Of a stretch of 64,000 nucleotides of DNA, positions 1 through 64,000 are shown in pieces. The position numbers were made by a program, and so were the translations under genes. Origin of the DNA: an uncultured Nitrososphaerales archaeon (GTDB taxonomy: Archaea > Thermoproteota > Nitrososphaeria > Nitrososphaerales > Nitrososphaeraceae); contig CAVQMO010000010.1 of assembly GCA_963713605.1 (NCBI GenBank), forward strand, positions 960,001-1,024,000, read 5' to 3'. Every line of letters begins with the position of its first letter. Position 1 is the first letter of the stretch. The notes under the pieces are model-generated. The model did no database searches. It saw only the letters and a program-made list of their open reading frames with translations, and was not told the origin of the DNA.

Positions 1-1157
1 GCGTTTCCTCCACCAATGACGGTCACCTCTTCTCCTTGACACAATTGCGCTTCCATAGGAGTGGCAGCGTAATAGACACCTGCGCCTTCAAAGCGCGGCA
101 ATTTTTCGCACTGTGGCTTCCGATAGGCCGCCCCGGTTGCAATCACAACGGTACGTGCAGGAATTCTAACTCCATTCTCGACTTCAACAGCGTAAGGTTT
201 ATGGTCGCAGTGGAGCCGAATGCCCTTGGTGATGAGAATCTCTGCGCCGAACTTCTGTGCCTGCAGATATGCTCGACTAGCAAGCTCCTGGCCTGGGATA
301 CCAGTGGGGAATCCCAAGTAATTTTCAATTTTTGAGCTTGAACCTGCCTGACCACCAGGTGAACCCGTTTCCAACACTAGAACATCTAGACCTTCTGAAG
401 CGCCATATACTGCAGCAGCCAATCCAGAGGGACCAGCGCCGATTATGATGAGATCGCGCACCTGGGTCTGATTAATAGATTCGTTGAAGCCAAGACAGTC
501 CGCAATTTCCTGCTGACGGGGATTCCTGAGTACCACTTGGCCACGGCAAATCACCACTGGTATCTCGCTGGCTGCGAGATGGAAACTGTCCAACATATTC
601 TGTACGTCGGGGTCATGTTCGAGGTCTATGTAGGAGTATGGATGTCCATTCCGCATCAAAAACTCTTTAATTCGAAGCGTATCAGCAGAATATGTCGAGC
701 CAATAAGAACAATGTCCCCAACACCAGCGGTTATCAACTCCGCTCTACGTAGGATGAAAGCCCTCATCATAATCTCCCCAAGTTCAGCATCAGTCTGCAC
801 TAATGTAAGCATATGCTGCCGATCTAGTTCTATCACCTTACCCGGCTTAGTGGCACGCAAACGGAACATGGTCCGTCGGCCGGACAGCGTGCCGACCTCG
901 CCAGTGAACTGGCCAGAGCGATGTACGGTAACGAGAGTCTCAACGGCTCCCGAAGGGCGCAGAACCTCGAGCTCGCCAGAGACAACTACAAAGAATGACG
1001 CGGAGCTATCTCCCTGGTCGTAGAGAATTTCGCCACGCTTTATCGTACGTGTGCGACCGTGTGGTGTGATACGACGAATCTGTGTCGGTGTTAATTTTGG
1101 AAATATTTGCTCTATACGAGCTCTATTTAGCGGAAGAACCCTACGTGTATTATTCAT
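1..1157 (-). CDS. cNMP-binding-domain thioredoxin-reductase-like FAD oxidoreductase (3' end runs off the window)
   Basis: Manual minus-strand translation from ATG 1157: MNNTRRVLPLNRARIEQIFPKLT...GEILYDQGD..FFVVVSGELEV..GQFTGEVGTLSGR (cNMP domain), a glutaredoxin-like segment, DLIIIGAGPSGLAAAVYGASEG..GGQAGSSSKIENYLGFPTG (FAD site) and VTVIGGGN (NADPH site). Missing from the ORF track because it has no stop in the window. Confidence 0.9.
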   Translation of the reverse strand, partial: MNNTRRVLPLNRARIEQIFPKLTPTQIRRITPHGRTRTIKRGEILYDQGDSSASFFVVVSGELEVLRPSGAVETLVTVHRSGQFTGEVGTLSGRRTMFRLRATKPGKVIELDRQHMLTLVQTDAELGEIMMRAFILRRAELITAGVGDIVLIGSTYSADTLRIKEFLMRNGHPYSYIDLEHDPDVQNMLDSFHLAASEIPVVICRGQVVLRNPRQQEIADCLGFNESINQTQVRDLIIIGAGPSGLAAAVYGASEGLDVLVLETGSPGGQAGSSSKIENYLGFPTGIPGQELASRAYLQAQKFGAEILITKGIRLHCDHKPYAVEVENGVRIPARTVVIATGAAYRKPQCEKLPRFEGAGVYYAATPMEAQLCQGEEVTVIGGGN

Positions 1158-1230
1158 AGTGGTTGTCGTTTCCAGTATGGTCGCTCTTCGCTAGTCATCG
1201 CTAGGAACTTTCCGGAGTTGTCCATATGGA

Positions 1231-1330
1231 CAGCAATTTTATGTATCACATTCTGTAGTATGGCCCTCATTCTAATATGCTTGACGTATTGTTAAATCGT
1301 ATGAATTGCTATAGGTACGTATGGCTGATC
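1231..1330. repeat. ~100 bp dispersed non-coding repeat, copy 1 (copy 2 at 22851-22950)
   Basis: 1266-1310 is identical over 45 nt to 22886-22930 (CTCATTCTAATATGCTTGACGTATTGTTAAATCGTATGAATTGCT); flanks are similar with substitutions. Confidence 0.9.
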
Positions 1331-1490
1331 AACTGGAAAGCGATACTAATAAAACGCATCAATTGGATTCAGAAATAATATCCTGATATGATTAGTAGCC
1401 CTGCATTCCAATCTAATTGAGACGATGAGAGATCATCCTAGCCTTATTGCTATTATGATTCTATGACTCCCACTACTGATTCAGGTGGAT

Positions 1491-1570
1491 AGCTACCAAT
1501 GATGAGGATGATGATGTCTTAGCCCAAGAACTATCTAGAGAGCACATGTAAATGCCAAAATAGTCCATCA
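1491..1570 (-). pseudogene. degenerate copy of the 3' end of ltrA
   Basis: GATGAGGATG..TCTTAG..CAAGAACTATCT..AG.GCACAT.TAAATGCCAAAATAG aligns with ~5204-5295, the 3' end of the ltrA-like gene. Confidence 0.75.
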
Positions 1571-1838
1571 ACTGGACTGGAACCTTAGGTAGGTGACAAG
1601 TGCTACTGCTGTAGATAACTGAAAAAAGCTGAGCTGAATCTGAAGAGAGTGAAAATCGCCAGCGTGATCAGAGAACTTCAATTACATATCATTTTCTGCC
1701 CTGCAAATATACAACTGGCTACTCAGCATAGTGGATGGAGTTATGACTCATTTTGAACTATATTTTACTTCTAACTCAAATACAGGCTAATGAGTCAATA
1801 GTTAAATAGAATTACAACCAATAGTTGAAGCGAATTCT

Positions 1839-2775
1839 ATGAAGGTCGGTCTTGTATTACCTCATCTTGGCACTGAGAGGTACAAAAGAGAGTATTGAAA
1901 AAATAGCGGTTGGAGCTGAAAATGAAGGCTTTGATTCATTGTGGGTTGCAGAAAGGCTTCTATGGCCGCTAAAACCCCAGACACCATATCCGGCGACGGA
2001 AGATGGGACCTTACCCACTTTTTATCAAAGAGTATTAGATCCGTTAGAAACACTTACTTTTGTAGCCGGCAAGACAGAAAGAATAGCATTAGGCACTTCA
2101 GTCATTGATATGTTATTCCATAATCCTGTAGTTTTGGCAAAAAGGTTTGTTACACTGGATCTTCTTTCAAATGGTAGAGCGATATGCGGACTTGGTATCG
2201 GATGGTCTAAGGATGAATATCAAGCATCGAATATACCTTTTAAAGATAGAGGTAGGAGAGCGGATGAATTTGTACAAGTGTTAAAGAAAATATGGGAAGA
2301 CGACATTGTAGAGTTCCGTGGCCAGTTCTATAGCATACCATCTTCAAAGATTGGGCCCAAACCGGTGCAGAAGCCTTCAATTCCAATTTATCTAGGTGGC
2401 TATGTTCCTAATACGTTCGTTCGTATTGCCAAATATGCTGACGGATGGTTGGGATCTCACGCAGGTCCTATGGATTTTCTAGAGAAAAGTATAGCATCTT
2501 TGAATGAACAAGCAGTCCAGGTAAATAGAAATTCAAAAGGGTTTAAAAATACTGTACTAACATTTCCTCAACTAGTAACAAATTCGGGTCCCTCTAGTGA
2601 TAGTGCTAATGGTGATCAAAAACGAATTCCATTATCTGGAACAATCGATCAAATCGGCCAAGATATTAAGGATATAAAGTCTTTAGGATTCGAACAAATA
2701 GTTTTTGCATTCTCAGGATTGGAATTGGACAAAGTAATTGGAAAGGCAAAGGAACTTTCACAGTATGCCAGGTGA
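1839..2775 (+). CDS. LLM-class (luciferase-like, probably F420-dependent) oxidoreductase; 1-nt frameshift near 1880
   Basis: ATG 1839 gives MKVGLVLPHLG, then shifts into the 1852..2775 ORF: GFDSLWVAERLLWP, LDPLETLTFVAGKTERIALGTSV, LGIGWSKDEY, PKPVQKPSIPIYLGG. Confidence 0.85.
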
Positions 2776-2848
2776 TGAAATAATGATTAGAAAATAGTTG
2801 AGAGAAGGAAACTATGCATCTGGTTAATAATCTAGAGGAAATAGCGCC

Positions 2849-3908
2849 ATGAAAATTATGATTCATCAGCTCAGAGAACAAGATCTCGCGGAAGCAGATC
2901 GTATCTTCAGGTTGGCGTTTGGTACTTTCTTCGGACTTCCGGATCCCATGAGTTTCGCTGGGGATGCCGACTACGTAAGAACACGTTATTACGCTGACCC
3001 CTCTTCCGCCTATGGAGCAACGATTGTTGATAATAATGGAAGAAGTACGTAGTAATGGTAATGATAGTCGAAAACTCATAGGCTCAAATTTTATCGCTAA
3101 TTGGGGTAGCGTTGGATTCTTTGGACCACTTACTGTACATCCAGATTATTGGGACAAGGGCGTCGCTAGATCCCTGATGGAACCAACAATGCAACTTTTT
3201 TCTGAATGGAATACAAAATATTCTGGTCTCTTCACGTTTGCGCACAGCCCAAAACACTTATCCCTATATCAGAAGTATGGGTTCTGGCCATATTTTCTTA
3301 CAGCGGTTATGTCAAAGGTAGTTAGTCCGAGTATAGCTAAGAGCGTTAATAACGAGAGCCTACAATGGTCAAAGTATGCGGATGTATCTAATAGGGAGAA
3401 TGGAGGTGACGAATATTTAGTTAATGATTGCCATAGATTAACAACCGCTATTTACGATGGATTGGACTTAAGAGTTGAAATCATGTCTGTCATTAGGCAA
3501 AAGCTTGGAGATATAGTGTTGATTTGGGATCTTGATTCTAGTAATAATACTACTAGTAATAATAGAGACATCGCAGGATTTGCAATATGTCATTGCGGCA
3601 AGGGAACGGAGGCTGGTAGTAATACTTGCTACATCAAATTTGCTGCTGTTCGGCCGCCACCAACATCGGATAATGATGCTATATTTGTTGCTGATAACTT
3701 TGATAGATTAATTGATGCGTGCACGAGTTTTGCATCACATCAAGGGCTGTCCCGTCTGGTGGCCGGTGTCAACACAAGTCGTCTGCTAGCATATCGAAAG
3801 ATGTTATCAAAAGGATTTCGTATCGATATGTTAGGTATTACAATGCACAATGGAGTTGATGTCGGCTACAACAGGCCTGATGTATATGCTATTGATGACT
3901 GGCGATAA
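2849..3908 (+). CDS. tandem GNAT-family N-acetyltransferase; frameshift near 3040
   Basis: Two overlapping ORFs join into one protein: FFGPLTVHPDYWDKGVARSLM (acetyl-CoA motif A), LYQKYGF, and a second GNAT-like half. Confidence 0.8.
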
Positions 3909-4405
3909 GTAATTCATGGATCTGATTGCAAAATGTGCAAAACACGAAGTTCAACGATGCGTTCATGGGTTCTTCTTGTGCACCTACTGTGATAGGAGAG
4001 TTTTTTACATTTTCCATGGTTTTACATTTTGGTTATTATTATTGAGATTTGTATCGATCACATGTTATGTTCTATGTTGTAGCCTGCCCTCTAACCATGT
4101 CATATTCCTGTCGCTTCTATCTGTAAGTTCGCTACATAAACAATGATGTGAAAGCCTTATCTTTCCATTCTGTAAGACTGGCTGGTAATTGGGGAGATGG
4201 ATTTCATGTCCACTAGTTGGTTCGATAATGGTTTAGAACGGTCGTATTGTAATATATGGCTACCCCAGGTGTGAAGTATCTTGATATCATTTGAGGTGAA
4301 TAAACCTGACTCATTTTACCATCCCTATGCCAGCCGAAGCTCTATGAAAGAAAATCAATAGATTTACTCGATAGCTTTAAGAGGTTGAATTATGAAAATT
4401 AGCAT

Positions 4406-4873
4406 ATGGCAAATAGCAATTATGATGCAGCTGACATTGGAGAAGGTTCCTCGGCCAGTAGAAAGGACGAGATAATTAAAGGTCTAAATGAAGATCTCGC
4501 AAGAGAATACAAGGCAATTATTCAGTATGTGGTCTATAGTTCTACACTAAAGGGTGCGGAATATAGTGATATTGCAGAGCAGCTAAAAAAACACGCTTCG
4601 CAAGAGCTTGCACACGCATTAGAAGTAGCTAGACAGATTGACTATCTTGGAGGAGATCCGACTATGAAGGGAAAGGAGGCCGAATATTCACAGGATTCAA
4701 AGACAATGTTAGAATTAGATCTTAAAGCTGAGCAAGAAACTATCAAGAACTACAGGGAGAGAATTAGACAGGCAGAACGCTCAGGTGAATTTGCTCTCTC
4801 GGAGGCTTTAAGAGATATTATCAGGCAAGAACAAGACCATGAAATTGATTTAAAAGATGCTCTCGGATTGTGA
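4406..4873 (+). CDS. bacterioferritin-like (ferritin-like domain) protein, copy 1
   Basis: Ferroxidase-type pattern LAREYKAIIQY, QELAHA, AEQETIKNY, QEQDHE; Leu replaces the heme-ligand Met of classic Bfr (QEL versus DEM). Confidence 0.85.
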   Translation: MANSNYDAADIGEGSSASRKDEIIKGLNEDLAREYKAIIQYVVYSSTLKGAEYSDIAEQLKKHASQELAHALEVARQIDYLGGDPTMKGKEAEYSQDSKTMLELDLKAEQETIKNYRERIRQAERSGEFALSEALRDIIRQEQDHEIDLKDALGL

Positions 4874-5205
4874 TGATTACTAATCAATTTCATCAAGAAT
4901 TAATTTTGATAGGCCATACCCTTCTTTCTATTACCGCTATCTAGATGATAAAAGCAAGAACAAATTAGGATTGTAATATTTATTCGTCCTTGCATTCAAC
5001 ATCGCAATCTATCCCAACTTGGAGATCAGTCGAAGATAGAGAATACTGTACTCCCCACTGAAGTCATCATTATCATCATACATATTTTTTGTTAAGGATT
5101 TCGGGCGGTCAAGCGTCTCCAACTGAATTCTGGATAAACTTTTTCACATAACGAATCCTATTTCCAAAATAGAAAATAACTTGAAAATTACTTCAGCTCT
5201 ATCAG

Positions 5206-6385
5206 CTACCATAATCTAAAGATCCTATGATGAGGATGGTCTCTTAGATCAAGAACTATCTGAAGCGCACATATAAATGCCAAAATAGACATCAGAACCA
5301 CTGGAAGTAAGTACAAGCCTAGAATTGCTAGAGAAACTACAACAATGGCAGAGATAATCCTATACGTGGCCCATTTTTTTCTTGTCTTGGGTTCAACATC
5401 AGAATCTTCTACTGCTACGAGATGAAGTATAGCCTGAACTAGTAAACAGCATGATACCGAACCACAAATAAGCCAAAGATCTGAAAAGGGTAACGGGATT
5501 TCTTGGTTGCTTGATGCGACTTGTTTTATGCCAATCCCAATTGCCGCAAGCCCAACCACTAGAGGGAAGTGAATATACAGCCAAATATAGTATATTCCTC
5601 TTTTACCTTTTTCAGTAGCTGCTCTTATGGCAGAGCCTCCTACGTTGTCAAAGTATATCCACCACAGACTAAATGGAATACTTAGTCCTAGACCTACTGA
5701 CAAAGTTGAATAAATATCCCATTCATGACCAGCAAGACCAGCAACTACTCCTAATATTGATTCCCCTAGTACGATAATAACAAAAAGTCCCATACGTTCT
5801 GGTAAATGGGATATATTCGGTGCGAACTTGATGGCTAATTGGCCAGCTAAAAATGGCGTTATGAAATCTATGGTCAAGCCTATTCCCCATAAAATGAATC
5901 GTAAGGGTGGTGGTACAAACGCTGACACTACCCATATTGCAGCGGAAGATGCAAAGCAAATCGAGTACTTTTCTGTCAAGGGTCGCGCAAGGGGAATGCG
6001 CCGTCCAATACGAACATACTCTATAACTAAAAGAGATCTAATAGCCGCATATGAAAGGGCAAAACCAGCAGAGGTTTCACCAAGTCCATGTGTAACACTT
6101 ACAGCCATGGCGGTCTGCTTCCATCATCTGTAGTAAAGTCAATATTCTATGCGCCAGATCGTCAGTGCCAAATCTTGAAGCAAAAAAAGTAGCCCCAATC
6201 CATGCGAACCATACAGGAATGAAAAGTGCAATAAAGCTAAGTACGCCTGTCCAAGAAATATCGTGACTTAGATTTTCTGATAATTGCGATACTACTGCTA
6301 CAAAAACTAGATCATGGAATAGCTCAAGCCATGAAGCATGACGTTCCTTTTCTTCTTTTCGCTCAGCATTACCAGAATTCTTCAT
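5206..6385 (-). CDS. ltrA: low temperature requirement protein A family membrane protein; frameshift near 6110
   Basis: ERHASWLELFHDLVFVAVV at the N-terminus, HLPERMGLFVIIVLGESI and LWWIYFD; many TM segments across two ORFs. Confidence 0.85.
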
Positions 6386-6574
6386 TTTTATTGAATATCT
6401 AAAAATACTTTTTTGATTCGAATAAGGTATATACCTCTTGCATAAGTCTCTTCGCATGAATATAAAATTAATCAAGTCTAGACCATCCATTCGGTTGGCT
6501 GGAACAGCTAGAGAATTTTGGGAGTAGTGATCAAGGCTTAGGCTATTGTGTGAATCCCGACTCTGTTAATTCCT

Positions 6575-7042
6575 TTAATCTTGATACTCATCCACTAACA
6601 TTTTTGTTGGCAAACCATCAATCACATGCCAGGTTTCCACCATCTTACTATTTTGAATGCGGTATATACTTATGCCCCTATAGTTGATTATTTTTTCTGC
6701 TTGTTGATTGTTTGAGGTTGTTTTTGGTATCAATGTTCCCTTCCAATATGTGCCTACAAGATCCGGATAGGCTGCTGACGCAATCATTTCCTCCACTACA
6801 TAATTCAAGTCATCTAATCTATCCAAAGAATACTTAAGGTCATTTTTTGCTCCAGCAATTCCTTTTCCAGGAGAGCCCATGTAAGCAGATTGGCCATGGT
6901 CGACGTAATCAGAAGATATTATTTCATCAAGTATCGTTTCATTTTTATTATTATATGCTTCAAAATAGCGTTGAATAATTGACTTATTCAATTCAATTTG
7001 GGACATTATGTCATTAATATTCACACTGATGAATTCAACCAT
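6575..7042 (-). CDS. SnoaL-like (NTF2-fold) ester cyclase family protein
   Basis: NKSIIQRYFEAYNNKN..LDEIISSDYVDH; GISIYRIQNSKMVETWHVID. Confidence 0.75.
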   Translation of the reverse strand: MVEFISVNINDIMSQIELNKSIIQRYFEAYNNKNETILDEIISSDYVDHGQSAYMGSPGKGIAGAKNDLKYSLDRLDDLNYVVEEMIASAAYPDLVGTYWKGTLIPKTTSNNQQAEKIINYRGISIYRIQNSKMVETWHVIDGLPTKMLVDEYQD

Positions 7043-7604
7043 GTATTATTAAAGTTAGTGGTTACACCTGGAATCCAAGCTCAAAGTTATCTATGATCGC
7101 GAGCACTATGAAGAGTAAAGTTCTGTGCAGTACCAGGTTTTATTGAAGTCGACAATGTTATCGCAGGCATAATCACATAATAGGATCGTAGTATATATGC
7201 ATGATAGTTGTCCCATCCAATCGATATAGTACAAAATAATCAATATGCTGAAAGATAATGTGATATTCGGTCTTTTTTATGCCTCTTGTCTGCTCCAGAC
7301 TTGGGCCCCACTTGGTATTTTTTTACCGATAACATGTATCTCAATTCTCGCACATACGTCTGAACATCATATCATCACATGCTGAAAATTAGCATTGCTT
7401 CTGCTTAGAGCTAGACTTAGAAACTCCGCTCTTTTCAGATGCCTTGACTGTTCAAATATGGCTGGAATAGAAGCCTATATTCCTTTGCAGATCTCTAGTT
7501 ATTGTAGTAACATTAAAAACTAAAAAACTCCTTGTTCACATTACTACTACTTGTCATTATTATTACTATTATTTCCTTTGAGTGCCCATTTGAATTGTCA
7601 CTAA

Positions 7605-7925
7605 TTATTGGTGCTTTCTAATTAGTATGCTATCACCCTCAACCTTGACATCGTATGTGGGTTCTGGCTCGTTAGCGGGAGGATTTGTTACCTTGCCTGA
7701 CCTAACATCAAATTTGGAACCATGCCAAGGACATTCAACTTCATAACCCTCAAGCGAGCCATCTGCAAGGGGGCCACCCTCATGAGTACAAACGTTTCCA
7801 ATTGCGTAATATTTTCCATCGACGTTAGCAATACATACACTCCCCTCGCCTTCTAGGTCGACTTTCAGCATACTAGATGATTGGACGTCTTTTGTCTCTG
7901 CAACTTTTACAAAATCGTTATTCAA
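7605..7925 (-). CDS. Rieske [2Fe-2S] ferredoxin
   Basis: CTHEGGPL...VECPWHGSKFDVRSG. Confidence 0.9.
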   Translation of the reverse strand: MNNDFVKVAETKDVQSSSMLKVDLEGEGSVCIANVDGKYYAIGNVCTHEGGPLADGSLEGYEVECPWHGSKFDVRSGKVTNPPANEPEPTYDVKVEGDSILIRKHQ

Positions 7926-8106
7926 ATCTTACACCTCTCACATAATTAGAATAGGGGCCAAATGTTATATTGTTTTCTTTAATGCAGAGTAACTGAGTGA
8001 CTTGCTGAGGTCATCTAATCTGTCGTAATTTCTCTTCTAAGTCATTCTAGATTACTCTATTTTCATGAATAGAGTGTCAATTTTGTCAGTTGGTAGGCAA
8101 ACAAGA

Positions 8107-8289
8107 TTATGACTGCGTCAGATCCTGACTAGATATTTCCTGTAATCCTTTAAACCATACTGGCCCAATATTAGGATCCCCTTCGTCATCGATAGTACCT
8201 AATTGCAATATCAGTCTATTTTCGAGGAATCTATCAACCTCTTCTTTACCCATAGAAGAAGTACCATTAATCGGGCTAATGACTTTCAA
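8107..8289 (-). pseudogene. pyridoxamine 5'-phosphate oxidase-like (split barrel) N-terminal fragment
   Basis: MGKEEVDRFLENRLILQLGTIDDEGDPNIGPVWF, after which similarity stops abruptly. Confidence 0.65.
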
Positions 8290-8303
8290 TTATTCCCCCT
8301 TTT

Positions 8304-8774
8304 TCATATTGTAATTTTTATCCTATCTCCTTCAACCAGGACTTCATAGAGATGTTGATCGTATGTCTTGATAAAAGACATTAGTTGACCCGCATGTTCA
8401 AGATATTTTTGCCACGTTTTTGGAAGAGGTTCCATCTGCTGTGATGGTGTTAGAATAGGTTCCTTTACTTTCTTTCCTGTAGTAGCATCAAATCTCGCTC
8501 CATGGAAAGGACATGTTACAATACCGTCATTTGAAATACTTCCCATCGAGAGTCGTTCATTCATATGTCCACATCTATCATCAATTGCATAAAATTTACC
8601 GCCTATATTCGAAATCACTATTTTTTTTCCTTGCACTTCTACATATTTCATCTTTCCAACAGAGATTTCTTCTACCTTCCCAACTTCAACGAATCGCTGT
8701 TTTTGATGTTGTTTTTCGTTGAAATTACCAACATTATTTTCGGAAATCATCTTGTTATTATATTTTACTTGCAT
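8304..8774 (-). CDS. Rieske [2Fe-2S] domain protein with C-terminal insertion
   Basis: CGHMNERLS...VTCPFHGARFDATTG. Confidence 0.85.
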   Translation of the reverse strand: MQVKYNNKMISENNVGNFNEKQHQKQRFVEVGKVEEISVGKMKYVEVQGKKIVISNIGGKFYAIDDRCGHMNERLSMGSISNDGIVTCPFHGARFDATTGKKVKEPILTPSQQMEPLPKTWQKYLEHAGQLMSFIKTYDQHLYEVLVEGDRIKITI

Positions 8775-9874
8775 TATCTATTAAATATGTTAGTAATACT
8801 TCGCAGAGTTAGTATTGTGTGAATTACTTAGCAAATTGCAAATTACTAGCCATTTTTAATACTAACATTAACTTCAAAACTTAGGAAGTGCTCGAGTTTA
8901 GTATCTAATCGAGGTGATGTGAATTCGTATTTTAATTATTGGCGCTCTAATCCTTGCCTATCCCAGTTGGCACAGGTTGGAGCCGCCTGATAAGGTACTT
9001 TGCAAAAAAGATAGTAAGACATCGTCAGGGGAGTTCGCTTTACGCACTACATCATATGGCAACAAGAATTATCACCCATCCCGGCGTGGTAAAACGCTTC
9101 TGATGGTTGAATTGGATATTCCTTAAAGCCCTGAGGCTCGGGATACGCATAGGCATAAAATACTGGTTCATAAAAACGGACAAGATTGGAAAAGATAATT
9201 CAATCACTTCGCAGTCAACAACAACAACAACCGCAGGAAGAGGGAACACAGGTCGCAGATCCTATCAAGGACGGTGTAATGTACGGATAGATATTGCAAC
9301 TGCAAATAACTTAATTGAAAGATGTATCGCCCTTAGACATGTCATGCGAGTTTGTAGGCATTGATCAATTGCTCAAGTGTCGTACACTTCGGCCTATTGC
9401 ACTATATAATGAATGCAGGAAGAAGGAAACTTGTAAGCTACAGGTTAACATGCCTGCAAACATTAAGCCGATTTTGGTTGCCTACCCTTTATTTTGTATC
9501 AGTTGATACATATACTCCATTAATTATGTTAAAAAGCTTTTTAATTAAAGCTAAGATCGGAAGCAGCTTACCAACCTACCAAAGATTTTTGTCAGACGAT
9601 ATATGTTAGAGTATTATCAATATTATTTACACACCGTATTATAAAAGTGAATCTAGAGTGCTAAACCACTTATGTCAAATCAGTTATCAAAAAGAGATTG
9701 GACAATGAATACTGGGACATGTCGAATTTGGGCCACTGGTCAACCCTTTAGATTGAGTTTCCGATCAAAATACATTTACTGAGAATTCTTACCCAGCTTG
9801 ACTTACAATAAAAAGTATTTATCATGGCATAAAGATAAGCATGTATGTATTTGGCTGATATAACTATGCCAATT

Positions 9875-9907
9875 TATCAATATAAATATCAATATAAATA
9901 TCAATAT
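9875..9907. repeat. 12-bp tandem repeat (TATCAATATAAA x ~2.75) upstream of the redoxin gene
   Basis: Read directly from the sequence. Confidence 0.85.
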
Positions 9908-9974
9908 GCTTTTCTGGAGGCACATTTTTGGTGTTTAATAGTATTTCGTAAATCAATAATAAAACGAAAATAGA

Positions 9975-11346
9975 ATGAATATGTTTGCTAACGGAAACAA
10001 ATCTACGATGAATCGAGTCAATATTATTGCATTAGTAATCGGCATGACATTGATAGTTTCTGTTACCATTGGTTTTACAATACATTTCAATGGTCTTGGC
10101 CTTAATCAAGCTTGGTCAGTACAACAACAACAAAAAGATAAAGGGCTTGTCGTAGGTGGTGTTCATTCACCAGAATTTCAATCTGAGAAAAACTATACTA
10201 ATATGAAGAATGCTGTCCAAACCGGAATAACTCATCCTGTAATAACGGGTGGAGAAATGGTAATAACGGGTGGAGAAATGGTAGAAAATCATAATAAAAC
10301 TACAATGAAGCTTAATGCTACTCAATTCCAGCAAATCGACAAGACACAGTTTATGAAGGCTCCTGAATTTGCTCAAATCAGTGGCTATATAAACACACCT
10401 GAGAACAGCCCACTTACACTTTCATCTCTTAAAGGAAAAGTGGTGTTAGTATACATTTGGACTTATACATGCATTAATTCGATTCGTCCAATGCCGTATA
10501 TCCATGACTGGAATCAAAAATATTCTAATAATGACCTAGTTGTGGTTGGTGTTCATTCACCGGAATTTCAATTCGAGAAAAACTATACTAATGTGAAGGA
10601 TGCGGTCCAACGGTTTGGAATAAAATATCCTGTAGTACTAGACAGTGATCATGGAACTTGGAACGCATATCGAAATAATTATTGGCCCAGATATTACTTG
10701 ATTGATGCTCAAGGATATATAAGATATGATCACATTGGTGAAGGTGACTATAATCAAATAGAGAAATCAATTCAGTCTCTATTGGCTGAACGTGCTCGCT
10801 TTGATGGGCGCAAACGAAATAAGTTTCAATGCGGAACCTGCCACAGTAATTAACCCAGGAAGTTTGTATTATGTAGATCTAAGACAGAACACAACACCAG
10901 AAATTTACATAGGGTATAATACAGCCAGAAATCCACTTGGAAATCCTGAAGGCTTTAAACCGGATCAGACAGTTTCATATTCAATCCCATCAACTACAAA
11001 TTTTAGTCCTCACATTGCATATCTTCAAGGCAAGTGGAAAAACAATCCTGATAATATGGAATTGAAAAGTGATACTGGGCGCATTGTCTTGACATATTAT
11101 GGAAAGTCTGTAAACATAATAGCGGGAGGAAAGGGTGGAGGAGTTGTTTCTAATGACGAAGCAGGAGCAGCCACAGCACTAACATCAAACAATTCACTGG
11201 GGGAGGACCTATCACCCGATGGTAGTTTTAGAATTGACGGACAAAGGTTGTATAATTTAGCTATACACAACAACTACACTGCTCATAGTATTGTAATTGA
11301 TGTTAAGGGAAAAGGCTTTCAGTTCTATACCTTTACCTTCGGATAG
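9975..11346 (+). CDS. membrane-anchored DipZ-like redoxin (thioredoxin fold plus C-terminal beta domain); frameshift near 10795
   Basis: N-terminal TM; LKGKVVLVYIWTYTCINSIR, GVHSPEFQFEK, NNYWPRYYLID; the downstream ORF has TPEIYIGY, RLYNL and YTFTFG, typical of DipZ C-termini. Confidence 0.85.
10239..10283. repeat. 21-bp in-frame tandem duplication (VITGGEM x2)
   Basis: GTAATAACGGGTGGAGAAATG at 10239-10259 and 10260-10280. Confidence 0.9.
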
Positions 11347-11576
11347 ATAGCGGAGATGATACTAAAGTAGGCTTCTGTCCTCTTAGTTGGAACTTGGATA
11401 GACCGTTTTACTTGTTGAAAAATCAAGGTTTGCTTTTCCATAGTAAGTGACATATTATGCGAAAAAATAAGCCTTGTTAAGCGAGTTAAGTTGAAAGTCA
11501 ACGACAGCGTTAACTGCGCAACCTGAAAAACTTTTTTTACTTTCGATGGGAAATGCTTCATAACAGGTTAAAGACT

Positions 11577-12677
11577 ATGGTTGAAAATAGCAACAATAAG
11601 CAAGAATTATTTGACCTAATAGTTATTGGAACGGGTAATGCGGCATCTGTTGCCGCATCCCAATGCAGTTCTGCGGGACCTTATAGGGAAAGTGGCTGTA
11701 ATTGATTCATTACCCTTTGGAGGTACTTGTGCATTGCGTGGATGTGAACCTAAGAAAGTCTTTGTCGAGGCAGCAAAAGTGATTGATTCAAACAAAAGAC
11801 ATAAAGATAAAGGGATTGTGGGTTCTGAAAAACTGCACATTAAATGGTCTGAACTAATTCGCTTTAAGAGAACTTTTACTGAATCTTATCCAAAGCATAG
11901 AGAGGAAGTTTATAAAAAAGCTGGAATTACTGCTTTTCATGGTCATGCGAAATTCATTGGTTCAACCACATTAACCGTAAAGTCTAAAGTAAACGATACT
12001 GAAAGTGGAGATACCACTCTTAATGCCAAACATATACTAATAGCAACTGGAGCCAAACCTATGAAGTTGAATATCCCAGGAGAAGAATATGTTATAACAA
12101 GCGATCAATTTTTGGAATATACGGGCGAGCGTTTGCCTGACAAAATTGTGTTTGTAGAGGGAGGATATATATCATTTGAGTTCGCACATGTGGCTGCTTG
12201 TGCAGGAGCAAAAGTAATCATACTGCATCGTGGCAAGCGACCACTAGAGCACTTTGACCCAGATCTTGTCAACCAGTTGATGCAGAGGAGTAGAGATATG
12301 GGAATTGATTTTTATCTAGAGTCAGAAGTGGAAAGAATCAAGAGATCATCTGATGACCTTTATTCAGTGCAAATTTCTATTATTTCTCCTAACTCAAACT
12401 CACAACCAAGCTCAAATGTATTAGAGGCTAATATGGTAGTTCATGGTGCAGGTAGGCAGGCGAATGTTGATGAACTAGATCTTGCGTCAGCAGGAATTGA
12501 GTATACTAGCCGCGGTATTAGGGTAAATGAATATTTACAAAGTGTTTCGAATCACTCCGTTTATGCAGCGGGTGATGAGCGGCTAGTGATGGCTTTCCGT
12601 TGACTCCAACAGCAACGTATGACGGAAGCATAGCGGCAACCAATCTAATTAATGGAAATACTGTCAGGGTTGCCTAG
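11577..12677 (+). pseudogene. glutathione-reductase/dihydrolipoamide-dehydrogenase-like flavoprotein, frameshifted and lacking the C-terminal dimerisation domain
   Basis: ATG 11577 MVENSNNKQELFDLIVIGTGNAAS; shift into FGGTCALRGCEPKK (redox CxxxxC); YAAGD; second shift into PLTPTATYDG..NLINGNTVRVA* at 12677. Confidence 0.85.
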
Positions 12678-13202
12678 TATAGATGTATTCTTTTCGGTAA
12701 TCTAATGACACGGGGATCCTTCAAGTAAGGAAACTCTCCTTTTGAAATCTGGATCCAATATTATTGACGAATTGAAATTTTTTAAGTATTGGATATCAAT
12801 TCTGATCTTAGGATTCTTTTCATACCATTTATCTCGTTGCAACTATTGTAGGGAAGAGTGGTCCGAATATTGGATTAGTTACAGGTACATATTTTCTTCA
12901 ATAATAAACCGGCATCAACAGAAACGCTCGATAGCATAACTTAACAGAAGTTCCTTGGTCAAAGAATAGTGAGGGAATCCGTATTTTCCATTTATGCATA
13001 TAAACTTACGAAGAACGGGTTCAAGAAGAGTTAGTACACGAAGACTTAATTCATCATGAAAATTGGAAAGGTGAAAATTTAATATTGCAGGATGAAATAG
13101 ATTAAACCATTGTTAATTGCAACAATTATCCTGTTCTCTAATCTAAATTGCTGCGGCAGGGAAAACCATATAACTTTTAGTCCCTTTCTATTTATATGAG
13201 AG

Positions 13203-13526
13203 GTGTCAGAAGTGAATAACAATTTTGTAAAGGTTGCTGAAACAAAAGACATTCAACCATCTACCATGAAAGCAGTTGATTCAGCTAGTGAAAAAGTTTG
13301 TATCGTTAATATCGAAGGAAATTATTATGCCATAGGAAATGTATGCACTCATGTTGGTGGGCCCTTGAATGAAGGGACCCTTGAAGGATACGAAGTTGAG
13401 TGTCCTTGGCATGGTTCCAAATTTGATGTTAGGACAGGCGAACCAACCAAGCCTCCTGCAAGGCAAGCAGTTCCAAAATATGAAGTAAAGGTAGAAGACA
13501 ATAACATACTACTGAGAAAGCAATAA
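13203..13526 (+). CDS. Rieske [2Fe-2S] ferredoxin (paralogue of 7605..7925)
   Basis: CTHVGGPL...VECPWHGSKFDVRTG. Confidence 0.9.
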   Translation: MSEVNNNFVKVAETKDIQPSTMKAVDSASEKVCIVNIEGNYYAIGNVCTHVGGPLNEGTLEGYEVECPWHGSKFDVRTGEPTKPPARQAVPKYEVKVEDNNILLRKQ

Positions 13527-13538
13527 TGATGAGAGATA

Positions 13539-14603
13539 ATGCAAACGAGCTACACGACGGAAGGAGTATCAGTGAAAAGTAGAAACAAGACGAGTAAAGG
13601 TGTTTTTGGAATACATCATGTTACTGCGATAACTAGCAATCCCCAGAAAAACATAGATTTCTACACCGGTGACTTGGGACTTAGGTTAGTAAAATTAACA
13701 GTAAATCAAGATGACCCAACTGCGTACCATCTTTATTATGGCGACGAACTAGGACGTCCAGGTACAATTCTTACTTTCTTCCACTGGCCAAATATTCCTA
13801 GAGGTCGCCGAGGAACCAGCCAAGTAATTGCTACAGCTTTTCTGATACCTGAGAATTCAATAAACTATTGGACAGATAGATTCGAAAGCAAACAGATAGA
13901 GTTTCAAGGGCCGTCCAAGCGTTTTGATGATGAACAAGTAATAACGCTATATGATCCTGATGGGTTGGAATTAGAACTTATAGCGCATAAATCTGCAGAA
14001 GATAGAAGTGATAACATATGGAAAGAGGGTCCCATACCGATTGAACATGCTATTAGAGGCTTTTATTCTGCAACTCTGTCGGAAGAAGGATACGAACGTA
14101 CTGCTTCTGTTTTGACTGATGAATTGGGATTTTTCCCTACACGTCAGGACGGTAGCCGCTTCCGTTATGAGATTCCTATTACAGAGAAGATATCTTCATC
14201 TATAGGCAAGGAAGAAGTAGGAGTTGGAGGAGCCAGGATTGTAGATGTTCTCTGTCTGCCTTATACACAACAGGCGCTTATAGGTATTGGATCAGTCCAT
14301 CATATAGCATTTCGTACTCCGACTAATGAACAACAAATGATCCTACGCCAAAATATAGTAAAAGCTCGATTAAATGCTACTCCTGTAATAGATCGATTCT
14401 ATTTTCATTCCGTCTATTTCCGTGAGCCTGGGGGAGTCCTTTTCGAAATTGCTACTAACCCTCCTGGATTTGCTGTTGATGAAAAGGTCGAAATGCTAGG
14501 CACACGTCTGGTTCTTCCTCCGTGGCTTGAATCTATGCGAAGCGATCTAGAGAAAATTTTGCCTCCTGTAAACTTCCCAAAAAGACAATTGAGGAACCAA
14601 TAA
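13539..14603 (+). CDS. ring-cleaving dioxygenase, VOC/glyoxalase superfamily (MhqO/MhqE-like)
   Basis: GIHHVTAI, LGLRLVKLTVNQDDP..YHLYYGD, VHHIAFR, DRFYFHSVYFREPGGVLFEIAT. Confidence 0.9.
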   Translation: MQTSYTTEGVSVKSRNKTSKGVFGIHHVTAITSNPQKNIDFYTGDLGLRLVKLTVNQDDPTAYHLYYGDELGRPGTILTFFHWPNIPRGRRGTSQVIATAFLIPENSINYWTDRFESKQIEFQGPSKRFDDEQVITLYDPDGLELELIAHKSAEDRSDNIWKEGPIPIEHAIRGFYSATLSEEGYERTASVLTDELGFFPTRQDGSRFRYEIPITEKISSSIGKEEVGVGGARIVDVLCLPYTQQALIGIGSVHHIAFRTPTNEQQMILRQNIVKARLNATPVIDRFYFHSVYFREPGGVLFEIATNPPGFAVDEKVEMLGTRLVLPPWLESMRSDLEKILPPVNFPKRQLRNQ

Positions 14604-14657
14604 TTATGTTAGTGATTATGATGGTTTCTCTTTTTCTAGTAGGATCAAGAAAAGAAC

Positions 14658-15305
14658 TTGAACAATAAAAGCCAACTTGGATTCATTCATACATTTATCC
14701 CTTCAGATAGTAGTAGGACGGATGACGATTCGTTAAACTTATTATTGTTACATGGGACCGGAGGAGATGAAAATGATCTAATTTCCATAGCCAGGATGTT
14801 AGAAATTACGAATGCTTCAATTCTTAGCCCTCGTGGTAAGGTGCTAGAAAATGGTATGCCACGTTTCTTTCGTAGGTTGGCTGAAGGCGTTTTTGATATA
14901 GAGGATTTAAGATTTCGTACAAATGAATTAGCTGATTTTGTGCAGAAAGCATCAAAAACGTATACATTTGATTTGAATCGAACAATAGCTATAGGGTATT
15001 CTAATGGGGCTAATATAGCGGCAAGTATGCTCTTACTTCGTCCAGAGATTTTGTCTGGTGCTATTCTTTTTAGACCTATGATTCCTCTTGTTCCGGATAC
15101 CTTGCCTAATTTATCGAGTAAGTATGTTCTCATATCCGCTGGTTTAAATGATCCCATAGTTCAGAGATACCAGACCGAGGATCTTTTTGAACTTCTAAAG
15201 AAAGTTGAAGCTAAAGTGTCAATTCAATGGCAGAATAGTGGACATGAACTGACCCAGAGAGATATAAAAGCCGCTAAGGATTGGGTGACGACAACATTAT
15301 CGTAG
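14658..15305 (+). CDS. phospholipase/carboxylesterase (MhqD-like alpha/beta hydrolase)
   Basis: LLLLHGTGGDENDL, PRGKVLENGMPRFFRR, GYSNGANIA, GHELT. Confidence 0.88.
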   Translation: MNNKSQLGFIHTFIPSDSSRTDDDSLNLLLLHGTGGDENDLISIARMLEITNASILSPRGKVLENGMPRFFRRLAEGVFDIEDLRFRTNELADFVQKASKTYTFDLNRTIAIGYSNGANIAASMLLLRPEILSGAILFRPMIPLVPDTLPNLSSKYVLISAGLNDPIVQRYQTEDLFELLKKVEAKVSIQWQNSGHELTQRDIKAAKDWVTTTLS

Positions 15306-15373
15306 CAATCATATTCATTATAATTCAGCATAAAATTGATGCACAAAAAATCGCATGTCAAGTTAAGGATTCT

Positions 15374-16390
15374 CTAGGCCAACTCTAAAAGAATTCTTCC
15401 GTCTCTATCACTTGCAAACAACGATTGTAGTGCTTCTTTAACACTTTCAAGTTTAAACCTTTTCCATACTCTAACTTTTAATTCCTTGGAGTTAGCAATA
15501 AGTTCGTGCATGTCCTTTCTAGTCCCACCAGTTGAACCTATTAGTTTAATCTGTTTTGTATAGAGAGACTGAACATTCAATTTAACATCTGCCCCAGTTA
15601 AACCACCGAATGTAACCCATCTTCCATTAATACCAACACAAGCAAAACTGTTATCCCATGTTCCAACACCAAGAGAATTGAGAACAACATCTGCCATTCT
15701 ACCTTCGGTTATTTCTTTTACTTGCTCTGGTACTTTGGCATAATCACTTATAACGTAGTCTGCTCCATAATCATTTTTTATCCAACTATCCTTGGAAACT
15801 GCAATAACCTTTGCCCCCATCTTTTTTCCTAGTTGTACTGCTATCATTCCTGTATTACCCGATGCCCCAAATACAAGAAGATATTCATTTATTCTTAGTG
15901 AGGCTTCTTTTAAGGCATGATATGGTGTTAATGAAGTCACAGGTAAGCTTGCAGCTATGTCCCAATCCAAATCGTCGGATATCTTAAATACATTTCTCTC
16001 AGGTACCGCTATATATTCTGCAAAACCTCCATTCGTGATTGCACCAATCAATCCACCATTTCTGCAAATCATATCAAGACCATTAAGGCACATATCACAT
16101 GTTCCATCGAAGACCTTATTATGTACAATCACTCTATCTCCTTTCTTAATTCGACCATTATCTACATGTTGTCCAATCTGTTCTACTATACCACTTGACT
16201 CTGCTCCCGGTATATGTGGAATAGGTTCTATTTTTGGTAATGCGCCAGAAACTACGAAATGATCTATCGGATTTATCCCTGCTACTTTGACCTTAATCAG
16301 TACACTGTGGTCATCTATTTTTGGTATTTCTATATTATCAATGATTGTTAAATTCTCTAAACCAGGCTTCTCAAAAATTGCCGCCTTCAT
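15374..16390 (-). CDS. MDR-family (zinc-binding alcohol dehydrogenase-like) oxidoreductase
   Basis: PHIPGAESSG, structural Zn loop DGTCDMC..C, GASGNTG; the catalytic Cys position is Asn (GINPID). Confidence 0.88.
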   Translation of the reverse strand: MKAAIFEKPGLENLTIIDNIEIPKIDDHSVLIKVKVAGINPIDHFVVSGALPKIEPIPHIPGAESSGIVEQIGQHVDNGRIKKGDRVIVHNKVFDGTCDMCLNGLDMICRNGGLIGAITNGGFAEYIAVPERNVFKISDDLDWDIAASLPVTSLTPYHALKEASLRINEYLLVFGASGNTGMIAVQLGKKMGAKVIAVSKDSWIKNDYGADYVISDYAKVPEQVKEITEGRMADVVLNSLGVGTWDNSFACVGINGRWVTFGGLTGADVKLNVQSLYTKQIKLIGSTGGTRKDMHELIANSKELKVRVWKRFKLESVKEALQSLFASDRDGRILLELA

Positions 16391-16738
16391 CTGTCAAACA
16401 GCCATCGGCACTTCTCCGATTTAACTTTTATCCATTATGTATTATCTATTTAGACGCAGAAGCATTCTTAGGACTCTATAACTAGTAATAAACAAAACAA
16501 GAGGATAGTTTAATTTAAATGTGGTCGGTGGAGGGAAATCTTAACGTCCTTCCACCAATTGAATTTTCGTCATTTACTTTCCTTTTGTTGCGTTCAGGAG
16601 TAGTTGACTTTCTTGTGGATATAGAATGAATTAGAGAAGACTCTGGGATTTTTAAGATGACTTTGATCATGTCTTAAATCTGGATTCTCTATAGGAGAGC
16701 AATACTTAACAATAAGCTTCAAAATACATAACCATACA

Positions 16739-16830
16739 ATGTCAAATGAATTCGATAATTCAGATGTAATAATTATTGGAGGAGGGCTTGCAGGCCTTAC
16801 TCGTCTCTGCTTGCACGTTCTGGGAACTGA
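16739..16830 (+). pseudogene. N-terminal stub of an FAD-dependent oxidoreductase
   Basis: MSNEFDNSDVIIIGGGLAGLT, after which the frame degenerates. Confidence 0.6.
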
Positions 16831-16937
16831 ATTGTAAAGTGGATTAAGGGAGTCTATCCAGTTGATTATTTCATGTAAATCTCCTCATACATAATAAGCG
16901 AGTTTCCATGCTGTTTTCTAAACAAGATTGAGGCTTT

Positions 16938-18149
16938 TCAAGAATTCAGAGTATAGACTTTATAAGGCTTGTCAGTCCCATAATTGATATACTTCCATCG
17001 TCCTTCAGAGATCGACAGCTCCTGAAATTCTCTCTGCAATTTGCGGTCTAATGAATTATATACATTCTCTCCTACGGAGACTTTATTAGCACCTGTAAGA
17101 GAAGTTATCTTTGATGCCACATTCATGCTATATCCCAGTATGTCAATAGGCGAGAGCTGTTCATAACCAAACTGAACAATTGCGTTTTCTCCTGCATCTA
17201 TACCGATCTTGGGAAAGAGCTCAGGATACCTGTATATTTTGTGCAATATTTCATTAATCTCTTCCTTGACCGCATTGATCATCGATTTCCCACATTCAAC
17301 TGAAATGGATGAGGCATCATATTTGTCCTTCTTATTAAGATGGCATGGGAAAAATGAGATTACCCCATCACCTGCATATTTCAGGACATATCCACCATGA
17401 CTATCTATAACATGTGACATTTGATGGGCGAAAGCTCTAATTATTGTGACAAGGTTATCTATGGGTAGGGTCATGCTCATTTTCGTTGAGCCAACGAGAT
17501 CGGCGTATATGATAATGAGAGGAATCTTAGAACCGATATGTTTAAGAAGAAAGTCTTGACCACGTCTTACTGAAGTATTAATTATTTTCGGCCATAGGTT
17601 ATCTAGTATTAAAGGAGTATGTATTTTGTACCAATATACCATTGATTCTTCTTCCTGCATACTCCTTTCAAGTAGAGAGATATTCTCATGTTTTCGTGGC
17701 ATATCCATCTCTTGCATTCTCCTGATCAGTGAATCGTAAGCCATCAATTCATCATGTTCTATTGCGAAGTCTCGCCTAATTTGCACTAATTCATATTCTT
17801 CTGGCATAGAGTCTGTTAGACCGTTATCCTCTGTTTTTGATTTTACTTTCCTTGGAAGATTATTTCCATCCGGCAGCGTGGTAGATACGAATGATCGCGA
17901 TAAATCTGCCTTAACATCAGTTGGCTTTTCTCCCAATCGTATAATTATTTTTCCAAGCCTGCTTTTTTGAATATTTGTTTCTTTCAAGTGCTGTTTTAGT
18001 CTTTGTTTTACTTCTTGTATTGGGGTCTGATCCATTCTTGATATTATTCTATTTACTGACGCATTTTCAGTAGATAATGCTTCATTTAGTTTGTCAATTA
18101 GCTCTGAAAGTAATTGCATCTTATTATCATGGGCATTACTATAATACAA
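16938..18149 (-). CDS. ferritin-like (DUF892/YciE-F type) domain fused to a class III adenylate/guanylate cyclase
   Basis: N-terminus: LNEALSTENA, QHLKETNIQKSRL..IIRLGEKP, FAIEHDELMAY, SMQEEESM. C-terminus: IYADLVGST, VLKYAGDGV, KIGIDAGE, DILGYSMNVASKI. Confidence 0.85.
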   Translation of the reverse strand: MYYSNAHDNKMQLLSELIDKLNEALSTENASVNRIISRMDQTPIQEVKQRLKQHLKETNIQKSRLGKIIIRLGEKPTDVKADLSRSFVSTTLPDGNNLPRKVKSKTEDNGLTDSMPEEYELVQIRRDFAIEHDELMAYDSLIRRMQEMDMPRKHENISLLERSMQEEESMVYWYKIHTPLILDNLWPKIINTSVRRGQDFLLKHIGSKIPLIIIYADLVGSTKMSMTLPIDNLVTIIRAFAHQMSHVIDSHGGYVLKYAGDGVISFFPCHLNKKDKYDASSISVECGKSMINAVKEEINEILHKIYRYPELFPKIGIDAGENAIVQFGYEQLSPIDILGYSMNVASKITSLTGANKVSVGENVYNSLDRKLQREFQELSISEGRWKYINYGTDKPYKVYTLNS

Positions 18150-18429
18150 ATACTTTTCATGTTTTACTATCTTATTTAAGATTGTTTCTCAAAGAGTCAG
18201 CAAGTTAGACATATTGATAGGGATTCGTTTTCTACAATAGATACTCAACCTACTCGATATCCCTACCTCAGTTTGTCTGACTTCTCATTGAATATCTCTT
18301 TGCCCATGAAATGTCTTTCCAAGGTTACAAAAATAAGAATTCCGGCAAGAACCATTGTATATGCTTGAGCTAATATGCTATTGTTGATCATGAATCATCC
18401 ACTAACTTGAAATCTCCTCCTAAAGATTT

Positions 18430-18570
18430 TTTAGGTAGAAGCAATGTAAGTTCGGCGGTAAGATTACCTCCTACACTATCCCCGACTACTTCCATCCATC
18501 CAAGACGGCTCTACATTGATGGATTTGCAATTTCGTAGCAGGGTACGCCTGTTCCGGCGCAATAGGATAT
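18430..18570 (-). pseudogene. fragment of an HSL-type esterase
   Basis: The minus strand gives IAPEQAYP and, after a short degenerate stretch, VVGDSVGGNLTAELTLL (GDSxGG nucleophile motif). Confidence 0.55.
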
Positions 18571-18695
18571 TTTGCTTCAGGAGATAGGATATAATATGCG
18601 TAATATATGTATTGACTAGCTCTACTAACTATATATACTATATATACTATAAATACTAACTATATATGCTAGATGCAGTCATTGTTATCGTATAA

Positions 18696-19522
18696 ATGAC
18701 AAAAATGAAACCTTTTGGTTTATTGTGTCTGAGTATAATTCTACTTCTGAGCTTTATGTCATTGACATCTTCCGGCTCCGCCACACCAGAGAATAAAACA
18801 TTAATGCAACCTCAAGAAGTACAGGATATGGCAACAAACGCTACGAATATCGTTTTAGTCCATGGTTTATGGGCTGATGGATCTTCATGGAGCAAAGTAA
18901 TTCCTATTCTACAGAACGCAGGTCACAAAGTTATTGCAGTGCAACTTCCTGCCCATTCTCTGGCAGATGATGTGGAAACTATAAAGCGTGCAATTGAGCT
19001 GAGCTGGCGGACCAACAATACTTGTGGGACACTCATTCGGTGGATTCGAAATCACTAATGCCGCATATAATAATCAAAATGTAACAGGGCTTGTCTACGT
19101 TGCGGCCTTTGCTCCTGATGAGGGTGAATCTACCGAGAATTTCGTCGATGTTTCAAAATTTCCTCCAGGATTATTGGTTCCTGATAGTGGAGGATTTTTC
19201 TACCTAAACCCTGAGATGTTCCACGAAGCGTTTATTCAGGATGCAAATGCGACTGAAGCTGAAATTTTGGCCGCCGTAGCAAAAGCCAGCTCATCAATCA
19301 CTTATACCCGAAAAATCTGGCCCTCCTGCTTGGAAGGAACTTCCCACATGGTTTGCGGTGTCTGAGAACGACCACATTATCCCTCCTGATGCACAACGTA
19401 ATTTCGCAGAACGAATGAATGCTACTACTATATCTCTTAACTCTAGCCATGCATCGCTTGTAACACACCCAGATGAGATCGCCGAATTAATCCTAAATGC
19501 AACCAAAGGGGTGACAAAGTAG
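18696..19522 (+). CDS. secreted alpha/beta hydrolase; frameshifts near 19000 and 19280
   Basis: Signal peptide, [32 protein letters not shown]; a third frame gives [29 protein letters not shown], stop 19522. Confidence 0.8.
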
Positions 19523-19523
19523 C

Positions 19524-20345
19524 ATTAGCACAATCATTACCAAGGACGGGACTGAAATCTACTATAAGGACTGGGGCAAAGGTCCCGTCGTAACTTTTTC
19601 GCACGGCTGGCCTCTGAGCGCAGACGCTTGGGATGGCCAAATGCTGTTCCTTGTGCAAAATGGCTTTCGCGTAGTTGCTCACGACCGTCGCGGTCATGGC
19701 CGGTCAAGTCAGGCTTCTTCGCGGAATGACATGGATGGCTATGCAGATGATCTTGCAGCCGTGATCGAAGCGCTTGATCTCAACGATGCAACGCTTGTGG
19801 GGCACTCCACTGGCGGAGGTGAAGTCGCCCGCTATATCGGTCGCCATGGTACAGAAGCGAGTTGCCAAGGCTGTTCTGATCGCGGCTATACCCCGATCAT
19901 GGTTAAGTCCGATACCAATCCGGAGGGTCTACCGATAGAAGTGTTTGATGACATGCGTTCGAGTCTTGTCAAGGATCACTCGCAATTCTATAAGGATCTT
20001 GCAATGGCGTTCTATGGTGCCAACAGAGAAGGTGCCAAGGTCTCCAAGGGAATCCTGGATCAGTTCTGGCTTTGGAGTATGCAAGCCGGCCTCAAGAATG
20101 CCTATGAAAGCATCAAGGCCTTTTCCGAGACTGATTTCACCGAAGATCTCAAGAAATTCGATGTCCCAACTTTGGTTATGCATGGTGAGGACGACCAGAT
20201 CGTTCCCGTCAAAGATGCAGCTAAGAAATCAGCCAAGCTCATCAAAGGCGCGAAGGAAATCTACTATCCTGGTGCGCCTCATGGCCTCACTGCCACACTT
20301 CAGGATCAGGTCAACGCCGACCTGTTGTCCTTCCTAAAGTCCTAG
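19524..20345 (+). CDS. cpo: non-heme chloroperoxidase/perhydrolase (alpha/beta hydrolase), bacterial-type
   Basis: Open from ATT 19524: [74 protein letters not shown]-rich relative to flanks. Confidence 0.88.
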
Positions 20346-20957
20346 ATGTTTTGTTCCTTCGTATGGGACTTTAACGCTTGTATGGGAAAAGCTATAATGA
20401 CACTAGTTTTAGAATATCCAATACCCCTTATTGCATTTTCCGCAGGTATGGGACCATTTTTCCATATGTTAGCATTTCTATCTTCTGCAGAACTATGTGC
20501 TACGAGCTCCAGTTCTAACCCATCAGGATCGTGAAAAGTAATTACTTGCTCGTCATGAACCTTTTGTACGGTCCTTTATACTCTATCTGTCTATTCTTGA
20601 ATCTATCTATCCAATAGTTTATAGAATTCTCAGGTATCAGAAAAGATGCGGCTATGACCTTGCTGGTTCCTCGGTGTCCTTTAGGAATATTTGGCCAGTG
20701 GAAAAATGTTAGAATAGTACCCGGACGTCCTAACTCGTCACCGTAATAAGGATGGTATACCGTGTGGTCATCTTGATTTACTGTTAGTTTTACTAGTCTT
20801 AGTCCCAAATCACCAGTGTAGAAATCTAGTTCTTCTGTGGATTGCTTGTTATTGCTGTAACATGATGTTCAGCTCCCTCTTTAGCAAGAGCAATAGCGGT
20901 TGCTCTACCGATTCCTGAGCTGCCACCCGTCACGATCGCTATTTTCTGATCTGTCAT
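20342..20957 (-). pseudogene. chimera: SDR N-terminus fused in frame to the first half of a ring-cleaving dioxygenase paralogue
   Basis: MTDQKIAIVTGGSSGIGRATAIALAKEGAE|HHVTAITSNPQKN..GLRLVKLTVNQDD..DPDGLELELVAH..GPIPAENAIRG; two frameshifts relative to 13539..14603. Confidence 0.85.
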
Positions 20958-21737
20958 ACTTTCATTATAAGAAACTAGTATTATTTATCGCTGGTGGGAC
21001 TAATACTCCAGATTATGGACAAAGAGATCAGAATACTGACTAGTATTAATATCAATAGCATACTTCGGATAAATTATATGACATATGAAAACACGCTTGA
21101 AAACTATCACAGACGACCAGGAGTAAATTTGTACTGGTTGTTGACCGTCTCTATCAGTCGGTATTCATTCTAGATATATTTTGAATTAACGTCATGGTGT
21201 ATGAATTAGGTGGGTAAACGACCATGAAGAGACCTCATGGCCGCCCACCAAAAATGACTATGGTTTCTCTCAGCAAGATAAATGGAGATTAACTTTAAGT
21301 CCGTTTCGTCTTTAGTCTATATAGTGCTGTTTGTACTACAGAATCTAAAGAGAAATTAAGTTAAAGTACATTTGTCTGAGTGATTGTGTAATCCACTAAG
21401 TCTCATGGGCACGACATACATTACTTGGCTTTCAGGGTCGCAATACCCTGGTTTCCGTGCATTTATTTCAACATATACTCAAGTGCTTCGATTGGACTGG
21501 CATGGACACGTTAAGATAAGCATGTCTTATCATGTAGTATAATAGTTTATGTAGTTCTATATGCGTCTAACTTCCGAGTGTCAACAATAAACCCCGTAAT
21601 TTTCAATTCGACTTTATCGTGCAGATATTGTCACCGAACTATCACGACCGTCATTAATGAATGTCTCACAGTTTCCGAAAGCAAGTATTCCTTCAGGATT
21701 AGTACATGCAAATACCGAGTTTCCTTGATTTTGTGGG

Positions 21738-22065
21738 ATGTTAAATGTGCGTCATACTCTGGACATCGAAGCAGCAATACTTACTCAAGAAAGAGGTCAA
21801 GAAATGTTAGCTTGGTCTACAACTACGATGATTGGAAGAAGTATGGGTATTGATGTTGCATGGGGAGATACCTCAAAGTTTGCTATTTCTATTACCCAAT
21901 ACAGAAACAAGGTAGAAAGTATTCTATGCAGAGAGCTTTGACAAGCCACAGATGGACCAAATAATAAATCATATACTACAACTGAAGCAGAAACACCATA
22001 TTACGAAGTTGTACGTAGACGGGGCAAATCCTGAAGTCATTAGGGAGCTAAAGAGAAGGATGGTT
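21738..22065 (+). pseudogene. viral terminase large subunit C-terminal nuclease fragment
   Basis: RSMGIDVAWGDTSKFAISITQ, then after a shift VFYAESFDKPQMDQIINHILQLKQKHHITKLYVDGANPEVIRELK; RNase H-like GID..G / YVDxANP pattern. Confidence 0.65.
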
Positions 22066-22125
22066 GGCTTATTAATCATTATATCCCGCATAGATATATA
22101 CTACAACAGTTAACTTGATATACAA

Positions 22126-22495
22126 ATGAGTCAGGAGAGACCGTGAAGCTTGAGAGATGGTATCAATCTAACAGCAAAACCGACCGGTACAGGTTGTGTT
22201 GACTGCTTAGGAACGGGCGGCTGGTGGCTACACCTCCGCAGATGCGCTGAATGTGGGCGAATTGGCTGCTTGCGATAACTCGCCAAACCAACATGCCTCA
22301 AAACACAATACGAGCACAGGCCATCCCATTATCACGAGCTTCGAGCACGGGGAGAATTGGTTCTACGATTACCGCACACAAGATTTCTTTACCGGGCCTA
22401 AGCTACCAGACCCCCACGCCCATCCCTTGGACCAACCCGTGCCTGGACCGGCTGGGCGGGTGCCCGCAGAATGGCAATCGCTCCTTCACGAATAA
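22126..22495 (+). CDS. UBP-type zinc finger protein, bacterial-type; TGA at 22144 (or TTG start at 22150) and frameshift near 22270
   Basis: PTGTGCVDCLGTGGWWLHLRRCAECGRIGC/CDNSPNQHASKH..GHPIITSFEHGENWFYDY; GC-rich. Confidence 0.85.
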
Positions 22496-22850
22496 AGTGC
22501 AAGTTGGTATATCATAAGAAAAGATAGAGTAGTAGTCTACATTGGTCTTATAATTACGCCATAATGGGGGGTTACAGTATTAGAGCAGGCTATGGATCGA
22601 AAACTTCTACTGTAGTTGAATAGATTACTTGACGAAAGCCTATTTGGAAGGTCCAGAGAATCTTTTGATGGTGAGTAAATACAATTAAGGTGGTCAAAAT
22701 ATCGATAGTAGTGCTAATTGTAATCAAGGGTTGGATGTTTATATTTTTTTTTATTTTTTTTTATTTTTAAATAAAAATAAATAAAATCCAATCCTGTAAA
22801 TAGTAGATATCGTTAAATGAATACAATATGAAGACTGCAAGAATTGTTAA

Positions 22851-22950
22851 CAACAATTTTAGATATCATACCCTATGATATGGTTCTCATTCTAATATGC
22901 TTGACGTATTGTTAAATCGTATGAATTGCTGTAGGGTACTATGGTTGGAT
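22851..22950. repeat. ~100 bp dispersed non-coding repeat, copy 2
   Basis: Matches 1231-1330 in the same orientation, with a 45-nt identical core. Confidence 0.9.
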
Positions 22951-23848
22951 CGAATCGATCGAGGGAACAAAATAAGGAAAAAGAATCGAACTTCTACTTG
23001 AAATGTAATCATAAATAGAATCTATCTATCTATTGCCGTGATTGTTGTCTAATTGATGAAATTATTGAGCTCAGGCGTTATGGCAAACTATGAATCACAT
23101 GTGTTCTGAAATATACGAACTCGTCATAGTTCTCACATATCAGTGAAAACCTAGACATTAGTAAACAACAATTGAAATCCAGATTCAAACCAACAACCAT
23201 TCGAAAAAGTGGTTTATGGTGCGTTGTAAAAAAATTAAGAGGGTTGTTGTAACTGATTTGAGTTAGTCTATGGCCTAGGTATCGAGCTAGGGTTATCAGG
23301 GATACATACATCTAGCCCCGTGAGAACCCGTTTGATTCTCGATTGGGCTTCCTGGTCTCCCCGGGAAGTGATCGTTACCTATTATTGGAAATCCTTCAAC
23401 TATGAAAGGTGATCGCCGTTGCTGGTTGTTCCAGGGCCATCATGCGGACGAATCGTGTATTATTACTGATTCACACGTACAACTTACCCCGGTGTTAAAT
23501 TGGCGGACGACTACCCAAAAAAAGTGAAATTAGTTTGAAAACCAAATATAGCCTTTTATATTTGTGGATTTAAACTGATCATGAAGATTGGTAGGGCTAA
23601 AATTGAGTGCAGATGCGATAGAAGGCATGAATCCTCAACTCTCAATATGGTTAAATCATGAATATAGGATTTTGAACCTAGTTTATACAAAATCAGCATT
23701 TTTGGATGAAGTATTATAAAAGTTTTATATGTAAATCACCATTTCTGAAAAAAATATAACTTGTATAAAATGGTTGATTAACGGTATCAATTAAGCGAGA
23801 TCATCAAGGAAGATAAGCAAAGCAGATGTAAGTATCTGTGTACAAGAA

Positions 23849-24386
23849 TTGAAAAAAGAAAGAAATGTATCAATAGAAAATATATTCGAAGCGTTATCGG
23901 ACAACAAAGCATTAGTTTTGTTCAATACTATCGCAATTACTACAGATGTCGACAATGGTGGTAATAATAGTCAAATTCAAATTCGAAAGTTGGGACTCAC
24001 AACAAGACAATACTACTCTAGAATAACAAGGTTAACAGAAACTGGTCTAATTAGAAGACAATGTGGCCGATATTCTCTAACTCTATTAGGTAAGATGATT
24101 TATGATATTCATATTACAGCATCCAGAGTTCTGAGTTACCACTGGAAACTCAAGGCAATAGAATCTATCCAGATGTCAAATCCTGTAGGCGGTACCAGAG
24201 GAAGAATTCTCTAAATTAGTTGATGCACTGATAGATGACAACAAAATAAAGAATATGGTTGCAAAAGCAATTTACCCCCAACTGACAAACAATGAAAAGT
24301 ATCCAAGACAACAACAACAAGAAGAAGAACCGCAATCAATCAAAGTACAAGCAGGTACAATGCGGCACCTCCACGGGGAGGTCTAA
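23849..24386 (+). CDS. winged-helix (ArsR-like) protein; frameshift near 24195
   Basis: IFEALSDNKALVLFNTI, LGLTTRQYYSRITRLTETGLI..GRYSLTLLGK, WKLKAIES; continues in another frame as EEFSKLVDALIDD. Confidence 0.7.
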
Positions 24387-26043
24387 TTTACAGAATCTGG
24401 CAACATATTGCGGACACCATTATGTTGACTTGCGAATATAAACCTCCTCGAACATAGGGCCTACGTTGTTTTGCTTACTTAAAAGAAGCAAAATCATAAT
24501 GTCTTTTTATGAGTTATTTTCATTATTTTAACTGTGGGCAATGTGTGCGTTAGTATCTAGAAAGGATACTTAGTCCTCTTTTTGCACTCTCAACTGATTC
24601 CATTTACAAGGATATGTTCAGGATACAGTTTCCGATTATTTGCTCGAATTATACTTTACTAAGTACTGAAACATCACTCTAATGTTGGTACTTTCTATAA
24701 TTTGTCACTCTACGAAGTTAATCAAGTATTATTAGTACAAGCAGTCACTAAGAAGGGAGAAGGAGCGCCTACAACTTTTAAATTCTGTAGGCAGTACTTC
24801 TCTATCTTTGAAATTCATGCCTGTAAATGCAGACAGGGAGGGACCACTATCTATGCATTAAGATTTAAATTGCCTACTAAAACTTGGAACATCATGATAG
24901 CATCCAACATAGAAAATCATGGCATCATGCTAATAATTACTGGAATTGTATTTGCTTCTGTACTCTATCCAGAGGATACAAAGGCCTCTATATTGGGTGG
25001 AATAGATGAACCAACTGGGTATGCTTATGGTGACGTGTTCAATGCAGAGGAGGAAAATGCAACATTCACTTCAGAATTAAATCAAACAGCAAAAGAAAAT
25101 AATACTAGAACCCAAAAGTAAGCGCTCATTGTCTCCTTGTTACTAGTTCTAGTATGCCTCATTCCAACTACACGATCTATTGCGATTAAGAAGTTAAACT
25201 TTGAATTCAGTAGTATCTACACACAAGTCCTTTTCATAGATAGGCGACCACCAACTTTAGCGGCCATTCTTCCTTGTAAGTCGTCAAGAGTCATTTTAAG
25301 ACGTGGATCCGAGTCTTGATCACGTAAACTAGTATCAAATTTATCATGGATTGACTTAACCTCAGCAATATGGGAATTAATTATGGAAGTCATTCTTCTT
25401 ATTTAGTGATACACAATGTCCTGCGTTATGACTTCACTGCAAACATCAGCTCGGAGTAGAAATCTGATGTCGTGTCCAATAGATCTTCGTAGGCATCTAT
25501 CTGTTGAGATGACAACGAGTACCTATTTAGAACTCTAACTTAGCTTAGCTCTTACTATATTTGATCTCAGATTGTTAGAATTCATGTTCCACATAATTTG
25601 CGAGGTGTAAATTCATTCCAGATTATTTTCACTTAGAGATTTACACTCTATATTACCGATATAACGTGTCCGTTACTGGTATGCTCCTTTAACTTAACAA
25701 ACTTTATAATCGACACGGGTGAAAAATCGGGTGAAAACCGACTGCCTGCTGAATTCGGGTCACGGCGTGTTGAATTAGGGGTATGCTACAATTCTGCGAG
25801 TAGACAAACCAAGAATGACAATTTCATCAAAGATTACAAGCAAGCTTTTCGTATGATAGAATGTGACCATGATTGACGCAAGACGCCTGGTATTCAGAAC
25901 AAAATCGATATTCCAGCCACTCAGTCGGCGGGAGGCAATCATGAACAGTACCCACCTTCCGCTTCTCGTCATCCTAGTCGTCGTCTTGGCGCAGCACGCG
26001 AGCATCTTCATATCGTCGGGAGGTAGTTCTGATGGAGGGTACC

Positions 26044-26688
26044 ATGGCACAGGTTAACTGGTACATCGAAGGGGCCGAGTTCAGCAATTGCAACTGCGAC
26101 TACGCCTGTCCTTGTCAGTTCGAGTCACGCCACCCCACTCACGGAGACTGTCGCGGCTTCGCGGGCGTTCGCATCGATAAGGGCCACTTTGGAGACGTGG
26201 CGCTCGATGGCCTCGGCGCAGCCCTTCTCTACGCCTGGCCGGGACCGATCTACGAGGGCAACGGTGAGATTCAGGCCGTCATCGATGAGCGGGCGGACGG
26301 CAAGCAACGAGACGCTCTTGCTACCGTCCTGTACGGTGGCGAGACCAACGAGGGGGCGACCCATTGGTGGGTCTATCGGATGATGTCAAGCACCGTCCAT
26401 CCCCCGCTTTTCAAACACATCGAGTTTGACGTGAATATCGAGCGCCGAAAAGCACGCATCGTGATCCCCGACGTGCTCGAGTCCACCGCCCGTCCGATCC
26501 GAAGCCCTGCGACGGGGGCTGAGCATCGCGTCCGCATCAACCTCCCAAATGGGATCGAGTTCGACCTCGCGGAGATCGGCAGCGGTACCACCAAGACGAT
26601 GGCCTCAATTGCCCTCGACCTCAAGGACACCTATTTTCATTTTACTGTTCTGCGACAGTCGGGCAAGGGGGTGGTCCGCTCACGATAG
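26044..26688 (+). CDS. DUF1326 family protein, bacterial-type
   Basis: NCNCDYACPCQF..PTHGDC, WPGPIYEGNG..IDERA..QRDAL; GGAGG RBS at 26034-26038; strongly GC-rich. Confidence 0.85.
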   Translation: MAQVNWYIEGAEFSNCNCDYACPCQFESRHPTHGDCRGFAGVRIDKGHFGDVALDGLGAALLYAWPGPIYEGNGEIQAVIDERADGKQRDALATVLYGGETNEGATHWWVYRMMSSTVHPPLFKHIEFDVNIERRKARIVIPDVLESTARPIRSPATGAEHRVRINLPNGIEFDLAEIGSGTTKTMASIALDLKDTYFHFTVLRQSGKGVVRSR

Positions 26689-26761
26689 AATCCAACCGTC
26701 TCCAACTCCAGTTCAAAAATAAAACTATTATCTTATCAAGTTCTTTCATTTAACCAAGAAC

Positions 26762-27649
26762 TTGCAGTATTATATAGGGTGTTCTGGATGGTCTTATTCA
26801 TCTTGGCAAGGACCATTCTATCCAAAGAGTATTGAAAATTCTAAATGGTTAAAATATTATTCGAAGGTCTTTAATTATGTTGAAATAGACTCATCATTCT
26901 ATAGAATTCCGAATGAATTCATGGTCAAGAATTGGTATAATCGGACCCCTGAAAACTTTCGATTCACTGCAAAATTCCCTAAAATTATAACACACGACAA
27001 AAGACTGTCAGATTTCGATGGGGATCAACTACGTTATTTCTTTAACTCTATCTCCGAATTAAAGGAAAAATTACTGGCATTACTAATTCAGTTACCACCC
27101 TCAATAGATATTGTTGAAGGTCTTGATGCTCTCAGAAATATCCTTCCTTATCTTGATAAAGGTTTCAGATATGCAGTAGAAGTAAGACATAGATCATGGT
27201 TTCAGGATCTTGCATACAATTTCTTCAGGAACAATCAGATGTGTCTTGTCTGGAGTCAACTCGCAGATATTCGAACACCTCCAATAGTTACTTCGGATTT
27301 TATTTATGTTAGGTTAATTGGAGATAGAAGTATACAGGAAAAAGATTTTGGGCGAATCCAAATTGACAGGATTAAGGAAATGAAGAAAGTTGCGCGCAAC
27401 TTCACAGATGATACCGATCGAGGAAATATGTCTGGTGTAAAATTTTCAATCGTCGCCGCGAATAATCATTACGCCGGCTTTGGTCCTGGCACAGTAAACA
27501 TATTCAGACAATTAATAGGCATGCAGGAGGTGAAATGGGGGGATGAATTTATCACAACTAATGATCTGGAAAAGGGCAATCACGAAGGTGTGAACAGACG
27601 CCGCACTATTAAGACTAAACAAACGAGTATGTCTGACTTTCTAAACTGA
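26762..27649 (+). CDS. DUF72 (UPF0759) TIM-barrel protein with C-terminal PIP-box-like motif
   Basis: YIGCSGWSY..W.G.FYP, VEIDSSFYRIP, FTAKFPK.ITH, LIQLPPS, AVEVRHRSW, YVRLIG, NNHYAG; C-terminus QTSMSDFL. Confidence 0.9.
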   Translation: MQYYIGCSGWSYSSWQGPFYPKSIENSKWLKYYSKVFNYVEIDSSFYRIPNEFMVKNWYNRTPENFRFTAKFPKIITHDKRLSDFDGDQLRYFFNSISELKEKLLALLIQLPPSIDIVEGLDALRNILPYLDKGFRYAVEVRHRSWFQDLAYNFFRNNQMCLVWSQLADIRTPPIVTSDFIYVRLIGDRSIQEKDFGRIQIDRIKEMKKVARNFTDDTDRGNMSGVKFSIVAANNHYAGFGPGTVNIFRQLIGMQEVKWGDEFITTNDLEKGNHEGVNRRRTIKTKQTSMSDFLN

Positions 27650-28363
27650 ATATTAAGAGGACACTGTTATTGATGACAACGTAACCAATGATGGTGATTT
27701 TGAGGAGGAGGAAGAATTTAGTGAAGGCAATGACCTTGTTTCCAGATGAAACAAGTTATTTTTGAACCCTAGCAAGCCTTAATGGGATTCTTCTTGTTTG
27801 AAACATGAGCTTTTTCTATCATGTTGATCTTCAGTAAAGTAAAGAATGAAATTATGCTGCAATTGCTGTGTACCTCATGATAGTTCACATTCCATGTCGA
27901 GTTATTTCTTGTGGAAAGTGTTTCTTATTGATATTTGCTTGGAAGTAGTAGGCAGACACCATTAAACCCCCACCATGGTATATATCGGAGATATTGGCAG
28001 CTGTAGTTGCCTTAAAATTCTGGATCGGATATCGCCGCCAAAAGAAGTCCTGGAAGATCAACTCAGAATATCACTTGATATCTAATTGAAGATGAGGAAA
28101 TAGACAGGTCGAAAATAATTAGGCGTTACAGTAGAAGGGTTGCAAAAATCTGGCGAGACATGAATATTGATGGACACGAGGTAACCTCTGAGCAATCTCT
28201 ACTACAGGTAGTCATGTGAAGACAACTAAACTGTATCAATTCATTTATTCTTGTAGAGGAGAGTGTCGTCAAAATCTGTTGATATGTCTCCATTTTATAA
28301 GGCATCATTCTCTCTATCTATCACCGAATCCCAGGTTGACAATAACCTTTTATTGTTAGATCT

Positions 28364-28669
28364 CTAATAATCATCATAATCAGTTCTTGTTGCCCGCTCC
28401 TTCTCTTCCACTTTTTTGAAATACCTAATATCGTCCTCCAACTCTTTTGTCGGGTTGGAAGAGTTTTCCGAGCGAACCTTATCATTTTCTTCCATCATTC
28501 TGTCTACAAGATGTACTCGCCATGCCTTGTAGAAGTGTAGGGCCTGCGATTCTTTAAGGTCAGGGACAGGTACAAATCGAGATGCGTCTATTTTTCCGTC
28601 GTTGATTTCATTTTCGATAAATTGGATGCACTTTGATACCATCATGGTGTCAATTTCTCTCCATTCCAT
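28364..28669 (-). CDS. hypothetical protein
   Basis: 101-aa ORF with natural charged/helical composition; no family recognised. Confidence 0.45.
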   Translation of the reverse strand: MEWREIDTMMVSKCIQFIENEINDGKIDASRFVPVPDLKESQALHFYKAWRVHLVDRMMEENDKVRSENSSNPTKELEDDIRYFKKVEEKERATRTDYDDY

Positions 28670-29036
28670 TTCATTATCTTTCCTTTCTCTAAAAAGTTCT
28701 AGTCATCCTGTATTAATCTATTGATGGTTACATTATCGGAAGGGAACCATTTAAGTCATGAGTGGTAGTCGAGTAAAGTCTACATATGATACTTTTTAAT
28801 CGCATTGATTGCGATATTTACAGTGTCTTTTCAGATACACAAAGTTGATTCAACACTCTTTATTCGATATTCTAATAGGACAACGGATCCAGCTGTTTCA
28901 GACGTTTGTCACATATTCTCGAACTTTTTCAATGCCGCATGTATTTCCTCAGCAATGTCCTTGGAAACAATCGCCTCTAGTATGGCACGGTTCCTCTCCT
29001 CTCATAAATTGATTGCCGTGAATCTCGGATTTTTCG

Positions 29037-30348
29037 TTATTGTAAGAGAAGAAAAGGAATTGCAAGATCTATCATTTCTTGTGGTGAAAAATCGCTATGA
29101 TCACAACCGCATAATATCACCAGGCCTATTTGCATGCTGGGATTAAATCCTATTATGCTAGTATATCCGTCGATTGAACCGGTATGTGAAATAACCTCTT
29201 TCCCAAAATCCGTCGTCACTGTCCACCCTAAACCTATGTAGTCTTTAAGCGATTTATAATTAGAAGATTGTCCAAACGAGTGTCTTATTTGGTGGGTTTC
29301 ATGCATTGCGTCATTAATTTTAGTTTCTATCAATCCCATGTTTGCTGACAGATACTTTAGCAAGTCATTGGTTGTAGAATACATTGCGCCCGCCGACTGA
29401 ATTGTTTCTGGTATAAACTCCAGATTGATTTCTTTGCCTGCGATATGGCCTTTAGCAAATCTAGATTTGATATCCTCAGGAACTGATATTCCTGTTGCAT
29501 TCATACGCATACCGGTACTATCCATGGCAAGAACATCAAGAATTCTATCCTTTACTAGTTGATCAAATGAAACACCGGCCCTTAGAGATAAAATATGACC
29601 TAAAAGACCCATCCCTATGTCAGAGTAATTTGCTTTAGTCCCGGGTTCATTTGATAGAGTTGCATTTGAAAGAAAGTCATAGACCTGTTGAGTGGTGTAA
29701 CTGTTGTTTCTAATCCAGCCCACTGGGAAATCGGGCAAACCTGAAGTGTGAGTTGCCAAATCCTCAAGTGTTATTTTGTGTCCAGTGTAAGAGGGGACCG
29801 TTACATTGTCGGTTGGAAGATATTTTTCGATGGGATCATCTAGACTGACCAAGCCTTGTTTTACCATGTCTGCCAAAATAATTGTTACAAATGTTTTTGA
29901 TATGGATGCTATGTCAAACACAATATCACCATCAACCTTCGTATTATTTGAACTTGAAATGTTCCCGAATCCAGAAACCTGAGTTCCATTTGTAGTTACA
30001 ATGCCCACAACAATGGGGATGGAGGAATTGGACATAGCAACATTGACTGGATGATTTATTTGATGGTTGGTTAAATACTATTTCCTTGAACTGTTCCAAT
30101 AATGAATTTGATATTTCATGGTTAGAAGAACAATTGGAATTATTCGTAATGGAAGTCTGTTGCTGACTGTATGCCAATTGAAATTCATTTTGAATAAAAT
30201 CGTTACAGAAAATAGAAAAGGACAACATGAGCAAAGCCAATAAAAATATATCTAAAGATAGTTTTCCGTAAATCAAATATCCTTGGCATCTCTTTTTTCG
30301 TATAAAAGCGTTTATCATTTTGTACCTTAAGAAACCCCTTTTCATCAA
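29037..30348 (-). CDS. serine hydrolase, beta-lactamase class C-like, with N-terminal membrane anchor; frameshift near 30040, start uncertain
   Basis: FDIASISKTF (SxxK), LATHTSGLP, YSD, SAGAMYST..DL, HTGSIDGY. Confidence 0.85.
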
Positions 30349-30389
30349 TAGGTAAAATAATCATAATATATCGACAAAACAAACTAGTC

Positions 30390-30428
30390 GAACCCAAAGT
30401 TTAGGTCAAAAATGGTTTACACACCCTT
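30390..30428. repeat. repeat 'A' (39 bp)
   Basis: GAACCCAAAGTTTAGGTCAAAAATGGTTTACACACCCTT matches 59998-60036 at 33 of 39 positions. Confidence 0.8.
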
Positions 30429-30481
30429 AAGCTCAAGTTTGGTTTTTATCTCAATTGATAAGAGCATGTCCTACCCATGTT

Positions 30482-30732
30482 CATTCCAGAAAACCAACTG
30501 GAGTGGTGCTTGTGATGCGGAAGCGAAATTGGCTAAACCCACGTTGGTTATAACTGGAACAGACGATAATGACTACATGCCCCATGGAAATGCTTTAATT
30601 CTTGCAAGCAAAATTCCAGGAGCCTGGCTCGTACAGATGAAAGATGCTGGTCATGCAGTAATGAATCAATACCCGGCTGAGATTGGTAAGATATTAAATA
30701 CATTTCTATCGACTACTAGCCCAAACAATTGA
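30482..30732 (+). pseudogene. C-terminal fragment of an alpha/beta hydrolase
   Basis: KPTLVITGTDD..PHGNALILASKIPGAWLVQMKDAGHAVMNQYP; the nucleophile-containing N-terminal half is absent. Confidence 0.75.
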
Positions 30733-30868
30733 ATCATCCATTGAATGAAGAATGAACTGAATTTGGGATCTAGCTACGAAATGATTCTATACACTGAAAC
30801 ATTCTTCTAGGCAGGATATCTCCCATACTGGTTATGAGCCCCCTTTACCTACGGGAATCTAACCCATT

Positions 30869-30895
30869 TTGGGCCCACCTTAAGTGGGTTGAAAA
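30869..30895. repeat. palindromic repeat 'B', degenerate copy
   Basis: TTGGGCCCACCTTAAGTGGGTTGAAAA resembles 60035-60062 and 58559-58586. Confidence 0.75.
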
Positions 30896-31015
30896 GGTTT
30901 ATAGCTTTGTCAATCCATCACAAATGCGGGTTTATAGGCAAGATATTTCAACTGATGTTAACTGGCAATTCTTATCGCATTCACCGGTCTCTCGAGTTAC
31001 AATATAGTATCCACT

Positions 31016-31486
31016 TCATTGTAGACCAAGAGCATCTTTCAGATCTATTTCGTGATCCTGTTCTTGTCTAATAATATCACTTAATGCTTCAGAAAGGGCA
31101 AATTCGCCTGATCTTTCAGCCTGTCGTATTCTCTCCCTATAGTTCTTGATAGTCTCTTGTTCAGCTTTGAGATCCAATTCAAGCATTGTCTTTGAATCCT
31201 CCGAATACTCTGCCACCTTGCTTTTCATAGTTGGGTCTCCGCCAAGATAGTCGATCTGCCTGGCTATTTCAAGTGCATGTGAAAGCTCCTGTGAAGCGTG
31301 CTTTTTTAACTGTCCTGCTATATCTCCATATTCCGCACCCTTCAGTGTAGAACTATAGACTACGTATTGAATAATCGCCTTGTATTCTCTTGCTAGATCT
31401 TCATTTAAGCCTTTAATTATTTCGTCCCTGTTTGAAGATGAACCTTGTTCTCCCGCATCAGCTGCTTCATAATTGCTATTTGACAT
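31016..31486 (-). CDS. bacterioferritin-like protein, copy 2
   Basis: Closely similar to the 4406..4873 protein (EIIKGLNEDLAREYKAIIQYVVYSSTLKGAEY...EQDHEIDLKDALGL). Confidence 0.85.
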   Translation of the reverse strand: MSNSNYEAADAGEQGSSSNRDEIIKGLNEDLAREYKAIIQYVVYSSTLKGAEYGDIAGQLKKHASQELSHALEIARQIDYLGGDPTMKSKVAEYSEDSKTMLELDLKAEQETIKNYRERIRQAERSGEFALSEALSDIIRQEQDHEIDLKDALGLQ

Positions 31487-31624
31487 CTAATTTTCCCATT
31501 ATTTAGATATGCAATATGAGGTATAAGAATATCATTCAAACATAGCGATAAAAGTAAAAGGCATTTGAGAAGAGTTAGAAGTCTGTACATTGTCATTCCA
31601 ATAGATGTAACCAAAGTAAGATTT

Positions 31625-31840
31625 TCAAATATTCCAACTGATAGAATTTGATCTTTTTTGCAAGAATGATATCAGGGTTAATAGTGGAGGAGCACCACAA
31701 ATCTTGACTACATCAATAAACGGAGAAATAATCTCAAAGTTTTCTCTATCTAATCCTTGTAATTTATATTTAATATAGGTTAGCCCTTCTTTTCTAGGCT
31801 TTACGTTATCTACCCTTTCTTTAATGGAATCATGAAGCAA
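31625..31840 (-). pseudogene. comA: phosphosulfolactate synthase N-terminal fragment
   Basis: KPRKEGLTYI..K...FEIISPFIDVVKI.G resembles the ComA N-terminus (KPRxxGLT, IDxxKxG); only ~60 aa remain. Confidence 0.6.
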
Positions 31841-32155
31841 TATTACGATTCTGAATTATGCAAAATGTACATATATTGAAGTTATGACATACGCAGAAAA
31901 AATCAGATGTATTAAGTCTATGCAGATAAATCAGATTTATTGCATAATAATAGCTGACATACGGTAATTTTTCGATTTGTTATTTCGACGACATGTCGCC
32001 CATAGAAAATACTATCCTAACAAATGAAATTTAGTCATCAAATACATATTTGCATACATCTATAAATCTCTGTTATTAAAATGTCTCCTTTCTAACATAT
32101 CTATTCCATTCCTGCGTATAAAATTAGTATAATGCATGTTTAAGAGCAGTAATAT

Positions 32156-33332
32156 GTGCCCCATAGTATTATTTGGATACTAGATATGTCAACAAGAACA
32201 CGAAAACCCGCGATGGGGAATCCATTACTAACTGTATCGGTCGTCTTAGTAGTAGCTGTAATGCTCCTTAACACAAGCATTACTCATACTGCATTTGCAC
32301 AACAAAAATCCCTAAGACTAGGATACTTCCCGAACATAAATCATGCACAAGGGGTAATCGGAATAGGAGATGGAAGCTTTCAGAAAACGTTAGGAGATAA
32401 TGTAACTTTAGATACAGTTGTATTCAATGCAGGACCCACAGCAATCGAATCTTTACTTGCAGGAAGACTTGATGCAACGTATATCGGGCCAAATCCCGCA
32501 GTTAATGGATACGTAGTTTCTAATGGACAAGCAGATAGAGTAATTGCTGGTGCCACAAGTGGAGGTGCTTCTTTTGTAGTGAGAAATGATTCGGACATTA
32601 ATTCTGCACAAGATTTAGGAGGTAAAAAATTTGCTTCTCCTCAACTCGGTAACACACAGGATATAGCGTTGAGAAAGTACTTGAGTGACAACGGATTTAA
32701 CACAGTAGAGAATGGGGGAAACGTTACAGTCCTTCCAATAGCTAACGCAGATATACTCACCACATTTCTGAAAAAAGAGATAGATGGAGCGTGGGTTCCT
32801 GAACCATGGGCAACACGATTAGTAAATGAAGCTGGTGGAAAAATACTTCTAGATGAACGAGACTTGTGGCCGCCAGAAGGTAAATTTGTTACAGCACATC
32901 TAATTGTCAGCCCTGATTATCTAAAGCAAAATCCAGATGTGATCAAAAGGTTGTTGACAGCTCACGTGAATGAGACACAATGGATTAATGAACACAAAGA
33001 TGAGGTTCCAGAAGTTTTCAATACGGAACTTAAAAAGTCTCACAGGTCAGACCATACCAGAGGACACGCTCACCGAGGCACTCACAAGGCTGGAGTTTAC
33101 GAATGACCCAATTAAGCTATCACTCTTTCAATCAGCCAATGATGCATATGACCTAGGATTTCTAGCAAAAGGGAAGGATCGTCCTGATCTAACTGGAATA
33201 TACGATCTTACATTACTTGATCAGGTGTTAAGTGAGAAAGGATTGCCGACAATAGAAGTCACGGAAGGAGTTCAACCACTAGCCACTAGTAACGCTACAA
33301 ACCAGACTCAGGGATTGACAGATGTAGCGTAG
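32156..33332 (+). CDS. ssuA: aliphatic sulfonate/nitrate-type ABC substrate-binding protein; frameshift near 33035
   Basis: LRLGYFPNINHAQG, FNAGPTAIESLLAG.LDATYIGPNPA, ASPQLGNTQDIALR, DGAWVPEPWA. Confidence 0.85.
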
Positions 33333-33528
33333 CAAAGAAATAGAAATGTGAGATGATATGGCAGGTTAAAATACCTCAAATTTTTTTATTCTTTTTTCTA
33401 TTCCTATAATTTGATCTTATATTTTTGACCTATTAATGTTACAGAAAACTGTCGTCTTAGATCCGTTTCAGTAAGAGAACGGATTACCAAGCAATCAAGA
33501 TGGTAATTCATACTTCGGGAACAGGCAT

Positions 33529-33711
33529 GTGTATAGGAAAAAATCCAATCACTCTTGTGCAGCGATACTCTATGTTTGTTCCATCAAGAATGGTGAGACG
33601 ATGAAACAAATAGACATAGCAAGGGTAGCAGGCATTAGTGATGCTGGCTTAAGAATCAGAATTAAAGATATTGTTCACAACAAGAATCAGGTGAGGGTAC
33701 ATTCAAAATAA
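33529..33711 (+). pseudogene. tfb: transcription initiation factor TFB C-terminal fragment
   Basis: GKNPITL (alternate frame) plus AAILYVCSIKNGETMKQIDIARVAGISDAGLRIRIKDI, the HTH of the second cyclin repeat. Confidence 0.65.
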
Positions 33712-36106
33712 TCGTAACTTCGCGAGCGCAATATGCTCTGAGAAAAATAATAATGCAACCTCATGCAACACTAAATACTAATATGCAGATTATGCATACT
33801 TTTGCGTGAAACAGCATGTTTGGATTTAATTATATTGCTGTTACTACATAGACAACACATAACAGAAATGGATATAGTACATTCATCAAAAATGTTAGGT
33901 TATTAGTGAACCTGAATATGAAATTAGTTGTCCCGTTTGTAGAATTGGTAGGATTAGTTCAACTAAGACTCTGCTGAATTGAACTGCAATGAGTCTGGAT
34001 AATCATGACAAGAATGCCCCATTTCAAATTGCACTATTTGCGACAAATAATTTTCAGAGAATGCGACCAAAATATTGAAACAACAACTAAATATGTTCAA
34101 TCAAAGAGCGTAGATACTAGTTAAATCAGTCAGTTGGCATCCAGGCTAAGTTAACTAGTATCTATGTCTTTGATTTTTATGATTCTTGGGAGAAATAAGA
34201 TAAGTAAGAAAGAGCCTATTTAATAGTGGTATGTATACTCTAAATAATTGGAGAACATCTAGCCTAAAAAAACAGATCCTAGTATCATTATTTATCCTTT
34301 TGATTTGATCATATAATTTACTTGCATGCTTCCTTGTTACAGGAAAACCGGAAATGATCATCTTAAAAGAATCTTGCCTAAGTGTCTAATAATTCGGGCA
34401 AATTGAATGGGTTGCAATTTATCTTCTTTATCTGAAATCCATTAGACCGTAAGGGACCTATCAGCCATTCTATGTCATTAGTATCATCGTCATATCTGTC
34501 ATTAAGAATTAGGATTCTATTTATTCTTAGAATGGTACTTCTAGTCTTGTTGAATCATTTTGTTTCAATAGCTAATAATCTCTCTATAATGATATTTGTA
34601 TTCTCAAATATGTATAATTTGAAGACAATATGCAAAGTATACAAGTTTTAGAACGTGATCAGCATAAAGTGCTCTAATACCTTATCAATGAGTTCCTCAA
34701 AAGAGGAACGTAAAATACTATTTTTGTTAATGAAAATTTTACACATAATGTAATTCTCTGCATATTTATGAGATAATATATTCTATGTACCTATGCATTA
34801 TATCACCTTGCCAGTACCGCAGACTAGACAAAAAGATCCTATACATTACTGTATTATATGTGGGAAAAGACTCGCAGACATATTTCAGTTTAATGGGGAA
34901 TTCTGTTGTGAATGTTGGTAGAGACCTCAGTTTAAAATTCTTTGATGCGTTAGTTAATAAGCGAAAAAAACTACTTCGACTTTTCTTTTTCCTTATATGA
35001 TAATAAAACGATTTTTCCTTTTATAATGGGTGTTGTCCTCAAGCCATTCTACAACCCCATGGCACTTTACGCATCTTAACCAAGTGATTATATGACTCTT
35101 TTTTTAATATTCTAGTAAGAGAGATCTGTAATTTGTCATTGATTAGTAATAATTCACTCCTGGTGAAGAAGATTAGTCCGATTTACCGATGGATAGCGGA
35201 AGCGACTTGACTGCTTTATTAGATCCACAAGAGTGACAGTTTGCAGGCATTCCCATAGTCATAATAGTAGGAATCACAATAAGAAGCACACCAAAAACAA
35301 GACTCACATATAAGAAAATATTTCGGCGTTAGACTATCGGTCACTACTGCCTTCTTATAGGTAGTTTCCTGAGCTTCTCCAATGATTAAAGATGACATCT
35401 ACGTTACTATGCAGCCAGAGGAATATAACCGAATTCAAATTTGTAGTATTAGCAAAGAATGTGTAATTTATGCGATTACTGTCGAACTTGCAGCCAAAAA
35501 ACAATTTAGTAGTGACTAAAGCAATAAAATTGGATTTTTAGCTTCTCTATTTATCATCTTATCTCAACTATAATATAGTTTATGGACGCTACTATCGCAG
35601 GAATTATCAGTCTGCAGTAATTATCATTAAGTAGCTGAAAAAGATTATCATTAATCAAAATAGTCTTGGGGGTATAACTTCTGTCCATACTTTTCTGCGA
35701 TGCTTTGGAGTCGTTTTAGTTCATCCGGCGTCATTTATGGAATAAGTAAAAGAGTATGGGCATAGGTACGAGAACAGTTCTCCTATTTTTAATCCTCCTT
35801 CTGATAAGAGGAAAATAGCCTTACTTACGATCGTTTAATTAGATGGACGGAAAGGAAGTATATGTAATACAGCTATAGTATCGGAGTATGTGAAAATTCT
35901 CTAAACCATTAATATCGATGAATTGAATTGTGTCAAGTCTAAATGTGGTGAGATATCCAAGTACTAGTAAAAGTGTACTTTCTTTATTCTACTCAAGCAT
36001 TATTGTTAATGGCTTTAATAGAAAATTATAATGAAAAGCGATCAACTTTCGACTCTGTAAATTGAACAATTCTTGATATATAATTTGTTCGCCGCATAAC
36101 TCTTGA

Positions 36107-37114
36107 ATGAGAATGGACAAATCAAAAAAGTATAGAAATCAAAATAGTCTCACAAACACGTTTGCGATATCAGTAATGATTACATTATTAATATTTGGTG
36201 CTTTAACAATCGATCCGTCATTAGTATTGGCGACTGGGGAAGTCGAAGATGAAGAAGAGAATCGGAATGTTGATGGTAGTATTAATAATGGCAATGGCCC
36301 CTTATCGTCATCACCATTACCAAGTCCAAAATCACAACAGAGTATGAACACTGATATTATGGATAGCAGTACAAGTGGCGTTGCTGATCTATCTACTCAA
36401 TCTTCTTTGCACGAACAACAGTTAGGATCACCAATGGAAAGAACTACAACAAATGCTGCCTGTGGACAAGTCGCAAGCGGAGTAGTAAATCTAACTGCAA
36501 ACCTTAATTGCAGCGGAGATGGCATCATTATTAGTGGTCCAAACACAGTAGTTAATATGAATGGGTTTTCAATCACAGGACCTGGAAAGGACAGCTCTAA
36601 AGTAGGGATAATGGTTTCTAACGTAGACAATGTAGTAGTGAATGGACCTGGTACGATTACCAACTTCCAAGCTGCTGTTCTTCTCAGTGGTTCAAATGGG
36701 TTCAGGTTGGATTCCACAATATTAGAAAATAATCAAATCGCAATGTCCATGACTGGAGTCGATAATGCTGAAGTACAGCAGAATATGATCAAAGATAATA
36801 ATATTGGCATAGCCTCACATTCAAACAGTGGTTCAAAAATATCATCAAATCTTATGAGTGATAATCAATTAGCAGGAATTACGTTTGTTAATACAAAGAG
36901 TTCCAGTATGGATATGAATAATATACACGGAAGCCAAGATGGAGTGTTCCTAGACGAACAGAGCTCTGGTAATACAATAAATGCTAACAATGTATTACAG
37001 AATGCAGTAGATATCAATAATGCCAACGGACTACCACTAAACATTAACTCTAACCAATATGCTGAAAATAACTGCGGTGTAAGTAATCCAAGCGGCCTCT
37101 GTTTCGGCAGATAA
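36107..37114 (+). CDS. secreted/anchored right-handed parallel beta-helix (NosD-like) protein, copy 1
   Basis: N-terminal TM, low-complexity linker, CGQVASGVVNLTANLNC, Asn-ladder repeats, C-terminal C..SNPSGLC. Confidence 0.8.
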   Translation: MRMDKSKKYRNQNSLTNTFAISVMITLLIFGALTIDPSLVLATGEVEDEEENRNVDGSINNGNGPLSSSPLPSPKSQQSMNTDIMDSSTSGVADLSTQSSLHEQQLGSPMERTTTNAACGQVASGVVNLTANLNCSGDGIIISGPNTVVNMNGFSITGPGKDSSKVGIMVSNVDNVVVNGPGTITNFQAAVLLSGSNGFRLDSTILENNQIAMSMTGVDNAEVQQNMIKDNNIGIASHSNSGSKISSNLMSDNQLAGITFVNTKSSSMDMNNIHGSQDGVFLDEQSSGNTINANNVLQNAVDINNANGLPLNINSNQYAENNCGVSNPSGLCFGR

Positions 37115-37286
37115 AGCAGGAATAGTAATAATGCAGAATATAAGAATGAATCCCCCCAACAGCATTTTTACTGTATATATACCTCTTGTATTGCAATACA
37201 AGGAGTAATATGGCCAGCTGGTAAGATGACCTCATTTCCCAGTGACATAACTTATGAAAAAACATACTGGTAGAAAATGAATGAAT

Positions 37287-37333
37287 AATAATGTCAAATT
37301 TAAAGATCATAATAATGTCAAATCTAAAGATCA
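37287..37333. repeat. 24-bp tandem duplication
   Basis: AATAATGTCAAATTTAAAGATCAT followed by AATAATGTCAAATCTAAAGATCA. Confidence 0.85.
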
Positions 37334-38463
37334 AACAAAGAGAATTGCATATCTGTGCGTACAGAAGCAACCGCTGTTATCATGGCTCAGAATTTAGACT
37401 ACTTTGCTGACTTCGTTTTGTCCAACCGAATAACTACATAACTCATTTGCTTCGGTATTAATCATGATGCAATGCATAAATCTGATTTATGACAGTCAAA
37501 ATAATGGCCAGTGTAGGTGCCGGCCTTGGAATAGCCGATAGAGGCAGGTAAGTCACTAGTTCCAAGAGAAACAAAGTCCTGAGGGTGACGGGGTTTCACT
37601 AACAAAATAGACAGGGGCTCTATGGTCAATATTCATGAAAATAGAGAATTCATTCAGACTCTCATGCAACTATGAGCCTCCTGCTGACTGATCTTCCACA
37701 GATATGTCTTATAAGTCCATCCTAAGGGATTAAAGAGTAATTTGGAAGGATGCGTTATTGGATCCATGGGAACAAGAAGATCATAAAAAGAAAAGGGAAT
37801 TTACACATTCCGTCCGTTCCCTTAGGTTCGCGTTATGTCTCATTACTAATCATACCTATGATGTCAGCCGCATTCTCTGGTAGCACAATTGGCCGAAATA
37901 GTTCTATAACAGATAATAATGAGGCTACACATAGATAATTCGGAGTGACGGCCCAACAATAATGTATGGTGGGGCTATCACGGCATTAAGGTGAAAGATA
38001 TGGTGTGATAGCCCCAAATATTTTACCGATCATCTGTATCTCTAAATAGGAGATCATACTCTTTAAGCTCTGCAATAACGGTTTCTGAAGTTTTAGTGAT
38101 GACCAATCTCTCATGACACGCACATCATATAATATGGCCAGATGTAGCCTCTGAAATCAGGTTTTAGTGATATTGATCCATAGTATAGGTAAGAGAGGTC
38201 TTCATGATGATATGATGTGGTGCTGGCGGACGTCGGCATCTGTTACTCTTACCCGTCCCCTAACCTATCCTTGAAAATCAATAGCAGGCAGCAATTAAGA
38301 CACACATTTTGTTGGATGGTTTGGTAGTATGATGGCTTATTCAATGTGGTTAGCAATCATGATGACTGATTAGGTTGTTAGGAATAGGACGGATAGTTAA
38401 GAGGCTATAAACTCAAAACAAAACATTTAAAGTCTAAAACTCTTATTAAATTGGGTTCACATA

Positions 38464-39553
38464 TTGCAAAACAACATAATAGACAAAAATGATGAAATTC
38501 CGGTTCCACAGTCAGACCATCAAAAAGTATTAGATATCATATTTGGGAGATGGAGAAGCCAGATACTTTATACAGGAGTAGTACTGGGCGTTTTTGACTA
38601 TGTTAAATCTGACGTTAGAAACACTTCTGAAATAGCGAACGAATTATACCTTGATTATGAATTGACTTATCGACTATTGAGAGCGCTAGGTTCATTAGGT
38701 TTTTTGAAGGAGGAAGTCAACAGCGAAGATGGAGCAGCAGGTTCTCTTTAACTCCACAAGGCAAGTTACTTACCAAGGATCATGCACAATCTCTCAGAGG
38801 AATAACGTTACTTGAGGAAGGACCAGAACATTATGCTATCTGGAAACATCTGCCAGCGATGATAAAAGACGGTCAACAAGACGCGTTCCTGCGTGAGCAC
38901 GGCTATAAAATATTTGATTATGCAGAAATGCAGAAAGGAATTTAGATTATGCAAGAACGTTTAATCAAGCCATGGCAAGTTACTCTGCTGTTCAAACTAC
39001 TTGGGTGCTGGAAGCACTGGAGGCAAATAATTTTTCTGATGTGACTCATATTTGTGATGTTGGAGGAGGTACTGGACACCTCCTTTCAAATTTGCTTATG
39101 AAGTATCCCCACTTGAGGGGAACTGTTGTAGACTTAGAACCAGTAACTAGTAAAAAGGAAGCGCTATTAGCGCATAAATTAGGTGTAAGCGATCGTTGCT
39201 CCTATGTAAGTGGAGACATGTTTAAAGAAGTTCCCCCATCAGATGTATACATAATGAAGATGATAATACATGACTGGAACGATGATGAATGCGTGAAAAT
39301 TCTCACCAATATTCATAGGGCTTCCCCAAAGCATGCTAGATTATTCATTGCAGAGCTCTTGATCCCAGGTCCTGAAAAGCCACATTTTTCAAAACTATTT
39401 GATATACACATGATGTGTGTCTCATCAGGAAAAGAAAGAACTGCTGATGAGTATTCTATCTTGCTATACCGCTCTGGTTGGAAGTATAGCCAAATTTTGC
39501 ATCCCAGGTATGCGACTGGATTAGTACAAGTTATTGAAGCAAAAAAAGCCTAA
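38464..39553 (+). CDS. SAM-dependent O-methyltransferase (family 2, dimerisation plus MTase domains); frameshifts near 38735 and 38935
   Basis: YRLLRALGSLG, FNQAMASYS, CDVGGGTGHL, GDMFKEVP, MKMIIHDWNDDECVKIL, GKERT. Confidence 0.85.
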
Positions 39554-39661
39554 TTAGACATGAGACATGTTGAAGGTGGGAGTACGTCATTATGATCCGT
39601 GCTAGAACAAACATTGTCAATATAGTTAGGCAGGTATTGGGCATGGGATAAAGAAACGTTT

Positions 39662-40129
39662 ATGTGTACACAAGGAGAGAATCATTTTCTATGCAGGACA
39701 AGCAAGGCACTGCGGGTTCATCAACAAAAACACAAGGCTTGGTACCTAGGGCTCTGGGGCGTTAGATATCAGGTCAATGATGTTCAGCGCTCGATTGCAT
39801 TCTACACGCAGACGCTTGGTTTCAATCTGGACCAGCAAAACCTGCCCGCTTTTGGTCAGGTTTCAATTGGCGACCTCAAACTGATCCTCAGCGGTCCCGG
39901 GGCTTCGGGTTCTCGGCCTATGCCCGATGGTCATCAGCAAGAGCCGGGCGGATGGAATCGCATAGTCCTTCTAGTGCAAGATTTGCCAGCACGCATTGCC
40001 CACCTCAAGAATCAAGGAGTGCACTTTAGAAATGAGATGCAAGTCGGTCCTGGTGGCAGACAGATTCAGGTGGAAGATCCTGATGGCAATCCGATTGAGT
40101 TGTTCGAGCCCATACGGGCTACTTTATAA
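39662..40129 (+). CDS. VOC/glyoxalase family protein, bacterial-type core from ~39750
   Basis: VRYQVNDVQRSIAFY, SGSRPMPDG.QQEPGGWNRI, GPGGRQIQVEDPDGNPIELFEP; start uncertain. Confidence 0.85.
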   Translation: MCTQGENHFLCRTSKALRVHQQKHKAWYLGLWGVRYQVNDVQRSIAFYTQTLGFNLDQQNLPAFGQVSIGDLKLILSGPGASGSRPMPDGHQQEPGGWNRIVLLVQDLPARIAHLKNQGVHFRNEMQVGPGGRQIQVEDPDGNPIELFEPIRATL

Positions 40130-40474
40130 CGCTGTACTTTATATCTTACGTTCAAAGTTATCCATGACCCTAGTGGAACCAGAAAGCGGAACACTTCGTT
40201 TGTATTAACAACAAAGTTGGGAAAACGGAATTGAATACTGAAGAGAATATTGAAAGAGCGTCTGAACAGATTTAAGCAGTCAAGGTCTTATAATGTATCG
40301 CTTACGCTTTAAGATTTGCTACTCTGTTTCTAGATTGTAAGACCATCATGATAGTCCGGCTAAATGCATTTCATTATCTTAATAAATTCACGAACTCTCT
40401 GCACGTCAGTTTCACTTTAGCACAAATCGAATAAATAAAACTTCTAATTGACCACCATTCACCTACCTGTACTT

Positions 40475-41626
40475 TCACATTTTTAGATTTAGGGCATTTG
40501 GATGAACTTGAAATATTGCGGGCAGAATTCCAATAGGTTCACCATCTATAACGACCATAACATCTTTTTTTTCCTGCTCCACTGATTTCATAGAGAGCTT
40601 CTTTGCCCTAGTATACAACATGTTACCGTCATCAGTATACTCGTCACCATTATTTTTGTTACTATTGTCCTCTCCTCTCATTTTCACAAATTCGTCCAAC
40701 ATTTTCAGACTTCCTGAATTCTTCAGTACGACTACATCCAATAATCCATCTGAAATATGTGCCTTCGACGCGGCCATGAATCCTCCTCCGAGAAATCTAC
40801 CGTTAGCTATAACTGCCATTGTCATCGTTGTAATAAGCTTCTTACGTCCTTCATCGACAGAAAGCTCACAGACGTTACTGGAATATGTTGGAATCGTAGC
40901 AATCATGCTGGTAATTGTGGATAATATACGACTCTTTACTGTATCTCTAATCTTTTTTGATTTATCTATAATCTCTGCTCCTACTCCTATTTCAGCTGCA
41001 TTAAGAAAAATCCGAGGAGAATCCGAATCTGATACAATATTGCTGTCTATTATATCATTTTCCGAGATACGAGTGACTGCTGCGCTTATAACATCAATTT
41101 TTACTGGGTTACCATTGACAATCCTCTGACAACAATCTTCCAGTTGAGAAGGAAGATCTAATGGTTTGGCTAGAACATTCCTCGTTCCACATGGCACTAT
41201 AGCCATAAACGCATTAGGATTTACTGGTTCTAACACGTGTTGTATTTCTCCCTCGTGTACTTCAGATGTACCGTCATTTATGGATGCATTAGAATCATTG
41301 CCTACTCTTCCTCTTCTGCGTTCTTCGTTTACAGTAATGGAGAAAAATCCATTTGCAACCTCATTTATCAACCCATCCCCTCCAATAGCAACAATATTCT
41401 TAAACCCATTTTTCAAAAATCCTCTAGTCAAAATAATGCCATCTCCTGATTTCTTGGTAAATGCAACTTTTGGGCTCTCACCAAAAATATTTTTTATTTG
41501 GGCATATAGGTTGTCCCAGTTTTTTCCAGTCGTCCCACTACCTGAACTTGGATTGACCACCAAGACAGTTTCCCCATTATTCTCGCCACCGCTCTGATAA
41601 GAACCGTCCGCACTTTTGTCGAGCAT
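40475..41626 (-). CDS. diacylglycerol kinase family lipid kinase (YegS/DAGK-like)
   Basis: VVNPSSGSG, AIGGDGLINEVANG, PCGTRNVLA, ANGRFLGGG, DGLLDVV, IDGE. Confidence 0.88.
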   Translation of the reverse strand: MLDKSADGSYQSGGENNGETVLVVNPSSGSGTTGKNWDNLYAQIKNIFGESPKVAFTKKSGDGIILTRGFLKNGFKNIVAIGGDGLINEVANGFFSITVNEERRRGRVGNDSNASINDGTSEVHEGEIQHVLEPVNPNAFMAIVPCGTRNVLAKPLDLPSQLEDCCQRIVNGNPVKIDVISAAVTRISENDIIDSNIVSDSDSPRIFLNAAEIGVGAEIIDKSKKIRDTVKSRILSTITSMIATIPTYSSNVCELSVDEGRKKLITTMTMAVIANGRFLGGGFMAASKAHISDGLLDVVVLKNSGSLKMLDEFVKMRGEDNSNKNNGDEYTDDGNMLYTRAKKLSMKSVEQEKKDVMVVIDGEPIGILPAIFQVHPNALNLKM

Positions 41627-41954
41627 ATCAGATATAGAGTTTCGGTAGCGGGAGTTTATACTTATTGATAGGCGATAGCAAATAGAAAGAGCTATCTAGC
41701 AACAATTCCACATATGTAATATGCAAGTATTAAGCAAACACGATAAAGAGTAACTAGCAATTAAGCTGTATTAAGAGGGGGGGTCGTCTCTTAATTTCTA
41801 TTGACATTTAAAAGACCTTATTTAAGTTTTCAAAGTCCAACGGAACAGTATTGAATATTGATGCTAAAGAGTTACTATTATCGATGAACTAGATTGAGTC
41901 CGGCTATAATGGCATTTGATTCAATGAGTTTTAATTGATATATTTAACTTGCGA

Positions 41955-42365
41955 TTAATTCTTTACTGTTTCAGCCACTAGACCAGTTAAGAGATCTGTG
42001 TCAAATGGTTTTTGTATGTATTTTGATATGTAACTACCGTTTTCTAATTCTTTTACGAGTTCATCATCTACATTGTATGCTGAGATGAGAATTATTTTGG
42101 TTCCGCTGTATTCTTTTATCTTGCGAGCAACAGAATCACCCATCATGTCACCCAGTTTATAATCCAATAGTACCAGATGGATCTTATTACCCCGATTTGT
42201 TTCCTCTATGTACTTTTCAATGCACTCTTCGCCAGACTCTGTCAGTATTGTATTATATTTTGAATTAAATATTAGATCAAACGATAAAAGCACATCTGGT
42301 TCATCATCACATATCATTATCGTTTTCTTTTTTCTTTCAAAATTAGTTTGATCATCATAAGTCAA
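41955..42365 (-). CDS. stand-alone response regulator (REC)
   Basis: IMICDDEPDV, LVLLDYKLGDMMG, LISAY, QKPF; likely TTG start at 42365 (the longer ORF-track start looks spurious). Confidence 0.85.
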   Translation of the reverse strand: MTYDDQTNFERKKKTIMICDDEPDVLLSFDLIFNSKYNTILTESGEECIEKYIEETNRGNKIHLVLLDYKLGDMMGDSVARKIKEYSGTKIILISAYNVDDELVKELENGSYISKYIQKPFDTDLLTGLVAETVKN

Positions 42366-42591
42366 ATTCGAATGTGTGACTACAAACTTTGGTACACTAT
42401 TATAAAGACTTTGACAACCAAAGTTCATGTTCTTATTATTAAAATACCAATTCCACGTCACCTTCACCAAGTTCCATATACAACTGTGTGCATCTTTATG
42501 ATTATACCAATGCTGGCGAGCCATACAAGTAAGGATTGCAAGAAAAAATCGAAAATAGATAAAAACGACCCTGCCTAAGCCGAAATAACAA

Positions 42592-42771
42592 CTGACATTG
42601 AGTCTGAATTGTAAAGAAGCTGGCGACCCAGTATGTACACATACCATGTATGGCGAAACTGAAGAAGAACTTCTGGCCAATGCTAAGAAATATGGAATGG
42701 AAGTGCCGGGTACAAATAAAAAACATGGAATGAAGTCGCAAAGAATGCAAAAACTTCCGGAAACTAGCTAA
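42592..42771 (+). pseudogene. DUF1059-like small metal-binding protein, degenerate
   Basis: LSLNCKEAGDPVCTHTMYGETEEELLANAKKYGMEV; no ATG, and the C-terminus diverges. Confidence 0.55.
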
Positions 42772-42983
42772 GACTACATAGGCGAGTGTTTAGAACTGAA
42801 AGAGCTAGAAAGCTCCGTTCACATTTTTTATTTAAAATGGTCATTTAGACTGCCTGATTGCTTAACTGATCCATTCGGTTAGGCCCTTCTATGTACATGC
42901 TTAACTTAATTTTTCAAAGATGCAATCATGGCTAGTAATGATTAATTGACCGATGTGATTGAATTCATGAAAGGTGTGACAAA

Positions 42984-44483
42984 ATGAGGTGCGAGAGCCC
43001 TGTCATGAATCAGATCCTTGATGCTTACAGACCAATGTGGTCGCTAAAACATGCCATTTCTCTAATGGGCTGGGACTTTGAGACTTATATGCCTAGGGAA
43101 GGCACAGAAGAAAGAGGAGTGGCCGATTCTCAACTTCATATGCTGCATAAGGATCTTCTGCTAAACAAAGATTTTGTTGGTCTTGTTGAGTCAGCGAAGA
43201 AACTGGAGAGGCTTAGCGACTTAGAGAAGGGAATTGTACGGGTACTCAACAGGGAAATAACCAAGCAGATTAATATACCCAAAGAGTTAACTGAAGCAGA
43301 ATCTCTGGAAAGAATAAGGGGAAACATAGCATGGAGGGAAGCGAGAGAAAAATCTGCTTTCAAGATGTATGAAACCCACTTGAAGAAAATGATAGAAATA
43401 AAGAAGCAAATCGCTGAGAAGATAGGTTATAAAAAGCATCCATATGATGCGCTTTTGGATACCTTCGAAGAAGAGCTTACAGTGGATGACTTGGATAGAG
43501 TATTCGGTGCATTGACTCCACGTATTCAGAAGATTCTGAAAAAACTCGTAGATTCAGGCAGCCCATTTTGCAAAGAGAGCAAACTTGGAAAATCAAAGTA
43601 TGATATCCAAAAAGTTGATGAGCTCAATCGTGATATTTTGACTCTCCTGCAATACGACATGAAACGTTTTAGAATGGATGTATCTACTCATCCTTTCACT
43701 GAGGCTGTGGGCCTCAACGACGTCAGAATAACTACCCGGTATGAAGGGACTGATTTCAAAAAGTCGATATCCAGTACTATTCATGAAGCTGGTCATGCCT
43801 TGTATAATCTGCAATGCGATCAGTCATTGTCTGTTACTCCTCTTGAAGGCGGATCTTCGCTCGCGCTCCATGAATCTCAGTCAAGGTTTTGGGAGAATAT
43901 TGTGGGCAGAGGCCTGCCTTTTGTTCAATTGATAGCTCCTTTGATTAGAAAGCAAGTAAGTTTCGCAAACCAAGCAACAGCTGACGAACTGTACCTATAT
44001 TTCAATAATGTCAAGGCTGATTACATACGAGTTGACGCCGACGAAGTTACTTACAATCTCCATATAGCAATAAGATATGAGATAGAGAAAAAAATATTTG
44101 GAGATGAGCTCGGCGTCTCTGAGATTCCTGAATTCTGGAACGATAGAATGGAGCAGTTGCTTGGAGTGAGACCAACTAAGGATTCACAGGGAGTGCTTCA
44201 AGATACACATTGGAGCAGTGGCCTTTTTGGCTATTTCCCAACTTACACTTTGGGAAACTTGATTTCAGCGATCATTGCTTCAAAGATGTGCAAAGATCTG
44301 GAGGGCTACGAGGAAGACATTAAGAAGGGTAATTTCGAGCCTATTAGGAAATGGTTAAGATTAAAAATACACCAGTATGGATCTGTTTATGCCCCCAAAG
44401 TACTTCTTAGTAATACCTTAAATGAAGGCTATAACCCGGATTACTTTGTTACCTACATAGAGACTAAATACCTTGGGTTCTAA
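42984..44483 (+). CDS. M32 family carboxypeptidase (carboxypeptidase Taq-like)
   Basis: HPF, DVRITTRY, HEAGH, HESQSRFWEN, IRVDADE, GLFGYFPTYTLG. Confidence 0.93.
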   Translation: MRCESPVMNQILDAYRPMWSLKHAISLMGWDFETYMPREGTEERGVADSQLHMLHKDLLLNKDFVGLVESAKKLERLSDLEKGIVRVLNREITKQINIPKELTEAESLERIRGNIAWREAREKSAFKMYETHLKKMIEIKKQIAEKIGYKKHPYDALLDTFEEELTVDDLDRVFGALTPRIQKILKKLVDSGSPFCKESKLGKSKYDIQKVDELNRDILTLLQYDMKRFRMDVSTHPFTEAVGLNDVRITTRYEGTDFKKSISSTIHEAGHALYNLQCDQSLSVTPLEGGSSLALHESQSRFWENIVGRGLPFVQLIAPLIRKQVSFANQATADELYLYFNNVKADYIRVDADEVTYNLHIAIRYEIEKKIFGDELGVSEIPEFWNDRMEQLLGVRPTKDSQGVLQDTHWSSGLFGYFPTYTLGNLISAIIASKMCKDLEGYEEDIKKGNFEPIRKWLRLKIHQYGSVYAPKVLLSNTLNEGYNPDYFVTYIETKYLGF

Positions 44484-45310
44484 AGCCTAGCCTATTTGAT
44501 TAAAATTATATTTTAACTCTTCTTATACTATTTTTTTATGATTTCTTTTGCAAGAAGTGGGTACTTCGCGGATAATCTTAAAGTCTAGACAATAGAATCC
44601 GATTACACGCAGGAATCTAATCTCATCCAGTCTATTCCTACTGTGGTAAGAATAGTCAGCTATGTTGATAATACTAAGTGATTTGACGCATTAATTTTAA
44701 TAAAATTTGTTAACAAAAAGTTATTCATCTAATATAATACGATTCTACATGCTAGAAGAAATAACCAAGGCTAAAACTAGCCCTCCTTTGAAAGGGAATA
44801 ACCTGAAGGTACTTAGGTTCAATGAGTAATCTAATCCCCTATCAGGATGTAGACACAGTCTGTCGAAAAATATAGCGTGTATGCTATTGAAGAAAGTAAT
44901 GTTAATGCCATTAAAAATGCAGTCAAATTTAGTTTGCGCTATTTCTTACTCATTTCTTAATGCAATTACAAATTTGGTTGCAAAGATTAAATGTATTCGA
45001 CGACAATTTCATGCGTTTAGAAGAGGGAGTTGCCAACAACCTAAGGTATTTGTGAAGATAAAATAGATAAATTCTTAAAGTCTCTGACGAGATCTAAAGC
45101 CAGCCAAAAAGATTGCCCAGATCTGTTATATGATAGATAGACAGAAGGTAAATTGTTTAAGTTTGTCCTATTAGGTCTTCAGCGAACCGATTGAACACGA
45201 ATTGGAATCAAAATAATGTTTCAGGTGTTGTAGGCGAAAGGACCGAAATGACAGATTTCATATTAAGGCATGACGTTAATATTTTGATTCAACAGCCAGA
45301 TTTAGATTGC

Positions 45311-46021
45311 TTATGCGAATATTTTCTTACGTGCAACCATCTCATTCTCAAGAAGATTACTCTGATATTGGATACTCCTTTGTAAATAATGATTATTCCG
45401 AAGATCATCGTCATTATACAGAGTAATACCATTGATTTCGGAAGAGTATTTTCTTGTTGTGAAATTTCTAGATGGATCATCGACGTCAACCAAATTGCAA
45501 TGAATCAAATGATATATTAGTTTGGCAGGTTTGTAAAATACCCTTTCTATGTACCTTTCCCTAATGAAATCTGGCTTTTCAAAATGCTTTTCAAATATTT
45601 TGATGCCATAAACATCTGGTGTATCCTTCATTTTATCATTGATAGGAGCACCAGTTTTGTATTCTTTAATCTTGGCAAGATTTTTAGAAAACTCATTTGC
45701 GTCTATAATCGCATACTCGTCTGAATCAATAACTAGAAGAAAATCTATCTCTTTGGTACCGGCAATTTCAAGATACTTGTTTCTCTTATCTATTTCAGTA
45801 AGGTTAGGGTAGCTATAATAAATTGCATTAGGAAATGATTCTACAACTTTTCTTGAATTATCAATACTGAGATCATGATCGTCATCAAAATGCTTGAACT
45901 TTCCATCGATTGCGATTATGAGATCGACATATGATTGTATGGAACTCAGACATCTCTGAAGTCCTTTCTCATCATCAAAGAATACAATTCCAGCAGCAGT
46001 TGTTACTATTTGGTTATTCAT
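45311..46021 (-). CDS. GT-A fold (family 2-like) glycosyltransferase
   Basis: IVFFDDEKGLQRCLSSI..VDLIIAIDG, EIDKRNKYL, FLLVIDSDE (DxD). Confidence 0.7.
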   Translation of the reverse strand: MNNQIVTTAAGIVFFDDEKGLQRCLSSIQSYVDLIIAIDGKFKHFDDDHDLSIDNSRKVVESFPNAIYYSYPNLTEIDKRNKYLEIAGTKEIDFLLVIDSDEYAIIDANEFSKNLAKIKEYKTGAPINDKMKDTPDVYGIKIFEKHFEKPDFIRERYIERVFYKPAKLIYHLIHCNLVDVDDPSRNFTTRKYSSEINGITLYNDDDLRNNHYLQRSIQYQSNLLENEMVARKKIFA

Positions 46022-46151
46022 ACAGGTTAAAGAGATTTCTAGTATACTGACAAAAATACTGTTTAATCAATGTGTACATATTTTTGCTAGCTATTATTCT
46101 ACTTCCTTGAGGTAGAAAAAATTGTAAATGGGGTGCTGCTTGTTATTCTTA

Positions 46152-47183
46152 TTATCTTCCTATGCACAGACCACTAGGGTTACTTGCTTCACAGCTATTG
46201 TCAGTAAACTTGTTGGTGTTAATATTTGTAGGTAGGCCGTTTGCATTATTGAGGTCGACTATATTTTCCAATATGTTGTTGGCAGTTACTGTGTTATCAG
46301 CGCTTTGTCCATCAAGGAATACTCCGTTTTGACTTCCACGGATATTATTAATGTCTATGCTTGAACGCTTTGTGTTAACGAAAGTAATACCTGCCAAGAG
46401 GTTCGCACTCATAATATTCGAAGATATTTTTGAACCGCTACTTGAGTGAGATGCTACACCTATACTATTACCCTGTATGATGTTTTGTTTTACTTGTACT
46501 TTTTCAGCTCCTGTCATAAATGTACCTATCTGGTTGTTAGATAGTATGACAGAATTAATCGTAAATCCATTTGTTCCAGTAAGAAGTACTCCTGCTTGGA
46601 AGTTGCTGAGTGAACCAGGTCCATTTACTACTACATTATCAACATTTGGTACCATAATCCCAACTTTAGAGCTGTCCTGTCCAGGTCCTGTGATTGAGAA
46701 TCCATTCATGTTAATTACTGTGTTTGCACTACTAATAATGATACCATCTCCACTATTGCAGTTAAGATTTGCAGTTAGATTTACTACTCCGCTTACCACT
46801 TGTCCACATGCTGCACTTATAGGTACTGTTTGCAGCTGCTTGGTAAAGTCATCCCCATCACCACTAACACCAACAGCACCAGTTATTCCAACATTACCTA
46901 TTCCATCGCCTCTAACACCAATGCCACTTCCATCACTACTAATATCTCCACCTTCACTACTAGGCCTAATACCCACATTCTGTATTACCTGTTTTTGGTG
47001 GACTGATTCAATGTTGTTATTTTTATTGCTATTATCCTCATAATGGTTATTATTATCGCCATTGATATGCCTCGGATTTGTTGTATCAGCGGATAATGTA
47101 TGTATCACTGTTAAACTACCTCCCACTACTAATACCCCAATGATTACTATTATTATCGATCTCGTCGTTTTTCTTTGATCCAT
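46152..47183 (-). CDS. right-handed parallel beta-helix protein, copy 2
   Basis: C-terminal ~220 aa closely parallel the 36107..37114 protein; the linker differs and is Gly-rich. Confidence 0.8.
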   Translation of the reverse strand: MDQRKTTRSIIIVIIGVLVVGGSLTVIHTLSADTTNPRHINGDNNNHYEDNSNKNNNIESVHQKQVIQNVGIRPSSEGGDISSDGSGIGVRGDGIGNVGITGAVGVSGDGDDFTKQLQTVPISAACGQVVSGVVNLTANLNCNSGDGIIISSANTVINMNGFSITGPGQDSSKVGIMVPNVDNVVVNGPGSLSNFQAGVLLTGTNGFTINSVILSNNQIGTFMTGAEKVQVKQNIIQGNSIGVASHSSSGSKISSNIMSANLLAGITFVNTKRSSIDINNIRGSQNGVFLDGQSADNTVTANNILENIVDLNNANGLPTNINTNKFTDNSCEASNPSGLCIGR

Positions 47184-48010
47184 TGTTAGGATCCTCTTCC
47201 TATGCTAGTTTCCTTCCCGCGTAGGGCAATTTTTGTAGGTAATGATGCTAATTCATACATCTTATTATAGATGCGTCGTAAACGTATTCTAATTTCTGCT
47301 CTACTTCTGAATTTCATGACAGAATCAAATAGAACATGTAGACTAGATATTTATGAGAACCTTCTATTATTACTAATAGCTATGTTACTATCTATTTAAT
47401 TAAAGTATCTAGTTATCACATTAAATAGAACTATGTGATCTTAGAAGCGATCATTCTACTAGAAAAAAAATAAAGTCGATATTTAAGAACTGCTTCAGCT
47501 TGTTTTGGTTGTCACGAAATATTCCATTCGAAAAATTGTACCCTTTATTTATCTGGTTGAACATCAACTCCTGTAATATTATTTGTCCGACAATAAATCT
47601 AGCATAACTCATGTACTTTATGGTGAAAAAAAGCGTAGCAGATACGCCATCCCAGTTTCTATCCCGACAAAATGGAGTAGATTTGTATGGTGATGCTAAC
47701 ACAACTGCACAAGTTATTGAAATTTATAGGAAAATGTAATCTGACTCTAACATAATTAAGTTTCTCATCGATATTACAAAGAGTTAATGAAGTTAACTAG
47801 AAGTACATAGTGCCTTCTGTCTAAATGATGTTTGCTTAACATCTTTCTTTTCTTAACTGCCTTATCGAAATCCATTACTGTGTAAATACATGACAATCAA
47901 TTATAAAAAAATGATAGTAGAGTCTGACGGGATGTAAAAAGAGTTAACTATAGAACAGTATTCTTTATTTATTTAGTTGTATATTAACTTCTGGATTACT
48001 GATATTTGCC

Positions 48011-48448
48011 TTGAATAATCCCTCAGCAGCGGACACAATAATTAGCGCTACTGTAAAATCTTCTTCGTCTATTGGTCCTCATAATAAAAGGATTCTTATA
48101 GTAGACGATGAAGAGGACATTGCATATTGCTTCAAGATAGCCCTGGAATGTGCCGGATTTATTGTGGATACATTTAATGATCCCATAAAATCATTATCTG
48201 CCTATAAAGCCGGAGCATACGACCTATTATTGCTTGATATAAAGATGCCGCGGATGGGTGGTTTTGAACTGTATGATAAGATTAAAGCGATTGACTATAA
48301 AGTCAACGTATGTTTTATTACTGCATATGAGGAATATTATGATGAAATCAAAAAGCGATTTCCGCACTCAGAGAAAACAGAATGGTTTATTAGAAAACCA
48401 ATAGGGATGGAAGCGTTAATTAGAACTGTGAAATCGCATCTAAAATAA
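48011..48448 (+). CDS. stand-alone response regulator (REC)
   Basis: ILIVDDEEDI, DLLLLDIKMPRMGGFEL, FITAY, RKPI. Confidence 0.9.
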   Translation: MNNPSAADTIISATVKSSSSIGPHNKRILIVDDEEDIAYCFKIALECAGFIVDTFNDPIKSLSAYKAGAYDLLLLDIKMPRMGGFELYDKIKAIDYKVNVCFITAYEEYYDEIKKRFPHSEKTEWFIRKPIGMEALIRTVKSHLK

Positions 48449-48559
48449 AACTGATTTATCGCTGAAGTACTCTATTGTACAACTATCTAGAACAGCAACA
48501 ACAATTGCAACAGGAGATACAGGGGAAGCTAAACCTGCTGTCATGCATGCTAGGGGTTC

Positions 48560-48920
48560 AGACATCATTATATTAATTTTTTCAAGAGAAGGCTCTTTGC
48601 CAATTGGGTTCTTAATTATGTGTCAACTTTAATTCCAGATAACATATTTAATAGTTCATCTGCTGCGTCAAGCCCTGAAACAAAAATAATCATTGTGCTC
48701 ATTTCAATTGATTTCATCTGATAAAATAGTTGAAGTCCATTAAGGTGTGGCATTCTAATATCTACTTATACCAGATCATTGTAGGAAGCATCGTACTGTG
48801 AAAAACGCTTTACGCCTCCGGCTCACTGAGTGTGTCTACCTTATAGCCTTCCACTTCTAAGAAGCTTTGGTAGGTCAAAAGAATATCTAAATCATCATCT
48901 ACCAAGAGGATTGTGCCAGA
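48560..48920 (-). pseudogene. response regulator relic
   Basis: ILLVDDDLDILLTYQSFLEVEGYKV ... DIRMPHLNGLQLF..IIFVSGLD, interrupted by stops and shifts. Confidence 0.7.
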
Positions 48921-49245
48921 TCAGACTTCCAAATTGGCCTTACCCTTCCTTTCAATTTATTTATTGATTAGGTGTCTTACAAAGTACAGTGGTCTTCGTT
49001 ATTTGATCTTGTCTTAATTGTGTGTAATTACTGGTTACGGAATAAACAGGATAAGTTCCCTTTAAATCGGCAACCGAGTGCTCGCTTACTAATTTTTTTC
49101 CTATAGGAAATTATAAAATGAAAAGGCCACTACTAGACCTTTGCATCATAATTGGAGATATAATAAGATAAATCCCCTTATATAGACGCTGTCGAAATAT
49201 ATTACTTAGGTTGACGCTTTCCAGTTCCCGTCATAGTGGTGGAAA

Positions 49246-50866
49246 ATGACTAGGGAGGGCACTGAAGTTTTCTATGGTGTTGATGCCGTTATGAATACAG
49301 TGTTACAATTTTTGTACCAAACTGATGGTAAAATCGATGCCTGCGTAGACTATACTCGCCCTTCATTGGCAATTGATATTGTGATATTGAAGAAAGCATT
49401 TCTCGATGCAAAAAAGCGAGGCGTCAAACTGAGATACGTTACTGAAATTACCAAGGACAACATCTTTTATTGCAAGCAGATGATGATGATGGTTGACGAG
49501 CTTCGACATTTAGATGGAATTAAAGGAAACTTTTACATTAGTGAAACAGGATATCTCGCTCCTGCTACTTTTCATGAAGCAGGAAAACCGGCAGCACAAA
49601 TCATCTATAGCAATGTCAAAGAAATCATCGAGCATCAAAAGTATGTCTTTGAAACCTTATGGAGTAAAACTATCCCTGCAGAGCAGCGAATACGAGAAAT
49701 TGAAGAAGGAACCGAAGCAGAATTTTATGAGGTAATCACTGACAACGAAAAAGCAAGTCAGATCCTTGTTGATATGACAAAATCTACAAGCAAAGAAGCC
49801 CTAATCTTCCTTCCTAATGATAAAGCTATGGTAAGGATCGATAGACTAGGTGTAGTCGATTACCTTGTAAAGGCATCACAGAATGGAGCGAATGTGAAGA
49901 TTATCTGTGAGCTTATCTAAGCAGAATGCAGAGATCCAGAAAAAAATATCAGATAACGCACCAGATATCAGAATACTCGATGGCAATAATTCTCCATATG
50001 GCATGTATATAATGGACCGTAAAAAGTTTCTTAGAGCAGAGCTCAAAAATCCAGGAGCTGAAATATTCTCAGACGCAATTGGTCTAGTAGTATACTCTAA
50101 TAGAAAAATAACTGTGGACTCCTTCGAGTCAGTTTTCGAATTACTTTGGAATGAACGTATGTTGGTTGAAGAATTAAAGAAAGCAGATAGAATGCAAAAA
50201 GAGTTTATAAGTATAGCAGCTCATGAGTTAAAAACGCCAATACAAGCAATACTTGGTATGAGCGGCCTATTGAAATATTATCCTGAAAGAACAGATCAGG
50301 TGATAGAAGTGATAAGCAGGAACGCTGTCAGATTGCAAAGGCTATCTGCTAACATATTAGATGCAACAAGAATTGAGAGTCAAACTTTTAGACTAGAGAG
50401 GGAACGATTCAACATCTGTGATCTGATACCTACTATTATAGAGGACTACAAAGAGAAGATTAAAGACAGTACTTATGATAATGTTGAATTAATTTATGAT
50501 GTTAATCTTAAAAATAATAATCCCATCATTGTAGAAGTGGAGAGGGAAAGAATAATCCAAGTCATTTCTAATCTCTTAAGTAATTCGATGCAGTTTACAA
50601 GGGAAGGTTATATATCTCTTAATGTAGTTGTTAATAATAATAGTAATGAGGTCATCGTTACTGTAAAGGATACTGGTACGGGAATCAACCCTGAAATCTT
50701 ACCAAGACTATTTTCAAAGTTTGTTACGAAATCACAAAAGGGAACAGGTTTAGGACTTTTTATTTCCAAGAGCATCATCGAAGCTCATGGTGGAAGAATT
50801 TGGGCTGAGAATAATGCTAAGGGTAAAGGTGCAACATTTTCATTTAGTTTGCCATTGTCTGAATGA
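49246..50866 (+). CDS. cytoplasmic sensor histidine kinase; frameshift near 49910
   Basis: AAHELKTPIQAILG (H box), QVISNLLSN, DTGTGI, LFSKF, GTGLGL; duplicated N-terminal domain (..YSN....FETLW / ..YSN....FELLW). Confidence 0.9.
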
Positions 50867-51596
50867 TGTGAATACTAGTATCTGCCGTATATATTATGTC
50901 AACCCCTTCTTATATTATCTAATAAGACCAACGGGTGGCTAGCTGAATTCCTAATTACTGTCAGTGTGATTGCAGTAGAGGATTTAATATCAAGAGCGGA
51001 GGAGGCAGTAATGGTCTCTACATTTAATGCTCCTGACGTTCTCTTTGAGGAGATAGAAAGAGAATCAGAAAAGACTTGTTTTTACAAACGGTTGTTCCTA
51101 GACTACAACCTCAAGTCCTTATTTGATGGTCATGCTAACTTGGTCACTAGACTTTCATCAGTAGATTGGTCTCTACCCGAATGAAATTTAGTATAGGAGC
51201 CATTATATTTTTACAATTGAAAATAACATGTGTTGACTGTGGCTCGCAGTCAGCACGAGTGTTATTGAGCAAAAATCGTCGACAGAATGTCCATCATGTC
51301 TCCTAAGCGAGTGTTGCTGCTGGTCTGTTATCCACCAAGGACGTCTTTGATGATAGCAACTTTTATTTGAAACTATACTACTCCTTCAATCGTTTGTATA
51401 ACTCATCTCCACAAACCTTAAAGGTCCTGACCTGAAACCTTTTTCATTCCAATGTCTATCTGTCTCTCCTGCCTCTTGTAAGTCTCATAACAATCAGTAG
51501 GAAAAATCAGTATGAAATTCCGTTATTGCAATGTACACATTTACTTTAATAGTGTATGTTGTGTAGTATAGGTAAGGAATAAAGGTGTAGGGTATA

Positions 51597-51938
51597 ATGA
51601 ATGAAATTTCTAGCAATAGGTATTTCCTGTTGTATACTCTAAAGTGGATGAGTATATACATAGCCATAGGATTCATTGCAGCCTTATTATTGCCATTCCC
51701 TGCATCTCTGATTGGAGCGATCGGAGGATTTATGCTAGTTAACTTCTTGAGGACACGCTCAATGTTGAAAAAGATGGGGATTAGTATGAGAGGACTATTT
51801 GGTTCGCTACGGTCGTCAGATATGGGTCCTTCCATGCATGGATATAGTCCATTAAAATACTATTGTATGAGTTGTGGTAATGAGCACAAAGAAATCGCAT
51901 GCCCTAAATGTGGCTCAAAAATGAAGAGAGTGGAATAA
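51597..51938 (+). CDS. small membrane protein with C-terminal zinc ribbon
   Basis: Two TM helices, then CMSC..CPKCGSKM. Confidence 0.7.
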   Translation: MNEISSNRYFLLYTLKWMSIYIAIGFIAALLLPFPASLIGAIGGFMLVNFLRTRSMLKKMGISMRGLFGSLRSSDMGPSMHGYSPLKYYCMSCGNEHKEIACPKCGSKMKRVE

Positions 51939-52731
51939 AATAACACAATACCGATGATGGATGGCCGGAAGAAATCGATTAGCACCTAAATTGCATTTGT
52001 ACATTCTGTTGTCTTGCCTCACTTTTTTATGTAAGATTTGAAAGCCAGAAGATGCAGGGTAAAAGTTTCCTATAATGATAATAGCTGAATCACTAGAGAA
52101 TTGGAAGGATACTTAGCAGAATAAATGGCTTTAACGTAGAATCTGTAATTGATTGAACCTGGTCAGTCGATAACGGGTGTTAGCCCTGGGATCACTACGA
52201 TTCGTCGGCGTGACAGACTGCCTTCCCTTCTGGAAACTGTTACTATATGGAAGTGCTATCTATCATGCCTCATTTGTTTAATATATCGATACAGTCTTGA
52301 AGGCTAATCCTTTGTAATAAGTCGTCAAATTCGTATCCTTGTTCAGAAAATATCTCCAATATGCGCGCTTGTATCATTTCACGGACTAAAGACTCTATCT
52401 TTGAAAAGAAATCAAGAATGACTCCTCTGGACGGTGTCAGCTTTTTAATAAAAGATAATTCCAGAAGTTCTCTACGTTTTCTGTTCTTCATTTGTGAACA
52501 CGAAGCCATTGAGATTTAGTAATCAAAAGATGCCTCATTGCAGGTAACTCCCGTAATTTACCTCTCATTAGATTTTATATTTGTGGAATCGCATTGTTAA
52601 TCCTTTGCTCTGCTAGCTCTCACATTTATGAAGTCTCGATACGAGGTGACTATTTTAGATTTGCATTCTCCATGAAACTGATATGTTCTAGACTGATGCC
52701 ACTTCTACTATTACTACACATGAAATCGCTA

Positions 52732-52917
52732 TCAAGTAGTGGTTAGCTTCTCTTGACTATCCACAAAATCTCTAGCTTCCTGAGTTAAGTCTTTGATGAT
52801 AGGAGTACCAACATCTACAGCCTTCTCGAACCCGATAATAATTCCAGAAGAGAAAGTCTCCCATCCGAGGCCTATTATGGCTAAGATAACTACTACTAAT
52901 AAAACAAATCCAAACAA
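52732..52917 (-). CDS. small membrane protein
   Basis: Hydrophobic N-terminus, IIGLGWETFSSG, amphipathic tail. Confidence 0.5.
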   Translation of the reverse strand: MFGFVLLVVVILAIIGLGWETFSSGIIIGFEKAVDVGTPIIKDLTQEARDFVDSQEKLTTT

Positions 52918-53228
52918 GCCTATCCTGTATGTATTTCAGTAAAGTTAGTCATAAAGATTTATATCATCTCTATTATAGAAAAATGCACTGTAAAATTAGT
53001 TATTTCTCTTCTATGAAAATAATCACGCTGCTCAGATTCATTCTCGTTTAGCCGATCATCTATTTCATTATACGTATTTCTCTCATTCGTGAAATGTAAT
53101 CTTATTATTCACAAAATTGACTTGAGACAAGTCTCTATTTAAAGGGATGTTTTGAGGGGTACTTGAGGACTTTCCTCAACTGTATGTAACTTGAATTGTA
53201 AACTCATTACCCCCTTGGAGAAATCTGT

Positions 53229-53465
53229 TTAAAAGAAGGAAAAAGAAAGGCTTAAGTGTACTTCCATCCTTCTAAAGTAGGAGTTCATCTCTATCTCTAG
53301 CCAATCATTTAGCCCTTTACTCAAACTTTTAGTAAAACAAACTTTATGTGTATACCATTTTATTTGACTTGTACTGACAAATTGTATGTAGTTGCCTTTA
53401 TCCAAAAAAATAGGATTGCCGCAGCCTGCACAATTTCTTGTCGGATAGACTTCTTTTTCAGGCAT
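53229..53465 (-). CDS. hypothetical protein, possible Zn-binding (CxxC...HxxC)
   Basis: CAGCGNPI ... THKVC; its ATG overlaps the upstream fragment's TAA (TAATG). Confidence 0.45.
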   Translation of the reverse strand: MPEKEVYPTRNCAGCGNPIFLDKGNYIQFVSTSQIKWYTHKVCFTKSLSKGLNDWLEIEMNSYFRRMEVHLSLSFSFF

Positions 53466-53599
53466 TAATTTCGATCTTCCAGTTTATCCTTAATTTGCTT
53501 TTCTTCAATCGTTTCGCTATAGGCATCATAAGTTAATACCATCTTACATTTGACACAAAATTTCTGGTCCGGTCTATTGGGTTCGTTACAATTAGGGCA
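53465..53599 (-). pseudogene. zinc-ribbon fragment resembling the C-terminus of thaumarchaeal tyrosine integrases
   Basis: CPNCNEPNRPDQKFCVKCKMVLTYDAYSETIEEK; no upstream catalytic domain. Family link is from recall. Confidence 0.55.
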
Positions 53600-53957
53600 T
53601 TAATATGTCTGTAGATATGCAATTAGCCATCCCTTAATAATCGACCGCCGACATTATTTCTAATCAGAGTGCAAATTAAATATGCATTTTTGTTATTGCG
53701 TTGCGGATGTTGGTCTAACTATTCCTTAACATAAAGGAGTGAACCGATCAGCGGTAGGTGTCTCATTCCTGTTTTACCTTTTCCCAAGACTTCTGCGTAT
53801 TGTTTGTTACCTACTTGTTTAAACACTATATCACGAATGAAATAACTTAGTATTTCATGGTTGGCAAATCCTCTAGTTTAAGTTCATTAACACTCAAGCA
53901 AGAGTTTCTAAGCTTTTAGATATGAATAATTATTCCTAGGCTGTCCGCTGCAGCACC

Positions 53958-54299
53958 TCAAAGTGCTGATTCCCCCGTCTTATTTGTTCTTATATCTAAT
54001 GCAATAGGAACATCTAAAACAAATATCTTTCCGACAATATCATTAGTACGTAGCTTGTCTGCAATCTTGTGAATAAGGCCATCAACTTGATCATCCCTAA
54101 CGATAACTTCGATCTTTGTTCTTGGATTATATTCAGGAGTATACCTCATTGTGCCCAAACCTACTGCTACTTCTTCTGATTTTATACTTCCTCTGCCGTG
54201 GATCCTGTAATGACTCATCCCTCCAACTTGCGACTCCTTAAGCATATCATTTACATCCTTCAGCGCTTGATCTGGCACAAATATTTGAATCTCCTTCAT
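53958..54299 (-). CDS. glnB: P-II family nitrogen regulatory protein
   Basis: MKEIQIFV, GGMS..IHGRG, PRTKIEVIVRDDQVD, GKIFVLDV..ALDIRTNKTGESAL. Confidence 0.88.
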   Translation of the reverse strand: MKEIQIFVPDQALKDVNDMLKESQVGGMSHYRIHGRGSIKSEEVAVGLGTMRYTPEYNPRTKIEVIVRDDQVDGLIHKIADKLRTNDIVGKIFVLDVPIALDIRTNKTGESAL

Positions 54300-55819
54300 G
54301 GCATTTTCGACTTTAAATTAAACGGTAGCATGATATTTAATAAATACTTAATGTTAATGTAAGCCCATCGATAAATCACCTAATTAGTCTAATGACTTTG
54401 ATTTGGATTGAACAATCGCAAGATAAAGTTTTTCCTTCCATTATATGAAACCACAAATAACAAATAACATCCAACACAAAATACACCGCTCGACGGTGAT
54501 CCTTTCTTCGTCGAATGACAAATTAGAAACCAAATATGAAAAGTAGGACCAATATTTGTTTATTAGTGAGATTAACTTTTCTAATTCTAAAATGGGAATC
54601 ATTTCATATTCTATTATCGTGAAATCATGTAAGAATAATTCATAACTAAAGTCTACAATTTTGTAACTATTGCAATACCTCCGAATAAGATTGTAAAGAT
54701 CACTCTTCATTATTTTGCTAATTTCTGACTTTAGAAGATCGTTATTTGACGAATCAGATGTCATTTTTATCGGCCAACCATGACGAAGCTTTCTTAAGCC
54801 TATCAAAGGCATTTTTTAGCTCTCCCTTTAAAGGATCAAATGCTTAATTGTGAAGATGTGAATTTTCATAAGTCAAAACGTTGTTTATGGTCTTGCTATC
54901 AAGTCTATCAAATTATGGCAACACATAATCACAAAGAGTATTGTTCAAAGATATCCATTTGCCGTCGGTATCATCGTCACTATTCCTATCATTCCTTGAA
55001 TCTGCAAATAGATATTTTATAACATCTATTGACATTCTAACACCAATATTTCTCTGACGTCTTACATCATTTATGAATTTAAAGTACACTTCAATTTGCT
55101 CTTTATATTTCTCATAACTACCGCTAAATGATAGTCGCTTATCTCTTAGTTAGTAACTACTACGCTGATGAAAGCATAAGTAGCTTTAGAGATAATACAT
55201 ACTTACTTCTAAATAATCCCTCTAACACTTTAAGTGGTACTAGACGACCCTCAAAAAATACTGGCTGGCTAGGTAAGAGAACAATGAATAGATATCCACG
55301 AATATCATTATGTATCCACGAATAAAAAGATACGGTAGCATTGATTGCGCAACTGTATTCATCTTCGTCGCATGCTCATCTCTTTGAGCGTCATTTGCAA
55401 CATGATGAGGCCGCAACGCGAAATGAGCTGAAATCAGCGCCTTAGTCATGTCGTTAATGCAACCCTGGGTTGTAGCCATGGTGTCTAGGTATCATCATTA
55501 TTTCTCTGCAGTGTTGGATGCATTCCCTACTAGATAATATCTTCTTAACTTGTTTATGAAGAAAACATTTTAATTGGCTTGCGGTAGACGGGCTTAACGG
55601 TCTATGTTTTTTTACCAAACAGTTACTAGTTCAAGAGTAACAAAGTTTCATCCAATCATCAGCCTATCAATCTATCCAGCTCTATATACTTAAAACCATT
55701 ATTAAACAACAGCAATTGTAGGTAAGATAGCTTTAGAGCGACTCTGGCATGCTATACCATCCTTTCCTACTGTAAATGAAGTCTGGATAACTCTAGCAAA
55801 ACTTGAGTGAACCCATGAT

Positions 55820-55965
55820 TTATAACATATATACAACATCTGAAAAATAAGTTGGATAGGCGAATAACAAGGGGTCATTGAGTTCGTTTGAAGTTAGTCC
55901 TAATATAATAGCCATTGAGAATATGTTAATAATCTCATCGGCATGAGGCCCAAAATATGTACAGT
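55820..55965 (-). pseudogene. C-terminal dimerisation-domain fragment of a pyridine nucleotide-disulfide oxidoreductase
   Basis: GPHADEIINIFSMAIILGLTSNELNDPLLFAYPTYFSDVVYML*. Confidence 0.75.
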
Positions 55966-56764
55966 GCCGGTTTCCGTTATCTGGTATTTCATTTGAATTA
56001 GGTTCAGTATTAGGTTCAGGTATAGTGAAAACTTTGTGATCCAAGTGTATTTAAATCACCATATTTCATAGAACCCGTTTGAATAGGATCACTAAAGTTG
56101 TTGTCATTACCTCTGTCCTTGTTGATTATCTCCAGTGTGGCAGTTTTACCTCATTTCGGCACGGATTTATTGGCACAGACTCCTAAGCCAAGTATTAACG
56201 AAAAGGTTAGCCTCCCTTTGAACGTAGCCGATTCCATTTATAGCGCTAATATAACCAAGTTCTTAGGTTCAAAAAATATATCATTAACTCCTTACCGAAT
56301 GACAGAGGAACATTCCTCTGCCAAAACTGCAAGGACTAGAGATAGAACTGCTGAAGACTGAAACACCATAGTAGCTCAAATAGCCAGTTGCACCGCACAA
56401 GATAGATCTTATTCAGGAACAGATCGAGAAAGATGGAGAACCGTAGACAATGGGATGATTCGAACGGCTAGCAATGGGAAAATTAGTTCGACGAACTATC
56501 ACAATCTTATTTTGATGCGTTTAGAAGAGCCTTTTGAGGTATATGGAAGCTTGAAGCAATGTCGACCGATAAGTGGCCAGACTAGTTATTGTAGATATTT
56601 CAAAAAAGGTGGATTGCCATCTGTTTTGTCTTCATACGTCCCATTAATTCAAGTCACTTAATTCAAACCGATGTTTCAGGAACGGGTCATATCCCAGATG
56701 AACTTATAGAATAGTTGGGAGATGAATAATCTTATAATATATGAAGTGGAGAGGTGAATAACAG

Positions 56765-58113
56765 TTGAATGTTAAGGAAATATTCGTGTTATCTGTAAGT
56801 GCTATTAAGGATAGGAAGGTTCGATCTGCTCTGACAATATTGATGGTTCTGGTCGGAAGCAGTTTACTTGTTGCTGTAAGCGCGTTTGGAGTCGGTTTCT
56901 CCGACTTCTTCAATAAACAGTTCAGCAATCTAGCACCTAACATTCTATTCGTTTCGAGTGTACAACAAGAGACAGATAACACAGGTGTTGGTAGCGTTGC
57001 AGCTCCTCCTTCAGCAAAGATAACACTTAATGCGGCTGTGGAGTCAAGAATTCGATCTCTTCCTTATGTAGATCAGGTCCTTCCTTCCTACCAAAGTGAT
57101 GTGTCAATTCAATCTGGGAGTGAATCCAAATCATTCTCCCTACTTTCGATGGATCCTAGTCAGTCTGCGAGTCGTCGCCCCTACTCTTGAACTGACAGAA
57201 GGATCCACATTTCCCTCTTCAGTCTGATCCAACTGCAATTCTTGTAGCCGAAGACATAGCTTTTCCACCTGGTGAAGCAACTCCCTTTATTAACTTGGGA
57301 CAGAGCGTCAGGCTCACTTATTCATTCGTTGAACCTGAGACAGGGGAAACTAAAGAAGAGTCAAAAGCTTCGTTGTACGAGGTATAATTGAATCTACAGG
57401 TAATCCTACTGTTGATAATGCTGTTGTTATAGGCTTACAATCGGGTAATACATTGCTTGAACGAGCTGGAAAATATGATTCGCTTTTCGTGGCTGCTGAT
57501 TCAACTGATAGTGTTGATTTGGTCGAGGAAGAAATACGAGCTATTTATGGTAACGACATTGGGATAACTACAGTTCAGGCAATACTTGAAACCGTTGAAG
57601 AGTTTACTGGAGGAATCAATTCATTCCTCTCCAGTATTGCTATCGTCTCACTCGTGGTAGGAGTTGTAGGCATAATCACTACTCTATATACATCAGTAGT
57701 AGAGAGAATAAGGGAAATTGGAACGTTGAAAGCAATTGGTGCAAAGAACATCACAATCCTTGGCCTTTTTCTAATGGAAGCTGTGTTGATAGGTATTATC
57801 GGAGCAACCCTGGGTTTGGGTGCTGGGATTGGAATGGGCTACATGCTTGTAAGTTCAAGCCCGGGGGGTGGGGAAGGTAGTGGAAATGAGAATGATACTG
57901 ATAGCACAGCAGTTACAGATGGCAATGAGCCGCAAACTATATACTCAAGAAACCCAGGAAACTCAACAAACTGAAACTTTTACTCCAGTATTCCTTGCAG
58001 AGGATATGTTTAGAGTTTGGATTATTTCAGTGGGATTAAGCATGATTGCCGGGTTCTATCCTGCGTGGAAAGCGTCGCGTTATCTCCCTGTTGACGCTTT
58101 ACGATCTCTATAG
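56765..58113 (+). CDS. MacB/FtsX-type ABC transporter permease; several frameshifts
   Basis: RKVRSALTILMVLVG, SVVERIREIGTLKAIGA, FLMEAVLIG, AGFYPAWKASR..PVDALR. Confidence 0.85.
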
Positions 58114-58554
58114 ATGATAATTGAATTTGATTTGTTCATTGAATAGTGGTAGTCAGCACTGAAAGGGATGGCAGCACACAAATTATTGGGGAATCTAAAA
58201 TAGACATATGGATAACGAATCCATCTCTTCAGTATCTTCAACAGCGTCGGTAGGAGTGTTAGAAAATTATCCCTCTTTTCTTTCCTTAGATTTCTAAATT
58301 AGGCTCAAGACGCTAAAGGTTGTGCATTGATATCATAACATAGGTAAAATACGTTGAGGCAAATAATACTTACCGAGTTGAATCTTGACATAAAGAACTT
58401 GATGTCAGTTTCGATTGGTATGCTTATGGGCTTATTACTCCAACCATGCATTGTTACAAGAATAATAATACCAGATAAATTCATTATCAAGAGATTATGA
58501 TAGTCTATCGTTCCTAATTATTAGGATCCCGCTACAGAATCAATATTACTTTGG

Positions 58555-58640
58555 ACCCTTGGGTCCATTTTAAAGTGGGTTCAAAAGACTTAGTATCTTC
58601 AAAGAAGATCAACCAACAGTAGCACAAACTATAATATGAA
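58555..58640. repeat. palindromic repeat 'B' plus ~55 bp tail (direct repeat of 60031-60120)
   Basis: ACCCTTGGGTCCATTTTAAAGTGGGTTCAAAAGA...TCAACCAACAGTAGCACAAACTATA versus ACCCTTGGGCCCACTTTAAAGTGGGTTCAAAAAGA...TCAGCCAACAATAGCATTAACTATA. Confidence 0.8.
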
Positions 58641-58651
58641 GCTCAATCTAT

Positions 58652-58849
58652 TCAATAAGAATATTTAAAGTTTATGATAATTAATCGTCTGAAGAATGCA
58701 TCTGTCATATCGTCGGATTCTGGTATCTTGTTACACGATAGGATCAACTTCGCACAATTTCTGAACTTGAACGATGTCTTATACTTGATTTCCGCAGGGT
58801 ATTGATCGTTGCCAGTTAATTTCTTCAATTTTCCAGTATTTCCCTGCAT
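58652..58849 (-). pseudogene. phage/plasmid P4/D5-type primase-helicase (SF3) fragment
   Basis: TGKLKKLTGNDQYPAEIKYK..F.FRNCAKLILSCNKIP..DDMTDAFFRRLIIINF. Confidence 0.8.
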
Positions 58850-59079
58850 TAATCCTATTAACCTTTTTGATGATGCAAATATTTACGTTCTTGGCAACAA
58901 TACACATAGGAGTCGATAATGATATGCTTTACACCGAATTCGTCAGCTGGTGATTTCTGCAATTCTATAAGTTGCTTTTCGGTAGCAGAACCGATCTTTG
59001 TTGGCGAGATTTATATCGTAACAAAACCAATTTTGAAGAAGCTTTTTAAAGAATAAATTATTAGAGGAGGTGAAATAAT

Positions 59080-59673
59080 ATGAGAAAAATAATCGTCTTA
59101 TCAATGATTACATTAGATGGAGTAATGCAAGCACCTGGTGCACCTGAGGAAGATACATCAGGCGGTTTCAAATATGGCGGTTGGGTTGCACCTTATTTTG
59201 ACGAAGTTTATGGTAACGTCATGAAAAAACAGATGAAACCTGCAGATCTTCTTTTGGGCAGAAAAACATTTGAGATTTTTGCCCACTACTGGCCAGAGCA
59301 TGAAAATGGATGGCCAGGTATCAATGATGTCACAAAATATGTCATGTCCAAGACCATGAAAAAATCAGATTGGAAATACTCAGTTTTCTTCAAAAGCTTG
59401 GCAGATATCGAAAAGCTCAAAAATTCAAAAGGTTCTGACATTCAAGTTCACGGCAGTGGTGAGCTCATTCAACTGCTACTTAAGAATGATTTAGTGGACG
59501 AACTCTGGCTCAAAATTTACCCGTTGACTCTTGGTAGAGGAAAAAAGTTGTTTGACAATAGCACGATTCCGGCAGCATTTACATTAATAGAGAGTTCTGT
59601 TACACCAAGTGGAGTTATTATTGCCAATTACAAGCGAGCTGGAAAAGTCAAGACAGGTATTGTTGGATCTTAA
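59080..59673 (+). CDS. dihydrofolate reductase/RibD C-terminal domain family protein, bacterial-type
   Basis: MRKIIVLSMITLDGVMQAPG, LLLGRKTFE, GSGELIQLLL..DLVDELWLKIYP..LG.GK.LF; AGGAGGTGA RBS at 59065-59073. Confidence 0.9.
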   Translation: MRKIIVLSMITLDGVMQAPGAPEEDTSGGFKYGGWVAPYFDEVYGNVMKKQMKPADLLLGRKTFEIFAHYWPEHENGWPGINDVTKYVMSKTMKKSDWKYSVFFKSLADIEKLKNSKGSDIQVHGSGELIQLLLKNDLVDELWLKIYPLTLGRGKKLFDNSTIPAAFTLIESSVTPSGVIIANYKRAGKVKTGIVGS

Positions 59674-59684
59674 GGAGAAATAAA

Positions 59685-59712
59685 ATGAGAAAAAATAATT
59701 GTTTCATCAGGG
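59685..59712 (+). pseudogene. 5' stub of a second DHFR/RibD-like gene
   Basis: AAGGAG RBS, then ATGAGAAAAAATAATTGTTTCATCA, mirroring the upstream start ATGAGAAAAATAATCGTCTTATCA; sequence beyond is unrelated. Confidence 0.55.
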
Positions 59713-59997
59713 GGATGGAGGTCTCCCACTCTTCCCCTCACTCCAACCATTCAGCCAACCATTATAAGACTCCAACCATTATATGATGTCGTCACCTTGT
59801 CTAGGTTATTTCACCTTCTCAATTGCAGAACATAAATGGTTGAATCACAACCTTGGTCAAATATAATGACTTATGCCGAGTTCCAATCATTCGCATTTCA
59901 ATGGCAAATTTCGTATGTATGTCCTTGCGTGACTCTTCTTCAGACGACTGGCGTATAATACAAACACGGATGTCCTTTATGAGGATACTTATGATTT

Positions 59998-60120
59998 GAG
60001 CCCAAACTTTAAGAGAAAAATGGTTCACACACCCTTGGGCCCACTTTAAAGTGGGTTCAAAAAGATAACATAGCATTAACTTTACAGAAAGTCAGCCAAC
60101 AATAGCATTAACTATATTAC
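59998..60120. repeat. adjacent repeats A+B with tail
   Basis: A at 59998-60036 runs directly into the hairpin TTGGGCCCACTTTAAAGTGGGTTCAA (60035-60060). Confidence 0.8.
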
Positions 60121-60582
60121 GATCCAGTAATGCAAGACTGTGGCATTAGTCAATCAGGATTACAACAGGAAGAATCGTGACGTTTTGGATGCTTCAATAA
60201 CAATCATTGCAGTATTTTTGTTTGCTATGTCAGTGAATCTACTTTAGATCATCACACAGCTGTTACCGATGTGTACGCTCAACCCTAAGTAGAGACAGTG
60301 AAGTATAGAAATCTCGTAGAATTTCTAAAACACTTTAAAGTCTTGCCAAACCTCCTTGCGCCTCAAAAGGGAGTCAGACATGCTCCTGGCTGATCCAAAA
60401 GTCATGAACGCTGCTGTGTAACATCTGTGAGCAATATGAGACAAGGTTAAAGAATTCTTCAGTCCAATATTCATGTCAAATGGTTCACACCACTCGCAGG
60501 GGAAAAGGAAGGTAATAGTATAATAGGCGCTACCAAACGGAGGACAATCTTGGAGAATATAATTATTCACGTATTTGCTATT

Positions 60583-60986
60583 CTATGTTTTAGAAAATAG
60601 AGGTGAAAAATCTGCGTATAACCTTACCGAAGTTAGTAACCCTTCCTCATTTCTATCTAAATATCCTACTGCATTTACAGTGATTTCATTTCCATCATGT
60701 AAGGTGAAATGGTTTAGTATCTCCGGTGAAAAAGATGAATCAATACCATAGATATTTAATAATTCATGGCCATTCCCGTTAAACGATTTCCAAAGTGAAG
60801 TAAGATGTTTATAATTTGATCTTTTCCATTCACTGGTGGATTATTATTTATTTGCAATGTACAATCATCAAATAAATAGCTTGTATAAGATTTAACAATG
60901 GTATTCAAGTATCCTAGATACCACTGAAAGGCTTGTTCCGAAAGTTGATTTATTCTGAGTTTATCGCTTCTTGTTCTTGTCTCCAT
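60583..60986 (-). pseudogene. SnoaL/NTF2-like protein, frameshifted
   Basis: WYLGYL..YTSYLFDDCTLQINNNPPVNGKDQI, then in another frame HELLNIYG..LNHFTLHDGNEITVNAV..DRNEEGLLTSVRLYADFSPLF. Confidence 0.65.
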
Positions 60987-62210
60987 CTAGAAATCAAAAT
61001 TTAATGAAATACTATGATATTTAACTTTTGATTTGTTGTATAATAAACAGATAAGACTTGTGACTTCACTATTCAGTCTTCGCCCTTAAATTGTTTTGTC
61101 ATTTCTAACTTTGGTGCCGTGATCCTATCAATGCCATAATTTTAAGTGAAGTAGGTTCTGTTACTATGGTATAGAACCTTGCTGTTGCTGCGAGGTTGTT
61201 CCTGCTGTTGTTGCCCTTCTGGTTTCATGTTAGCAGATTATTAGTTAGTAGCTAGCATAATGAGCGTTGGCAAAAAAAGGTTTCCCTTAGTCGTCACTTA
61301 CTATAAAACTTACCAAGATTCGGTTCTTACGCCGCCCTAACCTCCATTTGGATTTATTCAAACTTAAAAGAGGCGCGATACATGGATCATTGGAGGACCT
61401 GAAAATATGACGTCTCCTTTCGTCTATGGGCCTAAACACTTGACCTTTGTGGTAATCCCATTCCTAGCTGTAATGTTAATTTACGATTCGACTCTTGATT
61501 TTGTATTTGAATCCTCAACAGCTTTTCATTTCTCTCTTAAGAAAAGGAGTACTAATAAGGACGTTAGTCAGCCCCATCGTGACAAGTACGAAATCTCTAA
61601 AGATATTCTTCTAATGGTTTCGAATGCTAAGTCAGCGAGTCGTCATAGTACTAAAACAAGCATTGGAAGTGATACCGGCATGTCACACGGACTGACGTAA
61701 CTTGTACGTTAGATTATTGGTCGACCAAGATTTATTGCGGGTATCGCAAGATTCCGGACCCTATCGACATTACGAAATCACAGAAAAAGGTCTCCACTTC
61801 TTGCAGATATTCGCTGAAGTGGAGGACGATTTAAGGCATTCCGACCATCAATAGATGAATATGTTTAATTACAATCATCTAAAAACTCTATCAAAGTAAT
61901 AAACCGGGTCAACAGATAACCATAAAAAAATTATTAGATTTATTTCCAGGTTGTTGATACCTCAGAGATCTTGTTACTGATTTGGTTCGCCCTCTTCCAT
62001 TCTTAAACTGTCCATTTGAGATACCAAAATGGAGATCTATCTTTTTCCAATTCTTGAGGAAGATGAGTCGCTAGCAGGAATTTGGACCTCAAAACGGAAC
62101 CATAGGTGACTAAATGATTCTACGAAGTTATAGACAGGGACAAGGACACCAATAATCAACAGCACTGGGTCTAACAACATACTTATTAGTAACGGTGGCT
62201 GACATTCTTC

Positions 62211-63129
62211 ATGACGACAAATATAGTGCGGTATTCTTTAGTAGCCTCCGCTTCTATCCTCTTTTATACTCTTTTCTCGGACCTTGCATACTCGCAGGCT
62301 TCAGACTATGAGCTGCAAGAAATCAAGCCCGGCGTATATGTGGTATCTGCAGGCGGATCCAACTCTATGTTTTTGGTGACTCAGGAGGGAGTTGTTGTGG
62401 TCGACGCGCCGCCAGCGATAGGTGACAAGATATTTAGCAGTGTCGAATGTCACAGATAGGCCTATCACTCACCTGATATACAGTCACGCCCACAAAGACC
62501 ACATAGGTGCTGCCAACCTATTTGAAAACGTCACAATAATCGCTCATAACGAAACCGCCAAAATTCTGAATGAAAGAAACGACACGAATAGACCGGTGCC
62601 GGACATGAATTTCTCTAAGGAGATGAACTTACCAATAGGCGACCAAGTTATCCAGCTCCTCTACCCTGGCCCATACCACCAACAGGGTAATATCTTTGTA
62701 TATCTCCCTGAACACAAAGTTCTGATGGCAGTAGACAATGTTGTGCCCGGCGGCCTCCTATGGAAACACCTTGGCGTTACTCCCGACGTGCCCGCATTAA
62801 TCAAATCGATTGACCAGGCTCTGGCTTTGGACTTTGACGTTTTTGTGGGGGGACACGGCCAGCCTGGTACAAAGCAAGATATCTTAGTACAGCAAGAGTA
62901 CGTAAACGACCTGCGCGAAAACGCCATGGCAGCCCTAAATGAAGTCAATCGCACAGAGGTCATTCAAGGCATAAATGGTAGCAACGCGATAACCGAGGCA
63001 TACTTTAACGCCCTTACAAAATCGTGCGCCGATAAGATAGATGCAGAATGGCAAGGTAAGCTGGAAGGCGTAGGTGTGTGGACAGATGAGCACTGTGAAA
63101 GGATGATAATTAGCGAACGAGTTGATTAA
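62211..63129 (+). CDS. secreted metallo-beta-lactamase-fold hydrolase; frameshift near 62435
   Basis: Signal peptide, NSMFLVTQEGVVVVDAPP, YSHAHKDHIG, PYHQQG, MAVD, VGGHG. Confidence 0.85.
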
Positions 63130-63635
63130 CTTCCTCTTCTTTTCAGCTCCTCCATTGGCTACATTTCGCAATTTACCAAATGTTAGAGTCCTACTAGCTA
63201 CCATAAAATTCATCACCTGAAACCACTTGAGGACGCTTAACCGTGCTAGGTGTATGGATGATCCTAATCCGCCTTACAAAGGAGCGGAAAAGGGAGTGCG
63301 AAGATTCATGAAGATAACGACTTTAATGTTCCTATCGCGGAGAAGATAATGGTCGGGTAATTAGGAAACATAGAGCATCCAATAGCGCAAGAGCTATTAG
63401 ATATGCAGAAGAAATGACAGTCAGTTGTTCTAGAAATTAATCCAAAGTGTTACTCAACTTGGGATTACAGTACCACATAGGCATTCTTGATCGTTTCATT
63501 TTGGTGTTTTAGTTAACACGGGCGGTAAGCGGTAGCTACTGGATGCATTATTTCAACGTACCGGGCGAACTTCGGGATTCAAAGTACCCGGTGGCGCTTG
63601 ATAGTTTCCAGATCATTCGTTTTGCTTGATGACTG

Positions 63636-64000
63636 CTATCGAGAATCTCGTATGTACTGGTCGTGCCGCCGAAACCACAGCCCCGTTTCATTCCGCCCGT
63701 TCGGTGCACGGTCGAGCCACTGGTACATTCCCCAGAGCGCGTCGAGGCCGCGCGCGTAAGTGGAGTAGGTATGGTAGACGACGCCGTCGGAGAGTGCGAA
63801 CGCGCTCATTCCCGGCGCCTCGCGGGTGTAGGTGGGGACGTCGGTGCCGGTCATGGTCGCGAAATCGCCTACGCCAGCCGAGTCGGGTGTCGTGCCGAGC
63901 GTGCTGTAGTTGTAGTCGATGCTGCCGGAGCGCTGCCTGCTCCTCAGTGAACGAGGTGTTGAAGTCGTAATTGAAATCGCTATTCAGCGACGAGGCCCAT
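63636..64000 (-). CDS. DUF899 family thioredoxin-like protein, 3' part (5' end outside the window), bacterial-type
   Basis: WASSLNSDFNYDF ... REAPGMSAF..DGVVYHTYSTYARGLDALWGMYQWLDRAPNGRNE..WFRRHD; very GC-rich; apparent frameshift near 63940. Confidence 0.85.

What the first reader, a model, noticed from the sequence alone, without database searches (positions are those of the whole stretch)
16938..18149. Ferritin-like (DUF892/YciE-F) domain fused to an adenylate cyclase: candidate metal/peroxide-sensing cyclase
Seen: one uninterrupted ORF. The N-terminal four-helix bundle keeps the acidic/His pattern of YciE/F-type di-metal proteins (NEALSTE, HLKET, IEHDE..Y, QEE). The class III cyclase keeps both metal Asp residues (YADLVGS, AGDG) and the adenine-specifying Lys/Asp (LKY, DILG), with N..K in place of the usual N..R. 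There is no TM segment. Established: class III cyclases are regulated by N-terminal input domains, and YciE/F are stress-induced ferritin-like proteins. Inference: a soluble archaeal cyclase gated by Fe/Mn occupancy or oxidation. I know of no characterised example.
Basis: partly seen in the sequence, partly recalled or inferred. Interest (0 to 1): 0.75.

Follow-up and report, generated by a model that had tools for sequence, protein, structure and literature searches.

The report
Ferritin-like domain fused to archaeal cyclase
Some soil ammonia-oxidising archaea carry an unstudied gene that joins a ferritin-like domain, still holding the residues its bacterial relative uses to bind iron, through a link of fixed length to an enzyme predicted to make cAMP, so it likely lets iron loading or oxidation tune a messenger whose makers in archaea were still uncharacterised in a 2023 review.

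Summary
Window 16938-18149 (-) is one 403-codon frame: a DUF892/YciE-type ferritin-like domain (Pfam above cut-off; predicted fold matches YciE, Z 19.2) followed by a class III cyclase with both metal Asp and the adenine Lys/Asp pair. It is no assembly artefact: 118 of the 120 best homologues carry both domains. The fused genes form one clade in both domain trees, were found only in Nitrososphaeraceae (35 of 238 genomes, whole or partial), and both halves are under purifying selection. The three ligands shown to matter in Salmonella YciF map to Q61, E134 and E167, kept in 19 of 20 other intact fusions. The spacing from helix D to the first catalytic Asp is identical in 120 of 120 homologues and is predicted to be helical, as expected of coupled sensor-cyclases. 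Against: only 7 of 20 keep all eight candidate site residues, two intact copies lost a core one, 12 of 38 loci are broken, Lys replaces the catalytic Arg (family-wide), and nothing was assayed. Best reading: a metal-occupancy/redox-gated adenylate cyclase (45%); a metal-independent oligomerisation or docking role is the main rival. No paper on this pairing was found.

The parts
16938..18149 (-). Whole ORF, 403 aa from TTG (393 aa from ATG at 18119); DUF892-class III cyclase fusion
17622..18119 (-). DUF892/YciE-type ferritin-like four-helix bundle, residues 11-176
   Evidence: Pfam; PDB profile search; AlphaFold pLDDT 88.7; Foldseek; VIA Z 19.2, rmsd 1.6 over 144 to YciE 3OGH
17649..18068 (-). 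Candidate metal-site residues E28, H54, E57, Q61, E131, E134, Y138, E167; Q61/E134/E167 match YciF Q54/E113/E143
   Evidence: alignment to 4ERU; YciF mutants; conservation
17805..17903 (-). Long B-C crossover loop, residues 83-115, variable in length and low in predicted confidence
17541..17618 (-). Junction helix, residues 178-203: DUF892 tail spliced at about residue 191-192 onto the pre-catalytic helix of the parent cyclase; length invariant
16941..17534 (-). Class III nucleotide cyclase domain, residues 206-403: D217, D261 (metal), K257, D336 (adenine pair), N343, K347

Best explanation
The gene encodes a soluble fusion of a YciE-type ferritin-like domain and a class III cyclase that is predicted to make cAMP, and the ferritin-like domain likely acts as an input whose metal loading (most likely Fe(II), reset by oxidation) tunes the cyclase through the fixed-length junction helix. 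Shown: the two domains, the conserved residues, the single origin, the invariant spacing, selection on both halves. Inferred steps: (1) two chains pair to form the cyclase active sites, as class III cyclases do; (2) ATP is the substrate, from K257/D336; (3) metal binds at E28/Q61/E134/E167, as in YciF; (4) the bridging ligand E167 sits on helix D, which runs past one proline kink into the helix (178-203) that replaced the parent cyclase's own N-terminal helix, so metal binding or Fe(II)/Fe(III) change would shift that helix and the register of the cyclase dimer; (5) by analogy with the hemerythrin cyclase Bhr-DGC the reduced, loaded state would be the more active one (direction is a guess). 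Output is least certain: the only cNMP-binding domains found in this genome are on two TrxB-like flavin oxidoreductases and one histidine kinase.
For: Domains above Pfam cut-offs; predicted N-domain matches YciE/YciF structures among the top rows (3OGH Z 19.2, 3HIU 19.0, 2GYQ 18.9). Salmonella YciF binds iron, is a ferroxidase, and needs Q54, E113, E143 (10.1101/2023.01.20.524870); with the 3-residue offset of chain 4ERU these align to Q61, E134, E167, found in 119 of 120, 120 of 120 and 119 of 120 homologues and all three in 19 of 20 other intact genomic fusions. The window protein keeps all eight candidate residues, as do 87 of 120 homologues. Spacing from the helix-D motif to the first catalytic Asp is 48 residues in 120 of 120 homologues and 21 of 21 genomic fusions, while the B-C loop span varies from 69 to 81; the junction is predicted as one helix at pLDDT 92-95; helical register of such linkers governs coupling in engineered class III cyclases (PMC5995499). 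dN/dS 0.28 (0.21-0.35) for the DUF892 helices, 0.23 for the junction, 0.19 for the cyclase, over 10 disjoint pairs. All six catalytic positions are kept in 20 of 20 intact fusions. Fused rows form one side of a branch in both trees (97 SH-aLRT; 100/99). A non-heme diiron domain gating a nucleotide cyclase has a precedent: Bhr-DGC, tenfold more active diferrous (PMC9388753).
Against: No activity, metal or binding data. Only 7 of 20 intact genomic fusions keep all eight candidate residues; eight have E57V with E131N, E131 is Lys in 31 of 120 homologues, one intact copy has E28T and one has Q61K, while the cyclase residues stay perfect: the domain can be kept with a damaged site. The conserved residues are equally conserved in unfused DUF892 proteins, so they may be inherited, and buried Glu/Gln/His can be kept for folding. 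Lys stands where canonical adenylate cyclases have the transition-state Arg. 12 of 38 fusion loci are frameshifted, truncated or stopped, so the gene is dispensable or often mis-assembled. No fixed operon. The link to the cNMP-binding oxidoreductase is weak.
Confidence: 0.45

Rival explanations
1. The DUF892 domain regulates the cyclase without metal as the signal: it replaces the parent's N-terminal helix as a dimerisation or oligomerisation scaffold, or docks the free DUF892 proteins that are multiplied in these genomes, and the site residues are inherited or structural.
For: The fusion removed the parent's conserved N-terminal helix and put the DUF892 tail in its place. YciF oligomerises, also as ligand mutants. 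Site residues decay in intact clades while the domain stays under selection. Free DUF892 genes are common in the family (matches in 109 of 200 genomes, up to 12 per genome) and one is in this genome.
Against: The three tested ligands survive in 19 of 20 intact fusions; E28, H54, E134 are invariant in 21 of 21 diverse fused rows although only 33 of 116 helical positions are near-invariant.
Confidence: 0.3
2. Two activities on one chain with little coupling: an iron-scavenging ferroxidase (or a local Mn/Mg buffer) and a constitutive cyclase, fused because the genes lay side by side.
For: The closest unfused DUF892 in the tree (L061, G433) lies 277 bases upstream of an unfused cyclase gene on the same strand, so adjacency offers a route to chance fusion; the second copy in this genome is split by one stop at the domain border.
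Against: No flexible linker; spacing invariant in 120 of 120 and junction dN/dS 0.23. The G433 cyclase is not the sister of the fused cyclases in the best tree, though that placement is not rejected (p-AU 0.28).
Confidence: 0.12
3. The enzyme makes another cyclic nucleotide (cUMP, cCMP or cGMP) or is nearly inactive; the family is closer to Pycsar cyclases than to canonical adenylate cyclases.
For: PADLOC PycC model PDLC02367 scores 94.7 bits, well above Pfam's 40. It shares N..K and the Tyr before the first Asp (Y215 = Y50) with 7R65.
Against: The other two uracil determinants of BcPycC (D94, R97; PMC11224242) align to A259 and G262, and the adenine pair K257/D336 aligns with K/T of CyaC and CyaB. 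No CNBD-TIR or membrane effector was seen beside it. Best PDB profile matches are adenylate cyclases.
Confidence: 0.1
4. A recent, neutral fusion on its way out.
For: 12 of 38 loci broken; present in 35 of 238 family genomes.
Against: Diverged to 48% identity with the frame and junction intact, dN/dS well under 1 in both halves, spread over 9 genera.
Confidence: 0.03

Closest known systems
YciF (Salmonella Typhimurium STM14_2092, PDB 4ERU) and YciE (E. coli, PDB 3OGH); Pfam DUF892
   Same: Fold (Z 17.5 and 19.2), the tested ligands Q54/E113/E143, YciE-type helix D motif EE-x-x-M-x-x-W.
   Different: These are stand-alone stress proteins; here the domain is fused in frame to an enzyme, has a longer B-C loop, and parts of the site decay in some clades.
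Class III adenylate cyclases CyaC (1WC0) and CyaB (3R5G); sensor-fused forms such as OaPAC/bPAC
   Same: Catalytic domain, metal Asp pair, adenine Lys, arm of the same length as CyaB/CyaC, N-terminal input joined by a helix.
   Different: Asp where CyaC/CyaB have Thr, Lys for the transition-state Arg, archaeal, and a ferritin-like input not found in the papers searched.
Vibrio cholerae Bhr-DGC (hemerythrin-GGDEF) and Ferrovum Bhr-HD-GYP
   Same: A non-heme diiron four-helix domain N-terminal to a cyclic-nucleotide enzyme, with redox-dependent activity (PMC9388753): the working model.
   Different: Hemerythrin (five His) is another fold family and ligand set; the messenger is c-di-GMP; bacterial.
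Pycsar cyclase BcPycC (PDB 7R65)
   Same: N..K in the catalytic helix, Tyr before the first Asp, strong profile match.
   Different: Lacks two of three uracil determinants, keeps the adenine pair, no cognate effector gene.
Unfused class III cyclase family of Nitrososphaerales (COG2114 noted in PMC9289680 and PMC13577086)
   Same: Parent of the C-terminal half; 65% identical paralogue in this genome; same N..K.
   Different: Parents carry their own N-terminal helix and other extensions; none was found characterised.

Membership tests
DUF892 / YciE-YciF | PF05974 above gathering score | tested here: met
   44.4 bits vs 23.7
DUF892 / YciE-YciF | Ferritin-like four-helix bundle with long B-C crossover | tested here: met
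   Predicted model pLDDT 88.7; YciE Z 19.2, rmsd 1.6, 144 aligned; other ferritin-like chains tie within 1 Z
DUF892 / YciE-YciF | Ligands needed for YciF ferroxidase activity (Q54, E113, E143) | tested here: met
   Q61, E134, E167 by profile alignment to 4ERU (E 0.017, offset 3)
DUF892 / YciE-YciF | Binds iron, ferroxidase activity | not testable with these tools
   needs purified protein
DUF892 / YciE-YciF | Homo-oligomer | not tested
Class III adenylate cyclase | PF00211 above gathering score and cyclase fold | tested here: met
   40.2 bits vs 21.9; PDB matches to E 2e-19; Foldseek hits all cyclases on a low-confidence model
Class III adenylate cyclase | Two metal-binding Asp | tested here: met
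   D217, D261 in 120 of 120
Class III adenylate cyclase | Adenine-specifying Lys plus Asp/Thr | tested here: met
   K257, D336 align to K/T of CyaC, CyaB; 119 and 120 of 120
Class III adenylate cyclase | Transition-state Asn and basic residue (usually Arg) | tested here: inconclusive
   N343 kept; K347 for Arg, as in 7R65; whether Lys supports ATP cyclisation here is unshown
Class III adenylate cyclase | Forms cAMP from ATP as a dimer | not testable with these tools
   needs assay
Pycsar | Pyrimidine determinants (BcPycC Y50, D94, R97) | tested here: not met
   Y215 matches; A259 and G262 do not
Pycsar | Adjacent cNMP-activated TIR or membrane effector | tested here: not met
   Flanks are an alcohol dehydrogenase-type gene and alpha/beta hydrolases; no recurring effector in 35 loci
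Hemerythrin-type diiron sensor enzymes (Bhr-DGC) | Hemerythrin domain with five His ligands | tested here: not met
   One conserved His; Pfam and fold point to the ferritin-like group
Hemerythrin-type diiron sensor enzymes (Bhr-DGC) | Activity follows Fe(II)/Fe(III) state (works-like claim) | not testable with these tools
   needs anaerobic assay
Canonical diiron-carboxylate proteins (bacterioferritin, rubrerythrin) | Two ExxH motifs | tested here: not met
   Helix B has Q61-x-x-R64 and helix D E167-x-x-M170

The most novel reading that the evidence does not exclude
A ferritin-superfamily metal site recruited as an iron/peroxide sensor for cAMP synthesis, feeding a cNMP-binding TrxB-like flavin oxidoreductase: a complete archaeal iron-redox to cAMP to redox-enzyme circuit in soil ammonia oxidisers, and a first characterisable archaeal cAMP source with its input and output.
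Probability: 0.2. Interest if true: 0.82.

Novelty: new variant of a known kind. Interest (0 to 1): 0.58.

Why it matters
A 2023 review states that no archaeal protein that makes, degrades or binds 3',5'-cAMP has been characterised (PMC10249747). This is a soluble 45 kDa candidate with a built-in, residue-level hypothesis (YciF-equivalent mutants, natural site-degenerate variants such as the one in Ca. Nitrosocosmicus agrestis SS, L183, and an unfused 65% identical paralogue as control), testable by E. coli cya complementation. If gating holds, ferritin-like domains join hemerythrin and globin as metal/oxygen inputs of nucleotide cyclases, and soil nitrifying archaea, whose peroxide sensitivity is recalled from the literature and was not checked here, gain a signalling route from iron or oxidant status.

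Tried and rejected
Full-length AlphaFold model from 34 close homologues was poor (pLDDT 52.6) and says nothing about domain packing. Complex prediction of the N-domain dimer was not available, so dimer geometry is open. No RNA holder was listed; two runs labelled metatranscriptomic but probably DNA gave three short contigs: no evidence on expression either way. Whether the stop in the C15 copy is real could not be checked against reads. Search for longer fused forms found none among 435 candidates (weak). No plasmid record covers 80% of the protein (0 of 217 matches). NCBIfam gave no family above cut-off. A conserved operon was sought in 35 loci and not found; recurring neighbours (alpha/beta hydrolases 9 and 7, FAD oxidoreductase 7, Rieske protein 6, cNMP-TrxB 4) look like a shared accessory gene pool. 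Co-occurrence with cNMP-TrxB is 25 of 34 against 59 of 187, but fades in genomes of 2.3 Mb and more (5/9 vs 17/44; 16/20 vs 26/36), kin are not independent, and three of the four near-neighbour cases involve a broken fusion gene: kept as a lead only. Adjacent unfused DUF892-cyclase pairs: 1 tandem case (G433) and 1 convergent case about 1 kb apart with another cyclase subfamily (L118) among 18 close unfused DUF892 loci read: not a general arrangement. Rejected: assembly chimera, membrane receptor cyclase, Pycsar membership, N..K as a fusion-specific change. The E. coli YciF structure paper and the archaeal KaiC survey were not held, so the full ligand list of the two sites is not established; E28, H54, E57, E131, Y138 are candidates by conservation only.

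Full report
Observation. The window holds one open frame at 16938-18149 on the minus strand, 403 codons from TTG, 393 from the ATG at codon 11. Residue numbers below count from the TTG. Pfam finds DUF892 at 17-174 (44.4 bits, cut-off 23.7) and the class III cyclase domain at 213-378 (40.2, cut-off 21.9). No membrane segment. Named relatives at 81-85% identity are Nitrososphaerales/Nitrososphaeraceae, so the source is inferred to be a soil ammonia-oxidising archaeon; runs that hold a large share of the stretch are soil and rhizosphere metagenomes.

Is the fusion real and how far does it reach? Of the 120 best homologues listed (2084 passed the threshold), 118 carry both Pfam domains; JGI's automatic names for several read 'class 3 adenylate cyclase/ferritin-like metal-binding protein YciE', and the ESM Atlas has two clusters with this pairing, 153 and 76 members, over 90% archaeal. 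So the architecture sits in databases. In all 238 genomes of the family, 208 have a cyclase of this type, and I counted 35 with a gene of the fusion clade, whole or partial, in 9 of 18 genera (one of the 35, G377, is unpublished and no other claim rests on it). In a phylum sample, 43 of 43 genomes of the sister family matched the cyclase half only and 0 of 257 outside the order matched. DUF892 itself was found in 12 of 23 genomes of this family, 1 of 13 of one other, and 0 of 115 in the rest of an order sample. Of 38 fusion loci, 21 are intact, 5 are cut by a contig end and 12 are broken (plus the window); some breaks may be assembly errors. This genome has a second copy (G000:C15:137437-138663) split by one TAA at the domain border, a free DUF892 gene, and ten cyclase matches.

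Origin. In a tree of 72 DUF892 domains (72 of 78 aligned rows, those of at least 135 residues; quick search, SH-aLRT only) the 22 rows labelled fused, which include one fragment and three broken genes, form one side of a branch (97), nested among free family DUF892 proteins. In a tree of 75 cyclase domains (LG+G4; unpublished and duplicate loci left out; rows picked by a motif that fixes D217, K257, D261) the 27 fused rows do the same (100/99), nested among unfused family cyclases. The nearest free DUF892 (L061) lies 277 bases upstream of an unfused cyclase in G433, a possible picture of the pre-fusion state; that cyclase is not the sister in the best tree but is not rejected as such (p-AU 0.28). 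Comparing parents with the fusion shows the splice: the DUF892 tail (LWP motif) replaces the parent cyclase's N-terminal helix and joins at about residue 191-192.

The input domain. An AlphaFold model of residues 11-205 from 78 sequences has pLDDT 88.7. Foldseek ranks YciE/YciF-family chains first, though none at E under 0.001; VIA-align gives YciE 3OGH Z 19.2, rmsd 1.6 over 144 residues, tied within 1 Z with other ferritin-like chains. Salmonella YciF binds iron, oxidises it, and loses activity as Q54A, E113Q or E143D, E143 being the single bridge; its crystal has Mg in the sites (10.1101/2023.01.20.524870: abstract, passages and Discussion read, supplements closed and Fig. S1 there may bear on the ligand list). 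In the profile alignment to 4ERU, an offset of three puts Q, E and E at those numbers, opposite Q61, E134 and E167. These are kept in 119, 120 and 119 of 120 homologues and together in 19 of 20 other intact genomic fusions. The wider set is less stable: 87 of 120 homologues but only 7 of 20 diverse intact fusions keep all of E28, H54, E57, Q61, E131, E134, Y138, E167; eight have V57 with N131, and the Nitrosocosmicus copies L178 and L183 have T28 and K61. There is no ExxH motif.

The junction. The distance from the helix-D motif to the first catalytic Asp is 48 residues in 120 of 120 homologues and 21 of 21 genomic fusions down to 48% identity, while the B-C loop span varies from 69 to 81. The model shows helix D (153-176), a break at P179, and one helix 178-203. 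Helical register of the linker decides coupling in engineered class III cyclases (PMC5995499, passages). Pooled dN/dS over ten disjoint pairs: DUF892 helices 0.28 (0.21-0.35), junction 0.23, cyclase 0.19, loop 0.48.

The output domain. D217, K257, D261, D336, N343, K347 are all present in 20 of 20 intact fusions and 118 of 120 homologues. K257 and D336 align with the adenine-specifying K and T of CyaC and CyaB. K347 replaces Arg family-wide; 7R65, whose Y50, D94 and R97 identify it as the uridylate cyclase BcPycC (PMC11224242, passages), has the same N..K, so Lys is not a mark of a dead enzyme (BcPycC activity is recalled). PADLOC PycC models score up to 94.7 bits, but two of three uracil determinants and any effector gene are missing, so ATP remains the best substrate guess.

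Surroundings and receptors. Flanks are an alcohol dehydrogenase-type gene, glyoxalase, esterase, Rieske protein and alpha/beta hydrolases in a region rich in redox and stress genes and pseudogenes. No operon is conserved across 35 loci. The genome's three cNMP-binding domains lie on two TrxB-like oxidoreductases, one about 16 kb away in this window, and a histidine kinase. An earlier scan note on a phosphodiesterase-fold protein in this genome (e1-9959150) got only a weak match here (22 bits, below cut-off).

Mechanism. I commit, at 45%, to a dimeric adenylate cyclase tuned by metal loading or oxidation of the YciE-type site, transmitted from the bridging Glu on helix D through the junction helix. 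The main rival (30%) is a metal-independent scaffold or docking role, which the decayed sites in intact clades support. Loose bifunctionality (12%), another nucleotide or no activity (10%) and neutral decay (3%) follow.

Known and new. The working precedent is Bhr-DGC, where a hemerythrin diiron domain makes a diguanylate cyclase tenfold more active when diferrous (PMC9388753, passages and one section); this protein works like it on the best reading but is not a hemerythrin. Searches for the pairing found nothing: 'adenylate cyclase' with 'DUF892' 0 papers; ferritin-like/Nitrososphaera/cyclase terms 0; searches listed nothing on it by title and abstract start. The archaeal two-component survey has no 'cyclase' or 'ferritin' in its main text (PMC5847659, term search); two AOA genome papers mention class III cyclases only as gene categories (PMC9289680, PMC13577086, passages; supplements not read); PMC13401364 and PMC2447327 were seen as passages and added nothing. 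The library lacks most subscription papers. A 2023 review says no archaeal cAMP-making, -degrading or -binding protein has been characterised (PMC10249747, abstract, passages and part 2 of 7).

Verdict. A real, single-origin, family-restricted fusion, kept under selection with a rigid junction: a new variant of sensor-coupled class III cyclases. Interest 0.58: a clean test case for archaeal cAMP and for ferritin-like domains as sensors, held down by an accessory, often broken distribution, a partly decayed site in some clades, and no functional data.

Noticed in passing
G000:C15:137437-138663 (L002/L166): Second fusion copy, 66% identical, split by a single TAA exactly at the end of the DUF892 bundle, with TTG/GTG codons just after it: a pseudogene, an assembly error, or a natural fission into two whole domains.
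   Followed up: partly
window 3-1157 (-), continuing outside the window; also G000:C12:337198: cNMP-binding domain fused to a TrxB-like flavin oxidoreductase that shows no CxxC in the usual place; present in 89 of 238 family genomes; candidate cAMP receptor.
   Followed up: partly
L132 (G000:C1:199790-203038): cNMP-binding domain fused to what looks like a histidine kinase, next to a TrxB-like gene; second candidate cAMP receptor.
   Followed up: no
G000:C5:166206-167669 (L011): KaiC-like ATPase fused to a class III cyclase (both above Pfam cut-off), downstream of a MinD/ParA-like gene.
   Followed up: partly
L100 (G433:C222) 2345-4216: Free DUF892 gene 277 bases upstream of a free cyclase gene on the same strand; this DUF892 is the nearest unfused relative of the fused domains.
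   Followed up: yes
L104, L105, L106: Cyclases of the same family with a different, roughly 250-residue repeated N-terminal region that Pfam does not name: another unexplored input.
   Followed up: no
window 4406-4873 (+) and 31016-31486 (-): Two near-identical small ferritin-like (bacterioferritin/DPS-like) genes within 15 kb of the fusion.
   Followed up: no
G000:C10:103026-106370 (L004): 1114-aa bacterial-type zinc-ribbon/cyclase/ATPase/TPR protein, unlike the archaeal cyclase family; possible transfer or contamination.
   Followed up: no
window 9975-12603, 18696-20345: Several neighbouring genes (redoxin, disulphide oxidoreductase, hydrolases) are frameshifted; the region looks like a decaying accessory island or carries assembly indels.
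   Followed up: no
P0200, P0193: DUF892-like proteins with further unnamed C-terminal regions, P0200 apparently ending in a second ferritin-like segment.
   Followed up: no
window 18150-18200 (-): A purine-rich stretch followed by a TTAAATA box about 25-30 bases before the TTG, as expected of an archaeal promoter with a leaderless transcript (read by eye).
   Followed up: no
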